Virus record (IMG/VR): IMGVR_UViG_3300036045_000022
Span: 1 to 47,260 of that record
DNA length: 47,260 nt
Origin: a virus
Lineage: Duplodnaviria; Caudoviricetes
Strand: one strand, 5' to 3'
The position numbers were made by a program, and so were the translations under genes. Under the pieces are notes generated by a model. It had not been told where the DNA came from and made no database searches. It was given only the letters and a program-made list of their open reading frames with translations. Below are positions 1 through 47,260 of the stretch, piece after piece (positions within the stretch are counted from its first letter, which is position 1; each line of letters opens with the position of its first letter).

Positions 1-127
1 TGGCCGACCTGTCCACGTTCAACCCGGCTGAGATCGTGGGGGCGCTGGCGCGATGCCGTCGCGAACTCCGCGGCCGCCTCACAGTCGCCTCGATCATCGA
101 GCGCCTGGACGACGGCAGGCCCGGCCC
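1..127. repeat. 127-bp direct terminal repeat (identical to 47134-47260); circular assembly overlap
   Basis: TGGCCGACCT...CCGGCCC at 1-127 recurs exactly at 47134-47260, and an ORF reads in frame across the junction. Confidence 0.95.
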
Positions 128-524
128 CAACGAGGCGTGGGCCATGATCCCAAAGACCGAGGACGGGTCGGTCGTGTGGACGCAGGAAATGGCGGAGGCG
201 TACGGGGTCGCCGCGCCGCTAATCGACGAGCGCGGGAACGTCGCAGCGCGCGTGGCGTTCATCGAGACGTACAACGCGCTGGTCGCCAAGGCGCGAGACG
301 AGCGCCGCCCAGCGAAGTGGACGCCGTCGTTGGGCCAGAACGCAGCCATGCGCGAGGCCGCGGTGCACGAGGCAGTCCGCAAGCACCGCCTGCTCCCGCA
401 CCACGCGGCGCGGCTTCTCCCTTCCGCGCCAGTGGACGCGAAACAGCTCGCCGACCTGACCGCCCCCGCGCGCGCGCCGATGCCCGCGTTCGTGCGCAAC
501 GCCATCAAAGGAGCACGCTCGTGA
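3..524 (+). CDS. C-terminal part of a replication-associated protein (helicase-loader position); starts at 47031, about 208 aa across the junction
   Basis: In frame with ATG 47031 (MKTDVVTKN...AEIVGALARCRREL...); directly follows the replication initiator, like lambda P. Confidence 0.6.
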   Translation, partial: ADLSTFNPAEIVGALARCRRELRGRLTVASIIERLDDGRPGPNEAWAMIPKTEDGSVVWTQEMAEAYGVAAPLIDERGNVAARVAFIETYNALVAKARDERRPAKWTPSLGQNAAMREAAVHEAVRKHRLLPHHAARLLPSAPVDAKQLADLTAPARAPMPAFVRNAIKGARS

Positions 525-862
525 CCCAAGGACGCCTGACCCTGTGCACCCTTGGCGACCGCCTTGCGCGCGAAGGTGCGCAGCGAGCCGCCGACCACGC
601 CGACATGCGCGAGGCCAACTGGACGGACCGCGCCCACGGCTACCTGCTCGAGTTCCTTGCGCGCCACCAAGGCGAGTTCCGTGGCGAGCATGTGCGGACG
701 TTCGCGGAGGATCGCGGTTTCGCCAAGCCGCCTTCCAATCGGGCGTGGGGTTGCGTCGTGCAGCGCGCGGCGAGGCGCGGCCAGATCCGGCGCGTCCGGT
801 TCGAGTCCTGCGCCAACCCGAAGGCCCACAGTGCGCCCGTGTCCGTGTGGGTGCGCGCGTGA
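521..862 (+). CDS. hypothetical phage protein
   Basis: GTG start overlaps previous TGA (GTGA), AAGGAG upstream; 3' part of ORF 53..862. Confidence 0.65.
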   Translation: MTQGRLTLCTLGDRLAREGAQRAADHADMREANWTDRAHGYLLEFLARHQGEFRGEHVRTFAEDRGFAKPPSNRAWGCVVQRAARRGQIRRVRFESCANPKAHSAPVSVWVRA

Positions 863-1104
863 ACGCCCAAGACGCATGCGCCGTCGCGTCGCGCGTCATC
901 AACCGCGCACGGTGGAAGCGCCGCCCGTTCGCCGTGTTCGTCAGCGCAGACGGGTTCGAGATCGTGCGCGCGCGCGGCGACATGTACGAGCGCGCGATGA
1001 AGCGGTATCCACACAACCTTGTCGGCGTGTACGACCACACGGCGTCACAAGAGACCGTAGTGTCCGACATCATGGCGATGCCGGTTGTGAAGGCGGTGGC
1101 ATGA
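859..1104 (+). CDS. hypothetical protein
   Basis: GTGA and ATGA overlaps with both neighbours. Confidence 0.6.
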   Translation: MNAQDACAVASRVINRARWKRRPFAVFVSADGFEIVRARGDMYERAMKRYPHNLVGVYDHTASQETVVSDIMAMPVVKAVA

Positions 1105-1529
1105 AGCTCAATCTTGTGATCGGGAACCGCCGCCGCATCGGGCCGTGCAACGAGCCGGACGCGGAGAGGCTGTCTCGCCTGCCGCGCGGGACCCTGCTTC
1201 CGGTGTCGATACGACAGCCGCGCAACGCGCAGCACCACCGCAAGTTCTTCGCCTTGTTGACCTTCATCGCCGACAACCATCCGCGGTTCAAGACAGTCGA
1301 TGACGTGCTGTTGGAATTGAAGATTCGAGCGCACCACTACCGTGAGCACATCACGCTCGACGGGGAAGTGGTGTTCGTGCCCAAGTCGATCGCGTTCGAG
1401 GAAATGGAGCAGCACGACTTCGACGACTTCTACCGCCGGTGCGTCGACGCTGCGACGTCGGACCTGTTGCCCGCAGTCCCGCCGCACGTCTTGAACGCCT
1501 ACATCGAGGAGGCCGCAAGGTTCGCGTGA
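1101..1529 (+). CDS. DUF1367-like (nin-region) protein
   Basis: PRNAQHHRKFFALL and PKSIAFEEM..F..FY motifs; ATGA-coupled start. Confidence 0.75.
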   Translation: MKLNLVIGNRRRIGPCNEPDAERLSRLPRGTLLPVSIRQPRNAQHHRKFFALLTFIADNHPRFKTVDDVLLELKIRAHHYREHITLDGEVVFVPKSIAFEEMEQHDFDDFYRRCVDAATSDLLPAVPPHVLNAYIEEAARFA

Positions 1530-1903
1530 AGCGCAACGGGAGGCGCACGAAGACGATGGACGCGGTGATCGCGGCGGTAGGTGAATCCGCGGCCCGCTCT
1601 CTCATGCACGTCTACGCCTCCTCGCGCATCTTCATCCCGACCGCCGCCAACCTCGACGGGAACCATCCGGTGGCGCGCGTGCTCGGTATGCCGTTGGCAC
1701 ACAAGCTCTGCGCCGAGCTTGGCGGCGGCTACCTGGCCATCCCGACACCCGAGTCTTTGAGCAACGACATGCGCAGCGAGCAGATATACCGGCGGTGGCG
1801 CGCCGGCCGCACGACGCGACAGCTCGCGCGCGATTACGCGATATCGGAGCGGCGGGTGCAGCAAATCCTCAAACGAGAGATCAATGAACAAGTTGACGAT
1901 TGA
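1526..1903 (+). CDS. Mor/C-family transcriptional activator (late-gene activator)
   Basis: LGGGYLAIP followed by C-terminal HTH (LARDYAISERRVQQIL); sits just before the late genes. Confidence 0.8.
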   Translation: MKRNGRRTKTMDAVIAAVGESAARSLMHVYASSRIFIPTAANLDGNHPVARVLGMPLAHKLCAELGGGYLAIPTPESLSNDMRSEQIYRRWRAGRTTRQLARDYAISERRVQQILKREINEQVDD

Positions 1904-2660
1904 AGAACGTAAGGTTTCCGATCTGATACCGTCCGCGCGCAATGCGCGCACGCACTCGGACGCGCAGGTGGCCGAGATCGCGGGCAGCATCAAGGAGTTC
2001 GGATGGACCAACCCCGTGCTGATCGACGGGAGCGACGGGATCATCGCCGGGCACGGCCGCGTGCTGGCGGCGCGGATGTTGAAGCGCAAGACCGTGCCGT
2101 GCATCGTGCTGGCGCACCTGTCGGACGCCCAGCGCCGCGCCTACATGATCGCCGACAACAAGCTGGCGCTGAACGCCGGATGGGACGACGACATGCTGCG
2201 CGCCGAGCTGCGCGCTCTGGCCGAGGAGTCCTTCGACCTCACGCTGACCGGTTTCTCGGCGGACGAGCTCCGAGACCTGTCGGTGGACCCGCACCACGCG
2301 GAAGGTGGCTCGGCGGGCGCGAATGGCAGCACCCCAGCGCGCGACCTCTTGGGTTTGGTCAACGTCACCATTGAGGAGCCGCGGACCAAGTGCGAGGACG
2401 GAGACTGCTTCCGGCTGACCCGCGACGGGCTGGCCCACATTTTGCATGTGGGGAGCGTTCTCGACGGCTACGAGACGTGGTCGGCCTCAATGCGCGCGGG
2501 TTCAAGGTTCTGCCCGTATCCGGGGGTGTTCGTGTTGCTTTCCCCCGGCGCAGGAGAAAGCCACCTCGTTCTTGTACAGCCGGACAACTACATCGCCGGG
2601 CACATCGTCGACCGCTTTGTTGACGTGTACGGACAGGACGCGGCCGAGCGCGTGTCGTGA
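1884..2660 (+). CDS. ParB/Srx N-terminal domain protein
   Basis: NARTHSDAQV...SIKEFGWTNPVLID...IIAGHGR...ADNKLA ParB-like motifs. Confidence 0.85.
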   Translation: MNKLTIEERKVSDLIPSARNARTHSDAQVAEIAGSIKEFGWTNPVLIDGSDGIIAGHGRVLAARMLKRKTVPCIVLAHLSDAQRRAYMIADNKLALNAGWDDDMLRAELRALAEESFDLTLTGFSADELRDLSVDPHHAEGGSAGANGSTPARDLLGLVNVTIEEPRTKCEDGDCFRLTRDGLAHILHVGSVLDGYETWSASMRAGSRFCPYPGVFVLLSPGAGESHLVLVQPDNYIAGHIVDRFVDVYGQDAAERVS

Positions 2661-3565
2661 AGAAGAAGATCAAACACACGGCAGGGCGGTGGAATCCTTC
2701 GGATCCTCCGCTGTACTTCCTTGCGTCCAACTACGAGCGCCTGAGCCGGGCCACGCAGTCATTCCCCAACGTGCTGATCGCGGTCAACGAGGCCACCAGC
2801 GCGCGCGGCCGGCAGTTCCTGATCGACGCGCCGGCTGCAGGCAAGCGGCTGTTCATCGACTCCGGCGTGTTCAACCTCACCAACGAGCATGCGCGCGCCC
2901 ACGACGTATCGATGGACGTCGCCCTTGGACTCGCGCCGGACGAGATCGACGGCTTCGATGACCTGTTCGCCTCCTACTGCGAGATCGTCCGGGAGCACGG
3001 CAACGACTCGTGGGGCTACATCGAGATCGACCAGGGCGGGCGCGACAACAAGATCGCCACGCGCGCCAAGCTCGAGAAGATGGGGTTCGCGCCCATCCCG
3101 GTGTATCACCCGCTGAACGACGGGTGGGACTACTTCGACGAGCTGGCGCAGCAGTACGACCGCATCTGCTTCGGCAACATCGTGCAGGCCGACCGCGAGA
3201 CGCGGAAGCGCCTGATCGCCACCGCGTGGGAGCGCCGCCGCAAGTATCCGCACCTGTGGATTCACCTGCTCGGCATGACGCCCAACGAACTCCTGCACGC
3301 ATATCCGGCCTCGTCCGCGGACAGCAGCGGGTGGCTGTGGGTCACGAGGTGGGCGCCATCCTTTCGCCAGCGCGTGTGTGGCCACGCGCAGTTCCCAATG
3401 CCCGACTTCCTTGCGACGCGCGCTCACGAGGAGGCCGACAACGGCGGCATGCACAAGGCGTCACTCCTTGGCAGCTATGACGCCGATATCACCGCGCGCA
3501 ACTGGATCGCGCACTTGCGCGAAATGGAATTCTCGCTAAAAGCTCAGACACGGGGAGTTGAATAG
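2657..3565 (+). CDS. dpdA: DpdA-like DNA-guanine transglycosylase (TGT fold)
   Basis: LFIDSGVF, PIPVYH, IHLLG and SADSSGW motifs typical of TGT/DpdA; adjacent to folE/queD/queE. Confidence 0.8.
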   Translation: MKKKIKHTAGRWNPSDPPLYFLASNYERLSRATQSFPNVLIAVNEATSARGRQFLIDAPAAGKRLFIDSGVFNLTNEHARAHDVSMDVALGLAPDEIDGFDDLFASYCEIVREHGNDSWGYIEIDQGGRDNKIATRAKLEKMGFAPIPVYHPLNDGWDYFDELAQQYDRICFGNIVQADRETRKRLIATAWERRRKYPHLWIHLLGMTPNELLHAYPASSADSSGWLWVTRWAPSFRQRVCGHAQFPMPDFLATRAHEEADNGGMHKASLLGSYDADITARNWIAHLREMEFSLKAQTRGVE

Positions 3566-3567
3566 AC

Positions 3568-3939
3568 ATGAGCAACGCAGCACGCATCTTCGTTCGCTTC
3601 ACCCAAGTAGGACTGCACCACTGGCCCGACGCGCCGCCGGGCCGCAACTATCTGTCCTTCCCGCATCGGCATGTGTTCCACGTCGAGGCGGCTGTTCACG
3701 TCACCCACGACGACCGCGCCATCGAGTTCCACGACTTCCTCGACTCGGCGCGCGCGATGTTCGGAAGCAACGAGGTCATGCAGAACTACGGGCCGCAGTC
3801 GTGCGAAATGCTGGCGCGCAAGCTGTCCAAGGCTCTCGCGCGGCGGTACTCGTGTGCCGTGACCGTCACCGTCACAGAGGACAACGAGTGTGGGGCGGTG
3901 GTGGAGTCGACCCCGTTCGACGCGGAGCAGGCCGCATGA
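3568..3939 (+). CDS. T-fold QueD paralog, probable CDG decarboxylase (DpdL-like)
   Basis: HHWP...LSFPHRHVF (LxxxHRHxF), DRAIEF and SCEM motifs; co-occurs with a canonical QueD and no QueC. Confidence 0.65.
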   Translation: MSNAARIFVRFTQVGLHHWPDAPPGRNYLSFPHRHVFHVEAAVHVTHDDRAIEFHDFLDSARAMFGSNEVMQNYGPQSCEMLARKLSKALARRYSCAVTVTVTEDNECGAVVESTPFDAEQAA

Positions 3940-4628
3940 AGAACTGCGACATGCCGGTGCACGAGATCGTTGCTGCGCGCCTGCGTGCCGCGAACGTTTC
4001 ATTCAAAGCGAACGACAACATATCGGCCCACGTGTCCGGACCCGACTTGGCGTGGATCGAGTCGGACGTCGCGAAGGCGTGCGACGCGCTGCTGAAAGCC
4101 CTTGTGATCGACACCACGAACGACCACAACACCAAGGGCACGGCAGCGCGGCTCGCCAAGATGTTCATGCGCGAGGTGTTCGCGGGTCGTTACCACAAGG
4201 CCCCGAACACGACGCACTTTCCCAACGTGACGAAGCTCGATCAGGTGTACACGGTCGGGCCGATTTCCATCCGCTCCACCTGCTCGCATCACTTCGCCCC
4301 GATCTTGGGGAGCGTGTGGGTCGGCGTGGTCCCGGGGAAGGAGCTGATCGGCCTGTCGAAGTTCACGCGGGTCGCGGATTGGGTGTTCTCTCGGCCGCAG
4401 ATACAGGAGGAGGCGGTCGTTCAGTTGGCGGACGAACTCGAGCGGCTGATCGACCCGCGCGGCTTGGCCGTGGTGGTCAAGGCCACTCACTTGTGCATGA
4501 CGTGGCGAGGGGTGCGGGAGCACAAGACGGAAATGGCGACCAGCGTCATGCGCGGCCTGTTCCGCGAGGCCCCCGCCACACGCGCGGAGTTCTTGGAGGT
4601 CATCAAGGGGCAAGGCTATGGCGCATAG
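3936..4628 (+). CDS. folE: GTP cyclohydrolase I
   Basis: CSHHF, GLSKF, RPQIQE and HLCMTWRGV motifs; ATG at 3936 coupled to the previous stop. Confidence 0.95.
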   Translation: MKNCDMPVHEIVAARLRAANVSFKANDNISAHVSGPDLAWIESDVAKACDALLKALVIDTTNDHNTKGTAARLAKMFMREVFAGRYHKAPNTTHFPNVTKLDQVYTVGPISIRSTCSHHFAPILGSVWVGVVPGKELIGLSKFTRVADWVFSRPQIQEEAVVQLADELERLIDPRGLAVVVKATHLCMTWRGVREHKTEMATSVMRGLFREAPATRAEFLEVIKGQGYGA

Positions 4629-5043
4629 CGCAGAGCGGTACCACGACTTCTCGTGCGGCCACCGGGTGTACGGACACGAGTCCAAGTGCGCGCACCTGCA
4701 CGGGCACAACTACCGCGTGCACTTCATCGTGCATCCGGCAGAGGCCTTGGACGCGGTCGGTCGCGTCCTCGACTTCTCGGTGATCAACAGCCACCTGTGC
4801 CAGTGGCTGGAGCAGCGATGGGACCACCGCACGCTGATCGCCGAGGACGACCCGTGGCTCAATCCGCTGCGCGCGATCGATCCCCACGGCGTCGTGTCGG
4901 TGCCGTTCAACCCGACGGCCGAGAACATGGCGTCCTACCTGGTCGAGGTCGTGGGCCCGATCCAGCTGCACGGGACCGGGTGTCGCCTGATGGGCGTCAA
5001 GATCGAGGAGACACGGAAATGCAGCGCGTCGTTCTTCCGGTAA
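4618..5043 (+). CDS. queD: 6-carboxy-tetrahydropterin synthase
   Basis: GHRV..C..LHGHNY, DF, WDH and PTAEN motifs. Confidence 0.92.
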   Translation: MAHSAERYHDFSCGHRVYGHESKCAHLHGHNYRVHFIVHPAEALDAVGRVLDFSVINSHLCQWLEQRWDHRTLIAEDDPWLNPLRAIDPHGVVSVPFNPTAENMASYLVEVVGPIQLHGTGCRLMGVKIEETRKCSASFFR

Positions 5044-5711
5044 ACGAGATATTCGAGAGCGTGCAGGGCGAGGCCGAGCACGCCGGCGAGCCGTCCGTGT
5101 TCGTGAGGCTGCAAGGATGTCCGGTCGGGTGCGCGTGGTGCGACACCAAGCACACGTGGAACACCGACGAGAGGCAGGTGATCGACATCGCGCGGCTGAC
5201 CGCCAAGACCGCGGACCCGTCGCCCACCTACGCGAACATGAGCGTCGACGAGGTCGTCACAGAGGTCGTGGCTCACACGAGCAGGCACGTCGTCCTGACA
5301 GGCGGGGAGCCGTGCATGTACGACCTGACCGACCTGTGCGACACCCTCTTCGCGTGCGGCCGCAGCGTGCAGATCGAGACCAGTGGGACCTTCCCGATAC
5401 GCGCCCCCGCCGAGGCGTGGGTCACCCTGTCCCCCAAGATCAAGAAGCCCGGCGGGTTCCCGGTGCTGTCGATGGCGTGGTCGCGGGCGAACGAGATAAA
5501 GCTCCCGGTCGCCATCGAGCGCGACATCACCACGTTCGACGCCGAGATCGCGGCCATGCAGGCCGATGACCGGGAACGTGTCCTTGCCAAGCCGGTCTGG
5601 CTCCAGCCGGTCTTTCAGTCCAAGCACGGGATGACCCTGTGCATCGAGGCGGCGGCGGATCGTGGGTGGCGGGTCAGCCTGCAAGGGCACAAGGCCTATG
5701 GCATCCGCTGA
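5019..5711 (+). CDS. queE: 7-carboxy-7-deazaguanine synthase (radical SAM)
   Basis: EIFESVQGE, CPVGCAWCDT (CxxxCxxC), TGGEP, IETSG, SPK, LQP and SLQGHK. Confidence 0.95.
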   Translation: MQRVVLPVNEIFESVQGEAEHAGEPSVFVRLQGCPVGCAWCDTKHTWNTDERQVIDIARLTAKTADPSPTYANMSVDEVVTEVVAHTSRHVVLTGGEPCMYDLTDLCDTLFACGRSVQIETSGTFPIRAPAEAWVTLSPKIKKPGGFPVLSMAWSRANEIKLPVAIERDITTFDAEIAAMQADDRERVLAKPVWLQPVFQSKHGMTLCIEAAADRGWRVSLQGHKAYGIR

Positions 5712-5823
5712 CCGGACAAGGGGTCGCCCTCCCGGCGGATTCGACGCAGGCTGCGCTCAAACGGGCTCGGCCATATCCCGGTAGCCCGGACGGCTCCCGG
5801 CAATTATTGGTTGCATCGTTTCA

Positions 5824-6348
5824 ATGGGCAAAGCCAAGCACGATTGGCCACGCATCAAAAAGGACTACGTCGAAGGCATCCCAAACGACGGCGGACACGA
5901 CTGGCCGTCGCTCGATGATCTGGCCGTCAAATACGGCGCAGGCAGAAGCGCGCTGCGAATGCAGGCTTCAAAAGACGGATGGACAGACCTTCGCCGCCAG
6001 TATCAGACAAAGGTTGACCAAACGCGCCGCACGAAACGCGCAGAAAAGCTCGGCTCTCGTCAAGCGGAATTCGACAGCCGCGTCATGCGCGTCGCCGATA
6101 CGCAGCTGGCGATGATCGTCCGGAAGATGAACGAAATGAACGCGCCGGGAGGCGACGGCGCGATGCCGTCCGTCGATCCGTCGGTAATGATCAAGCTGGC
6201 GCGCGCGCTCCGAGACATTCAAGCGGTCGGCCGGATCGCCCTCGGCATTCCGTCTGTCGGCGGGCCGATGGGCGCAGCGGGATCAGGCGGCGGCGTCATG
6301 CGCTTCGAGTGGGTGACGGACGACCCGACCGACGTCGACTTCGACTGA
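5824..6348 (+). CDS. terS: terminase small subunit
   Basis: N-terminal HTH-like region; immediately upstream of the large terminase. Confidence 0.7.
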   Translation: MGKAKHDWPRIKKDYVEGIPNDGGHDWPSLDDLAVKYGAGRSALRMQASKDGWTDLRRQYQTKVDQTRRTKRAEKLGSRQAEFDSRVMRVADTQLAMIVRKMNEMNAPGGDGAMPSVDPSVMIKLARALRDIQAVGRIALGIPSVGGPMGAAGSGGGVMRFEWVTDDPTDVDFD

Positions 6349-6367
6349 CCCCCGGGCGGCCTCGGTC

Positions 6368-7630
6368 GTGTCGAACATACCGGCCTACCGCCTCATCCCG
6401 CATCCGGGACAGGAGCGCGTCTTCGACAACCTGCGCCGCTTCAACATCCTGCGGTGCGGCCGGCGATGGGGCAAGACCCAGCTCGCGCAAGACTACCTGT
6501 GGCGCGGTCGACGTGGCCTCGCGGCCGGGTTCCCGGTGGCGTGGTTCGCGCCAAACTACAAGTACCTTACCGACCCGTGGCGCGAGCTGAAGACGCGCCT
6601 CGCCCCGTACATCGCCAAGAAGGACGAGGTCGAAAGGCGGATCGACCTTGCCAACGGCGGAAGCGTCGAAATGTGGACGTGCGACGGCGAGGATCCAGCG
6701 CGCGGCCGTAAGTACGCCAAGATCGTGGTCGACGAGGCGGCGATGGTCCGCAAGCTGCTCGACAAGTGGCAGAAGGCCATCCGCCCGACGCTCACCGACT
6801 ATCGCGGTGGCGCGCTGTTCGCGACCACACCCAAGGGGCGCAACGACTTCTGGCGGCTAGAGCAGACCGCCAAGCAGCGGGAGTCGTGGGCCGTGTTCCA
6901 CGCACCTACGACCCAGAACCCGTACATCGAGCCGGACGAGGTGGAGGAGGCGCGGCAAGACATGGCGGCGCTGATCTTCCGTCAGGAGTACCTGGCCGAA
7001 TACGTCGACTTCGGCGGCGCGCTTGTTCGTGCCGAATGGCTACAGCATGGCGCGCCAGACCTTCCCTATCCCATAATCCTCGGGGCCGATCTCGCCATCA
7101 GTACGAAAACGGAGGCCGACTACACCGCGCTCGTGGCGCTGTCACGAGACGCGGTGGGAAGGCTCTATGTGTTGTGGGCTGTTCGCTTCCGCGCCACGTT
7201 CAACGAAATCCTGTTGCAGATTCGGCGAGCGGCGGAGAAGTTCAAACCGGTGAAGATCATGGTGGAGAGCAACCAGTTTCAGGCCGCGGTCGTCCAAGAG
7301 CTCGTGCGCACCACCACACTCCCCGTGCAAGGCATCCATCGCGACAAGGACAAGCTGACCGCGTTCCTGCCGATGGCATCGCGGTACGAGCATCGCCTCG
7401 TGTTCCACGCGCCCGACCTCCCGCTCGAGTTCGAGAACGAGCTGCTCGCCTTCACCGGCGGGCCGGACGACGACCACGACGACTTCGTGGACGCGCTCGG
7501 GAACGCACACGCCGGGATGCCCGCCCTTGGCGAGTCGGTCGTCCTCGGCGGCGAGCGGCCGTCACTGGAGGATACGGCGAGCATCGTCGTGTCGCCTCCC
7601 GGACGTCACGGCGATTGGAGGCCCGCATGA
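6368..7630 (+). CDS. terL: terminase large subunit
   Basis: Walker A GRRWGKT, Walker B IVVDEAA, TTPKG coupling motif, nuclease motifs GADLA and HDDFVDA. Confidence 0.95.
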   Translation: MSNIPAYRLIPHPGQERVFDNLRRFNILRCGRRWGKTQLAQDYLWRGRRGLAAGFPVAWFAPNYKYLTDPWRELKTRLAPYIAKKDEVERRIDLANGGSVEMWTCDGEDPARGRKYAKIVVDEAAMVRKLLDKWQKAIRPTLTDYRGGALFATTPKGRNDFWRLEQTAKQRESWAVFHAPTTQNPYIEPDEVEEARQDMAALIFRQEYLAEYVDFGGALVRAEWLQHGAPDLPYPIILGADLAISTKTEADYTALVALSRDAVGRLYVLWAVRFRATFNEILLQIRRAAEKFKPVKIMVESNQFQAAVVQELVRTTTLPVQGIHRDKDKLTAFLPMASRYEHRLVFHAPDLPLEFENELLAFTGGPDDDHDDFVDALGNAHAGMPALGESVVLGGERPSLEDTASIVVSPPGRHGDWRPA

Positions 7631-9210
7631 TGATCCTTGAAGGCGTCCGGCAGCGCATCGCCCACTTCCTTGTGCCGGGCCACCAGCCGCCGGTCGCTCG
7701 CACGTCGTTGTTCGTCGAACAAGCCACGGATGACTTTCTCAAATGGGTGACGACCGTCGCGGAGCCGGACGAAGTGTTGAAAAAGGCAGGCGTTACGCGC
7801 GCCGCCTTGCGGGCACTCACCGGCGACGACGACATTACCGCCGCGCTCGATACGCGGCGGGAGGCGCTACTGTCCACTGAATGGCGATTGGAGGAGCAGC
7901 CCGACACGCCAGAAGAGCCGATGGCGTTCATCATGGAGCAGTTCCGCCCGCACGCCGAGCGGTTTCTGCGCGCATGCATGGAGGCGCTTCCCTACGGATA
8001 CAGCGTGCAGGAAGCCGTGTTCTTGGAGAACGAGGGGCGCATCTGCATCGGCGAGATCACCGAGAAGCCGTTCGAGTGGTTCGTGCCGCGCCTCGACGGC
8101 ACGGTGCTGTGGCGTTCGCGCGAGTATCCACAGGGCCAGCCGACCGACCCGCGCAAGTATTTCCTGACGGCGCGCTCGCAGACCTACCGCAACCCGTACG
8201 GTGAGGCGATGTTCTCTCGCCTCTACTGGCCGTGGTTGTTTCGCACCAACGGATGGAAGTTCTGGGTCAAGTGGTTGGAGCGTTTCGGCAACCCGTTCGT
8301 GATCGGCATGACCGCAGGCGGCGCTGACGTCATGAGCAAGGCGCTCGCCGCCGCGGTCAACAGCGCGACCATCGCGGTCGGGAGTGGAGACAAGGTCGAC
8401 ATCGTCGCCGCGCAGGGCACTGGTGAGCAGTTCGAGAGGTTCGAACGCCTGCTGATCGCAAGGTACCAGCGCCTGATACTCGGCCAGACGCTGACCAGCG
8501 ACGCCGGCGGGTCGAGCGGCAAGAGTGGATCCTTCGCCCTCGGCAAGATTCACAACGAAGTGCGCCTTGACCGGCGCAATGCCGATTGCCGCATGTGCGC
8601 GTCAACGGGACAGAAGCTCGTCGACGTGCTGTGGGCGCTCAACGAATTCCAAGGGTCGCCTCCGCGCTTCGTTATCCAAGATGAGACTGGCCTCGAAATG
8701 GAGCGCGCGGAGCGTGATGCGGTCCTTGTGTCTCGCGCGGGGATCAAGCTGACGCCCGACTACTTCGTGCGGATGTACGACTACGAAGTGGGTGACTTGG
8801 ACGAGGAGGCGATGTCGGCCGCACGCGACATGGTGATTAACGGCGGCTTCATGGACGAGGACGAGCAAGTGGTCGACCAAGACGAAGGGCCCAACGACAA
8901 CGGCGCGCCGTCGCAACAAGGGCGCAGACGAGTCAACAACGCGGCGATCCTGTTCGCGCGGAAGTTCACGCCGAACCAGCAGGCCATCGAAGACGCTCTC
9001 GATGCCGTGCTGCCGAGCGCATCCTCCCCGATTGCCGACGAGGCAATCAAGGACGCGATCCGCAGCGCGCAGTCCCCGCAAGACCTCGCCCAGCGGCTCG
9101 CGACCCTGTTCGCCGGGCGGTCGGTCGGCGAGTTCCGGGACGCGCTATCGGGCGCGTTGTACGTCGCGGACTTCATGGGCTACGCGCACGCGGCGCGCGA
9201 GGACTCGTAA
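7627..9210 (+). CDS. portal protein (DUF935 / Mu gp29-like)
   Basis: YGYSVQE, NPYG, WLERFGNP, ILGQTLTS and GSFALGKIHNEVR motifs; follows terL via ATGA. Confidence 0.9.
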   Translation: MMILEGVRQRIAHFLVPGHQPPVARTSLFVEQATDDFLKWVTTVAEPDEVLKKAGVTRAALRALTGDDDITAALDTRREALLSTEWRLEEQPDTPEEPMAFIMEQFRPHAERFLRACMEALPYGYSVQEAVFLENEGRICIGEITEKPFEWFVPRLDGTVLWRSREYPQGQPTDPRKYFLTARSQTYRNPYGEAMFSRLYWPWLFRTNGWKFWVKWLERFGNPFVIGMTAGGADVMSKALAAAVNSATIAVGSGDKVDIVAAQGTGEQFERFERLLIARYQRLILGQTLTSDAGGSSGKSGSFALGKIHNEVRLDRRNADCRMCASTGQKLVDVLWALNEFQGSPPRFVIQDETGLEMERAERDAVLVSRAGIKLTPDYFVRMYDYEVGDLDEEAMSAARDMVINGGFMDEDEQVVDQDEGPNDNGAPSQQGRRRVNNAAILFARKFTPNQQAIEDALDAVLPSASSPIADEAIKDAIRSAQSPQDLAQRLATLFAGRSVGEFRDALSGALYVADFMGYAHAAREDS

Positions 9211-9627
9211 ATGCCGTCCCTTGCCTACAACCGCGGCCTCGAGCTGTTCGCCCGAGGCAACGTGGACTTCGACAGCGACACCTTCAAGGTGCTGCTGACG
9301 ACATCCGCCTACAGCGAGGACAAGGACCTTCACGATTACCGCAACGACGTCACCAACGAGATCAGCGGCACCGGCTACACGGCGGGCGGCAACACGGTCA
9401 CGGTGACGGTCACGCGCGACGATGTGAACGATCGCGTCGATGTGTCTCTCGGCGGCACGACGTGGGCGAGCAGCACGATCACCGCGCGCAAGGCGGTCTA
9501 TTACAAGTCACGCGGCGGCGCGGCGAGCGCGGACGAGTTGATCGCGGTCGTGGACTTCGGCGCGGATGTCTCCACGACCAACGGCACGTTCACGCTGAAC
9601 GCGAGCACGCTCCGATTCCAGAATTGA
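9211..9627 (+). CDS. virion structural protein (fibre/decoration-like)
   Basis: DTFKVLL...EISGTGYTAGG...DFG pattern common in virion appendage proteins. Confidence 0.6.
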   Translation: MPSLAYNRGLELFARGNVDFDSDTFKVLLTTSAYSEDKDLHDYRNDVTNEISGTGYTAGGNTVTVTVTRDDVNDRVDVSLGGTTWASSTITARKAVYYKSRGGAASADELIAVVDFGADVSTTNGTFTLNASTLRFQN

Positions 9628-9631
9628 TGAC

Positions 9632-9916
9632 ATGCCGGTCGGGTCCGCCACTCTTGACTTCGGTGCTGCGCCCGGCAGCAGCGAGGCGTCGGTTGCCGTA
9701 ACCGGGCAGGCGGCTATCGTCGGCAGCAGCGTGGTCGAGGCGTTCATCATGGCCGACGACACCACGGTGGAGCACACGGCCGCGGATCACCGCTACTTGG
9801 CGGCGATGCTCGGCATCACCTGCGGCGCGGTGTCGGCAGGCGTGGGATTCACGATCTTCGGCCGCGCGCTCGACAAGATCGAAGGCCGCGTCGCGGTGCG
9901 ATGGGTCTGGACATAG
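9632..9916 (+). CDS. small structural/fibre-associated protein
   Basis: Tightly packed ORF with beta-rich sequence. Confidence 0.55.
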   Translation: MPVGSATLDFGAAPGSSEASVAVTGQAAIVGSSVVEAFIMADDTTVEHTAADHRYLAAMLGITCGAVSAGVGFTIFGRALDKIEGRVAVRWVWT

Positions 9917-9929
9917 GGAAGGGACGATC

Positions 9930-11351
9930 ATGGCTCTCGACGTAGTTGTAGGCGGCGCGAATCTCGACGCCAACTCGAACATCAAGACGGTGCTGCCTGC
10001 ATCGGAGGCGCAGGCGGGATTCGCCGCGCTGACGACGATGGTGCACGACGGGGCATCCGGACTCCCGACCAAGGTGATGCGCGCGCTGGAGGTCTCGATC
10101 AACAAGCGCCTGCGCGTGGGCGTGGACTCCCTCTCGTTCCAAGACCGATTCAGCTACGGCGCGCAGAACAGCGCGGTATGGGCGAACGTGCTGACCACCA
10201 TGACGCTGACCTACGCCGGCGGCTATGCCGTGCTGAACGGCGGCTCGTCAGTGGCGTCGGCGGCCGTCGCGCGCATGGCGTCGTACAAGTTCTTCCCCAT
10301 CTACAACGGGGCGGGCCTCTCCTTCGAGTTCGACGCCGTGTTCACGGTCGCGTTGCAGACCAGCAACGTTCTCGAAATGGGGTTGTTCCAAGCAACGGGC
10401 ACCGCAGCGCCTACCGATGGCGTGCTGTTCCGATTCACGAGCGGCGGCGCGTTCCTCGGGGTCATCAATTACAACGGCGCGGAGACGACGACGGACCTCG
10501 GCACGGTCCCCACGACCGGCGCGGACACGACTTACCGCATCCGCGTGGAGCAGGAGGAGACGACGTTCTGGGTCAACAACGTGCTGCGCGGGCGGATCGT
10601 AACCCCGCAGGGTCAGAACGGCCCGTGCATGTCGTACTACCAGCCGCTCACCTTCCGCAACTACAACAGCGCCGGCACGTCGCTCGCGCAGCAGTTGAAG
10701 GTCGGCGAGGTTCGCTTGTTCATCCGCGACATCAACGTGCCGCGGCCGTGGCCGACCGTCATGGCGGGCGTGGGTGGCATGGGCGCGCAGGGGCAGGCCG
10801 GGCAGACGATGGGCAGCACCGCGCTCTACAGCAACTCGCTCGCCCCCGGCGCGGGCGCGGCGATGACCAACACCACGGCGGCGCTCGGCACCGGTCTCGG
10901 CGGGCAGTTCACCGCGCTACCGACGCTCACGGCCAACACGGACGGCATCCTGTGCAGCTATCAGGTGCCTGCGGGCACGGCGGCGAATCCCGGTAAGACG
11001 CTGGTCATCACCGGCATCAAGATCATGAGCGTGGTGTCGGCGGCGCTGACCGGCGGGCCTTGCATCTACGCCTACTCACTCGCATTCGGCCACACCGCCT
11101 TGTCGATGGCGACATCCGAGGGCGCGGCCACCAAGGCACCGCGGCGCGTGCCCATCGGCGTGGAGTCTGGCATCGTGGCTGGGGCGGCCGTGGGCGTCAT
11201 GGGATCGGCGCAGGGCGTCAGCATGCAATTCGCCTCGCCCATCACCGTGCAGCCGGGCGAGTTCGTGGCGGTGTGCGCGAAGAACATCGGCACCGTGACC
11301 AGCGCCGGCACCGTCACGTTCTTGGTGACGTTCGACGCGCATTGGGAGTAG
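9930..11351 (+). CDS. putative head fibre/spike protein with lectin-like beta-sandwich
   Basis: 473 aa, G/A/T/V-rich; YRIRV...TFWVNN concanavalin-like strands. Confidence 0.55.
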   Translation: MALDVVVGGANLDANSNIKTVLPASEAQAGFAALTTMVHDGASGLPTKVMRALEVSINKRLRVGVDSLSFQDRFSYGAQNSAVWANVLTTMTLTYAGGYAVLNGGSSVASAAVARMASYKFFPIYNGAGLSFEFDAVFTVALQTSNVLEMGLFQATGTAAPTDGVLFRFTSGGAFLGVINYNGAETTTDLGTVPTTGADTTYRIRVEQEETTFWVNNVLRGRIVTPQGQNGPCMSYYQPLTFRNYNSAGTSLAQQLKVGEVRLFIRDINVPRPWPTVMAGVGGMGAQGQAGQTMGSTALYSNSLAPGAGAAMTNTTAALGTGLGGQFTALPTLTANTDGILCSYQVPAGTAANPGKTLVITGIKIMSVVSAALTGGPCIYAYSLAFGHTALSMATSEGAATKAPRRVPIGVESGIVAGAAVGVMGSAQGVSMQFASPITVQPGEFVAVCAKNIGTVTSAGTVTFLVTFDAHWE

Positions 11352-11357
11352 AGCCGC

Positions 11358-11795
11358 ATGTCGCTGCTTCTCGCCCTGCAAGGCGGCGGCGGCGACGCAA
11401 CGGCGCCGGGCGCAACGATCGTTGTCGCGGCCTCGCTGATCGGCGGCGCGGCAACTGCGACATCGCAGGCGGGCGCAGCTACCATCACGGTTCCGGTGTC
11501 GCTGCTCGCCGGCAGCGCTTCGGGCAGCAGCAACGCGAGCGCCAGCGGCGCCACCATCGTGGTCGCGACGCAGTTCATCGCCGGGGCGGTCGCGGCCGCA
11601 TCGCAGGCGCAGGGCTTCATCGCCACTGTGCTCACCTCGCTGATCCCCGGCAGCGCGACCGGGGGCGGCGCAGGGAACGAGGCACCGGCGGATCCTCGGT
11701 GGACAGCATCCGGTGCCCCGTTGCGCGAGATCGAGCGCCACGACGACCAGCAAGGAACCGTCGCCCACGACGACCTCGTGCGCGAGATCGACTAG
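11358..11795 (+). CDS. hypothetical structural protein with 4 internal repeats
   Basis: Repeats of the type A.GATI.V..SL..G.A. Confidence 0.55.
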   Translation: MSLLLALQGGGGDATAPGATIVVAASLIGGAATATSQAGAATITVPVSLLAGSASGSSNASASGATIVVATQFIAGAVAAASQAQGFIATVLTSLIPGSATGGGAGNEAPADPRWTASGAPLREIERHDDQQGTVAHDDLVREID

Positions 11796-11806
11796 GAGGA
11801 TTGTGT

Positions 11807-12136
11807 ATGGCGACCAAGGTGTTCGACGCGAAAGACCCGGACGAGCAGGTCAACCTGTTCTTCGACTTCACGGATGCGCTGGCGGGCGACACCATCACTG
11901 GCTCGCCTGTAGTGGCGATCACGGTTGACGTCGGGAGCCAGGTCGCGGACGGCACGCCGACCAACGTGCTGAACGGATCGGCGACTGTCGTCTCGGGCAA
12001 CAAGAAGGTCGTGCAGCCGGTGCGCGCCGGACTCGCGGGCGCGGACTACCGCATTGAGGTTCGCGTGGACACGACCGGCTCGACGCCAGTTCGCAAGCTG
12101 GTGCTGGCGGGCGTGCTCCCGGTGCGCGATGCCTGA
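11807..12136 (+). CDS. fibre adaptor-like protein
   Basis: AGGAGG SD; KDPDE...FDF...G.AG..Y motif. Confidence 0.6.
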   Translation: MATKVFDAKDPDEQVNLFFDFTDALAGDTITGSPVVAITVDVGSQVADGTPTNVLNGSATVVSGNKKVVQPVRAGLAGADYRIEVRVDTTGSTPVRKLVLAGVLPVRDA

Positions 12137-13617
12137 TGCGCGGGCCGATCCGCCTGTCGATGGGGTTGCCGTTCACCGAGGCGGCGATGAAGGTGCGCAG
12201 TCTCGTGCCCATGCTCCCATCGGAGTATTACGGGTCCATCCCTGACGAGGCCCGGCACGCGGCCTTCACCGTCAGCACCTTGGCGTCGCTCGAGCAGATC
12301 ACTGCCGTCATGGACTCGCTCTACTCGGCCATGCGGTCTGGGATGTCCATGAAGGAGTGGCGCGAGCAGGCGCTGAAAACGGACTGGAGCCTGTCGCCTG
12401 CGCGCCTGGACCTCATCTACCGCACGCACGTCCAGAACGCCTACATGATGGGCCACTGGCGACAGTTCGAAGAGAACCGAATGCGCCGCGGTTACCTCAT
12501 GTACTCGGCCATCGACGACGCCCGTGTGAGGCCATCACACTTGGCGATGAGCGGCTACGTCGCGCGCATAGACGACGCGATATGGAATCAGTGGTCGCCG
12601 CCGTGTGGATTCAACTGCCGATGCACGCTGATCTCGTTGACGGAAGCGCAGGCCAAAGCGCGCGGCCTCGGGACGCAGCAACAACCGAACGTGTTTCCGG
12701 ACAACGGGTTCGGCCATCATCCGCGCCGCGCAAAGCAGGCCCTGTCGGAGTATTTGAACCATGCGCTGAAAACGCAGACGTCGACCGTGGCGGAGGCGGT
12801 TGTGAAGCGTGAGGTCAATGATGCCCCTCCCAATCTCGTGAAAGAGGTGCGCAAGGCATACGGGACCCACAAGTACGACGAAATCCTGATGGTCGTCGGA
12901 GACAAGCATCGCGCGCTCGGGATCGCGGAGGAGTCCGCCGTGTCCCTGATGGGATACACGGGAAAGTTCTACCGACAGATCAATGCGGCGCTTCGTGGCG
13001 ACGACGCCCTGCTGAAGAAGTGGGGGCCGGTTGCGAGCGCGGCCGAGCGCGCGCTGTCGCTGATGGACAAGTTCAAGGGAACGGTCTATCGCGGCACGTC
13101 GGCGGACTCGTTCAAGACGTTTGACGATACCACCGCGTTCTTCGCTGCGCATCGCGCGGGAAACGTGGTCGAGTACAAGGCCTTCACGAGCACGGCCAGC
13201 AAGGCCGGGTTCGGCGGCGTTCAATTCGTGATCAAGTCCGAGACCGGGGTCGCGCTGAACAATCTCTCTTACTACGCCCACGAGCAGGAAGTGCTGTTTC
13301 GGCCCGGCACCAAGTTCCGCGTCACCAAGGTGGAGTTCTACGACAACACGCAGACGGTTTCGAAGGTGTTCATGGAAGAGGTCCCGTTTGACACGCCGGT
13401 GAAACCGGGCCATTCTTTCGCCGCCATGAGCGACAACAAGCCAGCCGGTCACACGCACCCGGAAGTGCAGGATCGGTACAACGACGAGATCGCCGGGTTC
13501 GACAACCGTCAGTTCGACGCCTTCGTCGCGAAGCACGGCATGACGCCTCGCGAGTGGATTGCGAAGCACGATCCGATCTACGCCGAGCTTCTACAGCGCC
13601 AGAAGGAAGGGAAGTGA
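12136..13617 (+). CDS. MuF minor head protein fused to an ADP-ribosyltransferase domain
   Basis: MuF motifs AFTVS, RL.LIYRT, D.RVRPSH, PPCGFNCRC; ART motifs YT...Y..IN..LR, VYRG, FTSTA, EQEVL. Confidence 0.88.
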   Translation: MRGPIRLSMGLPFTEAAMKVRSLVPMLPSEYYGSIPDEARHAAFTVSTLASLEQITAVMDSLYSAMRSGMSMKEWREQALKTDWSLSPARLDLIYRTHVQNAYMMGHWRQFEENRMRRGYLMYSAIDDARVRPSHLAMSGYVARIDDAIWNQWSPPCGFNCRCTLISLTEAQAKARGLGTQQQPNVFPDNGFGHHPRRAKQALSEYLNHALKTQTSTVAEAVVKREVNDAPPNLVKEVRKAYGTHKYDEILMVVGDKHRALGIAEESAVSLMGYTGKFYRQINAALRGDDALLKKWGPVASAAERALSLMDKFKGTVYRGTSADSFKTFDDTTAFFAAHRAGNVVEYKAFTSTASKAGFGGVQFVIKSETGVALNNLSYYAHEQEVLFRPGTKFRVTKVEFYDNTQTVSKVFMEEVPFDTPVKPGHSFAAMSDNKPAGHTHPEVQDRYNDEIAGFDNRQFDAFVAKHGMTPREWIAKHDPIYAELLQRQKEGK

Positions 13618-13674
13618 CCGGCGTGGCTGTTCACGCCGAAGTCCTACAGCATTAACACCATGCGCCCGCGCCGG

Positions 13675-13690
13675 TACATTCCGGCGCGTG
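13675..13690 (+). promoter_or_regulatory. candidate late promoter -10 (TACATT), 7 nt before the protease GTG
   Basis: TACATT at 13675-13680 with no -35 or SD; position analogous to the Mu late promoter upstream of gene I. Confidence 0.35.
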
Positions 13691-14677
13691 GATCCGAAGC
13701 ACCTTAGCCCGGTAGCCTTCCTCGCGCCGACGCAGTTCGGCAAGCCGGGCGAAGGGGCGCGCCACTTCTCGGGTGTCGCCTACGGTGGCGGCGTCGTCAC
13801 CGACCATCCCTTCTTCACCCGCGTGGCGTTCGACCTCGAGTCGACCGAGTTGGAGACTCCCGCCCCCGCCCTGTACATGCACACGGCCCCCGTGGGCGTG
13901 ATCAAGACCGCGGTGATCAACGGGAAGATCGAAATCTCGGGCGAGCTGTTCTCGGACATCGACGACAACGCCCGCAGCATCGTCACCAAGGCGGATCGCG
14001 GGATGCCGTGGCAGATGAGCGTCGGCATCTTCCCCGGCCGCACCGAGGAAGTGAAGCCGGGCTCCAGCGTCCTCCTGAACGGGGCCACTCTGGAAGGCCC
14101 GCTGACCGTCTTTCGCGACAACCGCATCCGTGAGGTGTCGTTCTGCCCGCTCGGGGCCGATCACACGACCGGCGTGCGCGTCTTTTCCTTCATCGGCTCT
14201 ACGCAGCCGCGTCAACAGGAGCAACCCATGAGCACAATCGAACGCGCGGAGCACGACCGCATCGTGAACGACCTCAACGACAAGTTGAAGGCCGCGAACG
14301 ATGCCACGGCCGCGCTGCGCGCGCAGTTCGAGGCGAAGGCAAAGGCCGATCGCATCGCCGCCGTGAAGGCGCTGTTCGCCGCCACGAAGCGCGATTACAC
14401 CGACGACGCGGCCAAGGCCTACGTCGAAATGTCCGACGAGGCGTTCACCGCCGTCGACCGCGACCTGCGCGCCAGCTTCAAGCCCAAGCTCGACCGCAGC
14501 CTCACCACCGAGCAGGCCACGAGCGGCGGCGACGGGAACGAGACCGCGCCCAAGACGGCGGCCGAGTTCCAGGCGGCCGCGGTCAAGTACATCGCGGAGC
14601 AGAAGGCGGTCAACGTCACCGTCGACCCGGCCACCGCCATCGCGCACGTCAAGAAGCAATTCGCCGCCGCCGCGTAA
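13688..14677 (+). CDS. prohead protease-scaffold (Mu gpI/Z-like)
   Basis: FSGVAYGG, PWQMSVG, REVSFCPLGAD; coiled-coil C-terminus; start codon uncertain. Confidence 0.85.
   Translation: MDPKHLSPVAFLAPTQFGKPGEGARHFSGVAYGGGVVTDHPFFTRVAFDLESTELETPAPALYMHTAPVGVIKTAVINGKIEISGELFSDIDDNARSIVTKADRGMPWQMSVGIFPGRTEEVKPGSSVLLNGATLEGPLTVFRDNRIREVSFCPLGADHTTGVRVFSFIGSTQPRQQEQPMSTIERAEHDRIVNDLNDKLKAANDATAALRAQFEAKAKADRIAAVKALFAATKRDYTDDAAKAYVEMSDEAFTAVDRDLRASFKPKLDRSLTTEQATSGGDGNETAPKTAAEFQAAAVKYIAEQKAVNVTVDPATAIAHVKKQFAAAA
14228..14677 (+). CDS. nested in-frame scaffold protein
   Basis: AGGAG (14217-14221) precedes ATG 14228 at the domain boundary. Confidence 0.6.
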   Translation: MSTIERAEHDRIVNDLNDKLKAANDATAALRAQFEAKAKADRIAAVKALFAATKRDYTDDAAKAYVEMSDEAFTAVDRDLRASFKPKLDRSLTTEQATSGGDGNETAPKTAAEFQAAAVKYIAEQKAVNVTVDPATAIAHVKKQFAAAA

Positions 14678-14709
14678 CTGCGCGACCGGCTCACTGAAAG
14701 GATCGACCC

Positions 14710-15093
14710 ATGCCCGGCATTCGCAATCCCGAATCCATGCCGATGTTCGCAGGCGCGAGCGTCGGTCCCAACCTGATCGTCAAGATCGGCGCGGCCGACC
14801 AGACCGTGATCCCCGGCGCGGCCGCGACAGACCGCTTCGTCGGCGTGTCGGCGCAGAGCATCACGACGCCGACCGGCGAGCGCGTGGACGTCATCTACAA
14901 CGGCCAGTACGAAATCAAGGCTGGCGGCACCATCACCCGTGGCGCGCCCATCACCTCGGATGCGACCGGGCAAGGCGTCGTCGCTGCGCCTGCAGCCGGT
15001 ACCAACAACGGAATCGTCGGGTGGGCGCTCGAAGCGGCCGTCTCGGGCGACCTGTTCTCGGTGCTGATCGCGCCGGCCACGTTCCAAGGCTAA
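14710..15093 (+). CDS. capsid cement/decoration protein (DUF2190-like)
   Basis: GERVDV...AGGTI..GA.ITSDATG...G.ALEAA..GD; lies between scaffold and capsid genes. Confidence 0.8.
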   Translation: MPGIRNPESMPMFAGASVGPNLIVKIGAADQTVIPGAAATDRFVGVSAQSITTPTGERVDVIYNGQYEIKAGGTITRGAPITSDATGQGVVAAPAAGTNNGIVGWALEAAVSGDLFSVLIAPATFQG

Positions 15094-15125
15094 CGCCACT
15101 TCCGAGCAACCGAAAGGACTGAACC

Positions 15126-16064
15126 ATGCCCGCCCCCGCCCCGTTTCCCATCCAACCGGACCTCACCGCCATCGCGCTGATGTACCGGAACACCGAAATG
15201 ATCGCGGACAACGTTTTCCCGCGCGTGCCGGTGGCGAAGCAAGACTTCAAGTATTTCCGGCATGCGCTGGCGGACGGGTTCACGATCCCGGACACCAAGG
15301 TCGGTCGCCGCTCGCCGCCGACGCAGGTCGAGTTCACGGCGACCGAGGTCTCGTCGTCCTGCTTCGACTACGCGCTGGACGACAGCGTGCCGAACGAGGA
15401 CATCGAGAACGCCGGCGGCATGCCGGGGTCCGATCCCGTTCAGAAGGCGACGATGTTCGCGTCCAACCTGATCGAGTTGGACCGCGAGCAGCGCGCCGCC
15501 ACGCTGGCCTTCACCGCGGCCAACTACGCGGCGGGCCAGCAGGCCACGCTCTCGGGCGTGTCGCAGTGGTCGGACTTCGTCAACAGCAACCCGGTCGACG
15601 CGATCCTCGCGGCGCTCGACATCTGCGTCATGCGTCCGAACATCGGCGTCATCGGCCAGGCGGTGTGGACGAAGCTGCGCCAGCACCCCAAGATTCTCGC
15701 GGCCGTGTACGGTCCCGGCGGGAACGCTGGCATCGCGACGCGCGAGCAGCTGGCCTCCCTGTTCGAGCTCGACGCGCTGTACGTCGGCAAGTCGTTCGTG
15801 AACACGGCGAAGAAGGGCCAGACCGCAACGCTGGCGCGCGTGTGGGGCAAGCATGCCTCGTTCATCTACCGCGACACTCTCGCGGACGCATCGCGCGGGA
15901 CCACGTTCGGCTTCACCGCGCAGTTCGGTGGCCGAATCGCCGGTTCCTTCGAGGACCGCGACATCGGCATGCGCGGCGGCACGCGCGTCCGCGTGGGCGA
16001 GTCGGTGCGCGAGCTGATCACGGCCAACGACCTCGGCTACTTCTTCCAGAACGCCATCGCGTAG
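15126..16064 (+). CDS. major capsid protein
   Basis: 312 aa; LTAIA..YRN...IAD.VFPRVPV...LGYFFQNA pattern; synteny. Confidence 0.88.
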   Translation: MPAPAPFPIQPDLTAIALMYRNTEMIADNVFPRVPVAKQDFKYFRHALADGFTIPDTKVGRRSPPTQVEFTATEVSSSCFDYALDDSVPNEDIENAGGMPGSDPVQKATMFASNLIELDREQRAATLAFTAANYAAGQQATLSGVSQWSDFVNSNPVDAILAALDICVMRPNIGVIGQAVWTKLRQHPKILAAVYGPGGNAGIATREQLASLFELDALYVGKSFVNTAKKGQTATLARVWGKHASFIYRDTLADASRGTTFGFTAQFGGRIAGSFEDRDIGMRGGTRVRVGESVRELITANDLGYFFQNAIA

Positions 16065-16078
16065 GAAGGACCACGGTC

Positions 16079-16267
16079 ATGGCCAAGAGAAAGTACATCG
16101 TGCTCGCGCCTGTCGAGGCTGACCGGCGTTACGACATCGGAGAGTCGATCACGCTCGACTCCAAGGAAGCGGCACCGCTGCTCGCGGTGGCGGCCATCGT
16201 GGAGCCGGCTGGTAAGACGGCGGACGGCGACGACGGCCAGGGCGAAGGAACGGGCGGCGAGGGCTAA
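16079..16267 (+). CDS. small head-associated protein
   Basis: AAGGA SD; Y..GE.I.L...EA..LL...AI motif typical of genes after the capsid gene. Confidence 0.6.
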   Translation: MAKRKYIVLAPVEADRRYDIGESITLDSKEAAPLLAVAAIVEPAGKTADGDDGQGEGTGGEG

Positions 16268-16294
16268 CACCCACGACGTAGAAGAGGCACCCTC

Positions 16295-16729
16295 ATGGCG
16301 ACCCCGTATTGCTCGCAGGCAGACCTCATCGAGCGATTCGGGGTCGTTGAGCTTTCGCAGCTGACCGATCAGACAGCCGCCGCCGGGATCGACGCCGGAG
16401 AGGTGACGAAGGCGTGCGACGAGGCGACGAGCCTGATCGACGCCTACTTGGCGACGCGGTACGCCACGCCGTTGGCAACGACGCCGACGATGGTGCGCAA
16501 GTGGGCAGTGGACATCGCGCGCAAGTTCCTGTGGAAGGATCGCGCGATGGCCGACTCGGTGGTGACGTTGAATTACGACGCGGCGATGTCGCAGTTGAAG
16601 GACGTCGCGCGCGGAGTGGCGTCGCTCCCGGATGCCGATGGCGCTATCGCAGCCGGGTCCAATGGCGCGGTGTCGGTTCGGGCGTCCGACCAAGTGTTCA
16701 GCGACGACACGTTGAGCATGATGCCGTGA
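16295..16729 (+). CDS. head-tail adaptor (DUF1320 / Mu gp36-like)
   Basis: YCSQADL.ERFG..EL.QLTD...IDAYL..RY..PL...DIAR. Confidence 0.88.
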   Translation: MATPYCSQADLIERFGVVELSQLTDQTAAAGIDAGEVTKACDEATSLIDAYLATRYATPLATTPTMVRKWAVDIARKFLWKDRAMADSVVTLNYDAAMSQLKDVARGVASLPDADGAIAAGSNGAVSVRASDQVFSDDTLSMMP

Positions 16730-17208
16730 TCCAGATCCAGATCACCGACAACTCGGCCACGCCGTGGCTCATCAAGGCCGTCGAGGCAATCGACAAGCCG
16801 CGCGCGCTGCTGGACGCGGTAGGTGCAGCGCTGGTTGCCTCCACCAAGATGCGGTTCGTGGACGGCAAGGGGCCGAACGGTGAGCCTTGGGCGGCCGTGC
16901 TGCGCGGTGGGCAGCCGCTTCGCAACACCGGCGTCCACCTGATGAACGCGGTGAGCCACAGGGTCGAGAACAACGCCGACGGCTGGTCCGTGACCGTGGG
17001 CGTCCCGTACGCATGGGCGGCGGTCCATCAGTTCGGCGCGACGATCAACGCGAAGAGCGCCCCGTGGCTGCGCTTCAAGGTCGGCGACAGGTGGGCGCGC
17101 AAGAAGTCGGTCACCATCCCCGCGCGTCCGTTCCTTGGCCTGGGTCCGGATGACCGCCGGGAGATCGCGGGCATCATTTCCAGCGCCCTGCGGCCGGGGT
17201 CGCCGTGA
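16726..17208 (+). CDS. virion morphogenesis protein (Mu gpG-like)
   Basis: P.G..W, L.NTG.HL, AAVHQFG and IPARPFLG motifs. Confidence 0.88.
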   Translation: MIQIQITDNSATPWLIKAVEAIDKPRALLDAVGAALVASTKMRFVDGKGPNGEPWAAVLRGGQPLRNTGVHLMNAVSHRVENNADGWSVTVGVPYAWAAVHQFGATINAKSAPWLRFKVGDRWARKKSVTIPARPFLGLGPDDRREIAGIISSALRPGSP

Positions 17209-17630
17209 AGCTCAACTCGATCATGGCGCGCCTCGTCGACGAGGTTCCGTCGTTTCGCCTCGTGGGCGGCGCGGCCGAGTTCGAGCGCGCGGCGAACGCG
17301 CTTGCCGCCCTCCCCGCCGCCTTCGTGCTCCCGGCCACCGACACGGCCGAGGAAAACAACTTCATGGGGCAATTGGTCCAGCAGAAGGTGACGCTGCGAT
17401 TCGCCGTGCTGATCGCCGCGCGCAACCTCGCGGACGACGAAGGTGCGGCCGCAGTCGAGTCGCTCGAGCCGCTGCGCGCCGCCGTGCGCGACGCACTCCT
17501 CAACTGGCGGCCGGATGGTGCTGACGACGGTTGCGAGTACGCCAACGGTTCGTTGGTGGCGTTCACCAACGGGACATTGTGGTGGCAGGACTTCTTCACC
17601 ACGACGTACATCATCAGGAGTGCGACATGA
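17205..17630 (+). CDS. tail terminator/completion protein
   Basis: Synteny; PAAFV...AL.NW.P...LWWQD.F pattern. Confidence 0.75.
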   Translation: MKLNSIMARLVDEVPSFRLVGGAAEFERAANALAALPAAFVLPATDTAEENNFMGQLVQQKVTLRFAVLIAARNLADDEGAAAVESLEPLRAAVRDALLNWRPDGADDGCEYANGSLVAFTNGTLWWQDFFTTTYIIRSAT

Positions 17631-17785
17631 CCGACGACATCGAGACGGACGTGCAGGACCAGGACGAGCCGCAGACGATCTTCTTCCCGCCGGCCGAGGG
17701 CGGCAGCTACGTTCGCAACGAGGACGGATCGCTGTCGCGCGTCGAAGGCCCGACGTTGCCCCCCAACCCCGAACCGCAGGAGTAG
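17627..17785 (+). CDS. small acidic protein
   Basis: AGGAG SD, ATGA coupling, GGSY.R..DG motif. Confidence 0.6.
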   Translation: MTDDIETDVQDQDEPQTIFFPPAEGGSYVRNEDGSLSRVEGPTLPPNPEPQE

Positions 17786-17788
17786 ACG

Positions 17789-18712
17789 ATGGCCTCGCCC
17801 CGCAAGTTTCTCGTCCTCGCCAAGATCGAGACGACGCAATTCACCGATGCGGTGCCGACCGCGGCCGCCAACGCGATCCTCGTCAAGAACCTGAAGGTGA
17901 CCCCGCTGCGCGTGGAGTCCGAGGACCGCGCGCTGATCCGCTCCTACTTCGGCAACAGCGAGCAGCTGCCGATCATGGAAGAAGCGGTGATCGAGTTCGA
18001 CGTGGAAGTCGCGGGCAGCGGCACCGCGGCCACGCCGACCAAGTACGGGCCTCTGCTGCGCGCGTGCTCGTTCAGCCAGACCATCGCGGCCGACGTCCAA
18101 TACTCGCCGGTCTCGGGATCGTTCGAGTACGTCACGATCTACTGCTACCGCGACGGCGTTCTCTACAAGCTGCTCGGAGCGCACGGCTCTCTCTCGCTCG
18201 AAATGGGCGCGAAGAAGATTCCGCATTACCACTTCCGTTTCGTGGGCAAGTACACCGCCGTGACCGACGCGGCCGTGCCTGCCTCGCCCGACTTCACCGG
18301 GTTCTACACGCCACGCGCATCGATCCCGACGTGGACGGGCACTCTGACGCTCGACGGCTACGCGGCCAAGGTGTCGGCGTTCTCGGTGGATATCGGGACC
18401 GAGGTCAGCCACGCGATCTGGATGAACAACGAGACGCTGGCGCCGGTGGATCGCAAGCCGAAGGGCGCGATCACGGTCGAGGCGGTGACTATCGCCACCA
18501 AGAACTACTTCACGCTGGTGCAGAACGCGACGCTCTGCGTGTTCACGCTGACCCACGGCACGGTCACCGGCCAGATCGTGCAGTTCGATGCGCCGAAGGT
18601 GCAGCTGGTGGACATCGCCGAGGCCGAGTATGCCGGCGCGCTGGCCTACACCTTCAATGTGACGCTCAACCCGAACACCGGCAACGACGAGTTCAGGATC
18701 ACCACGAAGTAG
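17789..18712 (+). CDS. major tail (tube) protein
   Basis: LAKIET...G.LLRAC...HGT..G pattern; no sheath gene present. Confidence 0.85.
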   Translation: MASPRKFLVLAKIETTQFTDAVPTAAANAILVKNLKVTPLRVESEDRALIRSYFGNSEQLPIMEEAVIEFDVEVAGSGTAATPTKYGPLLRACSFSQTIAADVQYSPVSGSFEYVTIYCYRDGVLYKLLGAHGSLSLEMGAKKIPHYHFRFVGKYTAVTDAAVPASPDFTGFYTPRASIPTWTGTLTLDGYAAKVSAFSVDIGTEVSHAIWMNNETLAPVDRKPKGAITVEAVTIATKNYFTLVQNATLCVFTLTHGTVTGQIVQFDAPKVQLVDIAEAEYAGALAYTFNVTLNPNTGNDEFRITTK

Positions 18713-18768
18713 GCACCATCCGCTGCGCCGGGCGGATGCCGGCGCGATCAACGCAGGGAGGGGTTTCA

Positions 18769-19107
18769 ATGTTCAAGCTAGCGCAGTCCCCGGAGTTCTG
18801 GGCGCGGGTGACGTTCGACCTTCAAACGGACGATGGGAAGCGTGTGCCAGGCGCGTTCGATTTGCGCTTCAAGCGCATGTCGGTGACCGCGCTCCGCGAG
18901 CTGTCCGAGCAGCAGCGCGACAGCGGCGCTGACGACCGCGCGTTCCTGCGCGAGATCGTGACCGACTGGCGCGGCGTCGCGGACGAGGACGGCAGCGAGG
19001 TTCCGTTCACCAAGGACGGACTGGATGGCCTGTTCGAGCGCGGCCTCTCGCCCGCGATCCTTGCGGCCTTCTATCGCGCGCTGCCGAAGGCGAAGGAAAA
19101 AAACTAG
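18769..19107 (+). CDS. tail assembly chaperone (G-like)
   Basis: GGAGG SD; DW.GV.DEDG.EVPF; ends in a slippery A AAA AAC TAG. Confidence 0.85.
   Translation: MFKLAQSPEFWARVTFDLQTDDGKRVPGAFDLRFKRMSVTALRELSEQQRDSGADDRAFLREIVTDWRGVADEDGSEVPFTKDGLDGLFERGLSPAILAAFYRALPKAKEKN
19098..19104 (+). other. -1 programmed frameshift slippery heptamer A AAA AAC
   Basis: The -1 frame is open and continues into ORF 19170..19484. Confidence 0.8.
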
Positions 19108-19484
19108 CGGAGGTCGCCGAATTCTGGGCGCGCGGCCCGCAGGGCGACCCCGAGCATCTGGCCGAGCAGTTGCGGGCGTTCGGAGCGCCCGAGGAAGTGA
19201 TCGAGCGCGAGGTCGATGCAGAGTCCGCGGCGGCCATCTTCGAGGTTCACCCGGACAACGCGCAGATTGTCGCGGCCTTCTTGACGTTGCAGACGCAGTG
19301 GCGGGTGATCGGCGGCGGCATGGGATTCGTCTATCAGGGAATCGACTACACGGCGGTGCCGGCGGTGCTGGCGCTGCTCGATGTGCCGCGCCGTGAGCGC
19401 GCGGAAGTGTTCATCGGCCTGCGGGTGATGGAGGCGAGCGCGATACCGTTTCTGAACGCGCGCAGCAAGGGCGACGACGAATGA
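19104..19484 (+). CDS. tail chaperone frameshift extension (GT-like, DUF1799-like)
   Basis: TQWR...G.DY.AV...GLRVME motifs; open from the slippery site. Confidence 0.8.
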   Translation, partial: LAEVAEFWARGPQGDPEHLAEQLRAFGAPEEVIEREVDAESAAAIFEVHPDNAQIVAAFLTLQTQWRVIGGGMGFVYQGIDYTAVPAVLALLDVPRRERAEVFIGLRVMEASAIPFLNARSKGDDE

Positions 19485-22400
19485 GCGACATCTCGTTCGG
19501 GATTCGCCTCACCGCGGACGGCTCGGGCTTCGTCGGCAACGTGCGCGTCGCGCGCGAAGAGCTGGAGCGCCTGACCAACGCTGCGGGGAAGGGTGCCGAT
19601 CCCGTGCAGCGCATGGGCGACTCGATGGGTGTCGCCAGCACCAAGGCTGTTGCGCTCGGCGCGGCCATCGGCACGTTCGCGGTGGATGCGGTCCGGGCGC
19701 TGGCGAATGCGGCCACCGCGGGCCTGCGCGCTGCCGATGCCATCGAGGGCCTGTCGCAGTCGAGCGGCGCGTCGGTCGAGCGGATCTCGCGGCTCGCGAA
19801 CGTGGCCTTCGTCGGCGGGACCAGCTTCGAGCAGTTCGAGCGTGCGGTGTTGAGGGTCGCGGCCAATCTGAACGGGGTCGACGAGGAATCGAATAAGGCG
19901 CAGCGCGCGATGGCGGCGCTCGGCGTCACCACGAAAGACCCAGCGCAGGCGCTGGAGCAGCTGGCGAAGAGGCTGAACGAATACGCCGACGGCGCGGGAA
20001 AAGTGGAGGCGGTCAACGCGATCTTCGGCCGCGAGGGCGCGAAGATGATCCCGCTGCTGAACGACCTGGCCACCAAGACGGACGTGCTCGGCACCACGAC
20101 AGCCGAGCAGGTGGCGCAGGCGAAGCGCCTCGGCGAGGAGTGGCGGCGGCTACAGATCGAAGGGGGAGCGCTGCGGGATTCGATTCTGGGCGCCATCGTG
20201 CCGGCGGTCGCCGATCTTCTGGAATCGTTCCGCGAGGGCATCCGGCTCGCAGGCGACTTCTGGGGAGCCATGAGCCTGTTCAGTTCGGCGGGCTGGTTCG
20301 AGAAACCGCGTGATGGCATCACCAAGTACACCGCTGATATCGAGAAGTTGAAGGAAGCTAACGACGACCTGATGGCGCAGGGCGAGAAGTATGCCGCGCG
20401 CGAGATCGAGATCAACAACAACGCGATCGCGCAGATTCAGAAGAAGATCGAGTACCTGAAATTTCTGGAGCGGCAGGAGGCCAACCGGCTGATCGCGGCC
20501 AACAACGCGGACCAGAACGATCGCATCGCCGGGCGCAAGCCGGGGCTGAACATCGACCTTGGCAAGGACGGCAAGGCGAAGAAGGAGGTCGACGACTACC
20601 GCAAGGCCATCGAGGACGTAGGCAAGGCGCTCGCGGCGGCGGAGCTCGAGCAGCAGGAGTTCTTCCGTACCGACAAGATCACCAAAGCCGAGAAGGCGCT
20701 GGCGGCGCTGATGGAGAGCGACCGCTGGAAGAAGTACACCGCCGAACAGAAGAGCGCCATCGAGGCCAACTACGCCTATGTGGCGTCGGTCGAGAAGCAG
20801 ACCGACTCGATGGAGGAAGCGGCCCGGTCCGCGGCGCGCATGGCGGCCGAGCGCGCGCGGGAGCAGGAGCAATGGGAGCGCGCCGTTCGCGATGTGGCGC
20901 AGGCCACCGACGAACTTGTTGACCGGCTGAACTTCGAGGCGCGGTCCATCGGGTTGACCAACGAACAGCGCGAGCGGCAGATCGCGTTGAAGGAACTCGA
21001 CAAGGCCCGCAGCGAGGGCCTCATCAAGACCGAGGAGGAATACCTCGCGATGGTCTCGCGGATCAACGAGGCCTTCAACAACCGCGATGCGGCGGCGGCG
21101 ATGGCGAATGCCATGCAGGCGCAGAAGGATGCGTGGATCGCGGCCTACAACGAGATCGCGAGCACGATCACCGACGCGATGACCAGCGCGTTCTTCGACA
21201 TGCAGAACGCGGCGAAGTACCTGCGCTCGGCGCTCACCCAGATTTTCGGAAACTTCGTGGTGCGGCCGATCATCGCGGCCGTGGTGTCGCCGCTGGCCGG
21301 CGGGATCACCAACGCGGTAGCCGGATCGATCAACGGCGGGAACGGCGGCGGACTGCTCGGGAGCATCTTCGGCGGCACCGGTGGCGGTGGCGGCGGCCTC
21401 AACGTGCTGTCGAGCCTCTCCGGCCTTGGCAATCTGGCCGGCGGCGGCATCTTCGGCGCGGGTGGCGCGCTCAACAGCTTCGCGACGGGCGGCATCGGCC
21501 AGGCTCTGGGGCTGTCGTCGGCCGGACTCGATGCCGCTGGCGGCGTGGCGCTGACCGGGCTTGGATCGACCCTCGGTGCGGTGCTGCCGATGATCGGCGT
21601 GGCGGTGGCGCTGGCGGGTGCTCTCGGGGCCTTCAAGAAGGGCGGCGGTCCCAAGACCGGCGGCTTCGCGTCGATAGGCGACATTGCTGGCATCGGCCGC
21701 ACGGACTCGACGGGTCGCTGGTTCACGCCGAACCAGAAGGACAGCGACGTGCAGAGCATCGTGAATGCCACGTCGCAGTCGTACACCAAGCTCGTGTCGG
21801 CGCTCGGCGGCAGCGGGAGCGCGGGCTTCGCGCTTGGATTCGATACCGACCCGCAGGGCAGCGCGCCGAATCGCCTGCATGCGGGCGCGTTCGTGAACGG
21901 GCGTCAGGTCTACGATGCCGCGCTCGGCGACCTCGGCAAGGACGAGGCGGCGCTGCAAGAGCGATTGACCCTCGAAAGCAAGCGCGCGCTGCTGGCGGCG
22001 TTGCAGGCATCCGATCTTCCGGCGGCGGTGGCGGGCGCGCTCAATGGGCTGCTCGCCGAGTCGGCCACCGAGGCGCAGATCGATGACGTGTTGAAGCTTG
22101 GCGGGGCCATGAAAACGCTCATGGACGCGCTGGATGGCGATGTAGTGGCGGCCGCGACCGAGCGATGGGATCAGGCCGGGCGATCGCTCACGGAAGTGCT
22201 GCGGGATCAGGGCGCCAACGTGGAGAAGCTCGCGGCCGAGTACGACGGCACGGCGGCGTCGGCGGAGGCGCTTGCCAGCGCCACGATGGCCTATCGCGAG
22301 GCCACCGTGCAGGCGCTGATCGGCATCAAGCAGTTGCAGAAGGAATTGTCGGCGCTGTTCGCCGACTCGCGCGAGCAGATCGAGTTGGCCGGGTTGAGCG

Positions 22401-22843
22401 ACGACGAAAAGTATTCGTTCTACCAGCAGCGCGCCGCGGACCTGTTCACGAAGATCGGCCAGACGGACGATCCCGCGCTGGTCGCCGAGTACGCCTCCAA
22501 GATCAACGAGTACATGCTGGCGGCGTTCGGCGTGCTCTCCCCGGATGAGCAGTTGTCGAGCAAGCAACTGTTCCTCGAAAGCCTGAACGAGCTTGACCGG
22601 CTCACCAACGACCGGCTCTCGTCTATCGCGCAGGCCATCGCCGACGACACGGCGAACCCCTTTGCGGCGGTGCAGGGCGTGCTCGATGGTGCGGCGGCTG
22701 TGATGCAGGACGCGGCAGGAACGCAGAGCGCGGCTGCCGGAGCCATGCAACAGGCGGCGGCAACCATCGCGGCGGCGGCGGATCGCCTGGCCAACATCAC
22801 GATCAAGGTCGATGCCTCCGGCTACGAATTGGTGAACGGATGA
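19481..22843 (+). CDS. tail tape measure protein
   Basis: 1120 aa, Ala-rich helical, follows the chaperones. Confidence 0.92.
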   Translation: MSDISFGIRLTADGSGFVGNVRVAREELERLTNAAGKGADPVQRMGDSMGVASTKAVALGAAIGTFAVDAVRALANAATAGLRAADAIEGLSQSSGASVERISRLANVAFVGGTSFEQFERAVLRVAANLNGVDEESNKAQRAMAALGVTTKDPAQALEQLAKRLNEYADGAGKVEAVNAIFGREGAKMIPLLNDLATKTDVLGTTTAEQVAQAKRLGEEWRRLQIEGGALRDSILGAIVPAVADLLESFREGIRLAGDFWGAMSLFSSAGWFEKPRDGITKYTADIEKLKEANDDLMAQGEKYAAREIEINNNAIAQIQKKIEYLKFLERQEANRLIAANNADQNDRIAGRKPGLNIDLGKDGKAKKEVDDYRKAIEDVGKALAAAELEQQEFFRTDKITKAEKALAALMESDRWKKYTAEQKSAIEANYAYVASVEKQTDSMEEAARSAARMAAERAREQEQWERAVRDVAQATDELVDRLNFEARSIGLTNEQRERQIALKELDKARSEGLIKTEEEYLAMVSRINEAFNNRDAAAAMANAMQAQKDAWIAAYNEIASTITDAMTSAFFDMQNAAKYLRSALTQIFGNFVVRPIIAAVVSPLAGGITNAVAGSINGGNGGGLLGSIFGGTGGGGGGLNVLSSLSGLGNLAGGGIFGAGGALNSFATGGIGQALGLSSAGLDAAGGVALTGLGSTLGAVLPMIGVAVALAGALGAFKKGGGPKTGGFASIGDIAGIGRTDSTGRWFTPNQKDSDVQSIVNATSQSYTKLVSALGGSGSAGFALGFDTDPQGSAPNRLHAGAFVNGRQVYDAALGDLGKDEAALQERLTLESKRALLAALQASDLPAAVAGALNGLLAESATEAQIDDVLKLGGAMKTLMDALDGDVVAAATERWDQAGRSLTEVLRDQGANVEKLAAEYDGTAASAEALASATMAYREATVQALIGIKQLQKELSALFADSREQIELAGLSDDEKYSFYQQRAADLFTKIGQTDDPALVAEYASKINEYMLAAFGVLSPDEQLSSKQLFLESLNELDRLTNDRLSSIAQAIADDTANPFAAVQGVLDGAAAVMQDAAGTQSAAAGAMQQAAATIAAAADRLANITIKVDASGYELVNG

Positions 22844-23370
22844 GGAAGCTCTCCACCGGGTTCACCACCGAAGCGGCCAAGACGATCACGTCGCCGGGGC
22901 TGCTGGTCGAGATCGATTTCCCGTCGCCGTTCCGCGTGTCGAGCCGAGGCGACGTGACATGGGATGGCAAGGTCTTCATCGAGTACGGGCTGCGCACGGA
23001 AGGGCTCGTCTCCGATGGCGCGCAGGCGACGCTCGCGGGCACGCTGGTATTCGATGACCCCACGCTCGCGCTGGCGACGCTGGTGCTGCAACAGGGCGTC
23101 GCGGATCGCGCCGTGCGCGTGTGGCCGTTCTATGGCGAGACGCCGGGCCTGTTCGATCCGCTGTACCTCTTCGAAGGCGTGGGTGACGACGCGGAGATCG
23201 ATCCAACAACGGGGCGCGTGAGCATCACCATCATGCAGGGCGGCGGCTCCACGCTCTTTGCGCCGCGCTCGTACATCACGCGCGAGAGCGGCTTCAACTG
23301 GATCGCGCCGCGCGGCACGCTCGTGTCATGGAACGGCGAGGTTTTCCAATTGGAGCCGGAGCGTGGCTAG
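22840..23370 (+). CDS. minor tail protein
   Basis: Synteny, ATGA coupling. Confidence 0.65.
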   Translation: MRKLSTGFTTEAAKTITSPGLLVEIDFPSPFRVSSRGDVTWDGKVFIEYGLRTEGLVSDGAQATLAGTLVFDDPTLALATLVLQQGVADRAVRVWPFYGETPGLFDPLYLFEGVGDDAEIDPTTGRVSITIMQGGGSTLFAPRSYITRESGFNWIAPRGTLVSWNGEVFQLEPERG

Positions 23371-23686
23371 TTATCCGTCCCTCCCCATGCGCAAGGGATC
23401 GCAGGAGAAGTGGGTCGATGACCTCTCCGCGGATCGGGCCGTGAACGGCTCGGTGCGTGCGCGCGCGTTCTTCACCGCGAAGAAGCGGACCTTCATCATC
23501 CGGCACCTGCTGAATCTCACGGATCGCGGGACGCTGGAAACGTTCTACAACGCGAACCGCCTGCTGGTGCTCACGATGACGTGGCCTCCGGATGGCGTCA
23601 CCTACTCGTGCGTGTTCGGACGCCCGCCGCAGTACACCCACGGCTCGGTGCTTACCGAGGTCGAAGTGGAGCTCTTGCAGATATGA
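23363..23686 (+). CDS. distal tail-like protein (lambda gpM-like)
   Basis: GTG start with GGAG upstream; L.TFY...TW.PDG..Y.C.F pattern. Confidence 0.6.
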   Translation: MASYPSLPMRKGSQEKWVDDLSADRAVNGSVRARAFFTAKKRTFIIRHLLNLTDRGTLETFYNANRLLVLTMTWPPDGVTYSCVFGRPPQYTHGSVLTEVEVELLQI

Positions 23687-26600
23687 AGCGCACCACGCGG
23701 CCCGTGATTCCGAATTCGACCGGCGGTCGAGGCGGATTCCCGATCCCGAACAAGCGGCCGCCGCCTCCCGTGACCAACTCGGGCCGGACCAACGCGCCGC
23801 CACCGGTTATCACGCCACCAGCCACGACGCTGCGCATCGTCAACGTCGGCGAATTGCTCGCGGCGCAGTCGGCCACGCTGGCCAAGACAGCATCGAGTTC
23901 CGGGCCGCAGCAGCAGACCGTGGCGGGGGATGGCTCGCTGGTCCCTGTCTGCTACGGCAAGCGGCGGGTCGGCGCAAGGATACCGACCGTGCTGACGTAC
24001 AACGGCAATCTGGTGCTGCTGTGCGTGTGGGCGCTCGGCGAGATCGATGCGGTGGAGTCGGTGCAGATCAACGATGCGGCGATCCCCGCAGGCGTGACCG
24101 TCACGAGCTACCTTGGCACCAGCACCCAGAACGCCGACGCTACGCTTGTCGCAGCCTTCGCGGCGCAGGGCAAGACTTACGCGGACAACCTGCGCGGGGT
24201 CGCCTACTCGGTCGTCAACGTCTCGTCGTCGGCCGCTGTAACCGGCTTCCCGCGATGCTCCGCGGTGATACGCGGCCAGAGGGTGAATCAGGCGCATCTG
24301 GCCTATGTGCAATTGAACGGCTCGTCGCAATTCGCCAGCACGCCCGACACCACGAATACGCGCGTCAACGAGGACTTTGAGATCGAGGCCTGCGTCTCGC
24401 TCAACGATTGGACCCCTGCCGCGGTGGCGACGCTTGTCTCGAAGTGGCAGCCGACCGGCAACTTGCGCGCCTACGCGCTGCGCGTGCTGACCGGCGGCGC
24501 TCTCGAATTGCTGATCTCCGGCAACGGGACCGCGTTCAACACCTATACGTCGAGCGCGGCCACAGGTATCGCGGACGGCACGCGCGCGTGGATCAAGGTC
24601 GAGTTCGTGAAGAACAACGGGGCGAACAGCACCGCCAAGTTCTTCACGAGCACCGACGGAATCGCCTACACGCAGCTCGGGACCACGCAAACTGCGGCCA
24701 CGGTCGCAACGATCTTCGCCTCCACCTACGAGACGCGCATCGGCAATGATGCGGCTGGGGCGCTCCTGGCCGGCAAGGTCTGGTTCGTGCGCCTCGACAC
24801 TCCCACGAAGCGAGTGCTGGACTTCCTTCCGTGGAACCAGACTGCTGGTCTCGCGTCGTGGGTCGGGGATGCCGCGGAGACGTGGACGCTGCAATCGAGC
24901 GCCGTCATCAACACCGGCATGCTCGCCTATTCGGTCTCACCGGCCTATGCGGTGGCCGACCTGATCCGCAGCGCGGGATATGGGATGTCGCGTCGCGTGG
25001 ACCTGCGCACCGCCTTGCTGCTCTACGAGCGCAACGCCGAGGTGATCGGGTCTGGTGGAGCCACAGAAGCGCGCCACGAGTTCGGGATGCTTCTCGACTC
25101 GTCGCGCAAGTGCGAGGAATGGCTGCTCGTGCTCTGCGACTACGCGCACTGCTGGGCGGTGCGCGAGGGCAACACCTACGTTCTGATCCGTGACGCGAAC
25201 GACGGCGTGGCGGCGACGTTCGACTCTGGTTCCATCGTGGCCGATTCGATGCGCGTCTCCAAGCGCGGCGCGCGCGACCAGCCCACGTGCGTGGAGGTGA
25301 CGTACACCAACGTCGCCACGACTCCTTGGCGCGACGACACCGTAACGCAATACCTGCCGGGCGTTCTCGGCGGCAGCGTTCCGCGGCGCATGCAACGCAT
25401 TTCCAAGACGGGCCTCACGCGCTACAGCGAGGCCAACCGCTGCGCCATTGAAAAGCTCAACGAGTCCACGCTGATCGACACGCTGATCAGCTTCGTCGCC
25501 TTCGATGAGGCGGCCAACATCCGCGTCGGTGATCTCGTTGCGGTGAACCATCCCATCGGCTTCGGTCCGGTCACCGGCTATCCCACCGGCAAGCCGTTCC
25601 GCGTGATGCGCAGCGAGCCGATTGCGCCGGGCCGCTGGCGGCTCTCGTGCACGGAGTTCGACCCCGGCATCTACTCGACGGTCGTGGAGACGGGACCGAC
25701 GCTCGTTGACACGGTGCTCCCGAATCCCGCGAATCCGCCGCAGCTCGCCGGGCTTGCGGCGACCGAGGACGTGGTGCAGACCAAGGACGGCCTCTACGTC
25801 TCGCGCATCCGCTTCGATTGGGCCGACCCGGCCACGTTCCCGTTGGCGTTCATCCGCTCGTATCGGGTTCAGATCCTAGACAACTCGGTGGTGCCTGCGG
25901 TGCTCGTGCACACGAGCGACTCGAGTTCGCGCCCGGTGGTCAGCCCGCCGCTGAAAGAATTGGTGCCGTACATCGTGCGTGTGGCAATCGTGAGCACGGT
26001 TGGCGCGGTCGGTCCCATCGCGTCGGTGAACCTTATCCCGCAGGGCAAGTATCTCCCGCCGGGCGACGTGTCGTCGCTGGTGGGTTTCGAGGCCGGCGGC
26101 CGGGTGTTCCTCTCGTGGGCGGCGGCAATCGATCTCACGCTCGACACCATCCGCTACGAGATTCGCTACGGTGCGGTGTCGAGCAATTGGGACGTGGCCT
26201 CGCGCGTGGATCGCGTGTCGGCGCTGTCGTATGGCACGCCCGGCTTCCCGAGCGGCACCTACCGCTTCTTCGTGAAGGCACTGGATAGCGTCGGCAACTA
26301 CTCGGCGAACGCGGCCTTCGTGGACGTGACGGTGAGCGTGGACGCGGCGGCGTTCAGCGCCTACACCTACCTGAACCAGAACGTCGAAGCGCTGGCGATG
26401 ACCGAGAACTTGATCGCCGGCAACCGCATTGCCACCACGGATTGGGGCGACGCGATCGGCTACGGCCACTCCACGCAACTGAACACGTCGGGGCTGTGGG
26501 ACGACGGCACGGTGCCTGCATCGACGGTAGGCACGCAGCCGCACCGGCAGGGCCTTCTGTTCTCGCCGAGCGTGCCGCGCTACGTCACGGTCCCATACGT

Positions 26601-28347
26601 GGCCTCGCACAACGTGGGCAACACCTTCTATATCGAGGCATGGGTCTATCCGCTGTCGAACGACGCGACCGGGCGTTCCGTGTTCTCCGCTCGCACCAAC
26701 AACGATGCCGGTGGGTGGGATTTGCGCGTCACTGACGGCACTCTGCTCATCACCGGCGCGGGCACGTTCTTGTCGCGGAGCGTGGAGACGCTGCCCCTGT
26801 TCAAGTGGTCGCACGTTGCCGCGAAGGTCACGTCGAACACGAATCACCAGCTGTATATCAACGGGAAGGAAGTCACCTACTCGACCGGGCCTTCCACGTC
26901 GTTCACCTACGCCAACAACACCAACCAGCGGTGGATCGGCGGCATCCGCACGGGCGCAGTCTTTGCCTTCGACGGGCTGATCCTGCGCGTCAAGCTCTGG
27001 AACACCGCCCTGTCGGACGCGAATCGCCTGATCTCGATGCAGTACGACAGCGATCCCACGAGCATCGGCGGCATGGTGGGCTGCTGGCAGGGCGCGGCGA
27101 ACGGCGAAGGCAGCACGTCCACGACGTACACGGACAGCGGCACGGGCGCGAGCAACGGCACGGTGACGCCCTCCGCGATCTGGCGCTCGTGGTCAGAGAC
27201 ATTGGCGCAGACCATCGATCTCGGGCAGGTGATCAACGGCACGTTCACCGTGAGCGGCGGCGATCCGACGTCGCTCTCTGGCGCGGTCGGTCCGCTGATC
27301 CGGCTCTCGCTCGACGCCGTGTCGTGGACGACGTACCAGCAGCCGACCGTCGTCGCCAGCGCGCGCTTCTTCAAGTACGGATACGAGGCGCAGGGCGGCA
27401 GCATGTCGGTGAACCTCACCACGATGCGCGGCGACGTGCTCGTCACTCCGCGCGTCGAGGCGCAGACGATCACGTGCGCGGCGAGCGGCATCCAGACCGC
27501 CGTCTTGGCCGGTCTCTACGCGAAGGTGATCGACCTGCAAGTGACGCCCGCCGGCACACCGAATGCGTGGTTCGCGGTGCCGGACCAGATCGAAGTGGGT
27601 CCGAAGGGAATCGCAGGCGGCGTCAAGGTTGGCCGGTTCGGCACCGGCGCAGGCCCGGTCGGTCGCGGGACGCGCGCGTCGCTGGTGATGTCGTCGACGG
27701 TCACCGTCGAGTGCTGGATGAAGATCGAAGTCGTCGGCTCGGCGGTCTTCAACATTCCGTGGTGCATCGAAAGCGACAGCAATCCGGGCGCGCACCGCCT
27801 CGTCTTCTATCACAACACTACGAGCCCGACCGACGGCATCGTCTACATGGAGGGCAGCGTCACCGGCTCGGTCCAGTTCTTTTTGAGCGGGGTCGCCACG
27901 AGGCCCCCGCCGCAAGGGCAGTGGACCCACATCGCGGTGGCGATGAACGGCTCGGCCTGTTCGCTTTATTACGACGCCGTGCTCGTCGGCACGTGCACGT
28001 TCGCATCGGCCGCCTCGACATCGACCGCGCGCGTGTGGACCGTCGGCGGCACCGCGAACACGTTCAACTTTCTAAGCGGGAAGCTCTACGAGCTTCGCGT
28101 GTGGAACGTGGTCCGCACGCCGACCGAGATCGCCAACAACTACAAGACGCGCGTCGCAACCGATTCGAATCTGAAGGTGTACCTGAAGGTGGACGGCAAC
28201 CTGCTCGACAGCAGCGGTAACGCCAACGACTACACCGCAGCCGGGACGGTGGACTACCGCCCGCTCAACGGATTCGACGTGTACCTCTTCAACAACTCGG
28301 CGGCGCGCCAAGCGGGCGACGTTCGCTGTCGCTGGACGGGAGCCTGA
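23683..28347 (+). CDS. tail tip/host-specificity protein with FN3-like and three LamG-like domains
   Basis: VPVCYG..RVG and GEIDAV hub motifs; FN3-like YEIRYG and FFVKALD.VGN; three LamG-like segments. Confidence 0.85.
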   Translation: MKRTTRPVIPNSTGGRGGFPIPNKRPPPPVTNSGRTNAPPPVITPPATTLRIVNVGELLAAQSATLAKTASSSGPQQQTVAGDGSLVPVCYGKRRVGARIPTVLTYNGNLVLLCVWALGEIDAVESVQINDAAIPAGVTVTSYLGTSTQNADATLVAAFAAQGKTYADNLRGVAYSVVNVSSSAAVTGFPRCSAVIRGQRVNQAHLAYVQLNGSSQFASTPDTTNTRVNEDFEIEACVSLNDWTPAAVATLVSKWQPTGNLRAYALRVLTGGALELLISGNGTAFNTYTSSAATGIADGTRAWIKVEFVKNNGANSTAKFFTSTDGIAYTQLGTTQTAATVATIFASTYETRIGNDAAGALLAGKVWFVRLDTPTKRVLDFLPWNQTAGLASWVGDAAETWTLQSSAVINTGMLAYSVSPAYAVADLIRSAGYGMSRRVDLRTALLLYERNAEVIGSGGATEARHEFGMLLDSSRKCEEWLLVLCDYAHCWAVREGNTYVLIRDANDGVAATFDSGSIVADSMRVSKRGARDQPTCVEVTYTNVATTPWRDDTVTQYLPGVLGGSVPRRMQRISKTGLTRYSEANRCAIEKLNESTLIDTLISFVAFDEAANIRVGDLVAVNHPIGFGPVTGYPTGKPFRVMRSEPIAPGRWRLSCTEFDPGIYSTVVETGPTLVDTVLPNPANPPQLAGLAATEDVVQTKDGLYVSRIRFDWADPATFPLAFIRSYRVQILDNSVVPAVLVHTSDSSSRPVVSPPLKELVPYIVRVAIVSTVGAVGPIASVNLIPQGKYLPPGDVSSLVGFEAGGRVFLSWAAAIDLTLDTIRYEIRYGAVSSNWDVASRVDRVSALSYGTPGFPSGTYRFFVKALDSVGNYSANAAFVDVTVSVDAAAFSAYTYLNQNVEALAMTENLIAGNRIATTDWGDAIGYGHSTQLNTSGLWDDGTVPASTVGTQPHRQGLLFSPSVPRYVTVPYVASHNVGNTFYIEAWVYPLSNDATGRSVFSARTNNDAGGWDLRVTDGTLLITGAGTFLSRSVETLPLFKWSHVAAKVTSNTNHQLYINGKEVTYSTGPSTSFTYANNTNQRWIGGIRTGAVFAFDGLILRVKLWNTALSDANRLISMQYDSDPTSIGGMVGCWQGAANGEGSTSTTYTDSGTGASNGTVTPSAIWRSWSETLAQTIDLGQVINGTFTVSGGDPTSLSGAVGPLIRLSLDAVSWTTYQQPTVVASARFFKYGYEAQGGSMSVNLTTMRGDVLVTPRVEAQTITCAASGIQTAVLAGLYAKVIDLQVTPAGTPNAWFAVPDQIEVGPKGIAGGVKVGRFGTGAGPVGRGTRASLVMSSTVTVECWMKIEVVGSAVFNIPWCIESDSNPGAHRLVFYHNTTSPTDGIVYMEGSVTGSVQFFLSGVATRPPPQGQWTHIAVAMNGSACSLYYDAVLVGTCTFASAASTSTARVWTVGGTANTFNFLSGKLYELRVWNVVRTPTEIANNYKTRVATDSNLKVYLKVDGNLLDSSGNANDYTAAGTVDYRPLNGFDVYLFNNSAARQAGDVRCRWTGA

Positions 28348-28350
28348 ACC

Positions 28351-29226
28351 ATGCCCTACAACCCCTTCGTCGCGACCAACCCGGCGATCTCGCAGACGCG
28401 CCAGAACATCGTCGATACGTCGCGCGTCAACCTCGTTGCGCTGCGCGACGGCGTGATCATCGGCCGCATCAACGGGTGGACGCTCTCCGTCTCTGGCGGC
28501 ACCGCCGAGGAGCCGAGCATCCGCCTGTGGAGCAACGGCACCGAGCGCCTGCGCGGGACGTACACCTACTCGGCGGGCTTCGTGACGCAGGTCGTGTGGG
28601 AATACTCGTCAAACAGCGGCAGCAGCTACGACGCGATTGCCACCGAGACGTGCACCTACGACGGGTCGAACAACGCGACCGGCGGCAACAACTCGGGTGT
28701 GCTGTCGTGGCTCTGGGAGTGGATCGGCAAGCTGAAATCGCTGCGCACGTCGTACAACGCGCACGCGGCCGCGACTGGAACCGCGGTGCATGGCCTCGGC
28801 ACCATGAGCACGCAGAGCGCGGCGAGCGTGGCGATCACCGGCGGCAACATCGACAACACGACCATCGGCGGAACGACTCGCGCCATCGGCACGTTCAAGC
28901 AGGCGCGCGAAGTGCACGTCGCCGTCTCGTTCTCTGGCGGCGCGACCATCGACTGGTCGGCGGGCGGCTCACATGACTTCACCGCGAGCGGCAGCGGCGC
29001 GGCGACGCTCACCTTCTCCAACATGCCTCCCAGCGGCATCGCCGCTTCGATCATCTTGGACGTGACGAACGGCGGTCTGCGCACCTGGACGTATCCGAGC
29101 GGGACCAAGTGGGCGAACGGCACCGCGCCGACACTCACGTCGAGCGGCCGCGACATCCTCCAGTTCTACACGCGGGACGGCGGCACGACGATCCACGGAT
29201 TCATGGCGTCGAAGGATTCGCGCTGA
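28351..29226 (+). CDS. tail fibre protein
   Basis: GLGTMSTQ.A..VAITGG.I and KW..GTAPTLT..G.DIL.FYT.DGG motifs. Confidence 0.75.
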   Translation: MPYNPFVATNPAISQTRQNIVDTSRVNLVALRDGVIIGRINGWTLSVSGGTAEEPSIRLWSNGTERLRGTYTYSAGFVTQVVWEYSSNSGSSYDAIATETCTYDGSNNATGGNNSGVLSWLWEWIGKLKSLRTSYNAHAAATGTAVHGLGTMSTQSAASVAITGGNIDNTTIGGTTRAIGTFKQAREVHVAVSFSGGATIDWSAGGSHDFTASGSGAATLTFSNMPPSGIAASIILDVTNGGLRTWTYPSGTKWANGTAPTLTSSGRDILQFYTRDGGTTIHGFMASKDSR

Positions 29227-29972
29227 TGAAGCTGCTCGGCGGCGGGAAGCCGCTCATCATCCTGACGATCAGCGCGAACACGAGCGCGTACAACATTCGC
29301 ACGGCGGCGGGATCGCCTGCCTACGCATGCGATGTCGTCGTCACCGTGAACAGCGGGATCATCGTCAGCGCGTCCGGTGGCGTGGGCAGTGGCAGCGGGC
29401 AGGCGATGGTGACCGGGAGCGGATGGGCGGCGACGACCACGTTGAAGCTCATCAACAACGGCTACATCGAGGGCTTTGGCGGCAACGGCTTCGACGGCGA
29501 TGGCGGCGACGCGATCTCGCTCTCCTACGCGCTCACCATCGACAACACGAACGGCTACATCCGCGGCGGTGGTGGCGGTGGTGCGTTCGGCCTCTCGATG
29601 GGTCCGACCAACCCGCCATCGATCGCGGGCGCGGGCGGCGGCGGCGCGGGCGGCGGACAGGGCAACCCGGGCGGCGGCTACAGCGCGGGCGACACCAACT
29701 ATGGCGCGGCCGGCACGGACGGCGCGGCCGGATCGCGCACGTCGAGCGGTGCGGGCGGCTACGGCGGCGACAACTCGTTCTACGGCAACCGCGGCGGCGA
29801 CGGTGGGGGCGGCGGCGCGTGGGGCGATCCGGGCGGCAACGCGACGCTCAACGGCGCGGGCTTCGGCAACACCAACGTCGGCGCGGCTGGGTACGCGGTG
29901 CGAACGAACAGCAACGGGATCACGTTCCTCGGCGGGTTGAACGGTAGCCAGGTCAAAGGGACGGTCGGATGA
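29226..29972 (+). CDS. glycine-rich tail fibre/receptor-binding protein
   Basis: INNG.I.G.GG.G, GGGGGG and GG.WG motifs resembling polyglycine adhesins. Confidence 0.75.
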   Translation: MKLLGGGKPLIILTISANTSAYNIRTAAGSPAYACDVVVTVNSGIIVSASGGVGSGSGQAMVTGSGWAATTTLKLINNGYIEGFGGNGFDGDGGDAISLSYALTIDNTNGYIRGGGGGGAFGLSMGPTNPPSIAGAGGGGAGGGQGNPGGGYSAGDTNYGAAGTDGAAGSRTSSGAGGYGGDNSFYGNRGGDGGGGGAWGDPGGNATLNGAGFGNTNVGAAGYAVRTNSNGITFLGGLNGSQVKGTVG

Positions 29973-30250
29973 GCGAAGAAGCGCCCCCGCCGCCCCGGTA
30001 TCGCCTGCTCGCGCGCGGTGTGCGCGATGAGATCGACGGTGCCGAGTTCACCGCGGACGACACGGTGCGCTGGCCTGCCTACCTGGCGTGGCTCGCGTCA
30101 GGCAACGCGCCGCTGCCCATGATTGTCGCGCCGATCCCGACCGGCCAGGACTACGCCGCGCACGGCCTCGCACGCGCGGCGCGCCAGTTCAACAAGCTCT
30201 CACCCGACGACGCGGTGGCAGCGCTCTTGGAAAGGGAAGGTTATGAGTAG
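29969..30250 (+). CDS. tail fibre-associated hypothetical protein
   Basis: W.AYLAWLA.GN.P motif; coupled start. Confidence 0.6.
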   Translation: MSEEAPPPPRYRLLARGVRDEIDGAEFTADDTVRWPAYLAWLASGNAPLPMIVAPIPTGQDYAAHGLARAARQFNKLSPDDAVAALLEREGYE

Positions 30251-30527
30251 TCGGATCACCTGCAACCCGGCGACCGCGCACGGGAAGATGCTCGCGGAGC
30301 TCTGCGACGAGTTGATCGAGGCGCGCAGCAAGGCGGTGCGATTGAAGCGCGCGGTCGAGTCGATGGTGCTCGACACCGGCGACGGCGCGACGTGGGACCA
30401 GCTCGAGGCCGAGCTTGGCGTGCCTGCGGGTCTGGGGCAGACCGTCTACAACCTGATCGCGGGCGCGACGACGGCTATTCAGGCGACCGACATCCTGCTG
30501 CTCACCGACCGCATGGAGCAGGGCTGA
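30243..30527 (+). CDS. hypothetical protein
   Basis: GGAAGG SD; overlaps neighbours. Confidence 0.6.
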   Translation: MSSRITCNPATAHGKMLAELCDELIEARSKAVRLKRAVESMVLDTGDGATWDQLEAELGVPAGLGQTVYNLIAGATTAIQATDILLLTDRMEQG

Positions 30528-30922
30528 TGGCCGCGCGCGAATGGAACGGCGTGGACCGCCGACACGGTCCGGACGACCTTGCGAAGTGGCGCGCGGGCGT
30601 GGATGCGCGGCTCGATGATGGCGGCCGCGCCATCGCGGAAGTGCAGGCGGGGCTCGCTACGAACACGATGCTGACCGCGAGCGTGGACGCGCGCACCCAG
30701 AAGATCGAGGCGCAGCTCGCGCCGATAGCCGAGGCATGGGATGCGCTGAAGACCGGCTTGCGCGTTCTCGGATGGATCGGCAAGGCTGGCACGTTCGCGC
30801 TGAAAAACTGGCTCTGGATCGTCGGCGCGTTCGTGTTCGCGAAGGTGGTGATCCTCGGCGGAGGCCTCGACGCGGCGATCACCGCATTCTGGAAGTCTGT
30901 CGCGGCCGGGAGTGAAAAGTGA
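30527..30922 (+). CDS. membrane protein (lysis region)
   Basis: WNGVDRR N-terminus, coiled coil, C-terminal hydrophobic helix. Confidence 0.6.
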   Translation: MAAREWNGVDRRHGPDDLAKWRAGVDARLDDGGRAIAEVQAGLATNTMLTASVDARTQKIEAQLAPIAEAWDALKTGLRVLGWIGKAGTFALKNWLWIVGAFVFAKVVILGGGLDAAITAFWKSVAAGSEK

Positions 30923-31191
30923 CCCCGCATCAGGCCAAGGTCGGCGCGCTGGTCGTGCTCGCGTGCGTCGCGGGGTCGCTGCTGGTCGTGCTGCTCGCGA
31001 TTGCGACGGCGCGTCCGGCGCGGGCGGCGGCGCTGGGCTACGTCATCACGCTGGATGGCGAGCCGCATCTGGTCCTCAACGCCGAAGCGCAGGCCCGCCT
31101 CGTCGCGGCGATGAAGCAGCGGGATCTCGAAATCGCGGTGCTGCGCGAGAAGCTCGACGCGAAGGTCAGGGCGGAGTGCAACCTGATATGA
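30919..31191 (+). CDS. N-terminal TM protein, possibly spanin-like
   Basis: Hydrophobic N-terminus plus coiled coil ending near a Cys. Confidence 0.45.
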   Translation: MTPHQAKVGALVVLACVAGSLLVVLLAIATARPARAAALGYVITLDGEPHLVLNAEAQARLVAAMKQRDLEIAVLREKLDAKVRAECNLI

Positions 31192-31376
31192 CCACGCGCC
31201 GATACACAACGAGCGAGAGGGCGAGGGCGCGCTTCTTCGTGCGCGTCGAGCAGCGCGGGCGGGCAACGGCCCGCGACGAGCGCACGCTGCCGCTGTTCCC
31301 GTTGTGGTTGATCCTCGATGCTGACGGGACGCTCGCGCGCGAGTGCAGGTCGATCGTTGAAAGGACGCAAGCATGA
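31188..31376 (+). CDS. hypothetical protein
   Basis: ATGA couplings at both ends. Confidence 0.4.
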   Translation: MTTRRYTTSERARARFFVRVEQRGRATARDERTLPLFPLWLILDADGTLARECRSIVERTQA

Positions 31377-32623
31377 GACTCGCTTGGGGCGCTCGCGTCG
31401 ATGCGTCATTCCGCCAGAAGGCGGTGGCGGTCGCGACGAACATCGGATGCGATCCGTCGCACCTGATGGCCTGCATGGCATTCGAGACGGGCGAGACGTT
31501 CTCGCCCTCGGTGCGCAACCCGAACAGCAGCGCCACCGGCCTGATCCAGTTCATGACCGGCCCCGACTCGTGGGCGGTTGAGCACGGCTACACGCGCGAG
31601 CGGCTGATGTCGATGACGCCGGTCGAGCAGCTCGACGTGGTGGCCGAGTATTTCGAGCCCTACCGCGGCCGCCTGCGCACGCTGGCCGACGTGTACATGG
31701 CGATCCTGTGGCCGAAGGCGGTCGGCCTATCTGACGACGCGATCATCTTCGGTCCCGGCTCGCGCGCCTACCTCGCGAACCGCGGCCTCGATCTCAACAA
31801 CGACGGCGCTGTCTCCAAGAGCGAGGCCGCAGCGCACGTCGCGAAGAAGCTCGCCAAGGGCCTGCTCCCCGGCAACGTGTTCGACGGCGCGGAAGCGCCT
31901 GCCCCAGAAACTCAACCCGCCGCGCCCATCGAGGAGCGCGTCACCCCGCCACTCCCGCAACCCACGCCAGAGAGGAAACCTATGGCACCGCTGATCCCTG
32001 TCATTCTCAAACTGCTGGCGGGCGCGTTGCCCGTCGTGTCCACCATCTTCGGCCCGCGCGGCGAGATATCGGAGCGCAACGTCAAGCTCGCGCAGGTCGT
32101 CGTCGACACGGCCGTCCGTGCGACCGATTCGATCAACGCGCAGGAGGCGGCCGAAAAGATCGCCGCCGACGCGGACGCGGCAGCACGCGCCAACGCGGCG
32201 CTCGCGGCGCAGCCCGACATCGCGGCCTACCTCGCGGTCGTGTCACCCATCATCGAGCGTCAAGCCGCATACGAGGCGCAGGCGCGCACCGACTCGCGGG
32301 GCGATACCAACGACGCCGTGATCCGAAAGAACCCGGCGCTGATCACCCCGCGCGCCATCGCGTGGATGATCTTCGGGGCCATGATCCTGATCGGCCTCGC
32401 GATGCTCGTCTCGCTCGCGATCGTCTGGGTGCAGGCGTTCCAAGGCGACGGCCGTATCGACGCCTTCGTCGCCACCATCGCCACGCTCGCGGTCAACGCG
32501 ATCGCATCGATGGCGCAGTCGCCGTTCAGGGCGATTTTCGGAATCCTCTTCACCAGCGAGGCCGCCAGCACAGCCGGCGGCGTCGTTGACACGTCGCGTC
32601 AACAACTAGGAGCCAAGCAATGA
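31373..32623 (+). CDS. endolysin (lysozyme/transglycosylase-like) fused in frame to a holin-like membrane domain
   Basis: FETG.TF, ATGLIQF, QLD.V..YF, D.YMAILWP, N.GLD.N.DG; Pro-rich linker; C-terminal TM helices. Confidence 0.82.
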   Translation: MRLAWGARVDASFRQKAVAVATNIGCDPSHLMACMAFETGETFSPSVRNPNSSATGLIQFMTGPDSWAVEHGYTRERLMSMTPVEQLDVVAEYFEPYRGRLRTLADVYMAILWPKAVGLSDDAIIFGPGSRAYLANRGLDLNNDGAVSKSEAAAHVAKKLAKGLLPGNVFDGAEAPAPETQPAAPIEERVTPPLPQPTPERKPMAPLIPVILKLLAGALPVVSTIFGPRGEISERNVKLAQVVVDTAVRATDSINAQEAAEKIAADADAAARANAALAAQPDIAAYLAVVSPIIERQAAYEAQARTDSRGDTNDAVIRKNPALITPRAIAWMIFGAMILIGLAMLVSLAIVWVQAFQGDGRIDAFVATIATLAVNAIASMAQSPFRAIFGILFTSEAASTAGGVVDTSRQQLGAKQ

Positions 32624-33288
32624 GCGAAATCCGTGTTCGCATTCCCGATGGCGTCACACCCGCCATCCTGCTCGCCGTAGCGCAGGCATTCGCACTCGCG
32701 GCGCGCGAGGCCGGTGCGGTCGACAGCACCATTCCGAAGTCGAACCTGCCGGTGCCGGATGTCGGCCCGACCGTCACCCTGCCGCGCACCGGGCACGTGC
32801 TGCCAATGCCGGGCGAGGGCGAGGGTTTCATCGCCTACTACCAGCGCACCTGCCCGTACACCGGCGGCCGTCCCGAGGTCGCGGGCGCGCTGGCGATGGG
32901 AGGCGCGTCGGTGCTGCCGTCGCAGACCGGCGTGCCCGCTACCGACTGGCCGATCAACGCCGATGCGTTCGCTAACCCGGACGCCTACGGCCTCTCGAAG
33001 CCGTCCGGTCCCGGCGAGGATCAATCGCGGCTCTGGGAGGGCGCGACCGACGTGCGCACGATGTCGGCGGCCGACCTCGAGGCGCTGCTCGTGGGGATCG
33101 GCATCGACACCGTGCTGCGCGATCACGCGCGATGGGGTCCGCTGTCGGCCAAGCACGAGCTCTCGGCGCTGATGCACGCTTCCGGCATCCGCGACGACGG
33201 CACCGGCCACATCGTGCCGCCGCCGTCGTTCCCGCAGCTGGCCGCGTGGTCCGTGGAGCAGACCAAGCGGATGGCGGGGCTGGCGTGA
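32620..33288 (+). CDS. hypothetical protein
   Basis: AGGAG SD, ATGA coupling. Confidence 0.65.
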   Translation: MSEIRVRIPDGVTPAILLAVAQAFALAAREAGAVDSTIPKSNLPVPDVGPTVTLPRTGHVLPMPGEGEGFIAYYQRTCPYTGGRPEVAGALAMGGASVLPSQTGVPATDWPINADAFANPDAYGLSKPSGPGEDQSRLWEGATDVRTMSAADLEALLVGIGIDTVLRDHARWGPLSAKHELSALMHASGIRDDGTGHIVPPPSFPQLAAWSVEQTKRMAGLA

Positions 33289-33428
33289 AGGCCCGGTTCA
33301 ACTACCGCAGCGCCGTCACCGGCCGGTTCGTCACGGCCGGCTACGCCAAGCGGTATCCCCACATGACGGTCAGGCATCGCGTCCGGGAGCGCGCTTGCGT
33401 TGCGCTGCCACGTCCAGCCCGCAGGTGA
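33285..33428 (+). CDS. small basic protein (RSAVTGRFVT motif)
   Basis: GTGA coupling; RSA.TGRFV...A...P..TV small-protein pattern. Confidence 0.5.
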   Translation: MKARFNYRSAVTGRFVTAGYAKRYPHMTVRHRVRERACVALPRPARR

Positions 33429-33574
33429 CGGGAACAACAGCGGGCAATGCGCGACAGGGCCGCTAGACTCCTCCTCCTTGGGCGCGCATCGTGGGTCGGG
33501 CGATCCGTTCGCGGGTCGCCCCTCCACGTCAATAGCAACGGCGATATGCGCACCACGATCCCACCAGCGCCCGC

Positions 33575-33590
33575 TGTTTCACGTGGAACG
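33575..33590. promoter_or_regulatory. parS-like site TGTTTCACGTGGAACG
   Basis: Reverse complement CGTTCCACGTGAAACA matches the TGTTNCACGTGAAACA consensus at 15/16. Confidence 0.65.
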
Positions 33591-33608
33591 ATCGTTCGAT
33601 CCATAGAG

Positions 33609-33657
33609 TGGTAGGCCGTACTGGATTTGAACCAGTGACCAACGGATTAAAAGTCCG
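33609..33657 (-). mobile_element. attP: attP core: 3' half of tRNA-Lys(UUU)
   Basis: Minus strand CGGACTTTTAATCCGTTGGTCACTGGTTCAAATCCAGTACGGCCTACCA = anticodon arm, T arm and CCA end; next to the integrase. Confidence 0.9.
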
Positions 33658-33796
33658 AAATCCCCGGAAACCGGCCAAAATCGACGCAGGAGCCGACTTG
33701 GGCGTTCCAGGCTACCCCGACCCTCTGTAGCCCCGTATCCCGCCGCCTGCTTCGATCCCGGCCGGGTCTTGTGGCGGTCCGGCGGGCCGTTCCTCG

Positions 33797-33852
33797 CCCC
33801 ACCACCTGCACCACGCGCCCCACCGGCCCCCACCAGCGCCCCACCAGCGCCC
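33797..33852. repeat. integrase arm-type direct repeats (CCCACCAGCGCC-like); also 33550-33571
   Basis: Five CACC-centred units at 10-11-bp spacing on one side of the core, two on the other. Confidence 0.6.
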
Positions 33853-33861
33853 GCCCGGCGG

Positions 33862-34812
33862 TCACTCGTCCTTGAAGGCTCCCTGCAAGGCCCCCATCGC
33901 GTTGCGCAGCGCCGCGTCCGACAGGTGGGAGTAGCGCGCCGTGGTCTGCGTGGACGAGTGCCCAAGGATGCGGCCGATGGTCAGCAGGTCGACGCCCGCG
34001 ATGGCAAGCAACGAGGCCGTCGTGTGCCGCAGGTCGTGGAGCCGGACGTGCCGGAGGCCTGCGCGCGCCCGCGCCTTTTCGAACGCGCCGATCAACGGGT
34101 GCGGGGAACCGGAGAACGGGACGTGCACGAGGTACGGCTCGAGCAGCGGGATGATCGGGATCCTGCGCGGCGCGCCGGTCTTGGTGTTGATCCCGATGTC
34201 GATCACGTCGCGTCCGATCTGGGAGCGTTGCAGCCGAAGAATCTCCGACCGGCGCATCCCGGTGTAGATCGCCACCGCCGCGAACGCGCGCGCGCGCTCG
34301 TCGTCGTATGCGGCCAAGAGCCGCGTGACCTGTTCCGGGGTGAGGTAGACGTGCCTTGCGTTGTGTTCAGGAAGAAGGGGTATCTGCGACGACAGGTTCT
34401 CGCGTATCCATCCTTTTCGATGGGCGAATTTGGAAACCGCTTTGAGGACACATAGCCTGCGGTTGATCGTCGCGGCGGCGAGGTCGACAGCGCGATAGCT
34501 GTCCGCCACCTTGGTGATGTCGCTTACGGTCTTGCCTTCCACATGCTCGCCGAGTGCCAGCGCGTGCGAGCGCGTGGCCTTCTCGGCCTTCCTTCCGGCG
34601 ACCGACTCCCGCAGCCATATTTGGATGGCGGCAGGAAGCGGTACAACCGGAAGGCGACCGAGGTCGGCCTGATCGAAAATCTCGTTGCGCAGCTTCGCTT
34701 CTAGCGCTTCCGCCTGCCGACGTGTCGTGCCTTTCGGGCAGCGGCGATGAACGCGGATTCCGCGAAGCTGAAACTCGACGACGTGCTGACCGCCGTCTTG
34801 ACGGACTGCCAT
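33862..34812 (-). CDS. int: tyrosine integrase
   Basis: TGMRRSEI, KTG, HDLRHT, ILGHS and TARYSH catalytic motifs. Confidence 0.95.
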   Translation of the reverse strand: MAVRQDGGQHVVEFQLRGIRVHRRCPKGTTRRQAEALEAKLRNEIFDQADLGRLPVVPLPAAIQIWLRESVAGRKAEKATRSHALALGEHVEGKTVSDITKVADSYRAVDLAAATINRRLCVLKAVSKFAHRKGWIRENLSSQIPLLPEHNARHVYLTPEQVTRLLAAYDDERARAFAAVAIYTGMRRSEILRLQRSQIGRDVIDIGINTKTGAPRRIPIIPLLEPYLVHVPFSGSPHPLIGAFEKARARAGLRHVRLHDLRHTTASLLAIAGVDLLTIGRILGHSSTQTTARYSHLSDAALRNAMGALQGAFKDE

Positions 34813-34985
34813 GCTGCCCCCGCGATCTTTTCTTCGACGTATTGATCGAGGCTCGCCGCGATGATCGCGACGCGCCCAGGCGAGGGGCGAAAGTAACGCA
34901 AAGCACCGGACGCAAGCAAGCGGCGGACTCCCGTGTCGCTGATGCCGAGGCGCTTGCGCGCTTCGGCAACACTTACAGGCGACAC
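34701..34985 (-). CDS. xis: excisionase-like HTH protein
   Basis: VAEARKRLGIS..GVRRLL..G.L winged HTH; overlaps the int start. Confidence 0.7.
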   Translation of the reverse strand: MSPVSVAEARKRLGISDTGVRRLLASGALRYFRPSPGRVAIIAASLDQYVEEKIAGAAWQSVKTAVSTSSSFSFAESAFIAAARKARHVGRRKR

Positions 34986-34987
34986 GA

Positions 34988-35482
34988 TCAGTGGATTGCG
35001 GAGACGGCTGCTCCCGCCGTTTGCAGCGCGGTGATTGCGAGTGCGATCTTCGCCATGCGTTCGTTGCTCGGATCGTCGTGCGATGTCGCGGCATCGCGCA
35101 ACGACTCCGCCGACGACTGCGCGGCGCGGACCTTTCCCACAAGCTCATGCATCGCCCGCGCGAACCAATCTTCGTTCGCGACAACGACACTCATTGGATA
35201 GTAAGTGCCTTCGCGCTCGTGATTGTTCTTCGACGCCATCGCAGGCACATGCACCCACGGATCGGACTTCCCGTTGATACACGGCACCGCGATGCGGATC
35301 AGCCCGCGCGCTTGTTGCAGGCGGTATTCGTGCCCCGCCTTGGTGTCGTCCCACTCGAATTGCGCATGTAGCGGCGACGACTTCGAGCGAGCGGACTTCA
35401 CTACGTTGCTCGCTTTCAATCCTTCCGCCGCGCCGATGCGCTGCAACTCTTCGATCACTTCCTTACTGACCTTCTTGTTCAT
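34988..35482 (-). CDS. conserved phage protein downstream of the GGC-NN array
   Basis: AGGAG SD; SPLH..FEWDD..A...YRL.QAR.LIR motif. Confidence 0.8.
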   Translation of the reverse strand: MNKKVSKEVIEELQRIGAAEGLKASNVVKSARSKSSPLHAQFEWDDTKAGHEYRLQQARGLIRIAVPCINGKSDPWVHVPAMASKNNHEREGTYYPMSVVVANEDWFARAMHELVGKVRAAQSSAESLRDAATSHDDPSNERMAKIALAITALQTAGAAVSAIH

Positions 35483-35505
35483 CGAATTGCTCCTGTGAAA
35501 GTTTT

Positions 35506-35757
35506 GCCTGCCTTGCCATGCCTGCCTTGCCGTGCCTTGCCCCGCCGAGCCGAGCCATGCCGCGCCCCGCCATGCCACGCCTGCCATGCGCTTGCCTCGC
35601 CCCGCCGTGCCGTGCCGTGCCGGGCCCCGCCGTGCCGTGCCTGCCATGCCATGCCTTGCCCCGCCCTGCCCTGCCCTGCCACGCCCTGCCTCGCCTGCCA
35701 TGCCTTGCCTCGCCCCGCCGTGCCGTGCCGTGCCGGGCCCGCCGTGCCGTGCCTGCC
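35506..35757 (-). ncRNA. GGC-NN pentamer array, candidate guide RNA array
   Basis: About 52 GGC-anchored units with variable dinucleotides, punctuated by GGC-A units; begins at the stop codon of the RAMP-like gene. The repeat is certain; the RNA function is inferred. Confidence 0.75.
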
Positions 35758-36398
35758 TAGACGAGTTCGAACGTCCCCCATCCCAAGCCCGTCGAATCGC
35801 GGCTATCTGGGCGACCCTCACCGATGCCGACCTGCAAGCCGACGCGCAGCATCAGGTTGGCAACGTCTTCGCGGGAGAACTGATCGGCGTCGTACGACAC
35901 CACGACACGCGCACTCCACTCGCGCCACATGGGGCGAACGCGAATGTCCGGCGTGCGCGCCTTATTGCGAACCGCCATGTCGATGCGCTCTGGCGTTCCG
36001 ACTATCTTTACCAGTGGTACGCCATCCACCTTGTCGATCCCGTCTGCCGCTATGAAGAGAGACAGCTTTGCGAGCGTCATCTGGAATCCAACGAGACGGC
36101 ACGCCGAGACCATTGCTTGCCGGAATGCGCCCGCCGGAATCCCGCACCAGCCGTCCGCGCTGACGTGCATTGCGTTGTGGAAGTCGGCGTCAAAGTCACG
36201 CGCTTCGCGCTTCTTCTTCCCGCGCGATGCCGCGCTGTCCTGCTGCATCTTTGACATCATTGCCTGCATCGCCTTCGCGGTGAATCGCGCTTGCACATAC
36301 GGCGCGGTCCCGCGCAGGTTGAACACCGCCGTCTGCATGCTTGGGGCCTTGATCACCACCACAGGGGCCTTGGGCTTCTTCGTGTCTACTGCAGCCAT
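35757..36398 (-). CDS. stand-alone RAMP/Cas7-like protein (213 aa)
   Basis: N-terminal strand FNLRGTAP, IPAGAFRQAM helix, RP....W, and C-terminal Gly-rich loop GIGEGRP...GWGTF; GGAG SD. Confidence 0.8.
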   Translation of the reverse strand: MAAVDTKKPKAPVVVIKAPSMQTAVFNLRGTAPYVQARFTAKAMQAMMSKMQQDSAASRGKKKREARDFDADFHNAMHVSADGWCGIPAGAFRQAMVSACRLVGFQMTLAKLSLFIAADGIDKVDGVPLVKIVGTPERIDMAVRNKARTPDIRVRPMWREWSARVVVSYDADQFSREDVANLMLRVGLQVGIGEGRPDSRDSTGLGWGTFELV

Positions 36399-36889
36399 AG
36401 CGTCTTCTCCATTTCGAAAGGTTGAAAGGTGTACGGGAGGTAAAGCGGGTGCGCTGGCGACCTGTCGACGTTCATCGCCAATGCGTGCGGCTTCACGTTG
36501 TTCTGGTGGAGCATGCGCAAGACACGCAGGCCACGTTCCATGTGCGCGCCGTGCTTTCCCCACGCGCACACTACGAGCGACGACCTCGCGGCCGTGTGAA
36601 CGATCATTTCGTCGTTCCCGTCTCCCACCGGGTCCGTTGCCGAGTACAGCGCGCGCGGATCGGTGGAGCGAAGCGCGAACAGGTTGGTGACGAACAGGCC
36701 GCCGTAACCCCACATGCGAGCACGGCGTTCGCAGCGCTCCACCGTGGGGTCGTTGTCAACCTCGTCTGCGGTGCTCGGGTTCAACATCAGAAAGCAGACC
36801 GGCATCGCGGACAGGTTCCAGCAACGCCACAACTGAAAGCGGTAGCGCATGCACGGCGAGAAGATCGCGCCGCTCGCATCGGTTTCCAT
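36386..36889 (-). CDS. DUF1643 family protein
   Basis: YR..L.R.W, MLNPSTAD, DPT, NLFA.R.TDP, AWG and HPLY motifs. Confidence 0.88.
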   Translation of the reverse strand: METDASGAIFSPCMRYRFQLWRCWNLSAMPVCFLMLNPSTADEVDNDPTVERCERRARMWGYGGLFVTNLFALRSTDPRALYSATDPVGDGNDEMIVHTAARSSLVVCAWGKHGAHMERGLRVLRMLHQNNVKPHALAMNVDRSPAHPLYLPYTFQPFEMEKTLWLQ

Positions 36890-36903
36890 GCTGGTGTCTC
36901 CTG

Positions 36904-36941
36904 AAAAGAAAGGCCGCCCAAGCGACTGCGCGCTGGGCGGC
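36904..36941 (-). terminator. intrinsic terminator
   Basis: GGCCGCCCA...TGGGCGGCC stem followed by TTTCTTTT on the minus strand. Confidence 0.7.
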
Positions 36942-36964
36942 CTGTGGTTGCGGACGAAGAACGT

Positions 36965-37822
36965 CTACGCGGCCTGCTTCGCCTTGGTCGGCCGACCGCC
37001 GCCAGCGCCCGGCTTGAAGCGCAGCGCAGGCGGGAGGGGCGGCACCGCGAACAGCTCGAGTTCAGCGGCCTGCAGGTTGCGGATCGGACGGCGCTCCATG
37101 AACGCGCGGATCGCGGCCTGCGTCTTGTTGTACCTGTCGGAGTCCGTCGTGCCGAGCCGCTTCGTGATCCAAGCGTCGCGCAACGATATGGCGGCACGGT
37201 CCGCCTCGCGCTCGATGCAGCCGCTTTTCAGAATCTCGGCCATGCGCCACAGGGCCGCGCGGTCTTGCGTGTACCACGCGCGGCCAAACACCGACGCCAC
37301 CGACACCGGGATGCACTTGGTACCAACACCGCGAGTCACGTTCAACACCTTGACGGCGAAGTCCACCGCCTCGGCAAAGTGCTCGTACCACTGATGCGTG
37401 ATCTCGTGAGGCACCATCATGTTTCTGGACGTGACGCCGATGGCGATGATCTTCGCGATTGCCGCCGCCGTGGAATTGGTCGTCGTCCAGCCTGCGTAGT
37501 GCGCCACGTCGGAGAAGTTACGCGGCAAGTTCGAGTCCACCACCACCACGTCCTCTGCGTTGACTCCTCGCGTCACCATAATGCGAATGGTGCACCCGCT
37601 CTCGACGATGGCCCACATGCGGTGCTGGCCGTCGATCATGTGCAGTTGATGGTCGAACGCGATCCCTTGGTGAGTCTCGCGCCACAGCCCTGCGCGCATC
37701 TGCGCTGCGTAGAAGTCCACACGGGACTGCCTTACAGCGCGGTTGCCTTCCATCGACTCCAGATACTGCGCGGCGGTCGTAGGGTTGATGTCCTCCCACC
37801 GCGATGTCAGTTTGCTTGTCAT
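36965..37822 (-). CDS. ParB-like (DGQHR) domain protein
   Basis: NR.V....V..YA..M..G.W...GIAFD....IDGQHR; ATG 37822 with SD. Confidence 0.8.
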   Translation of the reverse strand: MTSKLTSRWEDINPTTAAQYLESMEGNRAVRQSRVDFYAAQMRAGLWRETHQGIAFDHQLHMIDGQHRMWAIVESGCTIRIMVTRGVNAEDVVVVDSNLPRNFSDVAHYAGWTTTNSTAAAIAKIIAIGVTSRNMMVPHEITHQWYEHFAEAVDFAVKVLNVTRGVGTKCIPVSVASVFGRAWYTQDRAALWRMAEILKSGCIEREADRAAISLRDAWITKRLGTTDSDRYNKTQAAIRAFMERRPIRNLQAAELELFAVPPLPPALRFKPGAGGGRPTKAKQAA

Positions 37823-37836
37823 TGTGTGAACGTCTC

Positions 37837-38004
37837 CTATCGTTGGCGAACAAGCCACGCGAGAAGCCCGCGCAGCGCTTTCAGCATCGCGCCACATTGC
37901 TCGCGAGCGAACTCCCAATCTTTTTGGGAGCACGCTTCATCGAGACGGCGCGTAGCGAGCTGGATTGCAAGAAGCGATTCGCTCCAATCGTGAGGGGTTC
38001 TCAT
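37837..38004 (-). CDS. hypothetical protein
   Basis: ATGA-coupled small ORF. Confidence 0.5.
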   Translation of the reverse strand: MRTPHDWSESLLAIQLATRRLDEACSQKDWEFAREQCGAMLKALRGLLAWLVRQR

Positions 38005-38444
38005 GCTGGCAGCTCCGGACATTCGAACCCGTAGATCGGCTCCGGTTGTGAGTAGCCTTTGATCACCCTCTTGCACGCGGAGCCGGATTTGAGGCTGCAT
38101 GACAGGTTGATGATCCTGTCTGCTGTTTTGGAGTGTGCGAACTGGTAGTCGCGCTGGCCGAGAATCGCCCAATCACTTGTCCGGACGCACTGCAACCCCA
38201 AAGGAGTCCAGTCTTCGATGAACTGGATCAGCGACGCAGACTCGCGGAAGTCATCGAGGTCAAACTTCCACTCGACAAACACTCCGAACCCCGGCACACA
38301 CACAACCGCCGTCGAGCCGCCGAATCGCGCCACGCCTGCGCGCACGCACTCCTCTGCCTCGCGTAGCCGGTTCAGGTTGGCGATCAATCTGGAGTGCTCG
38401 TCGTACGCCTTGTTGATGGCGTGTTCGATGCAGTCGGAGGTCAT
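38001..38444 (-). CDS. hypothetical protein
   Basis: GGAGG SD; packed in the operon. Confidence 0.6.
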   Translation of the reverse strand: MTSDCIEHAINKAYDEHSRLIANLNRLREAEECVRAGVARFGGSTAVVCVPGFGVFVEWKFDLDDFRESASLIQFIEDWTPLGLQCVRTSDWAILGQRDYQFAHSKTADRIINLSCSLKSGSACKRVIKGYSQPEPIYGFECPELPA

Positions 38445-38798
38445 TTACTCGCCCTCCGGGAGATCGACGAACGACGACAGGGTGGGCATGCCAACCCGCT
38501 CCGCGATCACGCGGTTCAGCGCGGCGCGATTGCGCACCGCGAATCGCTTGAACAGCGAGGCGATGTGAACCTTGACCGTTCCTTCCGAGATTTCGAGGAT
38601 GCGCGAGATCGCCTTGTTCGGCTCCCCATCCAGCGTCAGGCGCAGCACTTCCGCTTGGCGTCGCGTGAGGCCCAGATCGCTTCGCGGGAGCGTGGCGCAG
38701 TTGATCGGCATCGGCCGCGCAAGGCGGACGTTCCAGTACATACCGCGTGCGCGAAGGTCGGTCACGACGTCCTCGGCGCGCGCCACGTTGTTCATCAT
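38445..38798 (-). CDS. LuxR/NarL-type HTH protein (no sensor domain)
   Basis: LTRRQAEVL....G.PNK.I...L.ISEGTVKVHI..L..R..V.NR. Confidence 0.88.
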   Translation of the reverse strand: MMNNVARAEDVVTDLRARGMYWNVRLARPMPINCATLPRSDLGLTRRQAEVLRLTLDGEPNKAISRILEISEGTVKVHIASLFKRFAVRNRAALNRVIAERVGMPTLSSFVDLPEGE

Positions 38799-38820
38799 TG
38801 TGTGGTCTCCTATCCGGTGT

Positions 38821-38860
38821 AAAAAAAGGCGGCGGCACTCACAACCAGAGCGCCGCCGCC
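38821..38860 (-). terminator. intrinsic terminator
   Basis: GGCGGCGGCGCTC-loop-GAGTGCCGCCGCC followed by T7. Confidence 0.8.
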
Positions 38861-38910
38861 GAACCCCACTACGAAAGCAGCGGCGCAGACTCGCGCCGCT
38901 TTACAGCGAC

Positions 38911-39951
38911 CTACTTCTTAGTGCGTTCCGCCGCGTCGAAGGCCGCGATTCGCGCATCGATCGCGGCGCCCACTTCCTTGCGCTCGCCCTCCGCGAGTCC
39001 GCGCGCCAAGGCCGCCAGCAGCGTCAGCTCGTCGCGCGTGCTGGCCTTCTGTGCCGACACGATCAACGAGTCCTTCGTGGGACCGGGCGTGGCGTCACCC
39101 GTGCCACCGTTGGTGCCCTTGGACTTCCTCTCCGCGAGCTTGGCCTTCAACGCATCGGCCCCGCCCGTCGTCGTGGCGGCCGCGGTCGCTTCCGCGAACA
39201 GCTCGTCCACCGTGGTGTCACCTTCCTTCAACGCGGTGAAGCACCCGAGCAGGATGGTCATGTCGTCCACCGTGATGTCGTCGACCGACGGGCGACCGAG
39301 CTTGCGCAGGATCATTTCCTCGGTCGCGCCCATCTTCCCCAGCTTCTCCAACGCCTTGGCGCGGCGGTTGGCGAGCGTCGTCGCGTCTCCCACCGCCACC
39401 TGCCTGGACTGATCCCACAGGTCGGACCAGAACGCCTTCGGGACCCCTTTCAGGATCGCGTTGCGCAGCGCGATGGAGCATGCCGCGTTCGACGTGACCA
39501 CAATCATGTCCGACGAGAACCGGCGGCCGTCCGCGCCAACGATCCGCCGCTGCACCTCGTAGGTGATCGCGACGTTCTTCTGCAGGTCCATGAAGGCACC
39601 TTGGGCCACAACGAACTGGCCCTTGTCGTCCACGACGCGCGCGCCGGCGCGGCAATTGCCCCACGACGACAGCACGATCTCGGCGAAGCGCGCACTCGGC
39701 CCCACGATTGTCTTGCCTGCGCGCGGGAGAGCGTAGGTGCACTCCTCCGCCACCGACTCGTTCAGCGTGGCCATCGTCAGCACTTCGTTGCGGAACGCCC
39801 GCACGTTCCGCGGATAGCGGTGCGCGGTCGCAACCTGCTGGTCGATCTCGGACTTGTTGAGCAGCGCCACGACAGACGCTTCCGCGTCCATAGTGGCCAG
39901 CGCGGTCGTGGTCTCGGTGACCACACCTTCTTCATCGATCACTTGGTTCAT
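38911..39951 (-). CDS. putative ssDNA-annealing recombinase
   Basis: Directly follows the YqaJ exonuclease; A.RYPR...Y..PR.G..I.GPS.RFAE pattern; family not certain. Confidence 0.6.
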   Translation of the reverse strand: MNQVIDEEGVVTETTTALATMDAEASVVALLNKSEIDQQVATAHRYPRNVRAFRNEVLTMATLNESVAEECTYALPRAGKTIVGPSARFAEIVLSSWGNCRAGARVVDDKGQFVVAQGAFMDLQKNVAITYEVQRRIVGADGRRFSSDMIVVTSNAACSIALRNAILKGVPKAFWSDLWDQSRQVAVGDATTLANRRAKALEKLGKMGATEEMILRKLGRPSVDDITVDDMTILLGCFTALKEGDTTVDELFAEATAAATTTGGADALKAKLAERKSKGTNGGTGDATPGPTKDSLIVSAQKASTRDELTLLAALARGLAEGERKEVGAAIDARIAAFDAAERTKK

Positions 39952-39976
39952 CTGGTTGTTCTCCTATCCGGTTGGA

Positions 39977-40921
39977 CTACTTGAACAGCATGCGCCGCGA
40001 GTTGCTGACCTCGCGTGTGAACTCGGCCACCAGCGACGGATGGGCGTCCTTGAACGCATCGAGGTCGAACCTGTTCGACGCCTTCGGAGACTTCCACGTC
40101 ACGACCGGCTTGCCGCCGTAGGTGAGGATTGCGGCCTCGCCCATGTACTTCTTGATCTCGAGCTTGATGGCGTCGAGGTGAGACTGCGCCTCGTCCAGCT
40201 TCGCCCGCCACGCCGCGTGATCCAAGACCTGCTGGGCGATCTCGGGCGTGGCCTCCACCGAGGACCCGGCGTCCTTGAAGTACCGGATCGCAACGTCGTC
40301 CGGTGTGGTCATTGGCGGCTCTGTGCCGCTCTCCACCATGCGCATGAACTCGCGCTCGCCCTCGATCACCATTTCGATGAGCTCCGGGTCGCGCACGAGC
40401 TTGTATCGCTTCGTGTTCCCGTCGACGAAGGCAGCGAAGTGGCACACTTCGACGCCGGTCACGATCAGGTAGTGAACGCCTTGCGTGAGGTAGTACAGCG
40501 GCACTTCATCGGTGCCCTCCTCACCCCATTGATGGGACGCCCACGTGGACACGAGCTTCGCTTCGAGGATCGCGTCGGTAGTCAGACGACCGCCCGCCCA
40601 CGACACGCGGCCGGCGATGGACGTGTTGACCACCGCGCGGTCGATGTTCGCCACCATCCACGGGAACTCTTGCGAGCGCAGCATGGTGTTCACACGCTGC
40701 AACCGCAACTGGCTCGCTTCCGCGAACTCGTTCGCGATCACGTCCTCCAGCTTCTTGCCGAGGCGCAGGCGCGGGCCGTCCCTTTCGTCCTTGTCGAGGC
40801 CTCGCTTCTCGCGCCACAGTTGATAGGGTGTTTTCCACGGAGACAGGCCAAGGGCTGCGGCGACATCGCTGCCGCCCAGCCCCTCTCTGCGCTGCTCCAA
40901 GCGAACCGCATCGAGGGGCAT
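39977..40921 (-). CDS. YqaJ-like viral recombination exonuclease
   Basis: R..GLGGSD.AA..G.SPWKTP..LW.EK, G..LE, ANID, LEAK, Y..Q..HY; GGAGG SD. Confidence 0.93.
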   Translation of the reverse strand: MPLDAVRLEQRREGLGGSDVAAALGLSPWKTPYQLWREKRGLDKDERDGPRLRLGKKLEDVIANEFAEASQLRLQRVNTMLRSQEFPWMVANIDRAVVNTSIAGRVSWAGGRLTTDAILEAKLVSTWASHQWGEEGTDEVPLYYLTQGVHYLIVTGVEVCHFAAFVDGNTKRYKLVRDPELIEMVIEGEREFMRMVESGTEPPMTTPDDVAIRYFKDAGSSVEATPEIAQQVLDHAAWRAKLDEAQSHLDAIKLEIKKYMGEAAILTYGGKPVVTWKSPKASNRFDLDAFKDAHPSLVAEFTREVSNSRRMLFK

Positions 40922-40934
40922 GGGTGGCCTCCGG

Positions 40935-41234
40935 TCAGCGAATCGAAATGCCAACGGCGTCGTGGATCTCGATGCCCGCCCGCCCGGCCTCGTAAATCTG
41001 GTCGTGCGTCGCGAGCGCCGCGCGCAACATCGACGAGGCGACGTACAGCTTCGCCTTGCTCGAATTCGTCGCGCGGACGAGCGTGTATCCGCCGTTGTCG
41101 TCGGTCACCGCGAACGTCTTGGGCGGCTTGGGAGTGCGCACCTTCTTCGCCCCCACGATGTCCGCAAGGCTCTGCGCGGGCGTCGAGGTTTGTTGAGTGG
41201 GTGCAGCGGGAGTGGGTTTCAGCTTTGCTGCCAT
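40935..41234 (-). CDS. hypothetical protein
   Basis: AAGGAG SD. Confidence 0.6.
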   Translation of the reverse strand: MAAKLKPTPAAPTQQTSTPAQSLADIVGAKKVRTPKPPKTFAVTDDNGGYTLVRATNSSKAKLYVASSMLRAALATHDQIYEAGRAGIEIHDAVGISIR

Positions 41235-41247
41235 GACATCGTTCTCC

Positions 41248-41388
41248 TTATCGCGTTGTGGCCCGTTGAACTGCGCTCGGAGGATCGAGCCGAATCTCCT
41301 CGTCGCTGACTTCGGCTCCGGTGATCCAGAGTCCGAAAACAATAAGGGCCGCGACTGCGGCCCATGTGACGACGCGGCGCGCGCTCAT
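41248..41388 (-). CDS. small single-TM protein
   Basis: Hydrophobic VVTWAAVAALIVFGLWI; coupled start. Confidence 0.45.
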   Translation of the reverse strand: MSARRVVTWAAVAALIVFGLWITGAEVSDEEIRLDPPSAVQRATTR

Positions 41389-41582
41389 AGCTCGCGCAGC
41401 GCTTGGCGTGTGAGCAGACGACGAACCTCCATCTGCACCACCTTCGCTTCCGCTTGTGTGGCGTCGCGTCGGCAGTGCGCGGCTTGGCTGTCGTAGTCCG
41501 CCGCGAGCGCGCGCAAGTGGAGCGCCCGCCCGCGCAGCATCGCGATCTGGAAGTCGCGCACGAAGGTCAGGATGTCCCTCAT
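41385..41582 (-). CDS. hypothetical protein
   Basis: ATGA couplings. Confidence 0.5.
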   Translation of the reverse strand: MRDILTFVRDFQIAMLRGRALHLRALAADYDSQAAHCRRDATQAEAKVVQMEVRRLLTRQALREL

Positions 41583-41818
41583 GGCGACACCGGCTGCTCG
41601 ATCCAGTAGTGCTCGGCGCGGTACTCCGCGACCACACTCCTGTCGACCATCGCGTTCCAGATCGGCGCGGCGACGCCGGGAGGCAGCTTCGCTGCTAGAT
41701 CGCGGATCGCCTTCAACTGTTCTTTGCCGCGACGCCACGCGCGGCTGTCGTCCGAATACTCGAACGTGAGGTCGTGCTGGTTCACGAGCGTGGTGAACTC
41801 CTCGATCAGCGCGCTCAT
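41579..41818 (-). CDS. hypothetical protein (HD..FEYSDD...W..G motif)
   Basis: GAGG SD; motif common in small phage proteins. Confidence 0.6.
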   Translation of the reverse strand: MSALIEEFTTLVNQHDLTFEYSDDSRAWRRGKEQLKAIRDLAAKLPPGVAAPIWNAMVDRSVVAEYRAEHYWIEQPVSP

Positions 41819-42006
41819 GCCGTCACCTCGCGCTCGTGGACGACGTAGCCCAACCCCACGCACAGACGGCAGCGGTGGAGAGTGTGGTCGCCGTATGCGA
41901 CGTTGCCTCTGCCGAGGCAGACGGGACACTTCCGACGCTCCACTCCCGCGAAGGTGTCGCTGGTACTCCTTGTGGCTGATTTGACAGCCGACTCTTGGTG
42001 TGACAT
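41815..42006 (-). CDS. small zinc-finger protein
   Basis: Two CxxCxGxG motifs; strong SD. Confidence 0.65.
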   Translation of the reverse strand: MSHQESAVKSATRSTSDTFAGVERRKCPVCLGRGNVAYGDHTLHRCRLCVGLGYVVHEREVTA

Positions 42007-42044
42007 TCTGCGTTCTCCTATCCGTTGGATTCACTTCAACGTTC

Positions 42045-42083
42045 AAAGGCCCGACGCTGCGATGCGCCGGGCCTTTTCTTTTT
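42045..42083. terminator. intrinsic terminator, possibly bidirectional
   Basis: AAAGGCCCG...CGGGCCTTTTCTTTTT. Confidence 0.65.
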
Positions 42084-42090
42084 GCCGAAC

Positions 42091-43179
42091 CTACGCGGCG
42101 ACCTTGATCAACGTCGCCCACTCGTTGCGGGGAAGCTCGATGATCTCGCCGCCAAGCCGCTCGAGGTCGGACGCCGTGTCATAGTCATCCGCGTCCTGCG
42201 CCGCGCGCGTGATCGCCGCGTGCAGGCCGTAGCGCGTGAGGTCCGCCCCCTCGATCAGTCGGGCCAAGATCGACTTGCGGTGCCCTTCGCTGACCGCGTT
42301 CTTGCGCCCGACGCGCTCCACAACCTCCTCGACTACGGTCGCGGGCAGCTTGTCCTTCGACGCCTCACCCAGCTTCGTGGTCAGCGCCTTGAACTTCGCC
42401 TCGTCGAACGCACCGCGCACGACGTCGCGAACCTGCGCGAACAGCACCTCGTCGGTCTTGCGCTTCGTCTCGTCGGACAGCATTTCGTACACCTCGTCGC
42501 CGTAGTCCGACCGCGACCCGACGTGACGGCGCTTCATGTGCGCGCCGATCATCGCGAGGTTCGTGCAGATTTTCGTGAACACTCCCGACTCGATGGAGAA
42601 GCGGCCGAAGCCCACCTCGCTGTTCATCACCGAGATCGCGGGCGACACCGTGTCGAAGAACACGTGGGACCCGTCACCCATGAGGCGACCCGTGGGAACG
42701 TCGAGCGCCACGCGCTTGTCGATCGCCTTGATGTACAGGCGGCGCTCGGTGACCTCGCACGAGCAGATCAGCAGATCCATGTCCATCAGGATCGGCAGCA
42801 CCGCGTCGGCAATGTCCTCGTTCTCGATGCAGCGGTAACGGTCCGACAGGAACGCGCGCACCTTGCCATCTAGCGCCCGGACCAAGCGGCGCTCCTCGTG
42901 GTGCTCCCGCATCCAGCGGTTGACGTTGTCCGAGAGCAGCTTCGGGTCGTTCGCCTGCATCCGCTTGTAGTAGTCGCGCGGGATGTCGAGGTACGTCGCG
43001 AGCTGATCGTGCGCGATGGTAGTCAGCGGCATCGCCGCCTTGTCCGCCACGACGATGTTCGGCTCGTCGTCGATCACTTCCATACCGAGCTTGGTGACCG
43101 GCGTGTTGATGTCGCGCTTCGCGTCCGCGCGGCGTTGGAGTTCGGTTGCCAGTTCCACCAGATTGCGTCCTACCTTCAT
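42091..43179 (-). CDS. DUF932-like protein
   Basis: A..QLA..L.IP..Y, RAFLSDRY, NSEVG.G, ICTN and H.G motifs. Confidence 0.8.
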   Translation of the reverse strand: MKVGRNLVELATELQRRADAKRDINTPVTKLGMEVIDDEPNIVVADKAAMPLTTIAHDQLATYLDIPRDYYKRMQANDPKLLSDNVNRWMREHHEERRLVRALDGKVRAFLSDRYRCIENEDIADAVLPILMDMDLLICSCEVTERRLYIKAIDKRVALDVPTGRLMGDGSHVFFDTVSPAISVMNSEVGFGRFSIESGVFTKICTNLAMIGAHMKRRHVGSRSDYGDEVYEMLSDETKRKTDEVLFAQVRDVVRGAFDEAKFKALTTKLGEASKDKLPATVVEEVVERVGRKNAVSEGHRKSILARLIEGADLTRYGLHAAITRAAQDADDYDTASDLERLGGEIIELPRNEWATLIKVAA

Positions 43180-43199
43180 GGTGTTACTCCTATCGTTGG

Positions 43200-43230
43200 A
43201 AAAACAAAAGCCCGCGATGTCGCTGCGGGC
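43200..43230 (-). terminator. intrinsic terminator
   Basis: GCCCGC...GCGGGC followed by TTTTGTTTTT on the minus strand. Confidence 0.7.
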
Positions 43231-43295
43231 GTGGGCGGGTGCAGCCTTCGCACCATCCGGCCGCCTGTCACGCGGCCGTGTGTTGCGGGCTGTGG

Positions 43296-43691
43296 TTACG
43301 TCTTGCGCTTCTTCAGGAAACCGGGCTCGACGCCAGCGAGCTTGCGCTCTTCGGCGATGCGCTTGCCGTTCCTGCGGCGCAGCTTGGTCGTGATGCTCTC
43401 GCGCTGCCGGTCAATGACCGATAGCACGGCGCTCGGCAGGATCGTGCGTTGCGCGCCGTCGGCGCTGACTTGTGTGATGAACGCAGTCACGCTCTCATCG
43501 GTTCGCACGGTCTGCACGATGTACGTCCGCGTGTGACCGTAGAAGTCGATGTCTTGCACCACAGCAGGCTTCGTGTGCGCCCCGTTCGGTAAGCCGATCA
43601 AGCTCGACAACATCTTGTCGAACGGGTCGGTCGTGCGCGCCGCCGAGACCTTGTGTTCGGGTCTGGTGTATCCCTCGTCGCTCTGGCTCAT
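43296..43691 (-). CDS. hypothetical protein with Arg/Lys-rich C-terminus
   Basis: ATGA-coupled to radC. Confidence 0.65.
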
Positions 43692-44152
43692 ATCAGGCCC
43701 CGCTCGGCGAACGACGTCACCTTGGTCCCACCTACGACGAAGTGATCCAGCGTGCGCACGTCCACGAGAGACAGCGCCATCTTCAAGCTCGACGTCAGCA
43801 GCTCATCAGCGCGCGACGGCTCCGGCACTCCGCTCGGATGGTTGTGCGCGAAGATCACAGAGGCCGCGTTGTGCATCAGCGCCGCCTTCACGATCTCGCG
43901 CGGATACACGCTGGTCTGCGTCAACGTCCCGCGGAACATTTCTTCGCAGGCGATGACGTGGTTCTGTGAGTTGAGGAAGATCACCACGAAGACCTCGTGG
44001 GGAAGTGTGGCGAGCCGCATCCGCAGGTAGTCGCGGACCGCGTTCGGCGAACTCAACGCCTCGCCATACTGCACGCGGCGCTCGAGGACGTTCATCGCAG
44101 CGGCGATCAACTGGTCGTCGCTCAATTCGGGTGAGGCAGTTTTCTTCGACAT
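43688..44152 (-). CDS. radC: RadC-like JAB domain protein
   Basis: E.F, VYPREI, HNHPSG..EPS.AD and LDH motifs. Confidence 0.93.
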
Positions 44153-44566
44153 TTTGGTTTCTCCTATCCGTGTGGGGATTGGATCGCGGAATGCGATCCG
44201 CGCAGCGCGCTCTAGAACGCGCTGAACGTTTCGCACTTCACAACGATGGACGCGAGCATCAGTGTCAGCGAGTTCGCTTCGACGCTTGCAACGCCCATTC
44301 AAGACCGGAATCAACGGCGGCAGGCCTTCACCCTGTCATTCGTTGCACGTCGCGGCGGAAACAGACGTCGCGTGGCGTGCAAGGCGCGTGTCGTTGCGTG
44401 CGCGCATGGGTCGGGTCAACCCGGCTTGCCTCATCGTCGACACCTTCGCTCGCTCGCCGATCCGGATCGGCGTTGCAGCCCCTGCTCCGCTCTTCGCGTC
44501 CCGCCGCCTTCGCGGGATCACTCCAAGGTGTCGTGGGCGTTAGTCAGCTATCAGTGCTTACCGCGA

Positions 44567-44595
44567 ATGATAGCCATTGTTATGGGTCTAGGCAA
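44567..44595 (-). promoter_or_regulatory. leftward early promoter (PL-like) with overlapping operator
   Basis: TTGCCT-17 bp-TATCAT on the minus strand; ATAG-N6-TTAT inverted repeat at 44570-44583. Confidence 0.6.
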
Positions 44596-44646
44596 GTGGG
44601 ACTACACTCGTCCAACCCGAGCGAATACCGCCGGAGATTCAAGGGT

Positions 44647-45237
44647 TTACAGGGCGGCTTGGAGGGCGACCACGCGCCCGGCGATCCGGGAGTCGGGCGG
44701 CATCCGCTCGACGGGATATCGCCCGTTCGATGGGCGCAGGAAGGCGCTCGACCCCTCGACTGTGTACTGGCGCAACATCGCCGCGCCGTCCTTCGCCACC
44801 ACCACCACGAAGTGACCGGACTGCGCTTGCTCGTTTGGATCCACGACCACCACCGACCCTCGAGGCAGGTCTGGCTCCATCGCGTCGCCGACAACCTTCA
44901 ACGCGAACGCGACAGGCGACACGCGAACGAACGTGGTGACGTGCGCCACGGGCGAGGCGTCATCCAGCCGGTGGACGTCGCCCCACTCGTACAACGGCAC
45001 GCCAGCGCGCTCGCCTGTGGGCGCTCCTGCCTCGCGCGGTCCGCGACCGGACGTGAGCCATACGGGCCCAACGTCGAGCACCGCCGCAAGCAGGGCGACC
45101 TTGCCGCTGCTGTTGTTGCGGCCGAGCTCCATCTGGGCCACGGTCGCCTGCGACATCCCGACGAGCCGCGCCAGCTCTGCCTGGCTGAACCCTTTGGCCA
45201 GCCGCGCCTCCTTGATCCGCTCCCCGAAAGTGCTCAC
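44647..45237 (-). CDS. cI: CI-like repressor (HTH + S24-like domain, catalytic residues substituted)
   Basis: RIKEAR...SQAELARLVG.SQ..V...E.G HTH; FALKV.GDAM..; start may be GTG 45237 or ATG 45294. Confidence 0.9.
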   Translation of the reverse strand: MSTFGERIKEARLAKGFSQAELARLVGMSQATVAQMELGRNNSSGKVALLAAVLDVGPVWLTSGRGPREAGAPTGERAGVPLYEWGDVHRLDDASPVAHVTTFVRVSPVAFALKVVGDAMEPDLPRGSVVVVDPNEQAQSGHFVVVVAKDGAAMLRQYTVEGSSAFLRPSNGRYPVERMPPDSRIAGRVVALQAAL

Positions 45238-45262
45238 GGAAGTAGAAGTACCACGCTCGTCG

Positions 45263-45305
45263 ATAACTTTTCCTATTGCTCGGCATATAGTCATTGCATT
45301 AGACT
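45263..45305 (+). promoter_or_regulatory. PR-like promoter and operators
   Basis: ATAA-N6-CTAT (45263-45276), ATAGTCATTG (45287-45296); TTGCTC-18 bp-TAGACT. Confidence 0.5.
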
Positions 45306-45337
45306 CGCGCGGTTGTTGTTAACAGAGGTGTGGGGTC

Positions 45338-45577
45338 ATGGACTGGCAGCGCGTCATCACGGACATCACCGACTGCGGATACTCGCAGGGGGAGATTGCG
45401 CGCCGGTGCAGGACGTCTCAACCCTACATCTCGCAACTGCAAAGCGGCGCGCGCGGGTGCGCTGACCCCTCGTACAGCATCGGATCGCGGTTGATCCGTC
45501 TGCGCACCGAGGCCAAGCGCCGGGCACAAGCCCATCGTCCGGCGGGTTCTACCTCACGCGCGTCGTCCCGGGAATAG
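45338..45577 (+). CDS. cro: Cro-like repressor
   Basis: SQGEIARRC.TSQPYISQL..G HTH; divergent from cI. Confidence 0.85.
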   Translation: MDWQRVITDITDCGYSQGEIARRCRTSQPYISQLQSGARGCADPSYSIGSRLIRLRTEAKRRAQAHRPAGSTSRASSRE

Positions 45578-45582
45578 GCCGC

Positions 45583-46002
45583 ATGCCCGAGGCGCGAATC
45601 ACTGTTCCCGGCGATCCAATTGCCAAGGGCCGCGGACGCATCGTCCGCCTCGGCAACCGCATGGGGATCAAGACGCCGGACAAGACGCGACGTTACGAGT
45701 TCACGGTGCGTGAGCACGCGATCCGTGAGTGGGGATCGATGCAGCCAATCAGCGACGTTCCTGTGTCGCTCACCTTGCTGTTCGTTCGATCCGTTCCGCC
45801 ATCGTGGTCGCAGAAGAAGCAAAAGGCGGCGCTCGCAGGCGACGTTCTCCCGATCACGAAACCAGACCTCGACAACCTCGAAAAGTCTGTGAAGGACGGA
45901 ATGAACGGCGTGGTGTACCGGGATGACGCGCAGGTTTGCCGCGTCACAAAGTCCAAGGTTTACGGCGCGCAGCCGCGCGTCGAAATCGTCGTGATGTGGT
46001 AG
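45583..46002 (+). CDS. rusA: RusA Holliday junction resolvase
   Basis: KPDLDNLEK.V.DG.NG.VY.DDAQV motif. Confidence 0.92.
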   Translation: MPEARITVPGDPIAKGRGRIVRLGNRMGIKTPDKTRRYEFTVREHAIREWGSMQPISDVPVSLTLLFVRSVPPSWSQKKQKAALAGDVLPITKPDLDNLEKSVKDGMNGVVYRDDAQVCRVTKSKVYGAQPRVEIVVMW

Positions 46003-46053
46003 AGGCGCAGCCGCCACGACGAACAACAACGCGCCACGGATAGGAAACGTGAC

Positions 46054-47034
46054 ATGCAGACAGCACTACGCGATGTGAGCGTCCCTCTCGCAGATCCACC
46101 GTATCCAGAGGACGTGTCGTCGAACGGGTACAAGTTCGAGATCGACGTCCCGCGCATCATGCAGTCGCGCACTTGGGTGCTCTCCCCGCCTGATTTGCGA
46201 CCGTGGTTGTTGATGCTGTGGACGATGTCGTGGATGCAGCGGCCGTGCGGCTCCCTGCCTGACGACGACGAACTGATCGCCGCCACCATCGGCATGCAGC
46301 CGACTGTTTTTGCCGCACACAAGTCCTACCTTTTGTCTGGTTGGAGGCGATGCAAGGACGGACGCCTTTATCACCGTGTCATAACCGACATCATCATCGG
46401 GATGTTGCACAAACGGGTCCAACTGACCCAACGGCAACGCAAGTTCCGCAAAACCCACGGGCCCACAAACCCACCGCAACCCATTGAATCTAATCATGTC
46501 ACGCGTGACAAACGGTTACTAACGCGTGGGAACAGGAAACAGGAACAGGAACAGGAACAGGAACAGGAACAGGGTGGAAAACCGTCGGTGGCGTCGCTTC
46601 GCTCGACCACCGACTCCAAAGGGGTAGTGGATGTTGGCTCTTCTACTGCAAAGCAAACCAGCATCACGAAAACTCGTAACAGCGCGCCGTCCGCAACAGC
46701 GCTCGTCGCGCGCGCATTCGGCGATGCCTTTTTCCAGCGCTACGGCACCGACTTCCCGACAAGCGCCAAGTCGAACGGGCAATTCCGCGCGCTCGTAGCT
46801 CGCATCGGCAAGGACGACGCGCCGCACGTCGCCGCGTTCTACGTCAAGCACAACGCGAGGTGGTACGTCGAGCGCGGTCATTCGCCGGGTTGCCTCCTGA
46901 TCGACGCCGAGAAGCTCCGTACCGAGTGGGCGACAGGGCGGGAAATGACGTCGACCAAGGCGCTGCAGATCGATCGCACGCAGACTCGCGCCAGCGCGTT
47001 CGACCGGTTTCTGGACCCGGAGGGCGACCGATGA
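46054..47034 (+). CDS. phage replication initiator (DUF1376/YdaU-like N-terminus)
   Basis: LW..SW.Q.P.GSLPDDD..IA, DGRLYH.V; central QE-repeat linker. Confidence 0.8.
   Translation: MQTALRDVSVPLADPPYPEDVSSNGYKFEIDVPRIMQSRTWVLSPPDLRPWLLMLWTMSWMQRPCGSLPDDDELIAATIGMQPTVFAAHKSYLLSGWRRCKDGRLYHRVITDIIIGMLHKRVQLTQRQRKFRKTHGPTNPPQPIESNHVTRDKRLLTRGNRKQEQEQEQEQEQGGKPSVASLRSTTDSKGVVDVGSSTAKQTSITKTRNSAPSATALVARAFGDAFFQRYGTDFPTSAKSNGQFRALVARIGKDDAPHVAAFYVKHNARWYVERGHSPGCLLIDAEKLRTEWATGREMTSTKALQIDRTQTRASAFDRFLDPEGDR
46497..46572. repeat. probable replication origin elements within the initiator gene
   Basis: Perfect palindrome TGTCACGCGTGACA (46497-46510), second ACGCGTG, and (CAGGAA)5 at 46540-46569. 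Confidence 0.5.
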
Positions 47035-47260
47035 AAACGGACGTCGTCACGAAGAACGATGTCGTGCGGGCGTTGAAGGTCACCGCCGAGATCACCAGCA
47101 CCGACCTGTCGGAGTCTGCTGTCGCCGTTATGCTGGCCGACCTGTCCACGTTCAACCCGGCTGAGATCGTGGGGGCGCTGGCGCGATGCCGTCGCGAACT
47201 CCGCGGCCGCCTCACAGTCGCCTCGATCATCGAGCGCCTGGACGACGGCAGGCCCGGCCC
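47031..47260 (+). CDS. N-terminal part of the junction-spanning replication protein
   Basis: ATGA overlap with the initiator stop; reads in frame into 3..524. Confidence 0.7.
   Translation, partial: MKTDVVTKNDVVRALKVTAEITSTDLSESAVAVMLADLSTFNPAEIVGALARCRRELRGRLTVASIIERLDDGRPG

Follow-up and report, generated by a model that had tools for sequence, protein, structure and literature searches.

The window analysed here, a stretch of 47,260 nucleotides, is a whole virus record with 127-bp direct terminal repeats, and its gene content includes portal, head, tape measure, integrase and CI-like genes. One region of it carries, in this order, a gene for a solo RAMP protein (vipr), an array of GGC-NN units, a vap-like accessory gene, an excisionase-like gene (HTH_17) and the integrase gene. 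When the minus strand is split at every GGC, the array falls into four blocks (B1 to B4) and a stub, cut apart by 4-nt GGCA units. The features are as follows:

35757..36398, minus strand: vipr, 213 aa, solo RAMP (Cas7-like) by homology and AF2 model; the first GGCA opens with the final G of its TAG stop codon
35754..35757, minus strand: GGCA delimiter at the start of the array, sharing a base with the vipr stop codon (sequence)
35696..35753, minus strand: block B1, 58 nt including its closing GGCA, a copy of B3 in which unit 3 has lost 1 nt (sequence; deletion also in an X3 contig)
35642..35695, minus strand: block B2, 54 nt including its closing GGCA, with 10 units in phase, missing from one X1 contig (sequence)
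35582..35641, minus strand: block B3, 60 nt including its closing GGCA, a copy of B1 in which 1 nt has been inserted ahead of the last unit (sequence; insertion also in an X3 contig)
35523..35581, minus strand: block B4, 59 nt including its closing GGCA, with 11 units in phase; less repetitive than any other guide of the array (sequence)
35506..35522, minus strand: two-unit stub, last GGCA and final GGC (sequence)
35490..35494, minus strand: AGGAG, probable ribosome-binding site of the accessory gene (sequence; function predicted)
34988..35482, minus strand: vap-like accessory gene, 164 aa; homologs in 35/38 vipr loci and in Cy-LDV1 (E<1e-3)

The tract thus begins on the last base of the vipr stop codon, and a gap of 23 nt separates its end from the 164-aa gene. 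It is the sole run of at least four GGY-NN units in the 47-kb genome, and the only long-period array listed for the window by Tandem Repeats Finder (period 5). The GGCA units start at 35757, 35699, 35645, 35585, 35526 and 35512 on the minus strand, giving delimiter-to-delimiter lengths of 58, 54, 60, 59 and 14 nt, the last being the stub. Such even spacing is rare by chance: only 0.09% of 200,000 random placements of four delimiters kept the four largest gaps within one unit. At every junction GGCAG and the next GGC overlap by one G. A seventh 4-nt unit, GGCG, lies in unit 3 of B1, where one G has gone from a G-run; it corresponds to the single G that the sequence-only parse of the tract shows in B1. 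Elsewhere the anchors are GGC everywhere except one. The last units of the four blocks are all R-H (AT, AT, AT and AA), and GG is the fourth unit from the end in 4/4 of them. An earlier sequence-only reading had parsed the tract into these units and had described guide-sized blocks of 10-11 units; the GGC split of the minus strand reproduces its parse unit for unit, and the blocks measure 54-60 nt with 10-11 units each.

The product of the upstream gene is, on the evidence of homology and a predicted structure, a Vipr family protein, and it fits the description of Vipr as a stand-alone RAMP-fold protein of about 20 kDa. A phmmer search of the PDB with its sequence returned, as its only hit, the Vipr protein of coliphage SUSP1 (36pp_D, E 0.009), and a family profile built from 45 sequences returned the same protein at E 1.3e-7 as the only PDB match under E 0.38, the sequence match to SUSP1 Vipr spanning just about 48 C-terminal residues. 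Of 4056 candidate sequences, 3885 proved to be homologs at E<=0.001. The AF2 model has a pLDDT of 84; its Foldseek matches are RAMPs of the Cmr/Csm/Cas7 family, and VIA aligned 143 of its residues to a RAMP structure (Z 11.5, rmsd 3.1). Vipr itself was absent from the fold-search rows, the Foldseek library ending in April 2026. In SUSP1 Vipr, R138, D177, W178 and R179 have been described as the GGY contacts of the thumb and G-loop, with W178 stacking on G2 (10.64898/2026.04.26.720927, as far as its accessible text goes). By pairwise alignment and clade columns, a mapping at the level of sequence only, R138 and R179 correspond to R154 and R195, both invariant in the clade, D177 corresponds to the near-invariant E193, and W178 is replaced by an invariant glycine, G194. 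On this mapping the window protein would have in common with the type II Vipr proteins of SUSP1 and a P. fulva prophage the GGY-binding Arg/Asp(Glu)/Arg positions, and would differ from SUSP1 Vipr in having Gly for W178.

The accessory protein is less informative. It matches phrog_15946, a group of unknown function; it had no PDB match under E 1.8, no Pfam family was found in more than 1/20 of its members, and a structural cluster search (Atlas) returned unnamed viral clusters only. A single-sequence AF2 model (pLDDT 44) was unusable. A DUF1643 gene (36889-36386, minus strand) overlaps the start of vipr and possibly belongs to the same operon. No sigma-70-like promoter was found on the minus strand of 33300-38600, and the array may be co-transcribed inside a vipr-vap mRNA.

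Is the punctuation a property of this one genome or of the gene family? For this comparison a set of 38 viral vipr loci was used. Delimiter-bounded blocks occur in 29/38 of them, amounting to 145 unique blocks with a modal length of 8-10 units, and 162/163 block calls fall on the vipr strand. Counted without presupposing a delimiter, 96/100 in-phase 4-nt units in the homologs are GGCA, which upholds the proposal of the sequence-only reading that the punctuation is a functional grammar and not slippage noise. The content of the blocks, by contrast, turns over completely: no block is common to different locus families, and the best likeness of any homolog to a window block is 6/11 units. The comparison of homologous arrays that had been suggested as a check thus finds the punctuation kept while no block is held in common between families. 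One of the homologous arrays (L012, 3678-4967) is about 1.3 kb long with 26 parsed blocks, far longer than that of the window.

The same unannotated arrangement is found in named phages, which match the window in the vipr/vap pair and GGCA punctuation and differ from it in guide content. Matches to the Vipr protein were found in 31 phage records. The nearest named Vipr, 74% identical, is that of Cyanophage Cy-LDV1 (BK059895, L257), whose gene order is vipr, array, vap, second array and excisionase. Mycobacterium phage Quico (cluster F, L258 1955-2360), Gordonia phage ODay (L259 2990-3215) and Gordonia phage UmaThurman (L260 2990-3355) each have vipr and vap homologs with a GGCA-punctuated array; in UmaThurman the array bears the annotation of hypothetical gene 40. 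Between the actinophage Vipr proteins and that of the window, identity is about 32% over 73% of the length.

These comparisons bear on the alternative that the tract has no guide function and is either a microsatellite shaped by slippage or a piece of a coding frame. Stop-free frames do cross it on both strands, and the homologous array of UmaThurman has been annotated as a gene. However, block lengths of 58, 54, 60 and 59 nt hold no frame, and the same punctuation accompanies the same gene pair in 29/38 loci and in the named phages with NN content that is always different. Such a conserved grammar with variable content refutes this reading, and we consider its probability to be close to nil.

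The homologs also indicate which parts of the grammar are general. In homolog blocks the last unit begins with a purine in 131/139 cases, its second base is not G in 135/139, and it is AA in 61/139; on the far side of the junction, a purine opens the next unit in 122/137 homolog junctions. The conserved junction signal is thus GGC-R-H-GGCA-GGC-R. The A-rich block ends pointed out in the sequence-only reading hold for the last unit, and the other end units are not conserved. The GG at the fourth position from the end, which that reading had also stressed, is real in the four blocks of the window and fails as a rule of the clade: it occurs in 13/139 homolog blocks of at least seven units, where GG makes up 5% of units overall, and it is rejected as grammar. 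Since unrelated trios of blocks have some common unit at positions -2 to -7 in 3.5% of cases between loci and 6.7% within a locus, the GG column of the window is either a mild local coincidence or a mark of common ancestry.

To which known system does the locus belong? In a CRISPR array, unique spacers lie between direct repeats of about 25-40 nt, and TIGR-Tas systems employ a Tas protein with a Nop domain. The period is 60-79 nt in CRISPR arrays and 18 nt in TIGR arrays, according to the accessible text of a recent preprint (10.64898/2026.10.21.760802). Both identities are rejected, the tract having a period of 5, no repeat-spacer organization and a RAMP fold as its neighbour. Class 1 CRISPR, with its Cas7/Csm3/Cmr4 backbones, resembles the locus in the RAMP fold and in having an array from which guides would be cut; it differs in that the window has no repeat-spacer units, a period of 5 and a specificity that would be non-contiguous. 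No cas families were found among the 15 and 22 proteins scanned. VIPR, a CRISPR-related system described in 2026 by which phages silence DNA, is a much closer match. Its guides have 9-16 GGY/NN units (10.64898/2026.04.26.720920), a range that the window blocks share with type II guides as a count of pentamers, and the legend to fig. S18 of the same preprint describes staggered vrRNAs that arise from '1 nt overlapping positions', so that the end of one is the start of the next. The punctuation of the window fits the staggered layout, in which, as far as the legend text goes, guide units likewise abut with a one-base overlap. Staggered VIPR arrays and the window locus are also alike in their location in phages, vipr, a single accessory gene, GGY/NN repeats and lack of a self-target; set beside the legend text, the window stands apart in having one guide duplicated, each copy with a slip. 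Type II guides, on the other hand, are about 100 nt long and carry a conserved 3' tail, which in the SUSP1 clade is a pseudoknot, whereas the window blocks are 54-60 nt and tail-less. Because the blocks abut and just 23 nt separate the array from the vap start, leaving no such tail, the window array is not SUSP1-like in layout. A structured tail after the stub was sought in the fold of 35522-35470 and is absent (z 0.14). We are highly confident that the tract, vipr and vap together make up a VIPR staggered array.

On this basis the tract is best read as encoding four putative tail-less VIPR guide RNAs, three of them distinct, that would be delimited or released at the slips and would silence rival DNA; we give this reading a probability of roughly 0.85. 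The proposed process may be outlined as follows. Each one-base slip would mark a guide boundary, and cutting there would yield tail-less guides; GGC-R-H-GGCA-GGC-R would act as the signal for maturation, the resulting RNAs being about 54-60 nt long, and the last NN of each block would be mainly structural. As in type II, one Vipr protomer would bind each GGY, and the NN pairs would read double-stranded DNA with every third base skipped. Vipr filaments would then be guided to the DNA of rival phages or mobile elements and silence it. In type II systems, NN pairing with one skipped target base and silencing of rival elements have been described (10.64898/2026.04.26.720920, 10.64898/2026.04.26.720927 and 10.64898/2026.10.15.759431, in the accessible portions of these texts), and by analogy the window array quite probably uses the same 1-nt-skip code.

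The NN letters themselves offer indirect evidence on this code. Of six frames, the one with which the 1001 internal NN of the homologs agree best is sense-strand codon positions 1-2 (r 0.68, next 0.22), and this frame was the best in 1961/2000 bootstraps over loci; such a fit is what a wobble-skipping code predicts. A model of independent base frequencies, however, describes the NN table at least equally well (r 0.79). In a residual test the sense 1-2 frame (0.70) is closely followed by antisense 2-3 (0.62).

Are the guides really cut apart at the junctions? The long RNA might instead stay whole, each slip resetting the register of the Vipr filament so that the blocks act as separate guides. 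One protomer per pentamer, as described in the accessible text of 10.64898/2026.04.26.720927, would make a 4-nt unit a natural break in the filament, and neither a nuclease nor a ribozyme is evident: Rfam over 33000-39000 returned a tRNA fragment and a weak miRNA match only, and no hairpins were found within the blocks, which fold no better than shuffled sequences (z -1.08 to 0.51). A pure reset, however, needs neither GGCA (96/100) nor base preferences in the flanking units, and the preprint legend speaks of 'individual processed vrRNAs' (10.64898/2026.04.26.720920). We regard phasing without cutting as improbable and real cleavage at the junctions, as the guide-RNA reading proposes, as fairly probable. 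Small-RNA sequencing in that preprint confirmed the ribozyme and single-guide layouts and not the staggered one (10.64898/2026.04.26.720920); its text and supplement text, as far as accessible, hold no occurrence of the GGCAG junction motif and do not explain how tail-less guides mature, and neither 'staggered' nor 'processing' occurs in the accessible text of 10.64898/2026.10.15.759431. A literature search returned no VIPR papers beyond these two, 10.64898/2026.04.26.720927 and 10.64898/2026.10.21.760802, and 'staggered' together with 'vrRNA' only in the first. A bolder and rather doubtful conjecture is that the Vipr filament matures the guides by itself: a slip at GGC-R-H-GGCA-GGC-R would expose a scissile bond at which the RAMP cuts its own polycistronic mRNA with no Cas6, ribozyme or tail, and the array would have been caught in the midst of turnover, its duplicated guide bearing two complementary slips, with a 37-nt core looping out B2 in part of the phage population.

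This core comes from the relation between B1 and B3, whose alignment has zero substitutions, two 1-nt indels and a common stretch of 37 identical nt. The near-identity of the two blocks had been noticed from the sequence alone, as had the resulting count of three distinct guides with B1 and B3 a copied pair, and both statements stand. In B1 one G is absent from the G-run of unit 3, and in B3 there is an extra base at the last anchor. The region is present in four DNA runs. Contigs of X3, from a second study, correspond to 35342-35661 and 35722-35872 with 0 differences and cover both indels; because the indels are identical there, they are not errors of the window. The junction of B1 and B2 is bridged by none of the listed contigs, the X3 contig entering B2 by 20 nt under a bridging rule of 31 letters. 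In a contig of X1 (depth 34), 35590 is followed directly by 35704, so that 113 nt are left out, and 37 letters at the join could belong to either flank. These ambiguous letters are the common core of B1 and B3, and the join would remove B2 and retain both slips. In X2, from the same sample as X1, the contigs break on both flanks of the array. Assemblers can collapse repeats that exceed the assembly word in length, and the contig lacking B2 is either a real loop-out or deletion or an artefact of assembly.

B1 and B3 would have arisen by duplication within the array, each being then hit by one 1-nt slip, after which B1 would retain 8 in-register 3' units and B3 10 in-register 5' units. The two are likely to be partly disabled copies, and B4 is the most probable live guide. 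Near-duplicate blocks occur in 3/21 multi-block locus families of the homologs, among which L015/L016 reflect mere strain variation, and in-array duplicates are found in L008 and L026.

Such damage raises the question of whether the array still works. The locus may be a genuine VIPR locus in which slippage and duplication have spoiled guides B1-B3, so that these have lost any match, and only B4 is possibly live, a reading that agrees with ours on identity and departs from it on current function. There is a frame slip in each copy of the duplicated guide, B2 is missing from one contig, and adjacent identical units are more frequent in the window (7/29) than in the homologs (95/1140, p 0.008), a post hoc test chosen after the blocks had been seen. 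In the same direction points the lack of any target found, as set out below; the scans, however, demanded exact matches of 16-20 bases, whereas published targets pass at 80%. Both the vipr and the vap reading frames are intact, and the anchors are GGC but for one. We consider decay of B1-B3 rather unlikely.

A search of both strands of the window with skips of 0-3 gave no self-target at an NN match of 80% or above, the best score being 16/22 (p>=0.23 against 200 shuffles each), in agreement with the sequence-only reading, in which none had been seen by eye. When 123 guides were compared with 553 kb comprising the 38 homolog loci and the window under a 1-nt skip, there were 6 real and 11 shuffled matches at 85% or above. 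The guide at 3678 of L012 matches the minus strand of L023 at 17/18 under a 1-nt skip, where shuffles expect 1.3 matches at 90% or above. Eight scans for outside targets, six of them viral, one of metagenomes and one of genomes, found nothing above chance. The viral-collection scans, with exact matching at 16 specified bases, gave 14 loci for B4 units 1-8, 32 for B4 units 4-11, 67 for B3 units 1-8, 4 for B3 units 3-10, 35 for B2 units 1-8 and 37 for B2 units 3-10, and one unit-shuffled B4 control gave 29 against the 14 of the real B4 units 1-8. An excess of gapped matches over shuffled controls, the lack of which the sequence-only reading had listed among three refuting results, was thus not seen in the collections scanned. 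These scans needed exact cores of 16-20 bases and could miss real targets, as natural VIPR targets require just an 80% NN match (10.64898/2026.04.26.720920), and prophages of the host were covered by one exact 20-base scan only.

Extended to full length, the best B4 score is 21/22, obtained once in a 315-kb record (L083), where 0.15 would be expected by chance among 32 matches, followed by 20/22 in L050, L053, L055 and L071. B3 reaches 20/22 in 7 loci of one gene with 37-39% GC, and B2 reaches 19/20 in 23 loci that represent a small number of sequences, 22 of these loci being from low-GC phages that have 31-42% GC. In antisense orientation B4 matches the LPD1 domain of two phage proteins (L050, 20/22, and L045, 18/22), which is a lead only; with up to 3 mismatches B2 and B3 are present in 0/5 of the B4-match records, namely the two LPD1 records and three others. 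The notion that a Walker A motif is spelled by B4 gained no support, none of the scan matches inspected lying in such a context. The metagenome scan with B4 units 1-9 gave 28 loci, the best at 20/22 in 5 and none higher. A genome-scan match of B3 units 1-10 in an AraC-type gene of Gemmatimonadales places the skip on codon position 1 and was rejected as chance. B4 is present in 0/5 vipr-bearing records, and guides read as amino-acid classes scored at best 7/10 against 242 Vipr and integrase proteins.

VIPR and staggered arrays are already in print, and the window is a further example of them. What it adds is, first, the junction consensus from 137 homolog junctions, a specific hypothesis for the maturation of tail-less guides, and second, a small natural example in which a guide has been duplicated, has slipped and may be looped out; this is relevant to how guides are gained and lost in arrays that have no Cas1. 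In addition, the presence of the same layout in cultured phages of laboratory Mycobacterium smegmatis and of Gordonia terrae makes the processing of staggered arrays testable in native infection.

Some features of the phage itself may be recorded. Just past the integrase gene lies a 3' half resembling tRNA-Lys (33667-33612, minus strand), likely the attP core, at which ARAGORN found no whole tRNA. Over about 50 nt this half shows 96% identity with records of Pandoraea and Paraburkholderia, and because of this match the host is likely to be Burkholderiales-like, as judged from sequence. A GGAACA hexamer repeated 7.3 times (46529-46573) lies within the replication-protein gene and possibly represents origin iterons, and a QueE-like radical SAM gene (4653-5711) near a ParB/methyltransferase-like gene possibly forms part of a DNA-modification module.
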